Assembly (NCBI RefSeq): GCF_004010195.1
Contig: NC_057718.1
Coordinates: 83,926,924 to 83,990,923, forward strand
Length of the DNA stretch: 64,000 bases
Direction: 5' to 3'
Source: Chiloscyllium plagiosum
Lineage: Eukaryota
The notes beneath the pieces are model-generated. The model saw only the letters and a program-made list of their open reading frames with translations, made no database searches and had not been told where the DNA came from. Shown one piece after another: positions 1-64,000 of the stretch. Numbering within the stretch: the stretch's first letter is position 1; each line of letters opens with the position of its first letter. Made by a program: the position numbers and the translations under genes.

Positions 1-242
1 GCAGAACTGTACACAGTACTCCAAAAATGGTGTGCTAAATGTCTTCTTAACCACTCTGTCCACGTGTGATGCAACTTTCAAAGAATGTGGAGGTATTTCC
101 AAGAAAAGTGGAAACTTGAATTCATGGATGAATGGAGCCAATGGAGATTAACTCAACTAGGAATGAAGTGACTAAGTTTGTTAATGTGCCTGTTCAATAA
201 ACATGAAATCCAGTATCCATATTCTAATTGAATTTCATGGTC

Positions 243-339
243 GACACAGTGGCTCAGTGGTTAGCACTGCTGCCTTAACAGTGCCAGAGACCTGTGTTTC
301 CTTCTAGCGATTGACTGTCTGTCTGTGTGGAGTTTGCAG
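243..339 (+). mobile_element. HE1-type tRNA-derived SINE, 5' part only
   Basis: A-box TGGCTCAGTGGTTAGCAC and CTGTGTGGAGTTTGCA, as in the fuller copies at 28918 and 31748; ends at a LINE tail. Confidence 0.7.
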
Positions 340-1005
340 ATTAGAGTCATAGAGATGTATAGAATGGAAACAAACCATTTGGTCCAACTAGTTCACGGTG
401 AGCATGTTCCCAAACTAAGCTCGCACCACTTACCTACTTTGGTCCTATATCCCTCAACCTTTCCCATTCATACACCCATCCAAGTATCTTTAAATGTTGT
501 ACCTAGATCCTGCACTTCCTCTGGCAGTTCATTCCATCCATTAAACATTCGGTTTTCAAAAAAAGTTGCCCCTTGTTCTTTTTAAAACTTAATCTTCCCA
601 CCTTAAAAATATGCCCCCTAGTTATGAACTCTCCCGCTTGAGGGAAAATATCCTTGTTATTCCCCTTATTTGTGACCCTTAGGATTTTATAAACCTCTAT
701 AAGATCACCCCTCAACCTCCTAAAAATGGAGAAAAAAGTCTTTGCCTATGCATCTTATTTTTATAGCTCAAATCCTTCATTCCCAGCAATATCCTGGTAC
801 ATCTTTTCTGAACCCTCACCAGTTTAATAATTCCCTTCATAATTCTTCATATGACAGGATAGTACACTGTACTCCAGAAGAGGCCTTACCAACTGTGCAA
901 CCTCAACCTGACATCCCAACTCCTACACTCAAAAGGTCTCAACAATGAAAGCAAGCATGCTAAAATGCCTTCCCAGCAACCCTGTGACACAAAGTTCAAA
1001 GAATT
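340..1005 (-). mobile_element. CR1-clade LINE 3' fragment
   Basis: Minus ORF 503..715 RGDLIEVYKI...TRGH; short tandem tail (atagagtcatagag on +). Confidence 0.8.
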
Positions 1006-3289
1006 CTCAACTTGAATCCCTTGGGGGGTCCCAAGGCACACGACGAGGCGTTCTTCCTCCAGGCGTCAAGTGGCTTTGATTTGGTGGTGTAGGAGGCCCA
1101 GGGCTTGCATGTCCTTTTTGGGATGGGCAGGGGACTTGAAGTGGTTGGCCACAGGGTGGTAGGGTTGTTTTTCCCAGAGATGTTCCCTGAAATGTTCTGC
1201 GAACATGTAACCTAGGCTGATGATAATGCAACATAGAGAATGCTACATTGGTGATGGTGTTGACTTTTGACTGCTTAGTTTGTTATGTACAATGTTAAAA
1301 AGAGATAAGGGACTTTTTTGGTGTTCTGTCTTGTATTTATTCTCCAGTCACTGTCATCAAAGCAGAATGATTATTTCATTGCATTTTGGAAACTTTTGGT
1401 GTTTGGAATCTGGCACCTACATTTTTCAGCATAACAGCTGGGAATTTATACCCATAAGTTGTGACTTGCTTTGTACTGTCTATAATTACATCTTTTTCCT
1501 TACTGTTAGCATTTTAAACTTCATTACTTGAGACTCTCTGCAGTAGAAACCAGCTGCCCTTGAGGACCTGCAGGTCTTGTGCTGTTAAGTTCTGACTTGA
1601 CATGTTGTCAAAACTTCTTAAACCGACACAGAATATTGTTTAGGAACTTTTTTTTATGAATGGACATGTTGGTTCCAGAGAGTACTTAAAAATGTGCATC
1701 TAAAGCAGTTAATTTCCATTTCGTAGTATTATTCTTGGTAGCATTTTTTAAGAAAAGATTTTTGCTCTCAGCATGATTAGTCTGTAAGAGTTTGTTTATA
1801 GAGTAGTAGAGCTTCTGGAAAATATGTTATAGTTTTATCTGCTGTCAGTTATGTTATGTAATGCAATGCTTCACCATATTTGTGTTGCAGAAACCAGCGG
1901 ATTCCTTGTTCTGTTTGGGCTGTGCTAAAATCACAGTAAAAATATTAGAGAACATCAGGTCATTTGTCATTTTATAAAGCTATTCATCTAAAATGCAGTT
2001 CAGATATTTGTGATTTCACTGTAGCCCTAAGTTTGATCAAGCCTTGCTCATTGTCTCATGCGGACTTTGTCAAGTGTTGAAAGTGTGTGGGAAAAATGGT
2101 TGGCATGCAAAGAATATGAATAGTGCTCAGATAAGAATAAAGTTAAAGTGGTCGAGAAACCTTAGTAGACTTGATGCTTTTGAAATATAACCAGTTCAGT
2201 GTGGCAATCGGCAAAACACTTAATATTGAATGGTGTAGTCAGAACCGAGCAAATAAATTATAATCATAATGCAGATACAGTCCAATTTCGCTTTCAACAC
2301 TCTGTTCAGTTCTAATCATGGAGGCATGAAGAGGGTAGACAAAGGCTAGAAGCAATGCAAAGAGGAGCTACAAGGCTGATTCCTGATGTTAATAGTATAA
2401 ATTCTGATGGAAGGATGGAGAGATTTTAGAAGCCTGTAAATTCATTAACAGAATTGACAAAGTAAATCTGGAACATAAATTTGAAATTTAATTTGGAGAT
2501 CAAAGCAAGGGGACATTGGTTCAACTGATTAAATCCTAAATTTAGGACTAATTACTAGAAATTCTTCTCTCAAACTGATCAATGCATGGAATAGACTTCT
2601 ATATAGAGAAGAGGATTGAAAGAAGGGAATGTGTTGGCATAGTGGTATGCCAGAGATGCAGGTTCATGTTCTGGAGATATAGATTTGAATCTCACCACAG
2701 CAGATGGCGAAATTTGAATTCTCTTAATAAGTATTGGAACCGCAAAAGACTCATTTCACAATGGTTTACAGGGAATCTCATCTAAGGAGGACAGTTTCCT
2801 TTGTTAAAGGAAAAGGAACCAAATAGGATTTACGTCAACCCACTGTGGATATCTGTCTGTCATTAATTTCATGCTTTCACTGAGTTTTGATATCCTGGTG
2901 AGATTTAAACTTCGAATGTTGCATTGGGGTTCTGGATTACCAGTCCTGTAACATTACCCTTATGCTTCTTCTTCCCCTGACTTCAGCTTCACCCACCCAC
3001 CTATTCCATCTGTTCATGACCGTAATGGTAGGAGTAACCAGTGCACAATACTTGTGGATTCAAAGTCTGGTCCTCATGTTGAAGTTGACTTCCATTGTGT
3101 CAATGTAATACGATCACTGTGCTAAATGGGGTCAGTTTTGAATGTGTCTCGCAGCTTGATTGGGTATCCTTAAAGTACTTCAGGTCTTCAGCAGAATCTT
3201 ATTCAAACACAATTTCTTGGCCAATGCATTCCAACAACCCACTATCCTATTGCCACTCAGATAGTTACCAACTGTGGTTCAATTAAAAG

Positions 3290-4337
3290 TGCAGGACGAT
3301 GTGCCGGGCATAGTAGTAGACATACCATGGTAATGAGGTGTCAACCTATGAAACTGCAGCACTGCACTGCTTGGATGTCAAAAGGTGGAACCAGTATGCC
3401 ATTGAGCAAAGCAGTTCCAAGACCAATGGATCAGACCCAAGTATGTTGGTTCTCCCATATCCAGTCATGAACAGGAGGAATAGGCTTCACAAATAACCTA
3501 TCCTTGATGGGGGCCCAGTACATCAGTGCAAAAGACCATGCTGAAGCAGAAGTGAATAAAACAGCCCATGTCTGTAAGAGGCAAGATCTGGACAAGATTG
3601 AGACTTGGTCACATGAGCATTCTACAAGCGGCAAGCACTGGGTGTCTCCAACAGGAGAGAGTCTAACCATTCAAAGGCATTGTCATCACTGAATCTCCCA
3701 CTGTCTACATCCTGGAAATTAATATTCACCAGAAACTCAATGGCTGCAGTTTCATATTCTGCTGCTGCAAGCGGAGTTCAGAAGCTGTGAATTCTGTGGT
3801 GAGCAACTCATTCCTGTCTCCCCTGCCACCTGTCACCTGTAAGGCACAAGCCAGGAGTGTGATGGAATATTCTCAACTTGCCTAGATGTATAGCTCCAAC
3901 AGCACTGAAGAAACTCAATGCCGCCCAGGAAAAAGCAGTTCATTTTGTTGGCATCCCATTCATTACCATCAATGTTCATTTGCTTCACCACTGACATATA
4001 GTGGCAGCAGTGTGCTCAGTTTTCAAGATAAACTGCGGTAAGTTACCGTGGCTCCTTTGCAGTTTCTCAATCTGTAACTGTTATCACCAAGAAGGACATT
4101 GGCAGCCATTTCAAGGAAGTGTTACTATCTGCAAATTCCACTCAAAACCACACACCTTCCTGATTTGGAACAATATTGCTGCTCCATAATTTGCCAGGTC
4201 AAGATCCTGGAACCCACTTTCTAACACCTTAGGATTGCAACAAGGAAGCAACACATCACCACCTCTCAGGCAATCAAGAATGGGCAACAAATTCTGGCCT
4301 CACAAGTGATGGCCACATCCCACAAATGAATGGAAAA
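3290..4337 (+). mobile_element. Old CR1/L2-group LINE 3' remnant
   Basis: Decayed QDLDKIETWS motif; 3' tail GGCCACATCCCACAAATGAATG related to 30400-30640(-) and to fragments at 35790-36440. Confidence 0.55.
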
Positions 4338-5004
4338 ACAAGTAGGACTCATAAGAAATGATCTGAATGTTACATTGTGCAGCAAGGTTGTCAGATTTTG
4401 AGATTTCTGACAAATCTTGTTATACTGCTTCTTAAAAATATTGCTACTTAATTCTAAATTCACAAGATAATGAATGGTAAATGGAAATAGCATTTCAATT
4501 CAAATAATGGTGATTTAATATTTAAGGGGGCTTTTCTGGACATTTGGTGCTGGAACAACACTTCTCCTTTCAATCAACAAGCATCATTAAGAGGTTAGGT
4601 TGGTGGATCCTAATCTTTCAAGTGCATATTGATGAACAACTTACATTTAAGTACGAATGGAAAAAGCTGGGGAGACACTGTCTGGACTAAAGGCTAGTAA
4701 AATTCTGTTCATAATTAAGATGACCTGGTGTGGAGTAGTATCTTGTATTCAATATTTTACATTCTTATGTGAAGACAAGAATTCAATATTTTACGTTCCT
4801 GTATGTTGATAAAAGTGAATCTGATGTGCAAGTAAGTGAATCAGCCTAGTGAGTTGTGCAGAACCTGTACCTCATGTATTGTTCACTTGATCTGTCTTAA
4901 TAAAGTAACAAGTGTTTGTGGAAAAGATAAGAATATCCAGTTTGAGTTACTAGAGGGTAATACTGTTACATCTCTGGTTATACTATCGTGCAAGTAAATG
5001 TCGA

Positions 5005-5830
5005 AACATAGGAGCAGGAGTAAGCCATTCATCCTTAAGATTCACTGTTCAATAAGATCATGGTTGATCTGTTTGTGTCTCCAGTCCACCTTTCTGTCTA
5101 CCCTTCCAAAAACCCTTTACTCCTTTGTCTGTCAAAACTGTTACAGCCTCCACTGGTTTCTGAGTAAGATTATTCCACAGACAGAAATTTTTTAAAAAAT
5201 TCTCATCTTCATGTTAAAAGAGTATTTTTTTTATTAGAGTCATGCAGTTTTTATAGCTTCAAAAGAAACTCTTTGGCACATTGTGTCCATGCTGGGTCAT
5301 CATGATATCCATCTGTTGTAATCCTCTTTACCAGCACTTGGCCCTTGGCTTTGTATGCTTGGGGGTTTCCATCTAAATACTACTAAAATGTCTTGTGGGC
5401 TCCCCCCTCTACCACCCTTTGTGGCAGTGACTTCCTGATATCCATCACACTTTTGGTGAAAACATTTTTCCTCAAATTCCTTCTAAACATCCCACACCTT
5501 ATCTTAAAACTGTATCTCCTGGTTAGTGACCCATCTGCCAAAGGGAAAAGTGTCTCCCCATCTATCGTGTGCCTCAGTACTTTGTACATTTCATTCAGAT
5601 GTCCCCTTTGGCTTTCTCCCTCTCGGGGAAAACAACTCCAGCCGAGTCAGCTTCTTTTCGTAGCTGTGTTGTTCCAGTACAGACAACATTCTGGTGAATC
5701 TCTTCTCCACCCACTCTAGTGCAGTCACATCTTTCTTACAATATGATGATCAGGACTGCACATATTCATTCAGTTGTGGCCCAACTAACATTATGAATTA
5801 CTCCATCATAACCTCCTTGCTCTTGTATTA
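5005..5830 (-). mobile_element. CR1 LINE 3' fragments (two adjacent)
   Basis: Minus ORF 5383..5589 resembles the CR1 ORF2 C-terminus; tails at ~5005 and ~5233. Confidence 0.65.
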
Positions 5831-6741
5831 GCCAAGGCATTGAATACACTTACCTTGGACTGGATCTTGCATGTTTCAATAAGATGAGCTTTGTTTCTAA
5901 ACTGTATTGTATAATATAGATAAGGATGAGCAGTTAAACTGTTCAATGTTGTTTCTTGAGATAAGTTGTGCATTCTGGAAATTTGATGAATTAACCTCTG
6001 AGCTACTTCTAAGCAATTGTCTCTTCGTTTTCAAATAAGACGTCCAAACTGTAATTTAGATGTGGTCCAATCCATAAATGGTGCCATTCCACTTGTCTTC
6101 GTAATCATTGCTCTCTTTGCTTTCTAAATCTTGTGACTCGTGTTTTAAGGTACCAGGAACCCTTTAAACCTGAATTTTAATTTTTTTTCTGGATATAAAT
6201 AACACGTTGCTTTTCTGCTCCAACTAAAGTGGAAAACTGCACATTTTCCCATTTTTGGCAATTTTTTCCCCCCACACTCCCTTCAGATGCACACATCTCT
6301 TAGTATATGCTCTATCTCCTCTTGACAACTTACCTCACCTCCCGACCTTTCTTGGTATCTTTCACAAATTTTGCTACCATATGTTTGGTCTCAGGTGGTC
6401 AACTTGCAGAGAAGTGAGACTCTTGGACAGTATATGTCAGTGACTGATAACACTGTGCCAAGAGGATACTTTTTGCCAGACCGACAGTTGTAATCTTGAC
6501 TTGATCTTTCTGTATAAATGAATTTGGGTGAGCCCAAAGACCTTCCATGTCTGTAATGATCCAGTAAAAAAAATTGTTTCTATCAAGCAATTTTAAAGCA
6601 TGCACCTGAAATGCCACAGGTGTGGATTGATTTTTCTTTCAGTATTTGAAGTATGACAAGAAATTTTGTTTGTTTGATTTGCATTAATTAATTTGTGTTT
6701 GCTCTTTAATTGTTAATTATTTTTCCATTTGCTATTGTCAG

Positions 6742-6867
6742 GTTCAACAACAGGTACATCCCAAACTTGCCTCTACTGAGGATGCCTTGCAATACATTGA
6801 AGAGCTAATCCTACAATTGCTGAGCATGCTTTGTTTAGCCCAACCTCGTAGTGTTCAAGATGTGGAG
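6742..6867 (+). CDS. SOS1: SOS1 coding exon (human exon 2 equivalent), histone-fold domain
   Basis: ttgtcag|GTT...GAG|gtaagg; 126 nt, phase 0/0; [42 protein letters not shown] matches the SOS N-terminus. Not in the ORF track. Confidence 0.95.
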
Positions 6868-7860
6868 GTAAGGTGATATCACGTTACAAGTGCTTGAATT
6901 GCATCGGGAGGTCCAATTCTTTCGCTTTGTAAACAATTGCTCATTCTTACTGATGTTCATTTTGCAGTGATGAACTTGTTTGGATAACCTTTCCATTTTA
7001 TTTCATAAGTTAGGACTTTTCTTCATTGTCTTTGCTTTCGGTTCAAAATTATATAGTTCCCCTTTTCTTCATTTACCTTCCACGCCCCCAGGCTCAATCT
7101 ATCATCTTTACACTGTCATCGTTCTTTTTTGCTCCAACCATGCTGCCATTATTGATTTTCCCACCTTAGTTTCAAACTGACAGTCCTGCCTTCAGCATGG
7201 CACCCAACTCCCACACTAGTTATTATTTCCCGTACCACTGACATCATGGTGGAAGATGCAGCTAGGAATGAACCAATATTGTTAAAGTTCCATCCTACAG
7301 TAAATGAAGATGAAGATAACAGAAGCACAAACGAGCATTTCAGCTGAAGCTGGGTGATCATAAAGGTGGATAGGCTGGACTTTGTAATGCACCATGACGT
7401 AAGTTTTGCAGCTTAGGTCAGGGCTAGACAGGATTGCAGTCTTTTCAGTTTTTCCCAAAATGATAACTAGGAAAGGGTAGAAACTGGTGGTGCTTTAAGT
7501 TGTCTAAGGTTGTAATCAGCATATATTGTTGAAACTGAGACTGTGTGGCTTTCGATGATGCGAAAAGTAAGCAAATAGGTAAGTTGAAGGCAAATATCTT
7601 TGAAGGTGTGCATGGGCAGTTGGAAACAGATGCTATTACTAAAGGTTCTTTGGGTCCAACTTGGATAGGTTAGTGGTAATATTGGAAGAGGTGGGCATGG
7701 ATGGGAGATAAGGATGGAAATTGGAGAGATTTTTAAATTAAATCTGCAACCAGATTGTTTATAACATTAAACATAGATCCTTTTCCTGATAAATTTATTT
7801 ACAGAATGCAACATTATGTGCTGTATGCTGGTATTAACGTTTGGTCCCAGCCAGTAGTCT

Positions 7861-8457
7861 GTGTTTTCAATCAGTCTGTTCAGATATGATATGATACACG
7901 CACACCTGGAGCAGGTAGGACTCAAACCTGGACCTTCTGGTCCAGAAGTAGAGACATTACCACTTCACCACAAGACTCACCGACCGAAGTCACTCTTCAA
8001 AAGTGACTCATACTACTTAGCCAAACATTTAGCCTTCACCTATGTGGATATTTTCTAATCGACTGGTTCAGAGATGTCACCACATGACTCTGGAGCAGGT
8101 GGCCCCTGAACCTGGGCTTCTGATTCAGATGTAAGGACGCTACCACTGCAATATAGGAACCCCTGAATGTTTTCAATCAATCTATTTTAAGACACCTCTG
8201 GAGCAGGTAGGACTTCTGGCCCAGGGGACGAGACGCTACCAAAAGTAAATTCTAATTAGCCTGTTCAGAATACAATTGCATACTTCAGGGGAGAGTGAGA
8301 TTTCAGTTCGGGCCTTAAGGCTCCAAGGTAACTACGCTAGAAATTTCCTAACTAACTTGTTCAGAGCTGTTATGACGCACCTCTCGAGCAGTTGGGACTT
8401 GAACCCAGGGTCTCCTGGCTCAGAGATAGGGTAACTATCATTGCACCACAAAAGACT
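7861..8457 (-). repeat. Head-to-tail cluster of ~5 diverged short tRNA-derived SINE units
   Basis: Units start near 7861, 8045, 8165, 8243 and 8338; the last reads on minus TGGTGCAATGATAG (A-box) ... GGTTCAAGTCC (B-box). Confidence 0.75.
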
Positions 8458-8699
8458 TTCACCTGAGTATCTTGTAAATCTAATTACATAGCTGTTAAAA
8501 CACTTGGACCAACCTCCATTCAATAAGGATTGGAAAATAAGCTGAGAGAACTGGGAAAGTGTAAGATTTACACACTTGTTCATAAAGTTATAGATCCAAC
8601 AGTTATAAATCAAGCTGTTGAAACTGTGCTGGGAAAGCTTTAAAATTAATATTTTAGAATCAGCTTACCAGTCATTTGGTCAAATCTGGACTCTAAAAG

Positions 8700-10110
8700 G
8701 GAAGTCAACATAAATATAAGGGCAAATTCTTGTGTTTAACTAACTTGGTTGAATTTCTTTGTAACAGATTTGATGAGATGTGTGTTTTTTGTAGTCTGTG
8801 GAATTACAAATGATGTTATTAAAGTGCTGTGTCAAGCTTATCAGCAATTCGAAATCCATTTAATAACTACTGTTACTGTCTCTTTTATCTAGTTGACTGA
8901 GGGTTAGGAAGCAGTAATGGTTAACAGTTAATCTTCAAACTTGAGGTTTCCAAGCACTGGTATTTTGACTGCTGTTCATCTCTGTTAATACCTGGACTTG
9001 GGAATGTAAAGCATAATTTGAAACTTTTTGGATGATGATGCAAAACTTCGAATATTGTGAACTGAGAATTAGATGTTGGTAGACTCCAGTAGGGCTTGTG
9101 CTAGTGGAATGGGTGGATATGTTCGAGACAAATTTAATTTAGGGAAATGTGAATTGTTTCATTTTTCTGGAAAGGAGGAGGAGAGTCAGTACAAATTGAA
9201 GAGGACCATTCCACATTGAGTACAAGACTAGAAATACCTAGGCATGCATGTGCATGAGTCATTGAAGATGGCTGGGCAGTTTGAGAAAATGTATAAAAAG
9301 ACAGATTCCTCAGATATATGAATAGAGGCATGGAGTTCAAAAGCATGTTATACTGAACCTTTATAAAACATTGGTTCATCCTGAACTGAAACATTGTGTC
9401 CATTTCAGGGCATTGAACTTGAGGAAAAATGTCAATGGTTTAGAGATGATGCAGAGAATTTTTTTGAAGAGAATTTTTGCAGGATGAAGGTCTTCAAATA
9501 TATCCATGTAACCATGAAGAGAAGATTGAAAGGAGATTTTGTAGAGATGTTCAAAATCATGAGAGGTTCAGATGGAGTGCATCAAGAGAAACTATTCCCA
9601 TTTGCAAAAGATTTGAGAACCTGTAGGGACAGATTTTGTGACTGGCAAAAGCACCAAAAGTGACATGAGAAAATGTTTAACACAACAAGGTGATAAGGCT
9701 CAGGACTAGAATGAGGTAAAAACAATGACTGCAGAGGCTGGAAACCAGATTCTGGATTAGTGGTGCTGGAAGAGCACAGCAGTTCAGGCAGCATCCGAGG
9801 ACAGGCAAAATCCGAGGACAGGCAAAATCGACGTTTCGGGCAAAAGCCCTTCATCACCCGAAACGTCGATTTTGCCTGTCCTCGGATGCTGCCTGAACTG
9901 CTGTGCTCTTCCAGCATCACTAATCCAGAATCAGGACTAGAATGTCTAAGTGTATAAGGCTGTTTCAATTGTGTATTTCAATAGAAAATTGAATGAGCAT
10001 CTGAAGATGAAAAAGTATTTATGGGGATAGGACGCATGTACAACTCGCTAAATTGTCCTATTGAAGAACTATCACATGGTCACTTGTTCTGTAAGCTAAC
10101 TATGATGGAA
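8700..10110 (+). mobile_element. Old CR1 LINE RT/3' remnant, host of the 9714-9930 insertion
   Basis: ORF 9394..9663 RRLKGDFVEMFKIMRG..EKLFP; decayed RT motifs upstream. Confidence 0.65.
9714..9930. mobile_element. Fold-back Penelope-like non-autonomous insertion, family B, with truncated hammerhead motif
   Basis: TSD TCAGGACTAGAATG at 9700-9713 and 9931-9944; inverted arms 9748-9840 / 9857-9932; 34-nt unpaired tail 9714-9747. Confidence 0.8.
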
Positions 10111-10818
10111 AGTCTGAAGGAAGAAAGAGAAGGGGAAATCTTGAGAATATTAAGGTAGTGGTAGGCGGTCCATAGATAATTTTAAAAGTGATTTGAGAGG
10201 TGTGGAACATATGAGATGCTCAAAGCAGGAAGTAGTGCCACTGAACTGGGCAGAGCAACCAAAATGTGACTTGTATTATGAAGACCCGATCACCATTGAT
10301 TTTTGTTGTTATGAACCGTTTCTGCTTTTTCCTATCTTGAGTAATTACTCATATAAGATATCATCTCAAATGCCAAATTAAGTTTGATTTAAACATTGTG
10401 ACCTTTCATGAGGCTTGATTTCATTTTAGCACTTTAAGGCATTACAATTAATTACCTGTTTGTCTCCTTTTAATTATTTAAAATTAGGGTCTGTATAAAA
10501 TACATTTGCATTGAACTGTTATTCTTTAATTTGTTGCTGTTTGAAATTCAATAAATCCAATATATTACCTTCTGCAGTATTTTCTAGGTCTCTGAACCAA
10601 GTACAGATTTTATTGAAATTTTCAAAGCTCTACCATGATTTCAGTTATGTTTGGGGCTCATCGAAGTTCATGTTAAGCTACAAAGATTTCACTAGATGTA
10701 TGGTTTCCGCAGTTCATGACTGAAATGCACAGTAGTCTGCTTGCAATGAGAATTACATGATACAGTGATAAAAATCACACAACACCAGGTTATAGTCCAA
10801 CAGGTTTAATTGGAAGCA

Positions 10819-10853
10819 CACTAGCTTTCAGAGCGACACTCCTTCATCAGGTG
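10819..10853 (-). ncRNA. Minimal type I hammerhead ribozyme motif (antisense)
   Basis: Reverse complement: CAC-CUGAUGA-A-GGAGU(GUC)GCUCU-GAAA-GCUA^GUG; stem II retained through two G-U pairs. Confidence 0.7.
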
Positions 10854-10878
10854 ATTGTGATGATCACCTGATCACAGT

Positions 10879-10913
10879 CATCTGATGAAGGAGCGTCGCT
10901 CCGAAAGCTCGTG
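10879..10913 (+). ncRNA. Minimal type I hammerhead ribozyme motif (sense to SOS1)
   Basis: CAU-CUGAUGA-A-GGAGC(GUC)GCUCC-GAAA-GCUC^GUG; 5-bp stem II, palindromic AGCU helix III, 3-bp stem I. Confidence 0.75.
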
Positions 10914-12280
10914 TGCTTCCAATTAAACCTGTTGGACTATAACCTGGTGTTGTGTGATTTTTAACTTTGTACACCCCGTCCAACACCGGCATCTCCAAAT
11001 CGTGATACAGTGAAGCTTAGACTTTGCTGAGGTCTCAGAATTGTAACACCTCTAAAGCTATGATTATGTAGTATTCCTGGTTTAATCCAACAAATTGGTT
11101 AATTGCTACACATATTAGTATTTAAAATGGCTCATACATCCAAGAAGAAACATCTTATTTAAGAATATAGTTATTTGTACTAGAGCCAAACGTTCTTCTT
11201 GAAACTTGCCGCATCAGCATTTGAGTCAAAATGCCTCACCACTTCAGCATCAGTTGCGCATTTATTTTGACTGTATTTAACATTTATTTATTTCACAGAT
11301 CAAATGCGTTCAGAATAATAGCAATTTATAGCATGTGAAACCTTCTGAATGCTGTATTGCTTAAGTTCTATCAACTTGTCATTTTTCCTCAATTCTGTAA
11401 GATTTTCATTTTTTTTAAAAAGGAGTTACTGTATGTGCCATAATTAATGAATTTATCAGCATTGTTTATTTTAATTTGTATTTATTGTATCAATGCAGCA
11501 CCTATAATAAAAGAGCAGACTGAATCCAAAGTCACAGTCTGGAGGCCACGCTTGCACTTGGGTTTATCCATTCGAACAAGATTGTATCTATACTATATCA
11601 TTTGTTCAATCATCGCGGAGAACAGTGCGATGTAAATATAATTCTCAAGAGGTTGATAGTATATAGCAACATTGCTGAGAAAAGTCACTTTTGTCATGCA
11701 CTCAATATAAAGTTCAAGAAGAAACCAACATTTATACTGCATGAGAGGAGACAGCTAATTGGTTGGCAAGTGGGCTGTGATGGGCAGAGGCATTGCAGCA
11801 GAGAATTTAACCATTAGTGCTGATTGCCAGTTCACAGTCAGGCTTTGTTTAAGTTTTAAATCAGACAGGTTGACCTGTCCTGAAGAGTACAAAATGAAAA
11901 GCTTTGACAGAATGTATTTTTTCAATAATAGTCATATTCTGTACTACCAAACGATTATTTAGCACTACATGATCATTGGGCTTAAATGTTTCCTGTTTCT
12001 GTATTTGTTCGAGTCGAAATTATATCTGTCTGATTTTAGAGTTTTCACAGATTTGATCAATATTATTTAAGTAGTACAAGGAAATTTTCTTGAAACATCA
12101 AAGAACTGGAGTATTCATGTGTAGGGGAGGATGGCTTGTTGAGATGCATATTCAAATTTTCAGTTTAGTATTCTAAGTAAATTATTGGTACAATTTGAAT
12201 ATGTTAATAAATGTCAGTGTCGTGCAAGTGACTAATAACTGAAATTGCAGAATACAGCTTTATTAAAAATCTGTTTTTAG

Positions 12281-12424
<144 letters not shown>

Positions 12425-13014
12425 TAATTAAACTTATGATTTTTGAAACATTTATGTGGCAGTTAAATTTAATTAATGAGTGGGGAGTTTGTCTACCGAT
12501 ATTGCTGATATGGCTACAATTTTCAGTGACCATCAGGCAATAATCATTGAACAGTCCTCAATTATTTTGCCAGTATTTAGACTGCCCTAAAACTTTGGAT
12601 TAAGTTTATACTCATAGCTTGTCCCTTTGTAGAAATTCTGTTTGTTATCCATCACACTTTTGTCAACAAAATACAGATTCCACTATGTTTACAAAGAGGA
12701 TCTGGAGTTGTTGGGGGTCCTTCCCTGTTTGACCCAAAGGCATATGCTGCAGGAAATGTGGACTTTATTGTATTTTTTCTTTGTCTCTGGACTGCTGTTC
12801 AGGATACCTGACCACTGGGCATAACCATTATAAGTGCATTATATGCTTCTGATTACAATCCCTTAAACATTCATCTTCCAGGGAAAGGGTAGAATTTATG
12901 AAATGTGTATGGAGACATTGAATATCTCAAGCTAATTCTGTTGTATTCAGCCACAGATGTTAGTTGTATTTTTGTTTCTGCATCAACCTCCATTCCCTCT
13001 TTCTGTACTATCTC

Positions 13015-13460
13015 GATGTTACCAACACTGGAAGATTTGAATTATAAGGACAGGCTCGATAGACTGGAAGTGTACAAGGCTGAAGGGTGACCTTAGCAAG
13101 GTTTATAAAATCATGAGGGACATAGATCAAGTGAATAGCCAAGGTCTTTTCCCCAGGACAGTGGAGTCCAAAACTAGATAGCATAGATTTCAGGTGAGAG
13201 GGAAAAGATTTAAGAGGGGCCTGAGGGGCAACTTTTTCATGCAGAGGGTGGTGCGGGTGTGGAATGAGCTGCCAGAGGAAGTGATAGACAAGTGATAGGA
13301 CAATTAGAATATTTAAAAGTCATTTTTACATGTACTTGGATAGCTAAGATTTAGAGGGATATGTGCCAACTTCAGGCAAATGGGGCCAGCTCCATTTCAA
13401 AAGCCTGGTCAGTATGGGCAAGTTGGGCTAAAGGGCCTGTTTCTGTGATGTATGACTGAA
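13015..13460 (+). mobile_element. CR1 LINE 3' fragment
   Basis: MLPTLEDLNYKDRLDRL then GDL..VYKIMR..SQGLFP; tail GGGCCTGTTTCTGTGATGTATGACT. Confidence 0.8.
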
Positions 13461-13549
13461 GAACTAAATTGATTTCCACGTTGTCTTGAATTTTTCTGTT
13501 GTCTTTGGAAATGGAATACAGATGTTGTGACACGTAGGAAATATTTACT

Positions 13550-14360
13550 TTACAAATAGTGAAGGTGGAATTTGCTCACCAACTTGTTGGAATGGGCATT
13601 GTTGCTCATTTGGCAGATGACACACACATAGATGGAGGGACAGGTGGTGTTGAGGAAGTGCCAAGGCTGCAGAAGAACTTGGAGGAGGGGGAGAAAACAT
13701 TGGCAGATGAATTGCAATGTGGCCAAGTATGAGATTATGCACTTTGAAAGAAAGAAGTGGTGAAGACTCTCTTCTAAATGGGGATATGCATCAGAAATCT
13801 GAAGCACAAAGGGACTTAGGGATCCATGTCTCTTAAGGTTTACATGCAGGTTCATTTGGCACTTAAGAAGGGAAATGCAACGTTAGTATTCATTTCTGGA
13901 ATACAAGAGCAGAGATGTACTGCTGAGGCTGTAAAAGGCTTTAGTCAAATCACTTTTGGAATGGTGTGAGCAGGTTTTGGGCCCCGTATCTCCTAAACAA
14001 TATTGGAGGGTGTCCAGAGGAGATTATAAAAATGAAGGACTTGCCATTTGAGAGGCCTGGATAGAGTGGATGCAGAGAAAATGTTCCCAGTAGTAGACGA
14101 GACCACGACCTGAAGGCACAACCTCCGAGTGAAGAGCCAAGCCTTCAGAGCTGAGATGAGGAATTTCCTCAGCCAGCGAGTGGTTAATCTGTGGAATTCA
14201 TGAGGTGTATTTAGGATGGAATTAGGTCCTTGATTGGTAAAGGGACCAAGGGTTGCAGGGAGAAGAGAGGAGAATAGGGTTGAGAAACTTATCAGCCATG
14301 ATTGAATAGCAGGGTATACTCGATATGCCAAGTGGCCTAACTCTATCTTATGGTCTTATG
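13550..14360 (+). mobile_element. CR1 LINE RT/3' fragment, related to the 44501-45700 subfamily
   Basis: Decayed ADDT motif; SRDVLLRL; tail TCTTATGGTCTTATG. Confidence 0.75.
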
Positions 14361-14604
14361 GGATAATTTGCTCATTCGCAAAAGGTTGACCTAGCTGGGC
14401 GATGTCATTCCTGTGTCAAATACAAAATCTACCAGAGTGAAATGATGCGGTGATGAACATGCTTTACATTGGGCCCATCTTGAACGTATTCAGAAGGTAT
14501 CCAATTTTGATATGTCTTAATGTCATTTGTACAGAATCAAAATGTTGATATAGCCTATTTTGGTTCAGATACTCCATCTTAACTCTAATTTACTCCAGTC
14601 AATT

Positions 14605-14820
14605 AAATGTATTCTTGAATCAATCTGTCCACTGGAACAGGTGTGATTTGAAACCAGACTTCCTAGCTCAAAGGTAGGACTATGACCACTGTGCTCAAAA
14701 AACCTCAGGCAATGAAACATTTTTTTTAATCAACCTGTTTGAAGATGGTATTGCCCAGTTCTGGTGCAGGTGGGACTTGAACCTGGGTCTGTGGCTCTGA
14801 AGAAAGACACTACCATTCCA
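14605..14820 (-). repeat. Two tandem units of the short tRNA-derived SINE
   Basis: Same GCAGGTGGGACTTGAACCTGGG...ACTACCA motif as 7861-8457. Confidence 0.65.
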
Positions 14821-16351
14821 GTAATTGTTTACACTTGCTTCTCTGTGAAACCATTCTTTTGAACTCATTGCAGGGTCATTGTCACATAATACCAGTGATT
14901 CTGTTCTGAAGTGACTGGATTAGTCAGTCGACTCCAAGTATACTGGAGGAAACAAAAGCTGAGGTGGTTATGCCCTTAGCTGAAGGTCAGAATGCAAGGC
15001 ATAGGTTTCTTAAATCCAGCAATTGCACAGAAAGATGAATGATTCTGCAAGTGCAAGTAAAGCACTGCACCAAAAGAAAAGTGGCATTGTGGGTTCATTA
15101 TTTTGCCTTCAGCACAGAAAGATAAATGAAGCTGATGAAATAAGTGTGCTTTTATGACTGTTGGCAAGGGCAACATCTGAAAGACACATCCATTAGATGA
15201 GAGCATAAAGGAATATTTTGGACATTAACTAGGCATTAATGACAGTCCTGAATTTGTAACAGCCTTCATACAAGGTTGCATTATTGCTGCTGAGTTTGTC
15301 TGGGAATGGGAGAAATGTTTGTGGAGCAGGATGCAGCAAACAGTTTCTGATACTCGGCATTGATATAGAATGCGACAGTCTTGCAACTGTGGTTATTCAT
15401 CATTTCCCAGATTTTAAGGAATTCCAACCATCGCCACTGCCAACACCTCACCTCTACATCTATTGAGTACTTAAAACTTAAATTTCTCACTACTCATACA
15501 ACAGTTGAAACGTTTGGAACTCTTGTCCTGTTTTGAGATGTGCTCATATTAAGCTGAGGGCTATTAAAATCTGCCTCTAATGAAAAGCCATTAGTCTGAA
15601 GCACTAACTCACCTTCTCTCTCCACAGTGCCTGACTTACTGAGTATTTCCAGCAATTTGATCTGTATTTTGGGTATCCTAGTGGCTAGCCTGGGGAAGAC
15701 TGCCTCCAGTCTTGTGCCCCACATGATCTCTAGGATCAGTCCACCTAGCAATTTCTCTCTTCATGGTGACAAAACAGTCATTACACTTTGAAGGGTAGGG
15801 ATCTTGAACTGATCTGTTCCAAGAGAATGTGTAAAATAATTTAAAATTCTATTGGAAAACTAAAATCTTTTAAGTAAAAAGAGCATTTTTCAAGTTAGAT
15901 TTAGATTCAATAAATACAAACTAATTATGAAAATAAACTCCAAGGGCTACCAGGAGAAGCTGTTAGTAGTTAACTCTGTTCTGGAGAAATGACATTCTGC
16001 ACTCAAAACATTTTCTGCACAAATGCTGCCTGGCCTGCTGAATTTCTCCAGCATTCTGTTTGTTTCAGATTCTCAACATCTGTAGTATTTTGTTTTTAAT
16101 CACAGATTCTCTTGTTTATTGTCATCACTTTTTTTTTCTAAAATAGATGTAAAACTTAGGTAATTCTTTGTGAAGGTTAGTGGACATGAACCAATATATT
16201 CCAAAAAAAACCTCAAGTTATTGTACCTTGAGGATTTTGTTTCTGCTCTTTGAATCTATTCCAGATCTAAACTGATGATACTCTGAATTGAAGAATGAAT
16301 GTTGAAGAATGAATGTTGAAGATCAGTTTGCTTTTTAAGTCCAATATTTGA

Positions 16352-16579
<228 letters not shown>

Positions 16580-18339
16580 TAAAACTGTTTTACCAATATT
16601 TTTATTTACTCTTTCAAAATCATTCCTTTCACTGACAAGAAAGGAAATATGATTGGTTTGGTTCAAGGAAATCTCTTACCTAGTTTGGAAACATCTTAAT
16701 GTCAACTAGCAAATGCAATGTCTGCCCTTAGATTTCTTCTCTCCTTACCATTCAAAACACTAACCACTCCTTCTCAATGAAGCAGTAATTTATGGGCAAT
16801 ACTTTCAATCGTATACTATATTCAAAGCTCAAAATGTATGTCTCCAACACAGATTGGATGACTGTTTTACAGAACATCTCCATTCAGTCCAAAAGCAAAA
16901 CACTGAGCTTCAGGTGGCCAGTTTTTCAAATTTTCTGCCTTGCTGTGATGTTTGCATTGCTATCCTCTGCACTGTCCCTGAGAAGCTTCATGTAAGATTT
17001 AAGAACAGCAACTCGCCTTTCACTTCTATGCTTTATGGCCTTCTGAGCTCTACATTTAAGTTCAGCCATTTCAGACGTTATGTTTACATTTTGCTTTTGA
17101 TGTTTTTCAATCAGCAGTACGCCTGCTAAGGTGCATCTTTTGCTTCTTTGTTTCTTTTTCTTGACCCATCACATCACTTTTGCCCTGTAAGCTATGAACC
17201 ATTGGTTTATTCAATCCTTGTTGACTTTCACCCCATCATAAAACTTGCTTTGCCCTGTGTTTCCCCCTGCTGCTTACTCAAACCTATTATGTCTATAACA
17301 TTTCCCAGTACTATGGAAATGTTAACTCTGTTTTTCTACACAGATGCTGCTCTAATTGTTGAGTACTTCTTGCTGATTTTGTTTTTATATTAATTAACAG
17401 AATCTGTTCTGAACTGCAGATAATGAGACCAGCTGTAATCAATCAGCTGTCTATACACTCTTATTTTTTAACCTGCATCCCCAAAGCAGTCTCAAATCAA
17501 ATGGGCATGTGTTGAAATTAAAATGCAAAGGTGTCCAATTACATACTTTTCAGGACAAATCACAGTTTTATTTTTGGGATAAAAAAAATTGCAAGCTTTT
17601 CTCAAAGCATCAAAGGCCATCACACTAGCTGGAGAAATTTGAGCTCGACTGAAATACCAGGCAAACTTTTACAACCATATTTTTTATTGTAAATAAGGTA
17701 CATAAATGCTTTTCTATTCTAAATGTTCTTAAAAATTTGGATTTTGTTTTGAAATATGCTTTTTTGGACCTCAAAGCAATACTCATTTGCCTCCGAGTCC
17801 CACTTTTAGCACATATAACACAATTAATACACTGCATTTAAATCCCAGTGATTGAAATAAACCGCAATAGTAATGACATAAAAGAAATTGAATAAAAACA
17901 CTATTCATCCAATCTTATCGTCTTTAGTGGCAAAGGCAAATCCCTTTTCATCCTTCCCATCCCAGCTTAATTCACAGACACAGGTGCCCAAACTTGGATC
18001 ATTTGCCTGTTAAAGAAGCATATGGTCAATATTTTATGACCTCAAACTGAAGACACCGAAGAATGCATGACATCGTATCCAGATAAGTATGATCCAGTGA
18101 TTAGCATGCCTCCTTTTTTCCACCTTTTCTTCTCCCCAACATTGGAGAAAGTGCATGTGCGACACATTGACTGAAGTTGTCAATATATTGTCTCGTGTGT
18201 TTGTGAATGACGCAGAATCGATTCAGTCTCTGGTCCATGCAGAGTTAGCTGATCTGAATTAGGCTAGTAGCAACAATTTAGGCTGAAAGCTCCTATTTCT
18301 CTGTCTCAATGCCAAACCTAAAGGTTCAGTGGGTTGATT

Positions 18340-18630
18340 CCGTAGTTGAGCGGGTTGACTTATGAGGAGAGACTGAGTATTTTGGGATTATATTCATTGG
18401 AATTTAGAAGAATGAAGAGGGATCTTAGAGAAACATAAACCTATGAAGGGAATAGATAAGATAGAAGTAGAGACAATGTTTCCACTGGCAGGTGAAACTA
18501 GAATAAGGAGGCATAGCCTCAAAATTAGGGGGATCAGATTTAGGATTTAGATTAGCTATGATCTTATTGAATGGCGGAGCAGGCTTGAGGGGCCAGATGG
18601 CCTACTCCTGCTCCTAGTTATTATGTGTTC
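18340..18630 (+). mobile_element. CR1 LINE 3' fragment with internal deletion
   Basis: LTYEERLSILGLYSLEFRRM, joined directly to the 3' UTR GGCGGAGCAGGCTTGAGGGGCC. Confidence 0.75.
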
Positions 18631-19704
18631 AGTACAGGTTACTGCCTTGAAACGCACTCCAAAACAGGAAGGTATCTTTCTTTCCAATACCACTCTCTTG
18701 TTTCCTACATACTGGGAGATTTCATGAAATGGCAGTGATAACTTAGTTTGACGTCTTCCATGTTCAACCTCATAGTATTTTATTTACATTGAACTAACCC
18801 ATTTAAACTTGAGATTTTAATATTTCGTGTCCCTCGTTAGCTTTAACACTAGCCATGAGAACATTTAATGCAGATGTGTAGATTTTCACCCCACCTTTGG
18901 CCAAAGCTGAAACTATGTAATCATGGAACACTTATGCCCTCTCGGTATCCTAAAACTTGATGTTTTACATTTTTTTTAAGTGTGAGGTTTCAAGTTGTCA
19001 ATGCTTGGTCTGTGTGTCGGTCTTTCCCCATGGCTTTGTAACTTGATTCTATTCATTCCGTGCAATGCTTCCTAGATTTATGTGACTACTGTCTGTACTT
19101 GTAGCAAGTAAATGTTGTGACTGCTGGAGACTCATCTTAAGATTTTATTGTATCAGTTGCTATTGTGTGTCAGGCTAAGGATGATATATCAACATGGAGT
19201 CAGCTATAGAGTTTAAAATCAAGCTCATCTATTGTCCTTGGGTTTTATTCATCTTCTGATACACTAAAAACCCATTTTATGCCAGATTTGTGAAGGGAAA
19301 ATCCCAAGATTAAGACAAATGGAACACCTGTAATGTCAGTATCGGACCTGAATCTGGCCTCAAATAAACCTGTAATGTTAAATTGAAGGCAACTTGTCAT
19401 TTGGAAAATTCTTTAAAGTTATCCTGAGGTAAACCTGATAGATCAATCATGCTAATCGTTCTCTAGTTGGTCCTGAAAAAAGAACTGATGCTGTTTATGC
19501 GTGGAAACCTTTCGTGTAATCTAGGGAGAGCTGCAGGAGTGCAATTATGTCAACTTGGCTCAACTTCTTTTAATTGGAAATTCAGCAATGTGTTTACTTT
19601 TTCTGTGTGTCAGTGCCTGAAAAATTCAAACCTTTCTGCTGTGCATTGTCAATTTTCTCCAGTTGAGCAGTATAGAAAATGAAAACAACAACCATGTTTT
19701 CTAG

Positions 19705-19905
19705 GTACTAATGGATATGTTTCATCAAGATGAGGAAGATCTAGGTGTGATTGAAGAGGAACCCATTGCAACTGGCGAGCAAACTTATTATGATTTAGTG
19801 AAGATGTACATGTCTGAGATTCGGCAGTATCTAAGGGAATTGAATCTCATCATCAAAGTCTTCAGAGAACCTTTTGTGTCAGATGTTAAGCTGTTTTCTG
19901 CAAAT
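19705..19905 (+). CDS. SOS1: SOS1 coding exon 5, histone-DH linker and start of DH domain
   Basis: ttttctag|GTA...AAT|gtaagt; 201 nt; [33 protein letters not shown]...KLFSAN. Confidence 0.95.
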
Positions 19906-20887
19906 GTAAGTTGAAACTTAATGAATACCTTTTTTCAAATGTGCACATTTTCATAAATTGACTTGCTTTTATAATTCAAATCTCAGCTTTTTCGTACCCT
20001 TAGCTGAATTACATTGGCTAAAATGTTGTGCAATCTGTTTCAAAGTTTTTTGTTTATGCCTTATTATAGCCACATGTTGAAGTGTACATGCTCTGTTCCT
20101 CTCCTTTGTGTACCCTTATAATTGTGTGAGTTAGATCTGGAACTAATTTTGCCACTGGCAAGTAAGACAATAGTTCGCCATGTAAGGTTTTGTTAAAAAT
20201 TGCCTGTGTGAAATATGTTGTTGTTGTTTGATAACTGGACAAGAAAAAAGCCTGTTTATTTTTTAACGTTCTATTTTCCCAAGCGTCTCACCTTAAGAAG
20301 TAGGGTTATAGTCTTAATTTTAGATGTTTTAAATCTTTTCTATTAAAGTAGAGAAAATATGCTTTTTTATTCAGTAATATTATATTTGTATTTTGGAATG
20401 TGAAAAGCTGCATTTGCAGTATTTAGCACTAGATGGCAACATGTTTCCAAATGTGATTTTTAATCCTGAAAATATTAAGATGATTTCCATTTTATTGAGA
20501 TGCTATAGCAGAGCATCTAAAAATCTATTTCATTGAGTTGTAATACAAATATTTCAACATGGAACAGGTTAAATACATTCTGCTGATCTAAGATTATACC
20601 TTTAGCGTTATATGTTGTCCACAAGATCTTTCCTTACAGAAGTGTCTCTTGTAGGATGGCATTACTAAATTTTTCACTATTTAGAAGTAGGTTGATTCTG
20701 TGAAATAGCGAGTTATTTCCACTGGAAAAATTATTCTTAATAATGATAAACCTTGTCAACATGCAAGTTGTTCATCGCCTTTGGTCAGATGCTGTTGCTC
20801 TTTGGTGCTTAAATCCTTTGATAATAAACATAACCATTGCCTGTCCTTCTGGTTTGCACTTTTTTTGGTGATCTTGAGAAACTTTAG

Positions 20888-21178
<291 letters not shown>

Positions 21179-22799
21179 TAAGTTAAAAATTTGATTTTTA
21201 ACTTCACATCAAAATGGAAGGAAATACATCTTAATTGGACTGTGGTTGTGTTGTATCATTTTGGAGTTGGCTTAGAAATTCCCATCAAATGGCCTCATCA
21301 TGTTCCTTTATATTTTGTGATACAAGGATACTTTTAACTCCTAAAATGGCAAACCACTTGTATTGCGGTTTTTCTGATTTGCCTAATATCAGCATTACAC
21401 TTACTTAAGATAGGTTTTGTGAAGTGTTGCCTCTAGATCAGACCTGGAAATATATATTTTGCATTCTTCAGTTCATTGGAAGGTGGATTGAGCACAAGTG
21501 AATTTCAAAACTGATTAATTTTCCGGTGTATACAGTCATACAGCACAGGACAAGGCTATTTGGTCCATCATGCTTGTGATAGCCAATTGAATAGAATTAG
21601 TTTATTATTTTAATTCAGCTGGTCTTTCACAGCACCTCTGAAAATATTTACAAAGCTCATCATAACTACTGATCCTTTCCCTTCTCTGGTTCCTGTCTGA
21701 GGCTGATCCAGACAGTTTGCTCTCTTGCCATCCCGTTGATCCTGAGATGGGCTTCTGACAAGGTTCTCCATTGTCATGACTGCCAGTTTTCACCGCTGTA
21801 GCATCACTTATCTCCGACTCTGTCTCAGCCTATCATATTTTGAAATTTTGTGCTGTCTGCCATCTTTGAAACTGTACCTAGGTCTAGGACGTAAATAAAT
21901 GTTTCCAATGTCCTAATACCAACAGCCAGTGTCTCTTCCCTTTACATTTGCAAAACATTTTTCATCACTACTTTATTTTCTATCCCATAGTCACTTTTGT
22001 ATCATGCAGCCACTGCCCACTGACTTAGAGTTGCTGGGCTTATTGCTCTTCACTTTTTGAACAGGAATGTAGCATTTGTAGTCCCGTTGCACCACATCCT
22101 TACTCCTTCTAATTTAGGTGCCTTGAGTAAGTAGCTCCACTATTGGGGGCTATGCTGGAAGCTATCTTGTCCTTAAACTATGGAATTTGCTCTCTAAACC
22201 GTACTAGCTTTCAACAATTGCTTCTGTCCTCAAAGTCATTTAGTAAAGCCACCCACTTTGACAAAATGTTCAGCCACCTACCCTAATATGACATTAAATG
22301 GCTTGGTGTCAAATTATGCTTCCTATCACTCTTGTAAAACTCTTTGGAACATCATTATTTTAAGGGTGTGTATTAGTATAAGTTATTGTTGTTTTAATGC
22401 AGATTCACCAGTTATAAATACCAGTGACAACATAGTATTAAAGGATAACAGTCTCTCATCTTCAATAATTAAATAGATTATGACACTTAGGACAAGGAAA
22501 TATCTGTGCTTCCAGTCTTTAGTGGTTGTGAAGTTTTTAGAGCTTTCCATTCACTTTGGAAGTTCAGATCAGTGTTACTGCTAAGCTCTGAAGGTGTGCG
22601 GTCAGGTGTGACAAACAGGCAACTGCTGGACAAGAAACAAATAGGCCATCTAATAGAGTAGTTCTTTTAAAATGATGTGCACCACACATCATTCTTGAAA
22701 GAGACTGAGTAATGCAACAAGCAGGCCATGCACCATAAATAGAAATTAAAGGTACCTTTGCCTCAGACCCCTGACTAACAAGGAATACTTGCTTCTAGA

Positions 22800-23160
22800 T
22801 GACATAAGAACAGAAGCAAAAGGAGCAGGAATAAGCCACTTGGCCCCTCAAGCCTGCTCCACCATTCAGTAAGATTATGGTTGATCTTTTTCATGGATTC
22901 AGCTCCACGTTTGAGTCCACTCATTATCATCCTTAATTCCTTGACCGTTGAATAATCCATCTATCTTTGCCTTAAAAAAATCTCATGAAATGGTCTCAAC
23001 TGCTTCACTGGACAGGGAATTCCACGGATTCACAGACCTACACAGTCTGACCTCAGAAGCCACATTCCTCAATTCTGGAATCATCCGAGTGAATCTTCTC
23101 TGTACGACCTCCAGTGCCAGTATATCCTTCCTCAAGTAAGGAGATGAAAACTGTATGCAC
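22800..23160 (-). mobile_element. CR1 LINE 3' fragment
   Basis: Tail ACATAAGAAC..GGAGCAGGAATAAGCCACTTGGCCCCTCAAGCCTGCTCCACCATTCA. Confidence 0.7.
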
Positions 23161-24032
23161 CATTTTATTAAGCCACGAAATGCTCATAAATTGCAACTCA
23201 GCCACAGATGAAGCAGATATATGTCAGAATTTTATTCAATCTTAAAATCTCTCTGAAGGAAGGTAGATTTATAAGCTGTGTGAGCATTTCTGATATTCTT
23301 AGTTTGCCCTCAGAAATGGACGGATCCAGAAATGATGAGGAACATGTTTTTGTTTCAAAAGGATTATTAATTTGTAGGTTTAGTATCTCCTTGAATTTAT
23401 TTGTTTGTTTTTTGTTCAAACATTGGCTGTCAGATAAAAATGGGGAGCGTAATGTGTGCAGTATATAGAGTATTATGTGACCAGTAGCACGTAGAATAGT
23501 AAGAAGTAACAGCATAGAAGGCCTGGTCGGCTATTCAGGAAGATCACAACTGTCTAAAGTATGGCCTTAATTTCACTTTCCTGTAGATCTCCCAAACCTT
23601 CAACCCCCTTGCAGATCAAAAATCAAGTTGAACTCAACTTGTGAATTTATTCAATAATCCAATCTCCACTGCTTTAAGTAGAAAAGATTAACAAACCCAG
23701 AGAGAAAAAAAATTCTTCTTCTTTTCAGTCTTGAATGGAAACTCCAGTTTGAGAAAACTGAGGACTCTAGTCCACGCCAGTTGGGGGGAAACCAAGGGAA
23801 GCAACATTCCCACTGAGGAACAAGAAGGAAGGGCAGCAACAACAGAGGACAACCTAAACATCCTGCTTACATGACTGTTCCACTGCCACTTTGATGGGAC
23901 AGCCCTTTCATTAGTGACCAGGTTTACTATCTCAGCCCGCAGTCACGTATCAATTTGTGAATACTGTGAGTATTCAAGAATAAACTCAAGGGCTGGGGTT
24001 AGTATTGAGAATTGGACTGGTAAACTCTACAC

Positions 24033-24320
24033 AGTTGCCTGAAGTGAGTGGATATTGCATTCATTGCGACTGCCATGAAAATACTTGCAATGTCTTTTAA
24101 CTGCCTGACAGCTGGAAATTTGGAAAAGTAGTTAGTGACTAACAGAAAATTGGTGTGTATATGGTGCATAAATCTGAAAGATTTTGCATCATGAGATTGA
24201 CATAATCATATGAAAGTGTAGAGTTCTTTTAGGGAAAAAAAAACAGAAATTGGTGGAAAAACTTAGCAGGCCTGGTGGCATCTATGGAGAGAAAGCAGAG
24301 TATCTTTGCCCATTGTCAGT
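24033..24320 (-). mobile_element. Isolated Gypsy integrase fragment, paralogous to 28063-28347
   Basis: Shared blocks TGCCTGACAGCTGGAAATTTGGAAAAGTAGTT and TTGGTGGAAAAACTTAGCAGG. Confidence 0.7.
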
Positions 24321-25659
24321 TTAAATTAGTCATCTCACGATAAGCATGAATGGTGTTAGGGTCACAAAATTATGTGTTTCCTTCTTCGGCTACTCCACCG
24401 AAGTCAAAATAAGCTTACTGTTTCTCCAGGAATGTGGACTATCACACTTCAGTACTTAGGGACAATGGTGATGGTAGCCCTTTGGCCCACCAATCTGGTG
24501 GGGACGAAATGATTGCTGTTGTTCTGACCCAGGTATCCCGCTATAAGGAGGCAATTTTACTGCCATCAGAGTTAAGGTGGTAGTGGAATGGCTGCCTGCT
24601 TTTCAGGTTTATTAGCTCTTTTTGGCTTTATTGGCTAACTTATAAAACGTAATAGTTTAATACAACTAAAAGTACTTATTTACAGAGTACATTATACATC
24701 CTTGGATGCTTAACTCTCCGATTCAACTGCTGGGCAAGTTCCACACTCATCCAAATTCCCCATTCAGTCCCTGATTGAACTAATGGGTCACATGACTCCT
24801 CCCTCAGAGATCATCTTTAATGGGGTCAACTACTACAAGGTTGATCACCATGTCTGTCCTCATTCTAAGCAACAATTGACTGTCTTATACCAGCTCTCTG
24901 CTACTGCTGGCACCCAAGCTTGTCAGTTTAGGTTGGGAACTCAACTGTGGCATCAATCTGGCAATGCCCACAGCAAAACCAAAGCTATTTTGATTTGATT
25001 CTAATAAATAAGTGTGATATATTCAACAACCGTACAGACCGATGGCTACAAAAATATGTAGTCAAGACCATATGAGCCCATCTGTTTCAGGGTAGGCATT
25101 TTGTTTATGTCCAGAGCACTCAGTCAGATTCAGCATCAAGCCAGTATTTATCTCTGGCCACTCTGTCCTACTGTTTGACTGTCAGGAAGACCAGAAAATT
25201 GGCAGAAGAACATGGAAATTGAATGTGCAAGTGTTGATGTCAGAAAATATTGGGGAACTGAAACTTGAATACAAATGGTGGAGAACTGTGCAACAAACAG
25301 ATGAAGGTGAATACCAGAAAATAACCCTCAACGGTGTTCTAAAGGCAAGAGAGAGAGACACCACACCAAAGGAAATGTCTCAACTCCGGAAACTGAATCA
25401 AAATTTGCTTTTGTAGTGGCTATTGGTCTAAGTTGGAAATGACCACCAATAGGGATAAGACAACAAGTCTCGCTTTTTGACTTCGAAACCTCCCCATTCA
25501 CCTCGAGGTCGTGAGGTGACTTTATTGAACCAGATAAGTGCTTGTAACTCCTCTTCCAAAAGATATACATCTGTCTGATCAGCAGCTTGAAGGCAGTAGG
25601 TGGATTGATCTTGTTATTGACAGCCTGACATAATGGCTGGATCTTATGGGGTTATAAAG

Positions 25660-26275
25660 TTTAAAAAATCACACAACACCAAGTTATAGTCCAACAGATT
25701 TACTTGGAAGCACTAGCTTTCAAAGCGCTGCTCCTTCATCAGATGATTATGGAAAATAAGATTGTAAGGCGCAGAAGTTATAGCAAAAGTTTACAGTGTA
25801 TTGTAACTGAAATTATATATTAAAAAAGACCCGGCGTGTTTAAGTCTCTCATCTTTTAGAATGATCATGTTGGTTTCAGTTCTTTCATATGTAAATTGCA
25901 AAACCTTTTTGAAAAGTTACATTCTCGAGTGCACTTTAACAATTGGTGTCATGTCAGCCCAGATAAGGTATTGAAGGTTTAACTCTCTGAGGCTGTCTGT
26001 GCCACAATGGTCAGACTGATTCTAATCTAAAAAACTGATTTACAGAATCTTACATGGATACATGCAATTTTTGAGCAAAGTAAAATGTAATTCTGCAAGT
26101 ATAAATTCACCCACAAACTTATATGTGTATGTGTGCATGTGGATTTGTGTGTGTGTGTGGGGGAGGGGTGTTATGAGTGTATGTGAGAGAGGGTGTTTTT
26201 TGTGAGAGTGCGATTCTAAAGGGGTTTAAGTCTATGTGTGAGGGTATGAGAGAGGGTCTGATGTGTGTGTATGTA
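25660..26275 (-). mobile_element. Longer family A Penelope-like pseudo-LTR fragment with hammerhead motif
   Basis: Begins AAAAATCACACAACACCAAGTTATAGTCCAACAG as at 10770; minus-strand CAU-CUGAUGA-A-GGAGC(AGC)GCUUU-GAAA-GCUA^GUG at 25711-25745; continues into unique then TG-rich sequence. Confidence 0.7.
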
Positions 26276-27222
26276 GGAAAAACAAGTTTTAAAAAAAAAA
26301 TTAGTTCAGAAACTTTTGGTTTCAGTTTCAAGGAGATGTGACTGAAGTCAGAGGCAAGTATTGCCTCCCTTTCTTAGAGAGGGATATTGTTTAGAAAGGT
26401 TAAGGGAATAAATTAACTGTCAGTGAATGAGTTTACTTTGTGAAACTGTCTGACCAAAAGTGTTTCTTAGAACTCTGCAGGTTATTAAAAAAAATCAAGG
26501 AAGTATAAGCCCTCACTTCTGTGAGGATTGAAGTAATAAGTCTTCCCAGCTCACCAGACCAGAACTGGAAAAATATCAATTAAGCCAAACTTACAGATTG
26601 GATAGACAAGGAAACTTTTTTTGGATTCTAGACAGCTGTGAAGTGATGGTGAAGTATATGGGATTTTGTTTTGTATGTTTTGAAGTATTTCAAACTGTTC
26701 TGTCAATAACTTGTTGCTTTATTTTAATTTTTATTTCTTTTGTGTAATAAACTTCAATTACTGTTAAACCCAAATATTTGTGACCTTTTTTGTTTCTATT
26801 TCATGGAAGACCATCACATTTTTTTTTAAAGTTCAAAATATGCTCTATCAAGTCAGATTTGCCAGGCGGCACGGTGGCTCAGTGGTTAGTATTGCTGCCT
26901 CAGTGCCAGGGACCTTAGTTCGATTCCACTGTATGGATTTTGCACATTCTCCCCTTGTCTGTGTGGCTTTCCTCTGGGTGCTCCAGTTTTCTCCCACAGA
27001 CTAAATTGTCCTTCGTGTCCAAGGGTGTGTGGGTTAGTTGAGTTAGCCATGGGAAATGCAAGGTTACGGGGATAGGGGAGGGAAGTCAGCCTGGGTGGGA
27101 TGCTTTTCGGAGGGTTGGTGTGGACCTTTGGGGCAAATGGCCTGCTTCCATACTGGAGAGATTCTCTGATTTCACTCTGGGATCTGATTTGTCCAGTAGT
27201 AACATCAGCTTGGATCATAACA
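26272..27222 (+). mobile_element. Possible solo LTR interrupted by an HE1 SINE
   Basis: TGTAGG...GATCATAACA termini and AATAAA at ~26746; no matching TSD seen. Confidence 0.3.
26865..27170 (+). mobile_element. HE1-type SINE
   Basis: GGCGGCACGGTGGCTCAGTGGTTAG head; central domain; tail GGCCTGCTTCCATACTG. Confidence 0.85.
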
Positions 27223-28917
27223 CTGGACCTTGGCTTGTTAGCATGCTAACTCTTAAAGCAGTAACACAACATCCCATTCTCCTACATAGATTTTTATTCT
27301 TTGTGCATATAATAATGTAATCATTATTTAGTAGCAAAACTACTTACATACAAAAAAGATTGTAAATTTTATTACTTTAATACTCTCAATCATGTATAGA
27401 TCGTTTTACAGTCATTCCAGATCTCATCATGGTATAAGCTTCTGGTGATCTGGACTTGACATTTGGGTATTCTCAACTTATCTGTTGGTCAGCTGCTGTT
27501 GATCTGTGATTTGATATCATTGTGGTCTTCCTAATCTTCATTACCTGAGTGTACCTTTGTGTTCTAAATAGTTGCAGTACTGTCCTGTTCCCTGAGCTGG
27601 CTTCTGTCCCTCTGTTACACTTTCCAGTGTTGTGCCTTCAGAGAATGTAGGTTGATAACCCAGCTTGGAAACGTTTGCGAGTAACCATATAACCTGTAAA
27701 AGATACATATGAATTAGGTCATTCAGCATCTGCATGCTAGTCAAGCACCATGATCATTCTATCCTATTTTGGGGAGAAGTCCTGTATTGCTGAGAATTTG
27801 GACAGCTGATAGCTTGGCAGTGCTGTCCCACCCTGCCTTCTGTGCCTGACCTCTCCTGACCACAATAAGCCAGAGGTGTAGCTCTTAGGTTTCTCACAAC
27901 AATAAGTACTTTAATAATGTGAGCTGTTAGTTTGGTGAGACTGTTTTATCTGGGATAATGTGGTGTGGCTGGTGCATGGCTTATGTTCCATTTGGAATAT
28001 ATGTCACTAAAAAGTCTGGTCTCCATTTGCATTGTGGCTTATTGTTAGATATGCTCATCTTAGTTGTACTGAAGTGACTGGATGTTGCATTCATTGTGTC
28101 TGCCATGGAAGTACTTCAGATGTCTTTCAAATGCCTGACAGCTGGAAATTTGGAAAAGTAGTTTGTGATGAATAGAAGATCGGTGTGTGCATGCTGCATA
28201 AATCTGAGATTTTGTACTACTAAACTGACATAGTTGCATAAGGATGTAGAGTTCTTTGTTTTAAAAAAAAGCAGAGATTGGTGGAAAAACTTAGCAGGTC
28301 AGGTGGTATCTATGCAGAGAAAACAGAGTGTCTGTGCCCATTGTCATTAATGTGGCTGTGACATTATTTCTTGGGGAAGAGCTTTAAGTACAAGCACTTG
28401 TTTGTCTATAAAAGTTATGCCTTTTGAGATATCTAGTTCATCTGTATTCAAGAGCCACCTGAAAGTGTCTGATATCTCTTTAGTTGTGTCAGGCCATCCT
28501 TCTGAGATAACTTTCCATAGTGCCTTCACTTGTGGGTCATTACTTCGTACTGAAGTTAATTTTGGTCAGCACAAATGCAATTAATCAAACAACTTTAGGT
28601 GCATCTACCACCTTGAGGTGCATTCTCTTTACTTGTAAATCTAGACAAATTTCCACATTCTTCAGATTTGGTAATGTGATCAGTGTCAGAGGGAAGTATT
28701 CCAGTATCAAGTTTGTAGCAGTACATTGGAAGTCACTCCTTTTTCCTTTTACTCGAAGTGGTCGTACTCTGCGTAATGCAATTGTTACAGGTTTGTGCTA
28801 AATCATTTTCAGTGGTTTGTGGGAAGTTTCTGCAGAGAACTATTACAAATCAGGTATAATATATGGAAGTTTGTTATGCTTGAACAACTATTTCATGCTT
28901 CATTTTCATGCCCCATC

Positions 28918-29230
28918 GGGGCGGCACGGTGGCTCAGTGGTTAGCACTGCTGCCTCACAACACCAGGGACCCAGGTTCAGTTCCAGCCTTGGGCAACGGT
29001 CTGTGTGGAGTTTGCACATTCTCCCTGTGTCTGCGTGGGTTTTCTCCGGTTTTGTCCCACAGTCCAAAAATGTGCATGTCAGGTTAATTAATCATTCTAC
29101 ATTGCCCATAGTGTTAGGTGCATTAGTCAGAGGGAAATGGGTCTGGATGGGTTACTTTTCGGAGGGTCGGTGTGGACTTATTGGCCGAAGGGCCTGTTTC
29201 CATTCTGTAGGGAATCTAATCTGATCTAAT
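28918..29230 (+). mobile_element. HE1-type SINE inserted in the Gypsy RNaseH region
   Basis: Full head; tail GGCCGAAGGGCCTGTTTCCATTCTGTAGGGAATCTAATCTGATCTAAT. Confidence 0.9.
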
Positions 29231-29249
29231 TGGATTGTGAGAAAGTAGT

Positions 29250-29350
29250 GATGCTGGAGATCACAGTTGAGAGTGTGGTGCTGGAAAAGCACAACAGTCA
29301 GGCATCATACGAGGAGAAGGAGAATCGGCGTTTGAGCATCAGCCATTCAT
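29250..29350 (-). mobile_element. Decayed family B-like Penelope-related fragment
   Basis: GTGGTGCTGGAAAAGCACAACAGTCAGGCATCATACGAGG...CGTTT...CCATTCAT aligns with the 9761-9855 arm. Confidence 0.6.
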
Positions 29351-30959
29351 TTGTGCTTGCCTTTTAGATTTGGATTGGTTTTCCATTTTCTATGATGCAT
29401 GGTCCTTGACCTTTGAGATGCATTGGCTTCCAGGATTGAATTTTTTTCTTTGGGTCGTAGCCCTGTGGAACACATAATATTGCTACCAGTGTTCATTTGA
29501 GTGATTTGAACAGGTGTTGATGCTCTTCCTGTCATACATATGGATGTTTTTGTTGATGAGCTCTTAATGATGATGCTTTCCACGTTTGCTTTGTATGGTG
29601 CTAGGAATTTAAAAATTTGAGATTTCTTTGCAGTTCATTTCTGACCTTGTCTGGGTTGAGACGGATCCCATAATCTGTTTAAATAGAGCCAGAAAAGTTG
29701 ATCTGACTTGCAGTCATCTAGCACTACTTCTGGTTGAGTTCTCCTTGATGAGCTGGCACCATCAATGAATGTAGATTTTGCTTGTACTCTCCTTTTGGTT
29801 TTGCCCATCACTTCAGTATCCTCAGAAATGCATACACATCCAGGAATACTTTGCATAATACTAAGCTGCTGGACAACAGACCAAAAAGTGGTGTCTGGAA
29901 GTGATAGCTTCGAAATGGTGTCCTGGCAGTAGTGATTTCTTGAGATGACTTTGTTAAATGAGCTGTCTAATATGTATGTTTGGCGTCCAGTTGAGAAAAG
30001 AATTTACCACCTTGAGGGATTTCTTTAGAGAAAAGTTTGGATGCCTTGAGTCAAAACATACCCTGATTGTGCTAAAGAAAGATAGCACAATCCTTTGATT
30101 CCATGAGCTCACGGCTTGCAATTTCTCCTACCTCCGCTTAAAAAAAAAAGCAACAACAAAATTCATCATCCACTGGCTAAAGTCATGTATCAGTGATTTT
30201 TAAACAATTTTTTAATGTGCTCCACACTTGTGAATTCCATCATTCACTGGGGTTCTCAGGCATGGAACCCTCGAGCTCAGAGGAATGATTGTAAAAGCAC
30301 ACAAACTGGTGCTGCTATGATGTAATCAACAGATTAAATCATTAGGTTCCAGTCATCTCGCTTGCTGGTAAGCTTCTCCTATAGGTGAACACTGCACTTT
30401 TTTTTATTCACTCCTAAGATGTGGGCATTGTTGGCTGGCCAGCATTTATTGCGTGTTCTGAGTTGCCCTTAAGAAGGTGGTGAGCTGCCATCTTCAACCA
30501 CTGCAGCTCATGCATTTTTGGTTTATCCACAGTGCTTTTAGAGAGGTAATTCAAGAGTTTTGACCAGCAGCTCTTTAAAGAACAGTGATAAATTTCCACG
30601 AGAGGATGAGGAGTGAGTTGCAAAGGCACTTGTTAACTTCGTAGAATGCTTGACAAAATTGTTTTCCCTGAGATGCAAGACAAGTTCACATTTGAAGTTT
30701 CTATAGTGTTGAATTTGTCTGGGTACAATTGCTGCAAGTCCGGAATCAATTCAACGTGCAGTTATTATCTTATGATTTTTGTGGATGCTGACAGTATTGA
30801 ATTCCATGCGTGCATGCTGATAGCCGCTTGCCCTCTAATTTCTTTTCTGACTGTACAGGCCTCTGAGGTCCATGTACTGCAGTGATTTCTAGAACTGGAA
30901 GTCAAAGCTGCGATCAGTGTACCGACACAGATCACTGTGCATAACCATAGAGCAACTGC

Positions 30960-31600
30960 ACTCGCAAGTAACTTAGAGGACACTATATGCTGTATTGTGC
31001 TCTCCCTCCTGTCCTGCCACTATTCAATGATCTATGCATATATGCATCCAGGTTTCTCTGCTTCTGATCTGCACCTCTAGATTTGTATTCTTTTTTAAAA
31101 ATTATCTTTTAATGTTCTTACCAAAACCAATCACCTCTCTGCCTTGAAACACATCTGCCCAATCCACCTACTTGGGTATGTCCTTCTGGAGGTCTACATC
31201 ATCTTCCTCACAGTTTACAATTCCTGAGTTTTGTGTTGTCTGCAAACTTTGGAATTGCCTTTTGCACACTGATGATCTACATTATTAATATATATGAGGA
31301 AAAACAAGAGTCTTGAGATCAGTCCCTGGGGAGCTCCATTACAAACCTTTCTCCAGCCTGAAAAATACTGATTGACCATTCCTTCTGTACTTCTTATCAC
31401 TCGGCCAATTTTGTATCCATGTTGCTACTGACCATTTTATTCCATAACCAGTAACATTTCTCAAGTTTTTTTTGTGCAGTACTGTATCAAATGCGTTCTG
31501 AAAGTCCCATGTACATCACATATAAACTTTACCCTAATCAAGCCTTTTGTGTTGCCTGATCCAAAAACTCTACCAAATTAGTTAAACACGAGTTCCATTT
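30960..31600 (-). mobile_element. Old CR1 LINE RT remnant
   Basis: Minus ORF 31215..31400 SGWRKVCNGAPQGL..LFFLIYINNVD. Confidence 0.7.
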
Positions 31601-31747
31601 TAGGATCCTATTTGATGTTATTTCCAAGTCTCCTCTGGAGTTGGTGATCTACCCTGGTCAAACGTGTACCTTGTTATCAGGAAGGTCATAACCATGAATA
31701 GCTTGAGGCTGTATGGAGGACATGGGGTAGTCACTTGCCTTATCAAC

Positions 31748-32038
31748 TGGTTAGCACTGCTGCCTCACAGCGCCAGAGACCCGGGTTCAATTCCCGCCTC
31801 AGGCGACTGACTGTGTGGAGTTTGCACGTTCTCTCCGTGTCTGCGTGGGTTTCCTCCGGGTGCTCCGGTTTCCTCCCACAGTCCAAAAATGTGCAGGTCA
31901 GGTGAATTGGCCATGCTAAATTGCCCGTAGTGTTAGGTAAGGGGTAAATGTAGGGGTATGGGTGGGTTGCGCTTCGGTGGGTCGGTGTGGACTTGTTGTG
32001 CCGAAGGGCCTGTTTCCACACTGTAATCTAAAAAAAAA
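31748..32038 (+). mobile_element. HE1-type SINE, slightly 5'-truncated, CpG-rich and young-looking
   Basis: TGGTTAGCACTGCTGCCTCACAGCGCCAGAGACCCGGGTTCAATTCCCG...GGGCCTGTTTCCACACTGTAATCTAAAAAAAAA. Confidence 0.9.
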
Positions 32039-32360
32039 TGCTTTTGAAACAAAATCTCACAATATGGACTCACTGTTCAAAATGTTTTGAGGAGCGAATT
32101 CACAAATGGATTGAACTGCCCAAGCAAATATAATAACACAATTCCAATCACTGGGTCAGAATTGGAAAACTTTCTCATCAAATCTGGAGTCGAGTAAATC
32201 TGTCTTGTTTATGTGCTGCATCAAGCCTTTTGCCAAGTCCATCTGAAAGAATGCAGCCATGAGGGGGTAACAGTCTTGGGCAGTGGAGACACTCAGGCCA
32301 AAGCTTCCTGTACAGTCTGTCCTGAGAAATGTAATAGTTTTGTTCCTGTATGATCCCACA

Positions 32361-32530
32361 TTAAAAGAAAATCGTGTAATAGCAGCACCATTTAAACCAA
32401 TGGGACCGGAATTGCATTGTAACCAATGCAGGTAAGGAAAGTTGACATTCTACAAATAATGGTTTAAGTTCTTCAATCGCGTTATAGCCAATTTGCATTG
32501 AAGAAACACGCGTTATAGCAGAACCGACTG
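32361..32530. mobile_element. Partial Tc1/mariner (Tigger-like) MITE
   Basis: Ends GTTATAGCAGAACCGACTG, the same terminal repeat as 37648-37850. Confidence 0.55.
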
Positions 32531-34071
32531 CACTCGTCAGATGTCTGTCATGAACCAAGTTTATGGACTCATCAGCGTTTGCAACCCTTACGACATTCCC
32601 TTGGCAACCCAATTAAATTATGACAGGAGCAAGGCCATGTTCTTTGGGAACTTGTTTCACCGATCTGCTCTTCATCATTGGGTTAGATCACATGACGGTA
32701 CTGGTTTGATCGGAAGAACCAGCATGCACCAGAAACTGGAAGGAGCATATTACCAAGTAATAAACAAGTTGGGAAGTGAAATAATATGTTAAGAACCTGA
32801 TCATTGGTTGTAAGGTGCTTTCGGTGTTAACGTATGTTGTCGGTCTGTCACATGCTCCTCTTCTGCACATTGTGTCACTAAGTCATTCTGCACTTAAGTC
32901 AATCAAAAATGGATTGTGACCACATGAATATGATGTTCCAATCTCGAGATCAAGGCAAGGGAGTTAGAAACCAAACATCTCTGCTTATTCTGATGATCAC
33001 CTTTGCGTGTAATTCCATCAAACTGTGCCAAGATCTTTGGCGGACAAGTGTCAGCTTTATTTCAAATCTTAGTCTATGAAATCCTCTTTGCCGTAGTCAT
33101 TTGTTTTCAATTGCAACTCTTGCTCACTGGTCTGAAATTGAGAACAGGAGATAGGTTTTTTTTTTCCTGTTGGAAGGCCATTCAAGTGTCCATTAAGTAC
33201 TCTTAATTAAATTCCAAAGGCACAATTGTAATCTGACATGACACTTGAAATTTAGCTTGGTCCAAAACTGTTCTGGATAAAACTTTTGCTCTGACGTTTC
33301 CTGGAACTATCTTGTTCAATCCCGCCATTCTTCTCAAATATTAACTTTATCCTTAATCTCCTGTGGATTGTATTATAATTCTTAATCTTGTTTACAATTT
33401 CTCCATTATTGTACTTCTCCTATCTGCAACCGTGTCAGTCCTTTATTTCAGTTTATATTCATGGTGTTCAGAATCTGATTGTTATTTCCTCTTTGTTACC
33501 GTAAATGCCAGAGTTTGAGCCATCATCTTGCTTTACTGTGGAATTTTCTTGCTATCTTCTCTCTCTTTCTATAACTTGACACTTTAAAAATCTTTTTTGA
33601 CTATTTCCTCACCTCCTAACTGTTTGACTCTTCTAGTGTCCTTTGGTCTGTTGACATTTTATAATATTTAGTGTGTTATTTAACGAAAGTGGTTTCACTT
33701 GGAGTGTTATCATTTGGAAGCAAATGTTTGAAAATTTTACATTTTTAATTGCACTGGGACTTGTTTTAAAATAACATAGGAAATTAAGGTGGTTGATTCT
33801 TTGCAGTTGTCTTTGAATTCTTGAGCTGTTTCAAATGCGTTCATCTAAATAAACTGAAGATAGACTACATTCATTCATGAATTGTTTGCTTCTGAATTAA
33901 TCATCATCTCAAAGCTGCTCTTAGCTTGACTGATATCATCTGTTTGCAGATGTATTGCCTTGCCCAGAAATTGAGTGCTTACTCTTCTTACTATAAATTT
34001 TACATGATCAGTGCAAAAATTCAAGTTAATTTCCAGATATATTGACAGGTACCTATGTCTGCTTTTTTCAG

Positions 34072-34182
34072 GAGTTAGCATTTGACCCATATGAGAACTA
34101 TGCACAGGACATACTGCGGCCTGGCTTTCATGATCATTTTCTCAGCCTTTTATCAAAGCCAGGTGCTGCATTCTACTTGCAG
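34072..34182 (+). CDS. SOS1: SOS1 coding exon 7, DH domain
   Basis: ttttttcag|GAG...CAG|gtgagc; 111 nt; [40 protein letters not shown]1-like rather than SOS2-like. Not in the ORF track. Confidence 0.96.
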
Positions 34183-34241
34183 GTGAGCATTTCGACAACT
34201 TAAATTCTGCTGCTTAGAAAGCAATTACAAATGTAATCTAG

Positions 34242-34382
<141 letters not shown>

Positions 34383-34635
34383 TGAATAGGAGCTATTGTA
34401 TTTAGTTAAAACTTATCTTAATTGAAGAAAATGATCCACAACATACATACATATATTACAATACTGTTGTGACAGACACATCATGAAATAACAAATGTAA
34501 TTAATTTTTTGGTAAATAATTACTCATGTCTCAACTCTGGAGAACTGTTAGTTGCAAAACCATACAATAGACTAACAGCTTTCCATACTATCACTGTAAG
34601 AAAAATAAAATGATAAAATATATTCTACAATTGGA

Positions 34636-34752
34636 GGGCCTTTATGGCACAGTGCTAATGTCCCTATCTCTGGGCTCGAAGGCTCAGGTTTGAGTCTAAC
34701 TGCTCTCAAGGTATATTATAATAACTCTGAAAAAGTTAATTTGAAAATATCT
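34636..34752 (+). repeat. Single copy of the short tRNA-derived SINE
   Basis: GGGCCTTTATGGCACAGTGCTAATGTCCCTATCTCTGGGCTCGAAGGCTCAGGTTTGAGTC; reverse complement of the 7861-8457 units. Confidence 0.65.
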
Positions 34753-37647
34753 GTGCTATAATTGATGCACTTGTTACAATTCCTCACCAGGAAGCTGTCT
34801 AAGTGGTCAGAAATTTGCTCAAAACTCTAAATATATTATGATGTTGATCTTCCAGAATGTAATGTGGACCGCCTTTGCAGAATTTAGTATGACATGGTAA
34901 AGAAAACTCCAGAACAGGTACAGACTGGAACAGAGTTCTTTGGGACATCATTACTCACATTGTTTGACTAGTTCGAGAACCTGGCATTATTTGCTCAGAA
35001 CCTTACTTTACTTTGAAATTCAACTATGTGGCACTTCATCAAGATTTCTGAAATTTGATGTGAATTTTCCACATCCACAATAACCTGACACACTTGAAAG
35101 TAACTCTTAGGTTTGTTAAGCCTGGTCTTCCTTCCGAAGATCCGTGTTTCTGACTTATAAATTATTTTTGTAAAGTCTAGTAATTTCATAATTAACTAAA
35201 GATTCCAAAATTTTCTCCAATATGGATGTTAAATTACCTTAATTAGCTTTTGTTTTGAAAATAGGCGTTCAGTTAGCTTCTCGTCAGATATTCAGTGCAC
35301 ACCCACACTCAATTTCTCCAGACTTTGCTTTGTATTTTCCCGTTCTCCTCAGGGATCCAGTGGTCTCAACACGTCCTAATTTTTTGCTTGATTTACTATG
35401 TGTAATATTCTGTATTTAATTATGTATCTAATTTATTTTAACTGGAGGATATACCTTTGCTTCAGTATTCTCCTTTCTTAAAGTTGTTATGAAATACTTG
35501 CATCCCATCAATTTCTAATAACTTACTTCTCCCTGAAAATCTCGGTTTCTACCACTCCTTGTTGAAGTCACTCCTTAAAATCAACCTCTTTGACCAAGCT
35601 TTTGATTACTAGTCATAGAGTCACACAGCATGAAAACAGACCGTTCATTCTAAATTATCCAAGTGACCATCCCATTTCAGTGCTAAATGCTGTCTTCACC
35701 TTCCTGTCTACCTGTGATGGCACTTTCAAGGAACCATGTACCTGAAACCCCAGGTTTTGGTGAATTTACACAGTTCAGACTGCTGCTTCACCACGAATCA
35801 CTGAAGAGAGAGTGATTGCTTGTGGATGTGGTGCCATTCAGCAGGTTGATTTATTTCTGATGATGTCAAGCTTCTTGAGTGTTATTGAAGCTGCACTCAT
35901 CCAGAAAGGTGGGGAGTATTCTATTACACTCCTGACTTGTGCCTTGCAGATGGTCAACAGGCTTTGGGGAGTCCAAAACTGAGTTACTCACTGCAATATT
36001 CCTAGCCAGTGATCTGTTCTTGTCGCTACTGTGTTTATATGGCAAGTCCAGTTGAGATTTAGGGTCAATGCTAACCCTAAGGATGCTGATAGTGGGGGAT
36101 TTAGTGATGGTAACATCATTGAATGTCAAAGGGCAATGGCTAGAGTAGGTTGAAGTAATACCTGCCACATAGGAAGATGATTGTGGTTGCTGTGATCAGT
36201 CATCTCAGCTGCAGGATTACAGGAGTTCTTCAGGGTTGTGTCCCAGGTCCAACCATCTTCAGCTGCTTCATTAATCGCTTTTCCTCTGTCATTATGTTAG
36301 AAGTGGAAATGTTTGCAACTCCTCAGGTACTTGTTCTAAAACAACTAGACCTGGACAATATCCATGCTTTGGCTGACAAGTGGCAATTAAAATTTGCACC
36401 CCAGAAATGCCAGGCAATGACCATCTCCAGTAAGAACCCCCCATTGTGGCTTGGTATCAGATTTTGTCTTAATCCTATGAAGCAACTTGATGCATTTCTA
36501 CTGACCTAAAGATATGTTTCTCCTCTGTTAAATCATTGTCCAAACCAGGAAGGAAGCTTATCTGATATTTTTTACTTGTGTTTTCACTGTATATTTCTTC
36601 ACTTTAAATACTTTATATCTACATTCCTTCTTTTCTTTTACATTTGGTAACTTGGCCATTTATCCCTTTTTATCTTCCTGCGTTCACAGGACTATGCAGC
36701 ACTCCTTCTATTTTCATTGGTGTCTAAACTCTATATTTAAGTATTCATTTTTAGTTATTTTTATGGTGCTGTTATTATTTTTAAAACACCTTATTGTTAG
36801 CCAACTATCCTGCATTCCAATTTTTCTTCCCATTTGACCTCAGTACATTTCTCCATCTATTTCTGAAATCTGCCAACTTCTAATCAGGTGTCATTATAGT
36901 TTTGTGTTGAGATTTTCCTCAATCTCATGTTATTAGGGCACTACCCCTAAAATGCTCACTCACATTCATTGCATCTATTTTATTACATGTGACAATATTT
37001 AGTAATTCTCTCTTTTTATGTATATGAAAATAGGATCCTGTAGATAACTAAGGCTTATCAACTGACAGTGGGTAAATCCAGTGACTATTCAAACATATAT
37101 CTACACCGTTCTATTAATGTAAATAGTTTTACATTAAAGCTTCAGTAAGTGTGGTGATGGACCAATTTTTGAAAAAAGTGATAGAACCATGGAAAAGATG
37201 AGGGAGCATGTCTGTCCAAGAGTTCTTTACATGATTTCTCATCAGGACCACTCAATCTGCTTTTTCCCCCCACAGTCTTCTCTGTTTCCAGTCAGCAATT
37301 GTGTTGATTGCCAATCTAAATACTTCATAATTTTGAATACCATTTAAATTTCTCCTTGCTCATCTCTCAACCTAGTCTCCCATCAAGCAATCCAGTTTCT
37401 TCAGCCCTGATACAATTACCATAAATTTTCTTTGCATCCTTACCAAAAGTGTTCCCCTGATCAAATTCACTAAAGGTGATTTTGATATTCTGATTGTCAA
37501 AAAATAAAACAGGAATTTATGGCTAGATTCTGAATTTGACCGGAACAGAATTAAGCCATTTGCCATTTGACCCTTTCATTCGTCAATGATTCAACTCCAC
37601 ATCAACACGTTTTCCCCATATCCCTTCATAGCTATTGTTAACAAATA

Positions 37648-37850
37648 CAGTCAGTTCTTCTATAACACAATGTTTGCATTCTTGTGCAACCCTGCATTAT
37701 AGGAGCAGTGCTTAAAGTGTTGGCAATGTAATCGTGTTACAGGCAACTCACATTTTAAAAGTTCACTCTTTAGAAACCGTTTCCCCAATTCATCAATCAC
37801 GTTACAGCGAAGTTGTGATGACAAAACGCACTTTATAGCAGAATGACCTG
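37648..37850. mobile_element. Tc1/mariner (Tigger-like) MITE
   Basis: TA|CAGTCAGTTCTTCTATAAC...TTATAGCAGAATGACCTG|TA; imperfect TIRs, TA flanks. Confidence 0.7.
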
Positions 37851-37929
37851 TATATCAATTTGAGATTTATCATTAAAACATTTTCTTGCATCAATTACCA
37901 TTTGCAGGGGAATAAATACCAATGCCTAT

Positions 37930-40535
37930 GGTAAGGGGAACATAAAGCTTTAGAACCCAATGAAGCAAAGTGTCAAATGGAATACATCCTAAGATATTGA
38001 ACAATGTAGCTTCTGAGATAATGGATGTGCTGGTAGTAATTTTCCAAGAATCTTTGGATGTTGGAAAAGTTGCAGAGGTTTAGAAAACTGCCAATATAAC
38101 ATCCTTATTCAAAAAAGGAAGGAAACAAAAAAAACCATTATCTGTGGACCATTGAACTTAGTGTCTTTTACTGGAAAAATATTAGCATCTTAAAGGATAC
38201 TATAGCAGAGCATTTAAAAATGCATAACTTTATCAAGCAAATCAGGATGGCGTCATGATGGGGATTTCATGCAAATTTTACCTAACAAATTTTAGTATTC
38301 TTTAGAGGATGTAACAAGCAAGATATATCAGGGGAGCCAGTGGATATGATGTTTGGATTTTCAGAAGGTGTTTGATATGGTACCACACATTAGACTACTG
38401 AATAAAGTAAGAGCTCATGGTGTTGGGGTCATATGAGTATGGATACAGTATTAGTTAACTAATAACCAAGTTGGAATAGGGATTATTTTCAGGATGGCAG
38501 CCTGTTAACTAGTGGACTGCCACAAGGATCCATGCTAAGGCCACAACTATTTACAATGTATATTAATGATTTGCATGCGGAAAATGAATGTACTACAGCC
38601 AAGATTGCAGATGACACAAAATTAGATAGCAAGGCAACTACTGAGGATGGCAGAGTCTACAAAGGGGTTTAGACAGGTTATGTGAGTAGTTAAAAACTTG
38701 TCAGATGGAATATAAAGTGGAAAAATGTGAGGATCTGCATTTAACCTGGGAGAATAGGGGAGCCACATATTATTTAAATGGAGAAAGACTGGAAAATTGC
38801 TGTGTTGTGTAATTATAGTCCTAGAGATGTACAGCATGGAAACAGACCCTTCGGTCCAACTTGTCAGATATCCTAAATCAATCTAGTCACATTTGCCAGT
38901 GTTTGGCCCCATATCCCTCTGCACCCTTCCTATTCATATAGCCATCCAGATGTCTTTTACATGTTGTGATTGCACCAGCTACCTCCACTTCCTCTGGCAG
39001 CCCATTCCATAACTACACCACCTATTGTGTGAGAAAGTTGCCCTTAGGTCTCTTTCAAATCTTTCCCCTCTCACCTTAAACCTATGCTGTCTAGTTTTGG
39101 ACTCTCTCGCCCTGGGAAAAAGACCTTGACTATTCACCCTGTCTATGCCCCTCATGATTTTAACAATTTCCATAAGGTTACCCCTCAACCTCTGACACTC
39201 TAGGGAAAATAGCCCCAGCCTTTTCAGTCTCTCCTTATAGCTCAACCCCCACCCCCACCCCCCAACATCTTTGTAAGTCTTTTCTGAATCTATTCAAGTT
39301 TGACAACATCCTTCCTATAGCAGGCAGACCAGAATTGAACACACTGTTCCAAAAGTGGTCTCAGCAATGTCCTGTTCAGCTGCAACATGACCACCCAACT
39401 CCTAGACTCAACATACTGACTGTCCTGTCTATCTGCGACTCCACTTTCAAGGAACTATAAACTTGCACTCCAAGGTCTCTTTGTTCAACAACATTCCCCA
39501 AGACCTTGCCATTCAGTGTATAAGTCCTGTCCTGACTTGTCTACCAAAATGTAGTGCCTCAAGTTCATCTAAATTAAAAGCCATCTGCTAGTCCTAAGTT
39601 CATCTGATCAAGATCCGTTGAACTCTGAGATAATCTGAGTCCACTACACCACTGATTTTGGTGTTATTTGCAAATTTAGTGACCATTACTTCTAAATTCA
39701 CATCCAAAGCATTAATATAAATGTTGAAAATCAGTGGATCCAGCACTGATCCATGTGATACACCACTGGGCACAGCCCTCCGGTCTGAAAAACAGCCCTC
39801 CACCAGCACCATCCTCTGTTTCCTACCTTTTTGGGAGACTTATGCAAATATCATGAAAAGCTAGCATTCAAGTTCAGCGGGTAATTGGGCAGGCAAATGA
39901 AATGTTAGTTGTAATTTCAAGTGAATGTGAAAATAAGGACATCTTGCTAAAACAAAACCATACACTAATTAGACCACACCTAGAATACTGTGAAGGGGTT
40001 TTGGTTCCCTTATCAAAGGAAAAATATACTGGCATTGGAGGCAGTCCAGAGAAGGCAGACTCGGTTGATTTTGGCTATGGAGGAGCTGTTTTATGAGGAG
40101 AGGTTGAGTAGGCTAGGCCTGAATTCATTGGAGGCCTGAATGAGAGGCAATTTTTTAAAACATTTAAGATTCTTTGGAGGCTTGACACGGTAAAGGCTGA
40201 GACGTGGTTTCCCTTTGTGGGAGAGTCGAGACACGATGGGCCTAATCTAATGGTAAGAGGTCACCCAGTTTGAATAAAGATCGGGGGAATTTCCTCCTTT
40301 GGATGGTGTGCAGTGAAGCTGTGAAATTTGTTACTGCAGAGGGTAGTCAAGGTTGAATTGTTAAACAAGGTGAAGGCTGTGATATACTTTATAATCAGTA
40401 AATGAATCAAAGGTTATGTGAAAAAGGCAGGACTGGCAGAGTTGATCAGATCAGCCACAATCTCAATGAATGGGAGAGCATACTCAGTGGTCTGAATGCC
40501 CTACTTCTGCTCTTACATCTTATTGTCTTGTGGTT
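37930..40535 (+). mobile_element. Old CR1 LINE (RT to 3' UTR), split by a nested antisense LINE
   Basis: RT motifs DFQKVFDMVPH, PQGSML, ADDTK before 38805; resumes at ~39830 with LIRPHLEYC; tail at ~40530. Confidence 0.75.
38810..39830 (-). mobile_element. CR1 LINE 3' ~1 kb, nested
   Basis: Minus ORFs 38979..39245 (SYKERLKRLGLFSLE) and 39600..39812 (GVSHGSVLDPLIFNIYIN). Confidence 0.85.
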
Positions 40536-43500
40536 TTCATGTGTAAAAGTATTTACTAATTTCTCTCCAAAAAGGCCCAACTCTGATGTTTAGGTAATCT
40601 AAGTTCTAAACTCTTCAACCAGCAGAAGTAGCTTCTACCAACACAGTTCCTGAATGTCTTAACCCTCAATCAAATCATGTTTTGAATTTTGAAATTCCAG
40701 GGAATACAATCTTGGTTTGTCTAATCTGCCCATATAATTTGACCATTGGAAGCCGTAACATTATGATACACTTCTTCAAAGCCGATGTATTCCTTCTGAA
40801 GCTGTGGTATCCAGAACTTATCCCATTACAATAGATGGGGTCTAAGCAGAAGTGTGTGTTGCTGTGGAATAACTGAAACCTCTGCATTCTAAACTTCTGA
40901 AGATAAAGCCCCATATTTAGTTAGCATACATATTTTGTCTTGTCTCAGTTATTTACTCTCTTCCCTGCAGGATTTTAGCCCTTTGAGAGTATTAGCTTTT
41001 ATGGGTGCTGTATTAATACAGATTTTGTAGTTCAAAAGGTTATGTTCTATGTATCCATACCTGAGATTGGAGATAGTTGTGCAGTTCAGATGGGAGTTTT
41101 GTGTTCTCAAAGGTAATTTTATAATTAATTTGTCGATTTTATTGGCTAAGATGAATGTTGTAAATCCCAGAACACACTTTAAATAATAGGGAGTGCTGCC
41201 AGTGTCCTGATCAATTTTTTATTTCAAGTACCTGGTCATCTTTTAAATTCCTGTTTGAGATTGCACTGATGTAGAATGTCTGCTGTATTTGAGTGCACTA
41301 CTACAAATTGCAACAATACTTCGTTTTTGAAATACTTTCAATATGTTTAAGTGTAATGCATGCTTGAATTTATATAATTAATTGCATATACAGTATATTT
41401 TTACATGTTTGTACATTAGGAAAGTGTTGAAAGATGAAAATATTATAATGTATAACGTAGCAGTTGTTTTTGTAAGATTTCAGTTCCCGAAGTGTACAAC
41501 ATCTTCTGTTTGGAGCTGATTTAGTAAGAGTCATTGCTTATAACACATTTTAAGTTGGTGGACTTGTAAGTTCAATCTCTTGTTTGTTATTTACTGCTAA
41601 TGAAGATATCATAATTTAGACAATAAAACTCTAAGAAATCTGTGTTATATAGGCACTCATCACGGTTGTCTCTTTGGAAAGAATTTCACAGAGAAACGTT
41701 GTGAAACAAAAACTTTAAAAGCATCTCTTTGGAAGATGATCTGTTTTTGCATTGTAAATGAAAAATGTTGTTAACAAGTTGCAAAAACCTTCAATTCATT
41801 GCAGAGTAATCTTTGGGAGAACTTCAAATCATGTGCCATGTTGTGGAATCTCTACATGTTATATACCCTTATGAGAAAAATACAAGAATCACTTCTGCAA
41901 GAAGTAGACATGCATCATCTTCAAAATAAAAATAGTCTTTGCTGTTATTTAAATCATGCTGTTGTTTACCTTGTGAATTTCATAAATCTCCCTGCTCAGC
42001 ATAATTGTGTTTTAAGAATATAAATTAGAAGCTGTGATAGATCAATCAGCCTTGAGCCTCTCTGCCATTCAATAAGATTTGGAGACTTTTACAGCACAGG
42101 TGGAAGCCATTTGGCCAAGTGTCTGCACCAGTCAAAAAAGATCTGACAAAACTATAAGGTTTGGTTTCTAGACCTGCAGGTTCTGCCAGTGCAAGTGAAT
42201 ATCTACAAACTGCTTAAATGTTGAGTTTCTAACCCAGCAACCCTTTAGGTAGTAAGTTCCAGGTTCCCATTAGTCTGAAAATAATTCTCAACTGTCAACT
42301 TAGCCGTCTACCTCTTATCATAAATCCATGCAGCACCCCCCCCCCCCCCCCCAACCCAAAGTTCTCCATCGTTACTCTCGCGAGGAATGTGGAAAATGTT
42401 CTGTGTTGCCATGAAAGTTGAGTTGCCTACCTGGTGCCAGGGTTGAAGATGTCTCCTTGGGGTTGAGGAAAAACTTGGAGGGGGAGGGAATGGATCCAGT
42501 CGATGACATTGATGCAATTAGAAAGGAGGTTTTGCTGAAAATCTTTGAATAGTTAGGCATCAGTACTGGGGTAAAAGGGAGCTGTTCTGATAGGATAGGC
42601 TTTCCTTGAAATGTGCTGACATCACAATGCTGGTGAGTTGAATAACGAGGTCTGTGGAGAGCTTTAAACTAATTAGATGTGGGGAAGATTGGGAGATGGG
42701 GACTCTAAGTTTACAAAATCAGGTTTGGCAGAAGTGCACCCAGCTGCAGCTCCTGGCAGAGTGTTAAGGAGCTGGAGCTGGATGCAGTCAGGATCATCTG
42801 AGATCCTGTGCGTATCATAGGTAAAAGTTTGAGTGAGGTGGTCACACCTAAGATAGCAGCAGGATGACCATCAGGAACAGCAAAGGGAGTCGGCAGAGAG
42901 TGCAAGAATCTTCTGTGGCCATTCCCTTGAAAACCAGTATATTGTTGGGGAGGATGACCATTCAGGGGAAAGCAGTGGTAGCCAGGTTGGTGGCACTACG
43001 ACTGGTTCTGGGGCACAGTGGGAAAGGGTAAATGTTAACAGCACCTACGTGATAGGAGACTCAGTAGTCAGAGGGACAGACAGGAGATTCTGTGGCCGCA
43101 AACAAGGATCCAAGATGGTGTTATGTCTCCTAGGTGCCAGGAGCCAGGAGGTCTTGGAGCGGCTGCAGAATGTTCTCAAGGGGAAGGGTGACTATCCAGA
43201 AGTGCACATTGGCACAATGACAGGGAGAAATAGGGAGGAGGTCCTGTGGAGTGATTATAGAGAGCTAGGAAAAAAGTCAAAAACCAGGACCTTGATGGTG
43301 GTAATCTCCAGATTACTTCCAGTGCTATGTGCTAGTAAAGGTAAGAACAGGAGGATGTGGCAGATGAATGAGTAGCTAAAGAATTGTTGCAGGGGACAGG
43401 GATTCAAATTTTCAGATCATTGGGATCTTTTCTGGGGCAGTGCTGACCAGTTCAAGAGAGATGAGTTGCACCTGAACTGCAAGGGGACCAATATCTTGGC

Positions 43501-44500
43501 GGTCAGGTTTGCTAGTGCTACAAGGGGAGGGTGGGATCCTGAACAGCAGGGAGGCAAGTGCGAGTCTGGAAGAAGATACAGTAATCAGAAATACTACGTT
43601 AAAGAGACCGATCAGACTGGAACATGACAGGGAGTGAGGAAAGTCTGTTGGATTAAATTGCATCGATTTCAGTGCAAGAAGGCTGATGAACTTGGTGTGG
43701 AAGGTACATGGGACAGGGATATTATAGCCAATATAGAGACGTGGCTAAGGGAGGGACAGGACAGGCAGCCTCATGTGCCAGGGTACAGGTGTTTTAGGCG
43801 GGACAAAGGTGGTGGAAAGAAGGGAGGGGGAGTTGCATTTTTTTGATTAGGGCAAGTATCACAGCAGTAGTCAGAGATGAAATAACTGAAAGATCAACCA
43901 GTGAGGCTTTTTGGGTGGAGCTAAGAATTAAGAAGGGGGTGGTGATGTTATTGTGGATGCACTATAGGCCCCCAATGTCAATTAGAGGAACAAATATGCA
44001 AGGAGACTTGCAGGAGCAGTAGGGTTGTCTTAGTAGGGAATTTTAATTTTCCTAATGCCAGAGCATTAAAGGTTTAGATGGGGTGGAATTTGTGTGTTCT
44101 GGCGTTTCCTCAAGCAGTATATAGAGGGCCCGATTCGGAAAGAGGCAAAGCTTGACCTACTCTTGGGAAATGGGGCAAGACTGAAATGACAGTGGGAGAA
44201 CACTTTGGGACCAGTGACCATAGTTCTATTAATTTTAAAGTAGTTATGGAGAAGAACAAAACTGGTCCACAGGTTCAAGTTCTAAATTGGGGCAGGGTGA
44301 ATTTTGGAATTATACAGGAGCTTGCAAGGGTTGATTGGAGTAGTTTATTTGCAGACAAAGGGACCTCTGGCATGTGGGAGGCCTTTAAAAGCGAGATAGC
44401 TTGAGTTCAAAGTCTACTTGTTCCTGTGAGGATGAAGGGCAAGTTTTGCAGGAATAGGGAACCCTGGGGAACTTTGGATGACAAGAGGTCTTGAGGCTTT

Positions 44501-45700
44501 AGACCATAAGACATAGGAGTGGAAGTAAGGCCATTCGGCCCATCGAGTCCACTCCGCCATTCAATCATGGCTGATGCGCATTTCAGCTCCACTTACCAGC
44601 GTTCTCCCCGTAGCCCTTAATTCCTCTAGACAACAAGAATCTATCAATCTCGGCCTTGAAGACATTTAGCGTCCCGGCTTCCACTGCACTCCGTGGCAAT
44701 GAATTCCACAGGCCCACCACTCTCTGGCTGAAGAAATGTCTCCGCATTTCTGTTCTGAAATGACCCCCTCTAATTCTAAGGCTGTGTCCACGGGTCCTAG
44801 TCTCCTCGCCTAACAGAAACAATTTCCTAGCATCCACCTTTTCCAAGCCAGACTCGTTCCAGTGCCAGTATGTCCTTCCTAAGGTGTGGGTCCGTGTGAA
44901 TCTCCGCTGGACACGTTCCAGTGCCAGTATGTCCTTCCTGAGGTGTGGTGACCAAAACTGGACACAGTACTCCAAATGGGGCCTAACCAGAGCTTTATAA
45001 AGTCTTAGTAGTACATCTCTGCTTTTATATTCCAACCCTCTTGAGATAAGAGACAACATTGCATTCGCTTTCTTAATCACGGACTCAACCTGCATGTTTA
45101 CCTTTAGAGAATCCTCGACTAGAACTCCCAGATCCCTTTGTGCTTTGGCTTTATTAATTTTCTCACCATTTAGAAAGTAGTCTATGCTTTTATTCTTTTT
45201 GCCAAAGTGCAAGACCTCGCACTTGCTCACGTTAAATTCCATCAGCCATTTCCTGGACCACTCTCCCAACCTGTCTAGATCCTTCTGTAGCCTCCCCACT
45301 TCCTCAGTGCAACCTGCCTGTCCACCTAACTTCGTATGATTGGGAAACTTCGCTAGAATGCCCCCGGTTCCCTCATCCAAATCATTAATATATAATGCGA
45401 ACAGCTGTGGCCCCAGCACCGAACCCTGCGGGACACCGCTCGTCACCGGCTGCCATTCTGAAAAAGAACCTTTTATCCCAACTCTCTGCCTTCTGTTAGA
45501 CAGCCAATCCTCAATCCATCCCAGCAGCTCACCTCGAACACCATGGGCCCTCACCTTGCTCAGCAGCATCCCGTGTGGTACCTTATCAAAGGCCTTTTGA
45601 AAATCTAGATAGACCACATCCACTGGGTTTCCCTGGTCTAACCTACTTGTTACCTCTTCAAAAAATTCCAACAGGTTTGTCAGGCATGACCTCCCTTTAC
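44501..45700 (-). mobile_element. Young 5'-truncated CR1 LINE, RT C-terminal region (380-aa open frame)
   Basis: ORF 44583..45725 SCLTNLLEFFEEVT..YLDFQKAFDKVPH..GVPQGSVLGP; catalytic ADD motif altered to PNH; tail agaccataagacatagg on +. Confidence 0.9.
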
Positions 45701-47411
45701 TTTGACCATAAAAAGGAGGAGGCATGGCTCAGGTACAGGCAGCTGGGATCGAGGGAATCCCTGCAGATTTATAGGGAATACTGGAGTTCACTGAAGAAGG
45801 AAATTAAGAGGATGAAAAGAGGGCACAAGATAGCTTTAGCTGAGAAGGTAAGGGTGAATCCAAAGAAGTTCTTTAAGTATATTAAAGGCAGAAGAATAAC
45901 TCGAGAGAGAATATAACCCCTCAAGGACCAAAGTGGATATCTATGCGTGGAACCGCAGGAGATGGGCGAGGTCTCCTCTGTTTACTGTGGAGAAAGACCT
46001 GCAGAGCTGAGGAATTGGGGAAGTTACTCGTAATATCTTGGGAACAGGCCATATCACAGTAATGGTGCTGTTGGACATAATAGAATGTATGAAGGTGAGT
46101 AAATCTCCTGGTCCTGACCAGATATATCCAAGAACCTCACAAGACATTAGAGAAATTGTGGTGGCCCTGGCTGATGATTTTTGCATCGTTGTTAGCCACC
46201 AGTGAGGTCCTGGAAGATGGAGGTTGGCAAATAATGTGCCCTTATTCAAGAAGGGCTGCAAAGAAGAAGTTGGGAACTGTAGACCTAACATCTGTTACTT
46301 GAGATGGTTCTGAGGGAGAAGATTCATTTGGAAAGACGGGATCTGATCAGGAGTAGTCAGAGTGGCTTTGTGCATGGGAAATCATGCCTCACAAATTTGT
46401 TAGAGTTCTTTCCTGAAATGACCAGGAAGATTGATGAGGGCAGGGCGATAGTCACCTATATGGATTTCAGGAAGACCTTTGATCAGCTTCCACATGGTAG
46501 GCTGCTCTGGAAGATTAGATCGCATGGAATCCAGGGTGAGGTGGCAAATTGGATACTCAATTGGCTTGATGGTAGGAAGCCGAGGATAAGAGTGGAAGGA
46601 TGCTTGTCAGATTGGAGGCCTGTGATTAGTGATGCGCCACAGGCATTGGTGCTGGGCCCATTGCTGTTTGCTATCTATATCAATGATGTGGGTGAGAATG
46701 TACAAGGCATGATTGGTAAGTTTGCTGGTGACACAAGAATAGGCGGTACAGTGGACAGTGAGGAAGGTTATCAGAAATTGCAGCAGTGGACCGAGAAATG
46801 TCAAATGGAATTTAATATAGATCAGTGTGAGGTCTTGTGTTTTGGAAAGTTAAGTCAAGGTCAGAATTTCATGGTGAATGGTAGGGCCTTAAGGCGTGCT
46901 CTGGAACAGAAGGACACGGGGATTCAGGTACACGATTCTCTGAAGGTGGAATCATAGGTCGATAGGACAGTGAAGTCTTTTGGCACACTGGCCTTCATTA
47001 GTCAGGACATTAAGTATAGACGTTGGGAAGTTACGTTGCAGTTATACAGGACGTCAGTGAAGCCACACAAGGAATATTGTGTTCAGTTTTGGTCACCTTG
47101 TTATAGGAAGGATGTTATTAAACTGTCAAGAGTGCAGAAGAAGTTTATAAGGATGTTGCCTGGATTCAATTGTCTGAGTTATAGGGAAAGGTTGGACAAA
47201 GCTAGGATTTCTTTCTTTAGGGTGTAGGAGACTGAAGTGGGACCTTTATAGAGGTGAATAAGATCATGACAGGCATGGATAGGGTGCATGCACTTGGTCT
47301 TTTTCCCAAGGTTGGGGAATCGAGGACATGGGGGCATCAGTTTAAGGTTAGAGGGGAAAGAACAAAAGGGAACCTGAGAGGCAACTCTTTTACACTGAGG
47401 GTGGTACACAT

Positions 47412-48732
47412 ATAGAGTCAGAGATGTACAGCATAGAAACAGACCCTTCGGTCCAAACTGTCCAAGCTGACCAGATATCCCAACCCAATCTAGTCTCACC
47501 TGCCAACACCCGGCCCATATCCCTCCAAACCCTTCCTATTCATATCCTATCCAAATGCCTCTTAAATGTTACAATTGTACCAGCCTCCACCACATCTTCT
47601 GGCAGCTCATTCCATACACGTACCACCCTCTGCGAGAAAAAGTTGCCCCTTAGGTCTCTTTTATATCTTTCCCCTCTCAGCCTAAACCTATCCCCTCTAG
47701 TTCTGGATTCCCCGACCCCAGGGAAAAGACTTTGTCTATTTATCCTATCCATGCCCCTCATAATTTTGTAAACCTCTATAAGGTCACCCCNNNNNNNNNN
47801 NNNNNNNNNNNNNNNNNNNNNNNNNNNNNNNNNNNNNNNNNNNNNNNNNNNNNNNNNNNNNNNNNNNNNNNNNNNNNNNNNNNNNNNNNNNNNNNNNNNN
47901 NNNNNNNNNNNNNNNNNNNNNNNNNNNNNNNNNNNNNNNNNNNNNNNNNNNNNNNNNNNNNNNNNNNNNNNNNNNNNNNNNNNNNNNNNNNNNNNNNNNN
48001 NNNNNNNNNNNNNNNNNNNNNNNNNNNNNNNNNNNNNNNNNNNNNNNNNNNNNNNNNNNNNNNNNNNNNNNNNNNNNNNNNNNNNNNNNNNNNNNNNNNN
48101 NNNNNNNNNNNNNNNNNNNNNNNNNNNNNNNNNNNNNNNNNNNNNNNNNNNNNNNNNNNNNNNNNNNNNNNNNNNNNNNNNNNNNNNNNNNNNNNNNNNN
48201 NNNNNNNNNNNNNNNNNNNNNNNNNNNNNNNNNNNNNNNNNNNNNNNNNNNNNNNNNNNNNNNNNNNNNNNNNNNNNNNNNNNNNNNNNNNNNNNNNNNN
48301 NNNNNNNNNNNNNNNNNNNNNNNNNNNNNNNNNNNNNNNNNNNNNNNNNNNNNNNNNNNNNNNNNNNNNNNNNNNNNNNNNNNNNNNNNNNNNNNNNNNN
48401 NNNNNNNNNNNNNNNNNNAGGTCAGGCTCACTGGTCTATAGTTCCCTGGCTTGTGTTTACCGCCCTTCTTAAACAGTGGCACCACATTTGCCAACCTCCA
48501 GTCTTCTGGCACCTCACCTGTGACTATCGATGATACAAATATCTTAGCATGAGGCCCAGCAATCACTTCTCCAGCTTCCCACAGAGTTCTCGGGTACACC
48601 TGATCAGGTCCTGGGGATTTATCCACCTTTAACCGTTTCAAGACATCCAGCACTTCCTCCTATGTAATCTGGACATTTTGCAAGATGTCACCATCTATTT
48701 CCCTACAGTCTATATCTTCCATATCCTTTTCC
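47412..48732 (-). mobile_element. CR1 LINE nested in the 3' end of the host LINE, spanning an assembly gap
   Basis: Minus ORFs 47540..47761 and 48419..48653 (KSPGPDQVYPR..NVVPLFKKG..NYRPVSLT). Confidence 0.85.
47791..48418. other. Assembly gap (628 N)
   Basis: Run of N. Confidence 1.
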
Positions 48733-49865
48733 ATGGAATGAACTTCCAGCAGAAGTGGTTGATGCAGGTACCTTGACAACATTTAAAAGGCATTTGTACA
48801 AATGCATGGATAGAAAAGATTTAGAAGGAAATGGGGTTAGAGTGGATGGTCATTTTGGTTGGCATGGACCAGTTTGGGCTGAAGGTCCTGTCTCCATGCT
48901 ATAGGACTCAATGACTCTACAACACTTTTTTAAAAATAATACCTAGGCAAAATATACAACGCTGATAAATAGCAGTAATTAGGATCAAAAGAAGAAAGAA
49001 TGGTATAAGTGTATAATTACTGGCTCTTTATTTTAATGTATATTGTATTCAGAACAAAATTGAATTAACGATGCAAATGCAGATTAATGGGTGTGATCTT
49101 TATAGCCATTATGGAGAGATAGTTACAAGGAGATCAAAACTGGGAACTTCAAGTAATGTAACTTTCTGAAAGATCACGCAAGAAGGAAAGTAGGGTGGGG
49201 TAACCTTTTTGGGATGGGCTAGAATAAGCATGTTAGCAAGCAATGATGTTGAACCTGAAAGTGTAGCATTCATATACGTTTGGGTAAGCAATAAAAATGG
49301 AAAGAAGACACTGATGGGAGTTGTCTTTAGGCCCCGTAATAGTAGCTATACAGTGTGACAGAATAAATCCAGAGAAAATGGGGACATATAACAAAGACAG
49401 TTCAAGAATTATGGTTGGATTTAATACATTGGTAGTTTGAGATAGTCAGTCAGATTGACAGAGGAAGATTGTGTATGAGTGAATGTGTTTGGGACAGTTT
49501 TCTAGAGCAGTATGTTTTGGATCCAACCAGGGTCAGAATAGTTTTGATCTGATGATGCAGATTTAATAAATGATCTCCAAGTAAAAGATCCGCTCAAACA
49601 GTGACCACAGCATGACAGATTTTAATATTCCATTAACATTGAGAGGCTGGGTCTTGGATTAGAAACAACTGTGCTCAACATAAAACAGTTGGGGAACAGT
49701 GGCAGATATTGAAGAAAATAGTTCATGGCTGATATCAAAAATATATTCCTATGAGGAAGAAGGATTCTTGGAGGTGGATAAGCTTCCATCCATGTGAAGC
49801 AGAGAAGTTAAAGATAGCATCCGATTGAAAGAAAAATCATACAATCTGGCAGAGATAAGTGGTAA

Positions 49866-52190
49866 AATCATAGAGATGTACAGCACGGAAACAGACCCTC
49901 TGGTGCAACTCATCCGTGCTGACCAGATATCCTAACTTAATCTAGTCCCATTTGCCAGTACTTGGCCCAAATCCCTGTTAAACCCTTCCTATTCATATAT
50001 CCATCCAGGTGTTTTTTAAATGTTGTAGTTGTACCAGCCTCCAGCATTTGCTGTGGCAGCTCATTCCATACATGAACCACCATCTGAGTGAAAAAGTTAT
50101 CCCTTTTAAATCTTTCCCCTCTCACCTTAAATCTATGCCTTCTAATTCTGGACTCCCCCACCCCAGGGAAATGACCCTCTGTATTTACTCTATCCATGCC
50201 CCTCATGATTTTATAAACCTCTAGAAGTTCACCTCTGTGTCTCTGAAGCTCCAGGGAAAACCGCCCCAGCCTATTCAGCTGCTCCCTACAGCTCAAACTG
50301 CCCAGCCCTGGCAACATTCTTGTAAATCTTTTTGAACCCTTTTGAATTTCACAGCATCCTTCCTATGGGAGGGAAACAGGAATTATATGCAATATTCCGA
50401 AAGTGGTCTTACCAATATCCTGTACAGCTGCAACATGATCGCCCAACAGCTATACTGAATGCTCTGACCAATAAAGGAAAGCATACAAAACACCTTCTTC
50501 ACTATCCCATTCACCTCCGACTCCACTTTCAAGGAAGTGTGAACCTGCACTCTTTGTTCAGCAACACTCCCCAGGACCTGACCATTAAGTATCTACAAGT
50601 CCTGCTCTGATTTGCCTTTCCAAAATGCAGCACTTATCGAAGTTTATCTAAGTTAAACTGCATCTACTAATCATGGCCCATTGGCCCATCTGATCAAGAT
50701 CCTGTTGTAATCTAAGGCAACCTCTTCGGTGTCCACTACACCTCCAGTTTTGCTGTCATCTGCAAACTTACTAACTCTATCTCTTATGTTCACATCCAGA
50801 TCATTTATTTAAATGACAAAAAGCAGTGGACCAGCAATGATCCTTGTGGCACACCACTGGTCACAGGTCTCCAGTCTGAAAAGAAACATTCTACGATCAC
50901 CATTTGTCTTCTATCATCAAGTCAATTCTGTATCCAAATGGCTAGTTCTCCCAGTATTCTATGTGATCTAACCTTGCTAACCAGTCTCCCATGGAAAACC
51001 TTATCGAATTCCTTGCTGAAGTCCATATAGATCAAATCCACCACGCTGCCCTTATCAATCCTCTTCGTTACTTCTTCAAAAAACTCAATCAAGTTTGTCA
51101 ATTAGTGTTAACTATCCCTAATCAGTCCTTGCCTTTCCAAAAATGTAAATTCTGACTCTCAGGATTTCTTCCAACCACTTGCCCACCATTGATGTCGGGC
51201 TCACCGGTGTAAAGTTCGCTGACTTTTCCTTATCACCTATTTTAAATAGTGGCACCACATTAGCCCACTCCCAATTTTCCTGTGCCTCACATGTGACTGT
51301 TGTTGATAAATTATCTCAGCAACAGGCCCAGCAGTCACTTCCCAAGCTTCCCACAGAGTTCTCGGGAAAACCTGATCTGGTCCTGGGGATTTAGCATCCT
51401 TTGTGCGTTTTCAGGCATCCAGCACCACCATCTCTTTAATATGAGCATTTTTCAAGATGTCACCATTTATTTACCCACATCCTATACCTTCCATGTGCTT
51501 TTCCACAGTAAACACTGATGCAAAATATTTGTTTCATATCTCCCCCGGGGACGGGGGAAAGTGGAGGGAGGGATTGGATTGGGGAGGAAGGGAGATGGGT
51601 GGGGGGGAAGGGGTGTGGCGGGGAAGANNNNNNNNNNNNNNNNNNNNNNNNNNNNNNNNNNNNNNNNNNNNNNNNNNNNNNNNNNNNNNNNNNNNNNNNN
51701 NNNNNNNNNNNNNNNNNNNNNNNNNNNNNNNNNNNNNNNNNNNNNNNNNNNNNNNNNNNNNNNNNNNNNNNNNNNNNNNNNNNNNNNNNNNNNNNNNNNN
51801 NNNNNNNNNNNNNNNNNNNNNNNNNNNNNNNNNNNNNNNNNNNNNNNNNNNNNNNNNNNNNNNNNNNNNNNGGCAGGGAAAGGTGGGGTGGAGAGGAAGT
51901 GGGGGGAGTGGAGGGTGGTAAGATGGGGGGGGGGACGTATTCCCAGGAGTATCCTCCCTAAGTACAGCTGTAATATTATCCCTGATCAAAAATGGCAAAG
52001 TTCCCTAGATTCACCACCCCTCCACCACCGCCACCACCACCACCACCACCATCACCCACCCCACCTTATTAGTTTAAATTCTCCCAAGCCGCTGTCGCAA
52101 ATCTACCTTCCCCTTCCAATTCAGGTGCAATCTGTAACCTTCTTATACAGGACACTTCTACCCTAGAAGAGATTCCAATCATCCGAAAAT
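49866..52190 (-). mobile_element. CR1 LINE nested antisense, containing a G-rich tract and gap
   Basis: Minus ORF 49937..50317; RT remnants 50700-51100; tail atcatagagatgtacagcac on +. Confidence 0.8.
51628..51871. other. Assembly gap (244 N) within a G-rich low-complexity tract
   Basis: Run of N flanked by G runs over 51545-51935. Confidence 1.
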
Positions 52191-53577
52191 CATAGTATTG
52201 GGAAAATTTTAAAACCTAATATAACATAATTCAAATAATAATAATAAAGAGAGTGAAAATAAACTGAATAAACTTGCAATTAATAGCAAAAAGGACAGGA
52301 AGAGTTTCTGTAAACATAGGACAAGGAATGGAGAAGCCAGAGTGAATATAAGCTCCTTAGAGAATGAGGTTGGGGAAGAAATAATAGAGAACCAGGAAAT
52401 TGCAGAGGAGTAGAATAAATACTTTTTCAATCTTCAAAGTAGAAAACACTAATACCATTCCAAAATTACCAAATATTCAAGGGGTAAAAGGAGAAATGGA
52501 TTTTAAAAATGCATTAAATAATCACTGGAGAAGCAAATAAGTGGGAAACTGATGAGGCTAAAGAAAGATGATGACTCTGGACCTGAAGGGTTACATCCTA
52601 GGATATTAAAGGAAGTAGCTGCAGAGATAGTGGATCTGCTGGTTGTAAGCTTCGAGGAGCCTTCAATTCTGGAAAAATCCCAGAGAATTGGTTAACTACC
52701 AATTGAAGAAAGGTCTATTACCTATTAGCTTAAGGTCTGTTATTGGGAAAATGTTTAAGCCTACAATAAAGGCTGTAGAGGAGGGCATTTAAAAATGAAG
52801 GGGAAATCATGTCTGACAAATTTATGAGACTTCTTTGAGCAGGTACCAAGCAAGATAGAAAAGCAGAAGCAGTAGTTATAATTATTTGGATTTTCAGAAA
52901 GCTCCATATTAAATAAGGGACTTATAAAATATAATGGAGAGGGTAGCCATTTTCAGGATGGCAACCTGTAACTGAAGGTTTGCCACAGAAATCTGTGCTG
53001 GGGCCACAATTATTTATGATATATGTTAATGATCTAGATGAGGAAAGTGAATGAATTATAGCTGAGTTTGCAGATGATACAAAAATAGGTGGGAAGACAT
53101 GTGGTGAGGATTAGATAAGGTAGATTAGATTACTAATGCTTTAAAAATATTCACGTATTCTGCTCCCGCCATCTTTTCAATAAGAGAATTCCAAAGACAC
53201 TGAACCTTATAAGAGAAAAATATTTGACCTAATTTTAAAAACTGATCCAAGGGTATGAGCCTGGCTCTCTCACCTTTCCTCACAAGACCAACCCTGTCAT
53301 TCCAGGTACTAGTCTAGTTAACCTTTTGTTGAACTGCCTCCAACACATTTGCATCCTTCCTTAAATAAGGTGACTAGTACTGTGCTTTGTACTCCAGATG
53401 CAAACTGTATAACTGAAGGATAACCTCCCTACTTTTATATTCAGTTCCCCTTGCAATAAATGGTAATATTCTGTTAGCTTTCCTAATTACTTGCTGTATC
53501 TGCACCTCTGAGATCTGTAATCTTTCACTATTTAGATAATTGGTTTCTTTATTCATAGAATATGAATCATAGAATTC

Positions 53578-54056
53578 CTGCACTTCAGATAAAGGTCTTT
53601 AGAGTCCTCACTGACCCAGACTCCGTAACCTCACATTTACCATGGCTAATCCACCTAGTTTGCATATCCCTGGACACAACGGGACAATTTAGTAAACCCA
53701 ATTCATCTAACCTCCACATGTTTGAACTGTGGGAGAGAATCAGAGGGCCTAGCAGAAACCAACACAGACAACTCAACACAGGTTAAAAATCACGCGACGC
53801 AAGTTGATAATCCGATGGGTTTATTGGAAACACTAGTTTTTGGCATGCCGCGCTGCTCCTTCATTAAGTGTTAGTGCTCCGAAAGCTAGTATTTTCAAAT
53901 AAACCCGTTGGACTACAAACTGGTGTTGTGATTTTTGACCTTGTCCAACCCAGTCCAATACTGGCACCTCCACATCAAACTCCACACAGTCACCCGAGAC
54001 TGGAATTGAACCCGGGTCCTCAGCACTTGAGGCAGCAGTGCTAACCACTGTACCAA
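53578..54056 (-). mobile_element. HE1-type SINE split by a family A fold-back insertion
   Basis: Head on minus (GAGGCAGCAGTGCTAACCACTG on +) at 53978-54056; body at 53578-53781. Confidence 0.8.
53782..53977. mobile_element. Older family A fold-back insertion with decayed hammerhead motifs
   Basis: TSD AACTC(A/C)ACACAG at 53770-53781 and 53978-53989; arms GTTAAAAATCAC... / ...GTGATTTTTGAC; tail TTGTCCAACCCAGTCCAATACTGGCACCTCCACATC. Confidence 0.75.
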
Positions 54057-56367
54057 CCCATTCTTCCTGCCAAAATGTACAGTTTTACATTTCTTCCCAT
54101 TATACTCCATTTGCCTCATATAATTGCTCAATGAACCTATCTGTATTCCTTTGTGACTACTTTTATGTCCTCTTCATAGCTTAGTTTCTGACCAATCTTA
54201 AGGATATTTAATTTGGATGAGGAGAGACATTTTGTTTTTTCCTTACCCACTCCATGCTGTCTCTCTTCTTCTGTCTGATTCTTTCTCTCATATGTTAGTG
54301 TTTGGAGTATTTACATTTTCTAACTGTCACCAGAGCACACCAGGGCAATTGGACGCTTTTTGTTTCCTTCTAAATTCTACTTTTATTTGAAAAAGTCAAC
54401 AATAATTAGAATGATTAAAGAACTTGTCTTCCTTTGAATTAAGCATGCTTTCTGATGCTTACTCCATTGCTGGAGCACTTCTGGGAAATTCAAGTTATCT
54501 TTTTTCCTAAGCATGCTGCACATAGCATGTCATGTCTTCAATTATTCTGATACACTAGCCAGAAATGATACTTTGTAAAATAAATTTCGATTTGTACTTG
54601 ATTAAATTAATGCCGACTACTTTCAACAGCCTCCTAGGCAGTTCTCAATAGGTGGGCACTCCATTATTGAAATATTGGACAGAATCTTGTTGAGCCATTG
54701 GGTAAGTCTTGCCTGTTGACTGGAAAGTGAGCAGGAGACCTGTGCTGTCCCTTTTTGGGTAAACCTGCTAAGCTACAAGCCAACCATGCAGTGAGTGGTG
54801 AGCCCAGAGCTGGTCCTTCCTCTGAAATCAAAACCGTAGGGTGCATGTCTTCGCTGCTCAGAGCTAGATAATCAGAACTTGGCAGCTTATGCTCAGAGGC
54901 ATGGGGAATTGTGGCAGCTGCTGGAAGGATAGGCACTAGGAGGTAGCAGTGTCACAGAATGGTGGATTGATCCTGGTGACAGGTCAGTAATGTGGGATGG
55001 TTTTGATGGAGAAAAGGTGCAGAGGCCTTGTCACCAAGGGACAGGAGACTGACTTACTGGAGGTGTATCATTGCCATGCCTTACAATGATAGTCCCTGGA
55101 TCCCTGTCTTAGAAGTGACAAGAGATGTATGTGATTTCATGTGTTGTGAATGCCACATGGCTATATGTCTGTCCACTACAATGTTAATATCAGCAGGAGC
55201 AAGATGTGTCCTTTGAACAGTCGTCAATTGGATATTTCAAGGTTTCCATAAACAGTCAGGTGTGATGGTTGACCATGGACTTTCCTGTCAAGTATTAAAT
55301 TCTGACAAAGGCGGGAAGGTGGCAGGGTTCAGATAGGTCACCATCCCATCTAATTAGATGCTCTTGCACATAGAAGCAACAGCAGAGGATTCCGCCAGTT
55401 GTTTCTGCAGATTACTTTTAAATTTCTATCCGGTCTGTTAAAGAGTTTGTGTCTTTGGTGCAATTGTTATGGGAAAGGTGAAATAGCTTGTTGTGATACA
55501 TGCTCCCAATTCCTTTAAAATATGAAGAACATCAATCAGAGCACCTCGTAATCGTTTCTTTTCTGGAGAACTTGTCCATCTTGCATAATCAGTCCCATAA
55601 TCCCTTGTACATTCCGATTGCTCTTTTGTTCAAATAAATTTGCAAACTAGCTGAAAGCAAACTGATGATGAGTAAAGAGAAATAGACCATTTGTTCAGAT
55701 AACAGTTCATGCTGTATCATGGAAATTTAAGTACATTAACCTGAAAAGACCTAAGAAGGCTGAAAAAGGTTACAAATGAAAATGAGGCACAAGCATCTCA
55801 AAAAAATACTTGTAATGCTTGTATTAAAAGATTAAAATATATTAAAATGTAATATATTAAACAAATTTAGTCATTATTGCAAAATCAAAAATCAATCATA
55901 GACATTAGTACTCAACTTGTGCACAGAGGATTTTTAATGTATGGATTTGCAACAATGATAGAATATGCATTGTTTACTAACTAACAGGTAAAACTAATAA
56001 AACTAATAACCAATGTCACGAAAGTAGCAAAGAAAAATTAGGAATGGGAAAATTGGAACAGTGCCTATAGCATGAGAATGCCTGATAGCTATGTTCTGTG
56101 TACTATGGAACTGTTTAAAAAGATAATTGAGCATTTATGTTCAAGAGAGAAAAAAATCAAGCCTTTTCTTTTTCAGTAGCAGAGTGGGTAATTAAGTTTG
56201 CTTGATTCATAAGTATTGAAGGTTGTCGATTTATAGGTGAGGGGTGTGAGTGCATCTGAAATACACAATAAAATTCATTCATGCAGTCCATGTGCTGTAG
56301 GTAGGATGCATAATGCCAATAGGGAGAGAGATCCAGGATTTAGTATTATCTTTATCATATTTGAGGA

Positions 56368-57425
56368 TGGCACAATGGCTCAGTGGTAAGCTCTGCTGCT
56401 TCGCATGGAGTTTGCAGGTTCTCCGTGTGTCTGTTGGCTTCCTCCTGCTGTCCAAAGGGTGGATACTTCCAAGTACAACGGGACCTTGATCAGATGGGCA
56501 AATGGGCTGAGGAGTGGCACATTGAGTTTAATTTAGGTAAATGTGAGGTGCTGCATTGTGGAAAGGCAAATTAGCAGAGGTCTTTTACACTTAATGGTAA
56601 GGTCCTGGGAAGTGTTGCTGAACAAAGAGACCTGGGAGTGCAGGTTCATAGTTCCTTGGAAGTGGAGCTGCAGGTGGATAGGATAGTGAAGATGGTGTTT
56701 GGTATTCTTTCCTTCACTGGTCAGTGCATTGAGTGTCGGAGTTGGGAAGTCATGTTGTGGTTGTACAAGACATTGTTTAGGTCACTTGTGAAATATTGTG
56801 TGCAATTCTGGTGTCCCTCCTATCGGAAGGATATTGTGAAACTTGATAGGGAATGGTGGAGGTTGAGAGGTGACCTTATAGAGGTTTATAAAATCATGAG
56901 GGGTATAGATAGTCAAGGTCTTGTCCCCAGAGTAGGGGAGTCTAAAACTAGAGGGTGAGGGAAAAGATTTAAAAGGGTTCCAAGGAGCAACATTTTCACG
57001 CAAAGGATGGTGTGCGTGTATGGAATGAGCTGCCACAGGAGCTGGTGGAGGCTGGTATAATGACAAGATTTCAAAGGCATCTGGATGGGGACAAGAATAG
57101 GAAGGGTTGGGAGGATATGAGCAAAATGCTGGCAAATGGAACTAGACATTAGACATTTAGGATATCTGGTTGGCATGGATGAGTTGGTCTATATCCAAAC
57201 TGTACAACTCTATCACTGTATAGGCAGGGTAGGTGAATTGGCCACACTTATTGCCCATAGTGTCCAGGAGTGTGCAGGCTAAGCAGATTAGCCATGGGTA
57301 GCCATGGGAAATGTAGGGTTGCAGGAATAGGGCAGGAGTGTGCATCTGGGTGATGCTCTTCAGAGGGTCGATTATGGATTTTGTGGGCCAAATGGCCAAG
57401 TTCCATACTGGAGGGATTCTAGGAT
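56368..57425 (+). mobile_element. HE1-type SINE (56368-56460 and 57222-57425) interrupted by a same-strand CR1 3' fragment (~56466-57215)
   Basis: TGGCACAATGGCTCAGTGGTAAG head; ORFs 56383..56574 (QRDLDQMGKWAEEW) and 56638..56958; SINE body resumes at GGTGAATTGGCCACAC. Confidence 0.8.
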
Positions 57426-57840
57426 TATAACATTAGCTACCATAGATGACATGTGAGACATGTGTCTTAATGTCATAGAAACAATAGCAAGCATTCTGAT
57501 GTGTGTTAGTTTTAAGTATGTGTTCTGGCAGTTTTCTTATCCCAGTTACTTTCTACAAAAAAAGGAAGGTTATTGTTGCAGTAAAAGAATTGACATATTG
57601 TCCTTCTCCTCCAGACTTTTTGGAGGGTTTCCTTGCTCTGCTATTGCTTACCTTGAGCTTATCTTTGCGCTGTCACCAAGATGGACTAAAGGTTAGAGAT
57701 TAGGATTCTCTTGTCATGGCTAAAGATAAACAGTAAAAACATGTTGGGACCTTGAATATCTATTGTATCTTATTTATATCTAACCCTGTAATAGCTATAA
57801 AGTACTGAAAACTGACCTTTTATTAACTGTCTTATAATAA

Positions 57841-57972
<132 letters not shown>

Positions 57973-58539
57973 TAAGCAATTTCCATTCATCCCTGGGTTT
58001 TTCCTGGTTGATCACATCTGTAAGTTCCTGTGGTTCCCATTTCCTCTTACTGTTAACAAAGAACAGTGTTTTAGTTTTAGGGCTCCGTTTACATAGGAAA
58101 TGATGTCAGACACCAAAAGCTTGTTTTTATTCAAAGCATTTTATGCTTTTAAGTTGCTGTACAACTGAAGCTTAAAACCAAACAGCATCTTGAGAATGAG
58201 TATGACGACTTTGCTAAACATTGGGTGGTAAGCTTGATATTCTTAAAAGGTTCTTCTTTAAAGGGAATTAGCTACATTGTTGTTTTTTAAAATTGAAATC
58301 ATTCCATGAAAATATTCATCAAAAGGTTTTATGTTTTTATATTTGATACTGCGAAGGGACAAGTGGATGCATGCATCTTTTAATTTAGTTGTTTTCTCAC
58401 TTTCCTTTTCGACAAGACAAAGTGAATGGAATTGTTTTCTTAATGTTGAAGTTCAACAAATTATTAGCAACACTGCGGGAACAAATTGAATAACTTGACA
58501 GTTCCACTTGTTCAGCAGTGATTTCTTTTCAGCAGATTA

Positions 58540-58569
58540 TTTATATATAATATATATATATATATATAT
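58540..58569. repeat. (TA)n microsatellite
   Basis: ttatatataatatatatatatatatatat. Confidence 0.8.
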
Positions 58570-58734
58570 TTTAAACAAATGAAGTGTATTAGGAGAACTA
58601 GCTACACTTTGAAAATATCTGTTTCAATATTGTAAGTGCATTGTCCAAACATCTGTACTTTTCAGTTATGTGCATTGGTGCATGGGTATTTGAGTTCACT
58701 TGTCAGGATTAACAGATTGAGATTTGGTAATTAG

Positions 58735-59475
<741 letters not shown>

Positions 59476-62319
59476 TAAGTATCAGATGCTATAAGAAATA
59501 TAAATTATTGCTTATTGTGTCTTAATAATAGTTATAGCAACCCTGCTTTTTTTATTTGTACAGCTTAAAAAAATGTTTTTCCTATTGCTGAAACGAATCT
59601 GAGCATCTTTCGAACTTTGCTCTGTTGAAGCTAATAAAATGTTACATTTCAACACTGAACAATTGAACTAAACATTGAACAATTCAACAAGTGCACTGTA
59701 ATAGCTAGCCTTAAATAGGTGATTCTATCCATAATTTTAAAGGGATAACGGCATAACAAGGAAGAAAACTTGTCCTGTTTAAATCATTCTTTAGGGAAAA
59801 ATGTTTTGTTTAATTTTCAAGATTGCTGGGCTCAGGTTAAATATCATACATTGAAATCATGGCAATATTACTGCATATGTTTCACCAATAACAAGTGCTA
59901 TTTGAAGGCACATGTATTAATGGGAATTCATTGATTTGTTTGTCCAGTTCATTACTTTCCTGCAATAAGTCTTGCTTGGCAAATCTAATTCCTTTATTTC
60001 AATAATGTGGTTATTTTTGTTCCAGGAGTTTGATATGTGTGTATATTTAAAAGTTGATGTTGTTAGGACAAAGGTCACTTCTAATGTTGGAACTATTTGT
60101 GCCCCAGCCTTTTGAGCCACATTTTCCTTTGTTCATCTGGACAGATGAAGCAGGAAAGTTAAAAGTTCAGTTTTGATCAATGCCTTTTCTGTGGTGAAAT
60201 GCAGCGGTTGACTGTGTTGATGTCTGTGATCTTCATTTATCAATTTTAATAATTTGATATGAGAAGCATACCATGCATCAATATCTTTGTGGCCTTGATT
60301 AGAAGCAATTGACTACAAATGATAATGTAAAATTGTGTCCTAGTTGATGTTTAGTTTTTGCTTAACTTAAATTCCATTTTGAGAAGTGACTTTCAAATGC
60401 CAGAACAATTCATATTTGCCTTTGGTAATGTAAAGCCTATGATGGTTACTACTTGTTTTATATAATTTTGTGCTTTTGAAAGTGAAGGCATGAGAAAATG
60501 CAATAATTTTCTCTTCCATTGCCAATGGATGAATGCTCATGGGTCATTTAATTGAAAATTCAAGTTTGCTCCTGTGCCTCAACAAATTGTTTTAACTGAA
60601 AATCCAGAGCAAGACCTCTAACTGCACCGATATGATTTTTATTTCTCTTGTGTGCCAGCATTATGTGCTTTATTTTACTATTATTAGATTGTTTTCTACT
60701 TTGGATTACATTTTTGTCAACAGAATTAAGAAGGTTGCAGTTTTTGAAGATGCCGTTAAAAGTTACAAAATATCCATGTTGTGCTAGTGAGACATTGGTT
60801 TCATTTTTGAATTTGTATGGATTTCCATCTCATTTGTGTCAAATATGGTTAATTTGGTATCTATGCACACAAGTACAAATATATATGTTCCATGTGGGAT
60901 GTAAGCAAATTGTGTATTTATATTGGCGGGATAAAGGTGCTTCCTGTTCATTGCACCTGCTGCAACTGAGTCAATCATAAGGGCTGTTCCGACCATTCAT
61001 GAACCTCATTTTGACTTCCTGTCCAAAAAAAAGTAAATTTTTTTTTCCTTTTATTTCAAGTTTTAAAAAAGAATAAGTTGAGCAAGTGGGCACAGGTTTG
61101 CTAAAGTTATGAAGCTGTTGACCTTTACCCATCATCTGTGCCACTGTTATATTCTATTTTTTGTGTTCTATTACTTTGGTATACTCCTGTTTCCTTACTT
61201 GGGTTGAATTTGAGGGTGATTGTTTGCAAAGAAGCTTATTGTTCATTCTTCATTCAAAACTGTTGAAGTTGGGTGGGGTAGTTAACACTTGGGAAAACTC
61301 TTCATGCTAATGAGCAAATAAGCTTTCGAGAAAATACTTTGCAGCCCCAATAAAAAAAACTTAAGTATGTTACTTGTACCAAGCAGCTGAACAGATGGCA
61401 GTATTTATGCTGAATGAGAACAGTTATGTGTAAGCTCTGCTGCAAGGAGCTGTAATTTTATTTCCTAGAAGTAATCTGAATAAATCTGCAGATCTACAGT
61501 TTGTGAGAAAAATGAATTGTGTAGCTCATTATTGTAGCATGGAGTTTTACCGTCTGGTTAGAGCATAAATTTAGCAAAGGATTTGTATTGACTGTATTAA
61601 CAATTCTATTTTTGTATACATCACCATTAAATAATTTGCAGGGGGATCCTGTGGGTATTGAGAGATCTGAACAAATTCATTTAAAAAATTGAAAACAGGA
61701 TGTTATGATACAATGGAGCTTACTTTTGAAAGTAAACATTGTTTAAACTTTAAAATTTCCTCAGTATCACCTTGAGGACTCCCCGGCAAATAAAAGATTA
61801 GAATGAGTCTTGATTCACCCAAAATATATGAAATAACCCATTTATACCCCGCAAAGTAAGTCGAAAACAAATTACACCAAGTTCACTTGAGGTCTGCAGG
61901 ACTGATGTAAGACTTGTTTCTCCCAAACCTAATGTTTACTGTAAAGTGTATTAAATGTCTTTTCCCCACATTCTCATGTCATTGACCAATCTTGTTTTCT
62001 GCACCTGCTTAAAGAATATTCAATATATTATCAAAGTTGCTGATTTTCCATCACACAAAATTATTACATAGACTGTAAAATCTTTATTTTGCATGAACAG
62101 TGGGAGTTTCCTATTTAGCTGTTGGGGTTTTCTATCCAATATTCTAGTTCGATCACTTAGAAAGATCAATGTTTGCACAATTGTAGCAATTCAACAAATT
62201 GGGAATCTGTTTACAATTGCAGGCGTAGTCACAATGGAGATCAAGTTCACAAGGCAGAGCTGTTCGGGCAAGGCAGTGCACAAATGACCTTCTATTTTGC
62301 ATTATATATTACAAAACGT

Positions 62320-64000
62320 TTTTTAAATATATTTTTATTGAAAAATACATTTTTTAATGTTACAACAAATACAAAGCAATACAATTCAAAACAATACAAA
62401 GAAAGAATACCAAAGAAATTGTAAAATCCCATGTACAAATGTATAAATATATATAAATATATGTTTTAGAAAATCCCAATTAACGACTTAACTAAACTAG
62501 TAATAACTAACAACAAACTATTAAATAATAGTAATACAGCTCAGCAAAACAAAACACTAGCTCTCGAATATTGAGAAAATTAATTTTCACAAATGTTCAC
62601 AGTTCCCCTCTCTGGACTCGTAAAGCACAATTATTCTGACTATCTAAAAGCCCTTATTAATGTGGCAGATAAATTTATGTCCAGGTATTCCAAAAAGGGC
62701 CACCGTGTGTTATAGAAATTCTCAGTTTTGTGGTGTACCATACTTGTAAGAAAACCCAAATAGATACGTTCATTAACAATCTTACACCAACCCGATAGGC
62801 CCGGGAGATTTTCAGACGCCCAACTTAACACAATAGTTCTTTCTTGCACTCAAAGTGAGGATGTCGAAAAGGTTTTTTTTATGCACATCCACAGGGAATA
62901 CACTGGGCAGACCAAGAAGAAGAGACGTTGTGTCTTTCTCCACCTTTACATCCAAATACCCTCCATTGCCCCCGCCACAGCGCTCTAGTATGTTTGAAAC
63001 CTACCACTGAACCAGAGACAATGGGTAAGAGTGCCAGTACTTGGGCATGTCGAAGATACCCCTAGTTTAAATTTTGACAAATGATTCGGAGCCAAGTGGA
63101 CCCTGAGGAGAATCTTCAACTGTAAAGCATGGGTCCGATCGCAAAATATCTTTCTTGCGTTTTCCCAAATATCATCCCATGCCTCTGAGGAGACCTCAGT
63201 GCCTAGCTCTCCCACACCCTGCAAAGTTGATCAAACTCATTTGAGGGGCCCCACCCCACTTGATGATATAAAGTGCTAACAGAAACTATTCTCTTAGCAC
63301 TGAGCACCTCCTCTCTCTCTGTCGGATTTGTTGGGATCGGTCAAAACTGTCGTCTTTTTTTAAATAAAATCCGTAACTTGAAGAAAATGGAAGTGGTCCC
63401 TGCTAGATACCTCATATTTCTGCGCTAACTGATCAAAAGACATCATTTTGTGTCCCTCAAATAAATCACCCATGCAAGACACACCCCTAGCTGCCCAATG
63501 TTTGAAACCTGAATCCATCATCCCTGGTTGAAAACCCAGCATACCCACTGTAGGTGTAAGAATAGGTGTTTTGTCAATACTGCCTTCCCTCTGCCCTCCA
63601 TGCTTTAACTGCACTGATACCTATCGGGTTATGGCAATATTCCTTAACTGTCCTCTTTTTGTCCAAACTAGTAAGGGAACACTTTGCCTGAGAAGTTACG
63701 ATATCTAACTAAATTGAAAAAGGGTTCCCACAATCCCAGTCACCCACGTAAGATAAAAGCAAGCTTAGTTTTAATATCCGGGAGATCCACTTCCCCCAGT
63801 CTGTGAGGCAATTGCAGTTTAGCTAATCTAATAAAGGGCCGATTACAATGCCAAATAAAAGAGATCAACCAGACTTTTCCATAAGCAAACGTTGAGGGGG
63901 AGCATCCGTATAGGGCACAACAAATAGGGAGACTATTCGTCTTAATAAGAGCTATCCGACCTAACCATGAGACTGGAAGCGCCTCCCACCTTTGAAGGTC
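62320..64000 (-). mobile_element. L1-clade LINE, ORF2 C-terminal region and 3' UTR, decayed and running off the window
   Basis: Minus ORFs 62985..63224 (WDDIWENARK..LQLKILLRVHLAP..CP..GTLTHCLW, cysteine-rich C-terminus) and 63360..63614; T-rich end with TTTATT near 62335. Confidence 0.75.

Follow-up and report, generated by a model that had tools for sequence, protein, structure and literature searches.

A 234-bp insertion in the genome of the shark Chiloscyllium plagiosum folds back on itself, sits between short direct repeats, and carries the core of a hammerhead ribozyme on each of its strands. This combination raises the question of whether the sequence is a mobile unit in its own right, moved either as RNA or as DNA, or a by-product of the copying of another element. 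The insertion lies in a stretch of 64,000 nucleotides of contig NC_057718.1 (positions 83,926,924 to 83,990,923, forward strand), here called the window, to which all coordinates refer. A preliminary description had taken it for a non-coding, ribozyme-bearing mobile unit, either retrozyme-like or an abortive Penelope insertion, which resembles a MITE and is probably mobilised through RNA. The analysis presented here gives a probability of about 0.85 to the reading that two leader copies of a Penelope-like element (PLE), non-coding and arranged head to head, make up the insert, likely produced in one abortive event of target-primed reverse transcription.

Architecture of the locus

The insert is flanked on both sides by an exact 11-bp direct repeat, the target site duplication (TSD) TGATACAGTGA, whose left copy (10758-10768) and right copy (11003-11013) are 100% identical, and it consists of two inverted arms followed by a 39-nt tail on one side only. 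The positions 10761-10861 and 10871-10971 are 92% complementary to each other over 101 nt, the symmetric portion of the arms being 10769-10859 and 10873-10963. The exact repeat and the complementary arms confirm the structure originally reported for the locus.

The left arm (10769-10859) is an inverted copy of a PLE pseudo-LTR leader, with its sense strand on the minus strand, and the right arm (10873-10963) is the same leader in sense orientation on the plus strand. Numbered from C3 of the motif CUGAUGA, both arms span approximately -9 to +81, so that in the left arm -9 corresponds to the inner end (10859) and +81 to the outer end (10769). The arms are separated by a filler of 13 nt, ATGATCACCTGAT (10860-10872), which partly resembles the near-palindrome AUCACCUGAU of the leader (-5..+4). 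The tail (10964-11002, plus strand) is the stretch between two clusters of outer ends described below, and reaches up to the start codon of the parent element. The boundary between element and TSD on the right side is uncertain by about 3 nt, since the trinucleotide TGA fits both the element end ...ATCATGA and the repeat.

Both junctions between flank and element are present in contigs of other sequencing runs (X9, 10450-10795 and 10979-11341; X1, 10450-10798), none of which crosses the entire hairpin. The hairpin has a minimum free energy of -163.8 kcal/mol (z = -26.7). Related sequences are also found elsewhere in the window, namely an older and shorter fold-back of a related subfamily at 25648-25751 (86-88% identity in blastn), which holds a descriptor-positive hammerhead, and additional, decayed copies of the leader unit at 53782-53976 (72-83% identity).

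The hammerhead motif

The window was scanned with a descriptor of the minimal hammerhead ribozyme (min-HHR) composed of CUGANGA, an optional extra nucleotide, a stem II of 4-8 bp with a loop of 3-8 nt, GAAA, a complementary 15.2/16.2 pair, and finally U and H. Three matches were found, at 10882-10910 (+), 10822-10850 (-), and 25714-25742 (-), where 0.005 would be expected by chance, as estimated on both strands of 200 sequences shuffled with a first-order Markov model. The plus-strand hammerhead (10879-10913) reads CAU / CUGAUGA-A-GGAGC-GUC-GCUCC-GAAA-GCU-C / GUG, with a predicted cut after 10910, and the minus-strand hammerhead (10819-10853) reads CAC / CUGAUGA-A-GGAGU-GUC-GCUCU-GAAA-GCU-A / GUG, with a predicted cut after 10822. 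On both strands the core CUGANGA...GAAA is present, with U16.1-H17 before the predicted cut. The complete cores and the two cut positions of the preliminary description were therefore recovered by this descriptor, and its 3-bp stem I is agreed upon as well. The presence of a hammerhead on each strand is a consequence of the inverted repeat, and does not count as an independent observation.

In the plus-strand motif there is an extra nucleotide after A9, a G10.1-C11.1 pair, and the palindrome AGCU, formed by A15.1-G-C-U16.1 of GAAA-GC-U, while helix III is absent. These are published hallmarks of the minimal type I hammerhead of Penelope elements, in which the palindrome replaces helix III, and the assignment to this type made at first sight holds. 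The pair 10.1-11.1 of the minus-strand motif is G-U. H17 is C on the plus strand and A on the minus strand, A being the family majority, and the majority line of 167 unit copies also has CUGAUGA-A-GGAGC...GCUCC-GAAA.

For the minus copy, the G-U pairs of stem II had been seen as differences that leave the stem paired. They go back instead to two G>A transitions, both at CpGs of the plus strand, and reflect CpG decay rather than covariation. CpG transitions of this kind are expected under neutral decay. All columns of the 167 unit copies are 90-99% conserved, with the CpG sites as the lowest ones. The preferential conservation of CUGAUGA and GAAA that had been suggested as a check is not seen in these copies relative to the rest of the unit, in a family too young to tell. 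In the older subfamily, loop II has changed and the TG after the cut site is deleted, with stem II unchanged; overall, the copies have diverged too little to reveal covariation. A descriptor-positive motif is retained on both strands in only 4 of 40 sampled loci.

Out of the two scans proposed beforehand, the minimal descriptor detects the motif and the Rfam hammerhead model does not. No Rfam family matches the whole window at the gathering score, and the 21 matches obtained for 10700-11060 at E up to 10 include no hammerhead family, but only sub-threshold hairpins of the miRNA and snoRNA kind. Such a failure of the Rfam hammerhead models is expected for a motif lacking helix III. The palindrome would in principle let two motifs pair as a dimer; when two copies of the 55-nt motif were folded with ViennaRNA, the hammerhead was not the optimum. 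Any RNA transcribed from this locus would be trapped in a hairpin of about 100 bp (-164 kcal/mol), so that the hammerhead is predicted to be inactive there. The motif is a passenger inherited from the leader of the parent element, where it is an ordinary feature that has already been described.

The parent element

The arm is the pseudo-LTR of an endonuclease-bearing PLE. In an element of about 3.3 kb coding for a reverse transcriptase and a GIY-YIG endonuclease, it occupies the ~130 nt immediately ahead of the start codon. An ATG stands at the unit end in 29 of 30 loci retrieved with the sequence that follows the unit on its 3' side, with the common frame MTTIDTTN...; counted from the ribozyme core, this start codon is at +121. 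In two near-full copies, L076 and L078, a body of ~3.1-3.4 kb is bordered by the unit on either side, and both copies match the Pfam family RVT_1 (E 7.2e-7 for L076:661-1770; E 6.4e-8 for L078:706-2337). The endonuclease was recognised in the C-terminal piece P0002, which is 41% identical to residues 633-795 of the turtle protein P0025 (E 2e-39); the Pfam GIY-YIG match of the turtle protein (695-760) falls inside the aligned stretch. Longer copies linked to a Penelope ORF, whose search had been recommended, thus exist, and in them the arm enters the ORF and recurs downstream of it.

Pfam assigned no family to the first ORF pieces or to the endonuclease piece alone, and a search of the shark genome with GIY-YIG (PF01541) returned one marginal match unrelated to the element. 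Because PF01541 is too weak for the endonucleases of PLEs, the ORF was reached by walking from the unit and the endonuclease was named via its turtle homologue. No uninterrupted full ORF was found; in 28 loci the frame that opens with the ATG closes after 8-196 codons, and in a further locus it meets an N. The closest proteins to the ORF are shark proteins with 76-89% identity. Ahead of the endonuclease, P0002 contains the motif C-HGGR-C-KT-C (C-x4-C-x2-C). According to the consulted sections of PMC8557442, a CX2-5CxxC linker distinguishes the clades Neptune and Nematis, and the shark element may accordingly be of the Neptune type. Upstream of the unit, TATAAA is present at -38..-33 in 24 of the 32 copies that carry this region. 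Mentions of Penelope in shark genomes stay at the superfamily level in the portion of the literature consulted (PMC8455134), where no description of this family was found.

Fold-back stubs across the genome

At least 6,530 head-to-head pairs of this kind, referred to here as stubs, are present in the genome as exact-anchor pattern matches. The first 40 of these matches, from one chromosome arm region of contig 1, were used as a detailed sample. TSDs of 11-18 nt with at most one mismatch were found in 31 of the 40 loci and a TSD of 8 nt in another one, with none found in the remaining 8, and 0 of 192 mismatched-flank controls reached 9 nt or more. The TSD census called for in the preliminary description therefore yields variable lengths.

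The outer ends fall into two clusters, since 36 of the 40 loci combine an end at +78..+91 on one arm with an end at +115..+148 on the other arm; the left-arm outer end of the window locus (10769) lies inside the first cluster and is a short, or 'site A', end. The inner ends accumulate immediately ahead of the ribozyme core and not at its cut, with 44 of 80 located in -12..+2 and 4 of 80 in +26..+32, around the cut site at +28/+29. These values come from an anchored alignment with an uncertainty of a few nucleotides; in several cases a value below -13 arises because the alignment runs on past the palindrome. The centre of the hairpin varies in length and content among copies, both in a 30-copy and in the 40-copy set, and the arms are between 22 and 147 nt apart in the sample without a fixed inner junction. 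A few junctions inspected by eye showed no consistent extra G of the kind expected as a cap signature. Head-to-tail arrangements account for 14 exact pattern matches against the 6,530 head-to-head ones, the two patterns differing in stringency.

As both inner and outer ends differ among copies, each stub is a separate by-product, and the idea of a distinct mobile unit propagating as such is not supported. The mobilisation through RNA of a sequence that merely looks like a MITE is, on the contrary, upheld by the variable TSDs, the one-sided tail, and the retroelement origin of the arms, all of which support that the insert was made via RNA and not by a DNA transposase.

Transcripts and U6 chimeras

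The pseudo-LTR has an AUUAAA polyadenylation signal at +40..+45, located at 10922-10927 on the plus strand, with its mirror at 10805-10810 on the minus strand. In X12, a raw-read single-cell poly(A) run, non-templated poly(A) follows unit positions +57 and +60 in 248 and 306 RNA reads, respectively, and on the window 71 reads have a loose poly(T) end before 10790 and 31 reads before 10793. All the reads bearing poly(A) or poly(T) originate from other copies, with none on the unique flanks of the window locus. The same holds for the 220 X12 reads on the window repeat, the depth on the unique flanks being zero. No pile of read starts was seen in X12, a type of library in which neither 5' ends nor cuts by the ribozyme are visible, and no reads of run X13 were placed.

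In two chimeras found elsewhere in the genome, U6 snRNA is fused by its 3' end to the leader unit exactly at +29, while control patterns with the junction at 0..+16 or at +45..+61 had 0 matches each. The coincidence of the junction with the predicted cut suggests cleavage by the parent ribozyme in vivo; judging from these junctions, the ribozyme of the parent RNA probably cuts in vivo, at least sometimes. In one of the chimeras, L120, the U6 piece is present in both arms, which favours a single RNA molecule, or the copying of one arm from the other, over two independent RNAs.

Origin of the insert

The formation of the insert by abortive target-primed reverse transcription can be pictured as follows. 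The endonuclease of the element would make a staggered cut 11 bp apart, and reverse transcription would begin within the element RNA at two sites separated by ~39 nt, one per arm. Such a pair of start sites fits those shown in vitro for an Anolis PLE. Both cDNAs would then extend to a common 5' end of the RNA, located ~8 nt ahead of the core of the ribozyme, and the two cDNA ends would be joined with a few filler bases. Cutting by the ribozyme is not required for the formation of a stub. The common 5' end would probably be the transcription start, ~30 nt after the TATAAA box; a start at about -8 is suggested by the pile-up of inner ends and the spacing to the TATA box. The pile-up may also have another cause, namely the pairing of the two cDNA ends at the near-palindrome (-5..+4).

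An unlikely variant of this process is a snap-back, in which the reverse transcriptase reaches the 5' end of the RNA, turns, and copies its own cDNA, with no separate priming on both strands of the cut. The same rare U6-PLE chimera in both arms of L120 and the filler of only 0-4 nt at many junctions would suit it well. A snap-back is nevertheless expected to produce equal arms, whereas the second arm is ~39 nt short in 36 of the 40 loci and the arm on the tail-less side extends further inward than the other in several copies. In addition, both DNA strands are cut and extended in vitro by the protein of the PLE from Anolis (PMC11167929).

It is also improbable that the insert is a non-autonomous, retrozyme-like mini-retroelement, whose fold-back or tandem would be transcribed, cut by itself, perhaps circularised, and copied as a unit by PLE proteins. 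A first look with the 234-bp sequence as query gave 3,181 candidates, and 40 of 40 scored ones were 88-93% identical over near full length; however, these near-full-length matches had been chosen by their likeness to the query. The existence of some head-to-tail arrangements (the 14 exact matches) would also fit such an element, as would the derivation of animal non-LTR retrozymes from the pLTRs of PLEs, put forward in the consulted part of a preprint (10.64898/2026.07.22.740005). On the other hand, the varied spacing, scattered inner ends, and differing fillers indicate that the copies do not descend from one hairpin master. The ribozyme cannot fold in the hairpin RNA, no RNA read falls on the unique flanks, and the locus is a single head-to-head pair and not a tandem array. 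Thus, of the two original labels, 'abortive Penelope insertion' stands, given that the arm enters an ORF for reverse transcriptase and GIY-YIG endonuclease, and 'retrozyme-like' does not.

A MITE, that is, a DNA transposon with ~100-bp terminal inverted repeats (TIRs) moved by a transposase and with an incidental hammerhead match, would have the same fold-back shape with flanking direct repeats and would suit the weak, miRNA-hairpin-like Rfam matches (e.g., MIR845_1 with 38 bits, where the gathering score is 81), but it is highly improbable in view of TSDs that vary between 11 and 18 nt, a one-sided tail in 36 of the 40 loci, 'TIRs' that are the leader and 3' end of an element with reverse transcriptase and GIY-YIG, and three hammerhead motifs where 0.005 are expected per window. 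Neither the fixed-length TSDs nor the link of the TIRs to a transposase-encoding element that would characterise such a transposon were found, and the identity as a MITE is contradicted by the variable TSDs together with the retroelement origin of the arms.

Implications for the copying of Penelope-like elements

The locus itself is ordinary repeat debris, and its value lies in being a readable example of at least 6,530 exact-anchor fold-backs. What is known of the copying mechanism of PLEs comes mostly from a single study in vitro, and the ends of the stubs constrain it with regard to the start of the RNA, the start of reverse transcription on each strand, and the use of ribozyme-cut RNA as template. 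For genome annotation, they carry the warning that structure-based tools may take stubs for MITEs or miRNA hairpins, while the Rfam hammerhead models miss them.

A more speculative proposal, which we hold only tentatively, is that the stubs jointly document the life cycle of Penelope elements as it occurs in nature, beyond the bench work so far, in four parts. First, the inner ends would mark the start of the capped RNA, ~8 nt before the ribozyme. Second, the two strands would always be primed from different internal sites, one short and one long, both on what would probably be a single RNA molecule. Third, with a poly(A) site ~30 nt past the cut, the start sites would be present only in the 5' leader of the mRNA, which would account for the large excess of leader-only stubs over full copies. 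Finally, the 'weak' hammerhead of animal PLEs would cut in the germ line, as the U6 chimeras hint.

Relation to known systems

The min-HHRs of PLEs (Cervera and De la Pena 2014, PMC4209133, in the sections consulted) share with the shark motif the core CUGAUGA...GAAA, the unpaired nucleotide A9/10.1, the G10.1-C11.1 pair, the palindromic A-G-C-U without helix III, and a short helix I. They also occur as thousands of solo copies, some of them paired on opposite strands: thousands of min-HHRs are reported from the coelacanth and Xenopus genomes, and in Schistosoma mansoni pairs lie ~100-700 bp apart on opposite strands (same source and sections). Stem II has 5 bp in the shark and 7-8 bp in the Schistosoma families described there. 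The shark motif, known here from its sequence, differs further in a helix I of 3 bp and in having no Rfam hammerhead match.

Animal non-LTR retrozymes, as far as covered by the consulted parts of PMC7229834 and the preprint of Li et al. (2026), are similar in being small, non-coding hammerhead I repeats related to the pLTRs of PLEs and reliant on PLE proteins. They form head-to-tail arrays that yield circular RNAs, whereas the shark locus is a head-to-head pair whose RNA would be a perfect hairpin. The two U6 chimeras of the shark genome, in turn, resemble the chimeric pseudogenes of U6 and LINE-1 in joining the 3' end of U6 snRNA to a retroelement unit. They differ from these in the junction at the predicted hammerhead cut (+29), in the partner, which is a PLE leader instead of L1, and in number, since only 2 cases were found for the shark PLE family.

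The closest known relatives are the insertions of PLEs themselves. The standard arrangement, according to the consulted sections of Craig et al. (2021, PMC8557442), is an inverted 5'-truncated copy with a tail of 30-40 bp at one end, and the shark stub shares with the complex insertions described there the abutting inverted 5'-truncated copy, the one-sided tail, and the variable TSDs. The pseudo-LTR hammerhead is likewise common to both (PMC8557442, sections consulted; PMC11167929). The shark stub is an extreme short form without ORF and with ~90-130 nt per arm, its hammerhead is located ~120 nt upstream of the start codon, and the cluster of long ends lies around the start codon and not 111-118 nt into the ORF.

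For the PLE of Anolis (Frangieh et al. 2024, PMC11167929), reverse transcription was shown to start at two internal sites with extension of both strands, ribozyme mutants leave the insertion unaffected, and the tail is equated with the stretch between the two start sites. The clusters of outer ends in the shark, ~39 nt apart, are alike to these two sites. As an additional observation, the strict pairing of one short end with one long end in 36 of the 40 shark loci does not follow from the equal use of the start sites on both strands that has been published.

Structure of the insert

The insert lies between exact 11-bp direct repeats, TGATACAGTGA, at 10758-10768 and 11003-11013. Read base by base, it consists of a left arm (10769-10859), a 13-nt filler (10860-10872), a right arm (10873-10963) and a 39-nt tail (10964-11002); an inverted-repeat search of the window recovered, between the same repeats, arms of 101 nt that are 92% complementary. 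The architecture proposed in the preliminary description, inverted arms flanked by direct repeats, is therefore confirmed. Copies of the same unit at 25648-25751 and 53782-53976 are older, shorter or decayed, with 72-88% identity.

Family size and insertion signature

The genome of the source species comprises 3.56 Gb in 101,977 contigs, in which the 234-bp query returned 3,181 first-look candidates; the 40 matches that were scored all showed 88-93% identity over nearly their full length. An alignment of 30 copies picked by likeness to the query defines the basic unit as the right arm plus the tail. The left arm is an inverted copy with a variable outer end, at times extending into tail sequence, and the centre between the arms is different in each copy. 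Because these 30 copies had been chosen by likeness, further sampling used a junction-free pattern of two 15-nt anchor words, one in each arm, at most 200 nt apart. This head-to-head pattern matched 6,530 times genome-wide, giving at least 6,530 fold-back copies (stubs), and its reversed control gave 0 matches. A separate pattern for units arranged head to tail gave 14.

The first 40 of the 6,530 matches, on contig 1, were inspected locus by locus. The preliminary description had taken the repeats for target-site duplications, and other copies bear this out: direct repeats of 11-18 nt with at most one mismatch flank 31 of the 40 loci. A further locus is flanked by 8 nt, and in the other eight none was found. 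In a control with mismatched flank pairs, repeats of 9 nt or more occurred in 0 of 192.

In the unit, C3 of CUGAUGA is numbered 0. The outer ends are paired, one arm stopping at +78..+91 and the other at +115..+148, in 36 of the 40 loci (all but L094, L098, L108 and L113), so that a short end is almost always matched by a long one. This pairing corresponds to the one-sided 30-40 bp "tail" of Penelope-like element (PLE) insertions (PMC8557442); according to Frangieh et al., the PLE tail is the segment that separates two internal start sites of reverse transcription (PMC11167929). The 80 inner ends fall mainly in -12..+2 (44), followed by +3..+25 (19), +26..+32 (4) and +33..+40 (1), with 12 below -13, some of which are alignment overshoots. 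From this distribution, most stubs traverse the whole ribozyme and end about 30 nt downstream of a TATA box, without stopping at the cut site.

The parent element

The 3' end of the unit, ...GAATCATGAC, runs on into further common sequence, as seen in the 14 head-to-tail matches. This continuation gave 594 first-look candidates, and the 40 scored were 94-100% identical. An ATG within ATCATGAC, at +121, starts a shared frame (MTTIDTTN...) in 29 of 30 fetched loci. The frame is interrupted in every copy examined, remaining open for 8-196 codons from the ATG, and one copy enters N; such runs of N restricted the search for an intact parent. Longer copies tied to a Penelope reverse transcriptase and GIY-YIG frame, which the preliminary description proposed to look for, do exist: in two near-full loci (L076 and L078) a body of about 3.1-3.4 kb is flanked on either side by the unit, and their ORF pieces match Pfam RVT_1 (E 6.4e-8 and 7.2e-7). 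The C-terminal ORF piece contains C-x4-C-x2-C, then ...IVYLILC...WYIGET...GH, and aligns with a turtle protein (residues 633-795; 41% identity, E 2e-39) whose Pfam GIY-YIG match spans residues 695-760. In a large protein collection, the closest proteins are from sharks (Heptranchias, Scyliorhinus, Chiloscyllium, Hemiscyllium and Mustelus; 76-89% identity), followed by turtles and invertebrates at about 40%.

Since the unit continues into an ORF with both domains, the parent is a canonical endonuclease-bearing PLE, whose pseudo-LTR leader forms the arms of the insert. A Neptune-type affiliation is suggested by the linker motif (PMC8557442). The hairpin had been put forward as a mobile unit in its own right, a view now judged wrong; the alternative offered alongside it, an abortive Penelope insertion, proves right.

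The hammerhead motif and its possible cleavage

A descriptor modelled on the minimal hammerhead of the literature was written for this analysis. It consists of CUGANGA, one further nucleotide that may be absent, stem II (4-8 bp) with a loop of 3-8 nt, GAAA, and complementary bases at 15.2/16.2 followed by U and H. The descriptor matched the insert at 10882-10910 (+) and 10822-10850 (-), and the older related copy at 25714-25742 (-); these three matches compare with a chance level of 0.005 per shuffled window, and the two in the insert agree with the coordinates and cut sites predicted earlier. The second-strand ribozyme is a mere mirror image of the first. In the unit, the motif occupies 0..+28 and the predicted cut falls between +28 and +29. 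The motif fits every listed hallmark of PLE minimal hammerheads: like them, it has an additional nucleotide after A9, G10.1-C11.1, a 15.2-16.2 pair that is palindromic, and a short helix I, and it lacks helix III (PMC4209133). Such ribozymes cleave poorly in vitro, and as dimers only (PMC4209133); alternatively, the PLE hammerhead cleaves only in the presence of the element's protein (PMC11167929).

The idea that G-U pairs in stem II reflect covariation does not hold, as the two arms differ by G>A or C>T changes at CpG sites. Nor is preferential conservation of the ribozyme seen, its columns being no better kept than the rest of the unit across 167 unit copies. In the 40-locus sample, the descriptor is matched on both strands in 4 loci, on one in 19 and on neither in 17. 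For a transcript through both arms, the predicted structure is a hairpin with a free energy of -163.8 kcal/mol (z = -26.7), and no reads of X12, a single-cell poly(A) RNA data set from this species used as raw reads, lie on the unique flanks of the insert. Given this fold, the lack of flank reads and the CpG-type differences, the ribozyme at the window locus is almost certainly not functional.

Evidence on cleavage elsewhere in the family comes from two loci in which the 3' end of U6 snRNA is joined to the unit. At L119 (986-1062, - strand; contig C52879 of the same genome, G000), GUGUGCUUCC, which begins at +29, directly follows the U6 3' half, so that the terminal U-run of U6 meets the first base past the predicted cut. 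The U6 piece scores 37.9 bits against Rfam (E 1.7e-8, model positions 55-105); it falls short of the gathering score (44) since it represents just half of the RNA. L120 (215-320; G000:C30:18155950-18156500) is a fold-back of the older subfamily in which 23-29 nt of the U6 3' end are fused to GUGCUUCC, at the cut site, in both arms; the arms therefore seem either to share a single rare chimeric RNA as their source or to have been copied one from the other. Control patterns in which the U6 end was followed by words of the unit from 0..+16 or from +45..+61 had 0 matches each. Although few, both junctions coincide to the base with the predicted bond; they suggest that an RNA 5' end lay at this position, and hence that the ribozyme occasionally cleaves in vivo.

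Transcription signals and proposed mechanism

TATAAA is found at -38..-33 (e.g., L061:1345-1350, a locus of the same genome) in 24 of the 32 copies having the upstream region. It sits about 30 nt ahead of the inner-end pile-up and is a candidate promoter of the PLE. Downstream, AUUAAA was read at +40..+45, and 554 X12 reads carry non-templated poly(A) 12-15 nt past it, after +57 (248 reads) or +60 (306 reads; L061:1440-1443). The signal is mirrored on the left arm in the window, where reads with loose poly(T) ends stop before 10790 and 10793. The poly(A) site lies only about 30 nt beyond the bond that the ribozyme is predicted to cut, and it is upstream of both outer-end clusters, where the cDNAs would start.

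In the proposed mechanism, the PLE RNA would begin about 8 nt before the ribozyme, and the PLE protein would make a staggered target cut, of 11 bp at the window locus. Reverse transcription would have two internal start points on the RNA, one strand beginning near +85 and its partner near +125; both clusters of ends are observed, and the strand that each serves is inferred. Both cDNAs would then run off the RNA 5' end and be joined with a few bases, which would give the variable filler seen between arms. L120 suggests that both arms derive from a single RNA molecule. The inner-end pile-up may reflect either the point where transcription begins or base pairing within the near-palindromic AUCACCUGAU. 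Given the position of the poly(A) site, an ordinary polyadenylated mRNA would hold the start sites in its 5' leader only, and this could explain why leader-only stubs (at least 6,530) are far commoner than copies bearing the ORF start (594 candidates).

Relation to published work

All essentials of the stub and its hammerhead are already in print. Minimal hammerheads are known in PLE pseudo-LTRs, number thousands in the coelacanth and Xenopus genomes, and in Schistosoma mansoni form opposite-strand pairs separated by about 100-700 bp (PMC4209133). For PLE insertions, inverted 5'-truncated copies and one-sided tails are described in PMC8557442, and two internal start sites with extension of both strands, as well as ribozyme mutants without effect on insertion, in PMC11167929. 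For shark genomes, PMC8455134 gives Penelope elements at the superfamily level; no description of this shark PLE family was found in the literature searched, and supplementary tables of the papers cited here may list shark motifs.

Rearranged and incomplete copies

Three loci with a unit-ORF junction (L060, L069 and L070) have the initial ~110-130 nt of the ORF fused directly to the 3' UTR just ahead of the downstream hammerhead; they represent internal deletions or template switches, and no two copies share a junction. Runs of N occupy 47791-48418 and 51628-51871 of the window, and also fall inside the retroelement ORF in L048, L049, L053, L073, L077 and other loci.
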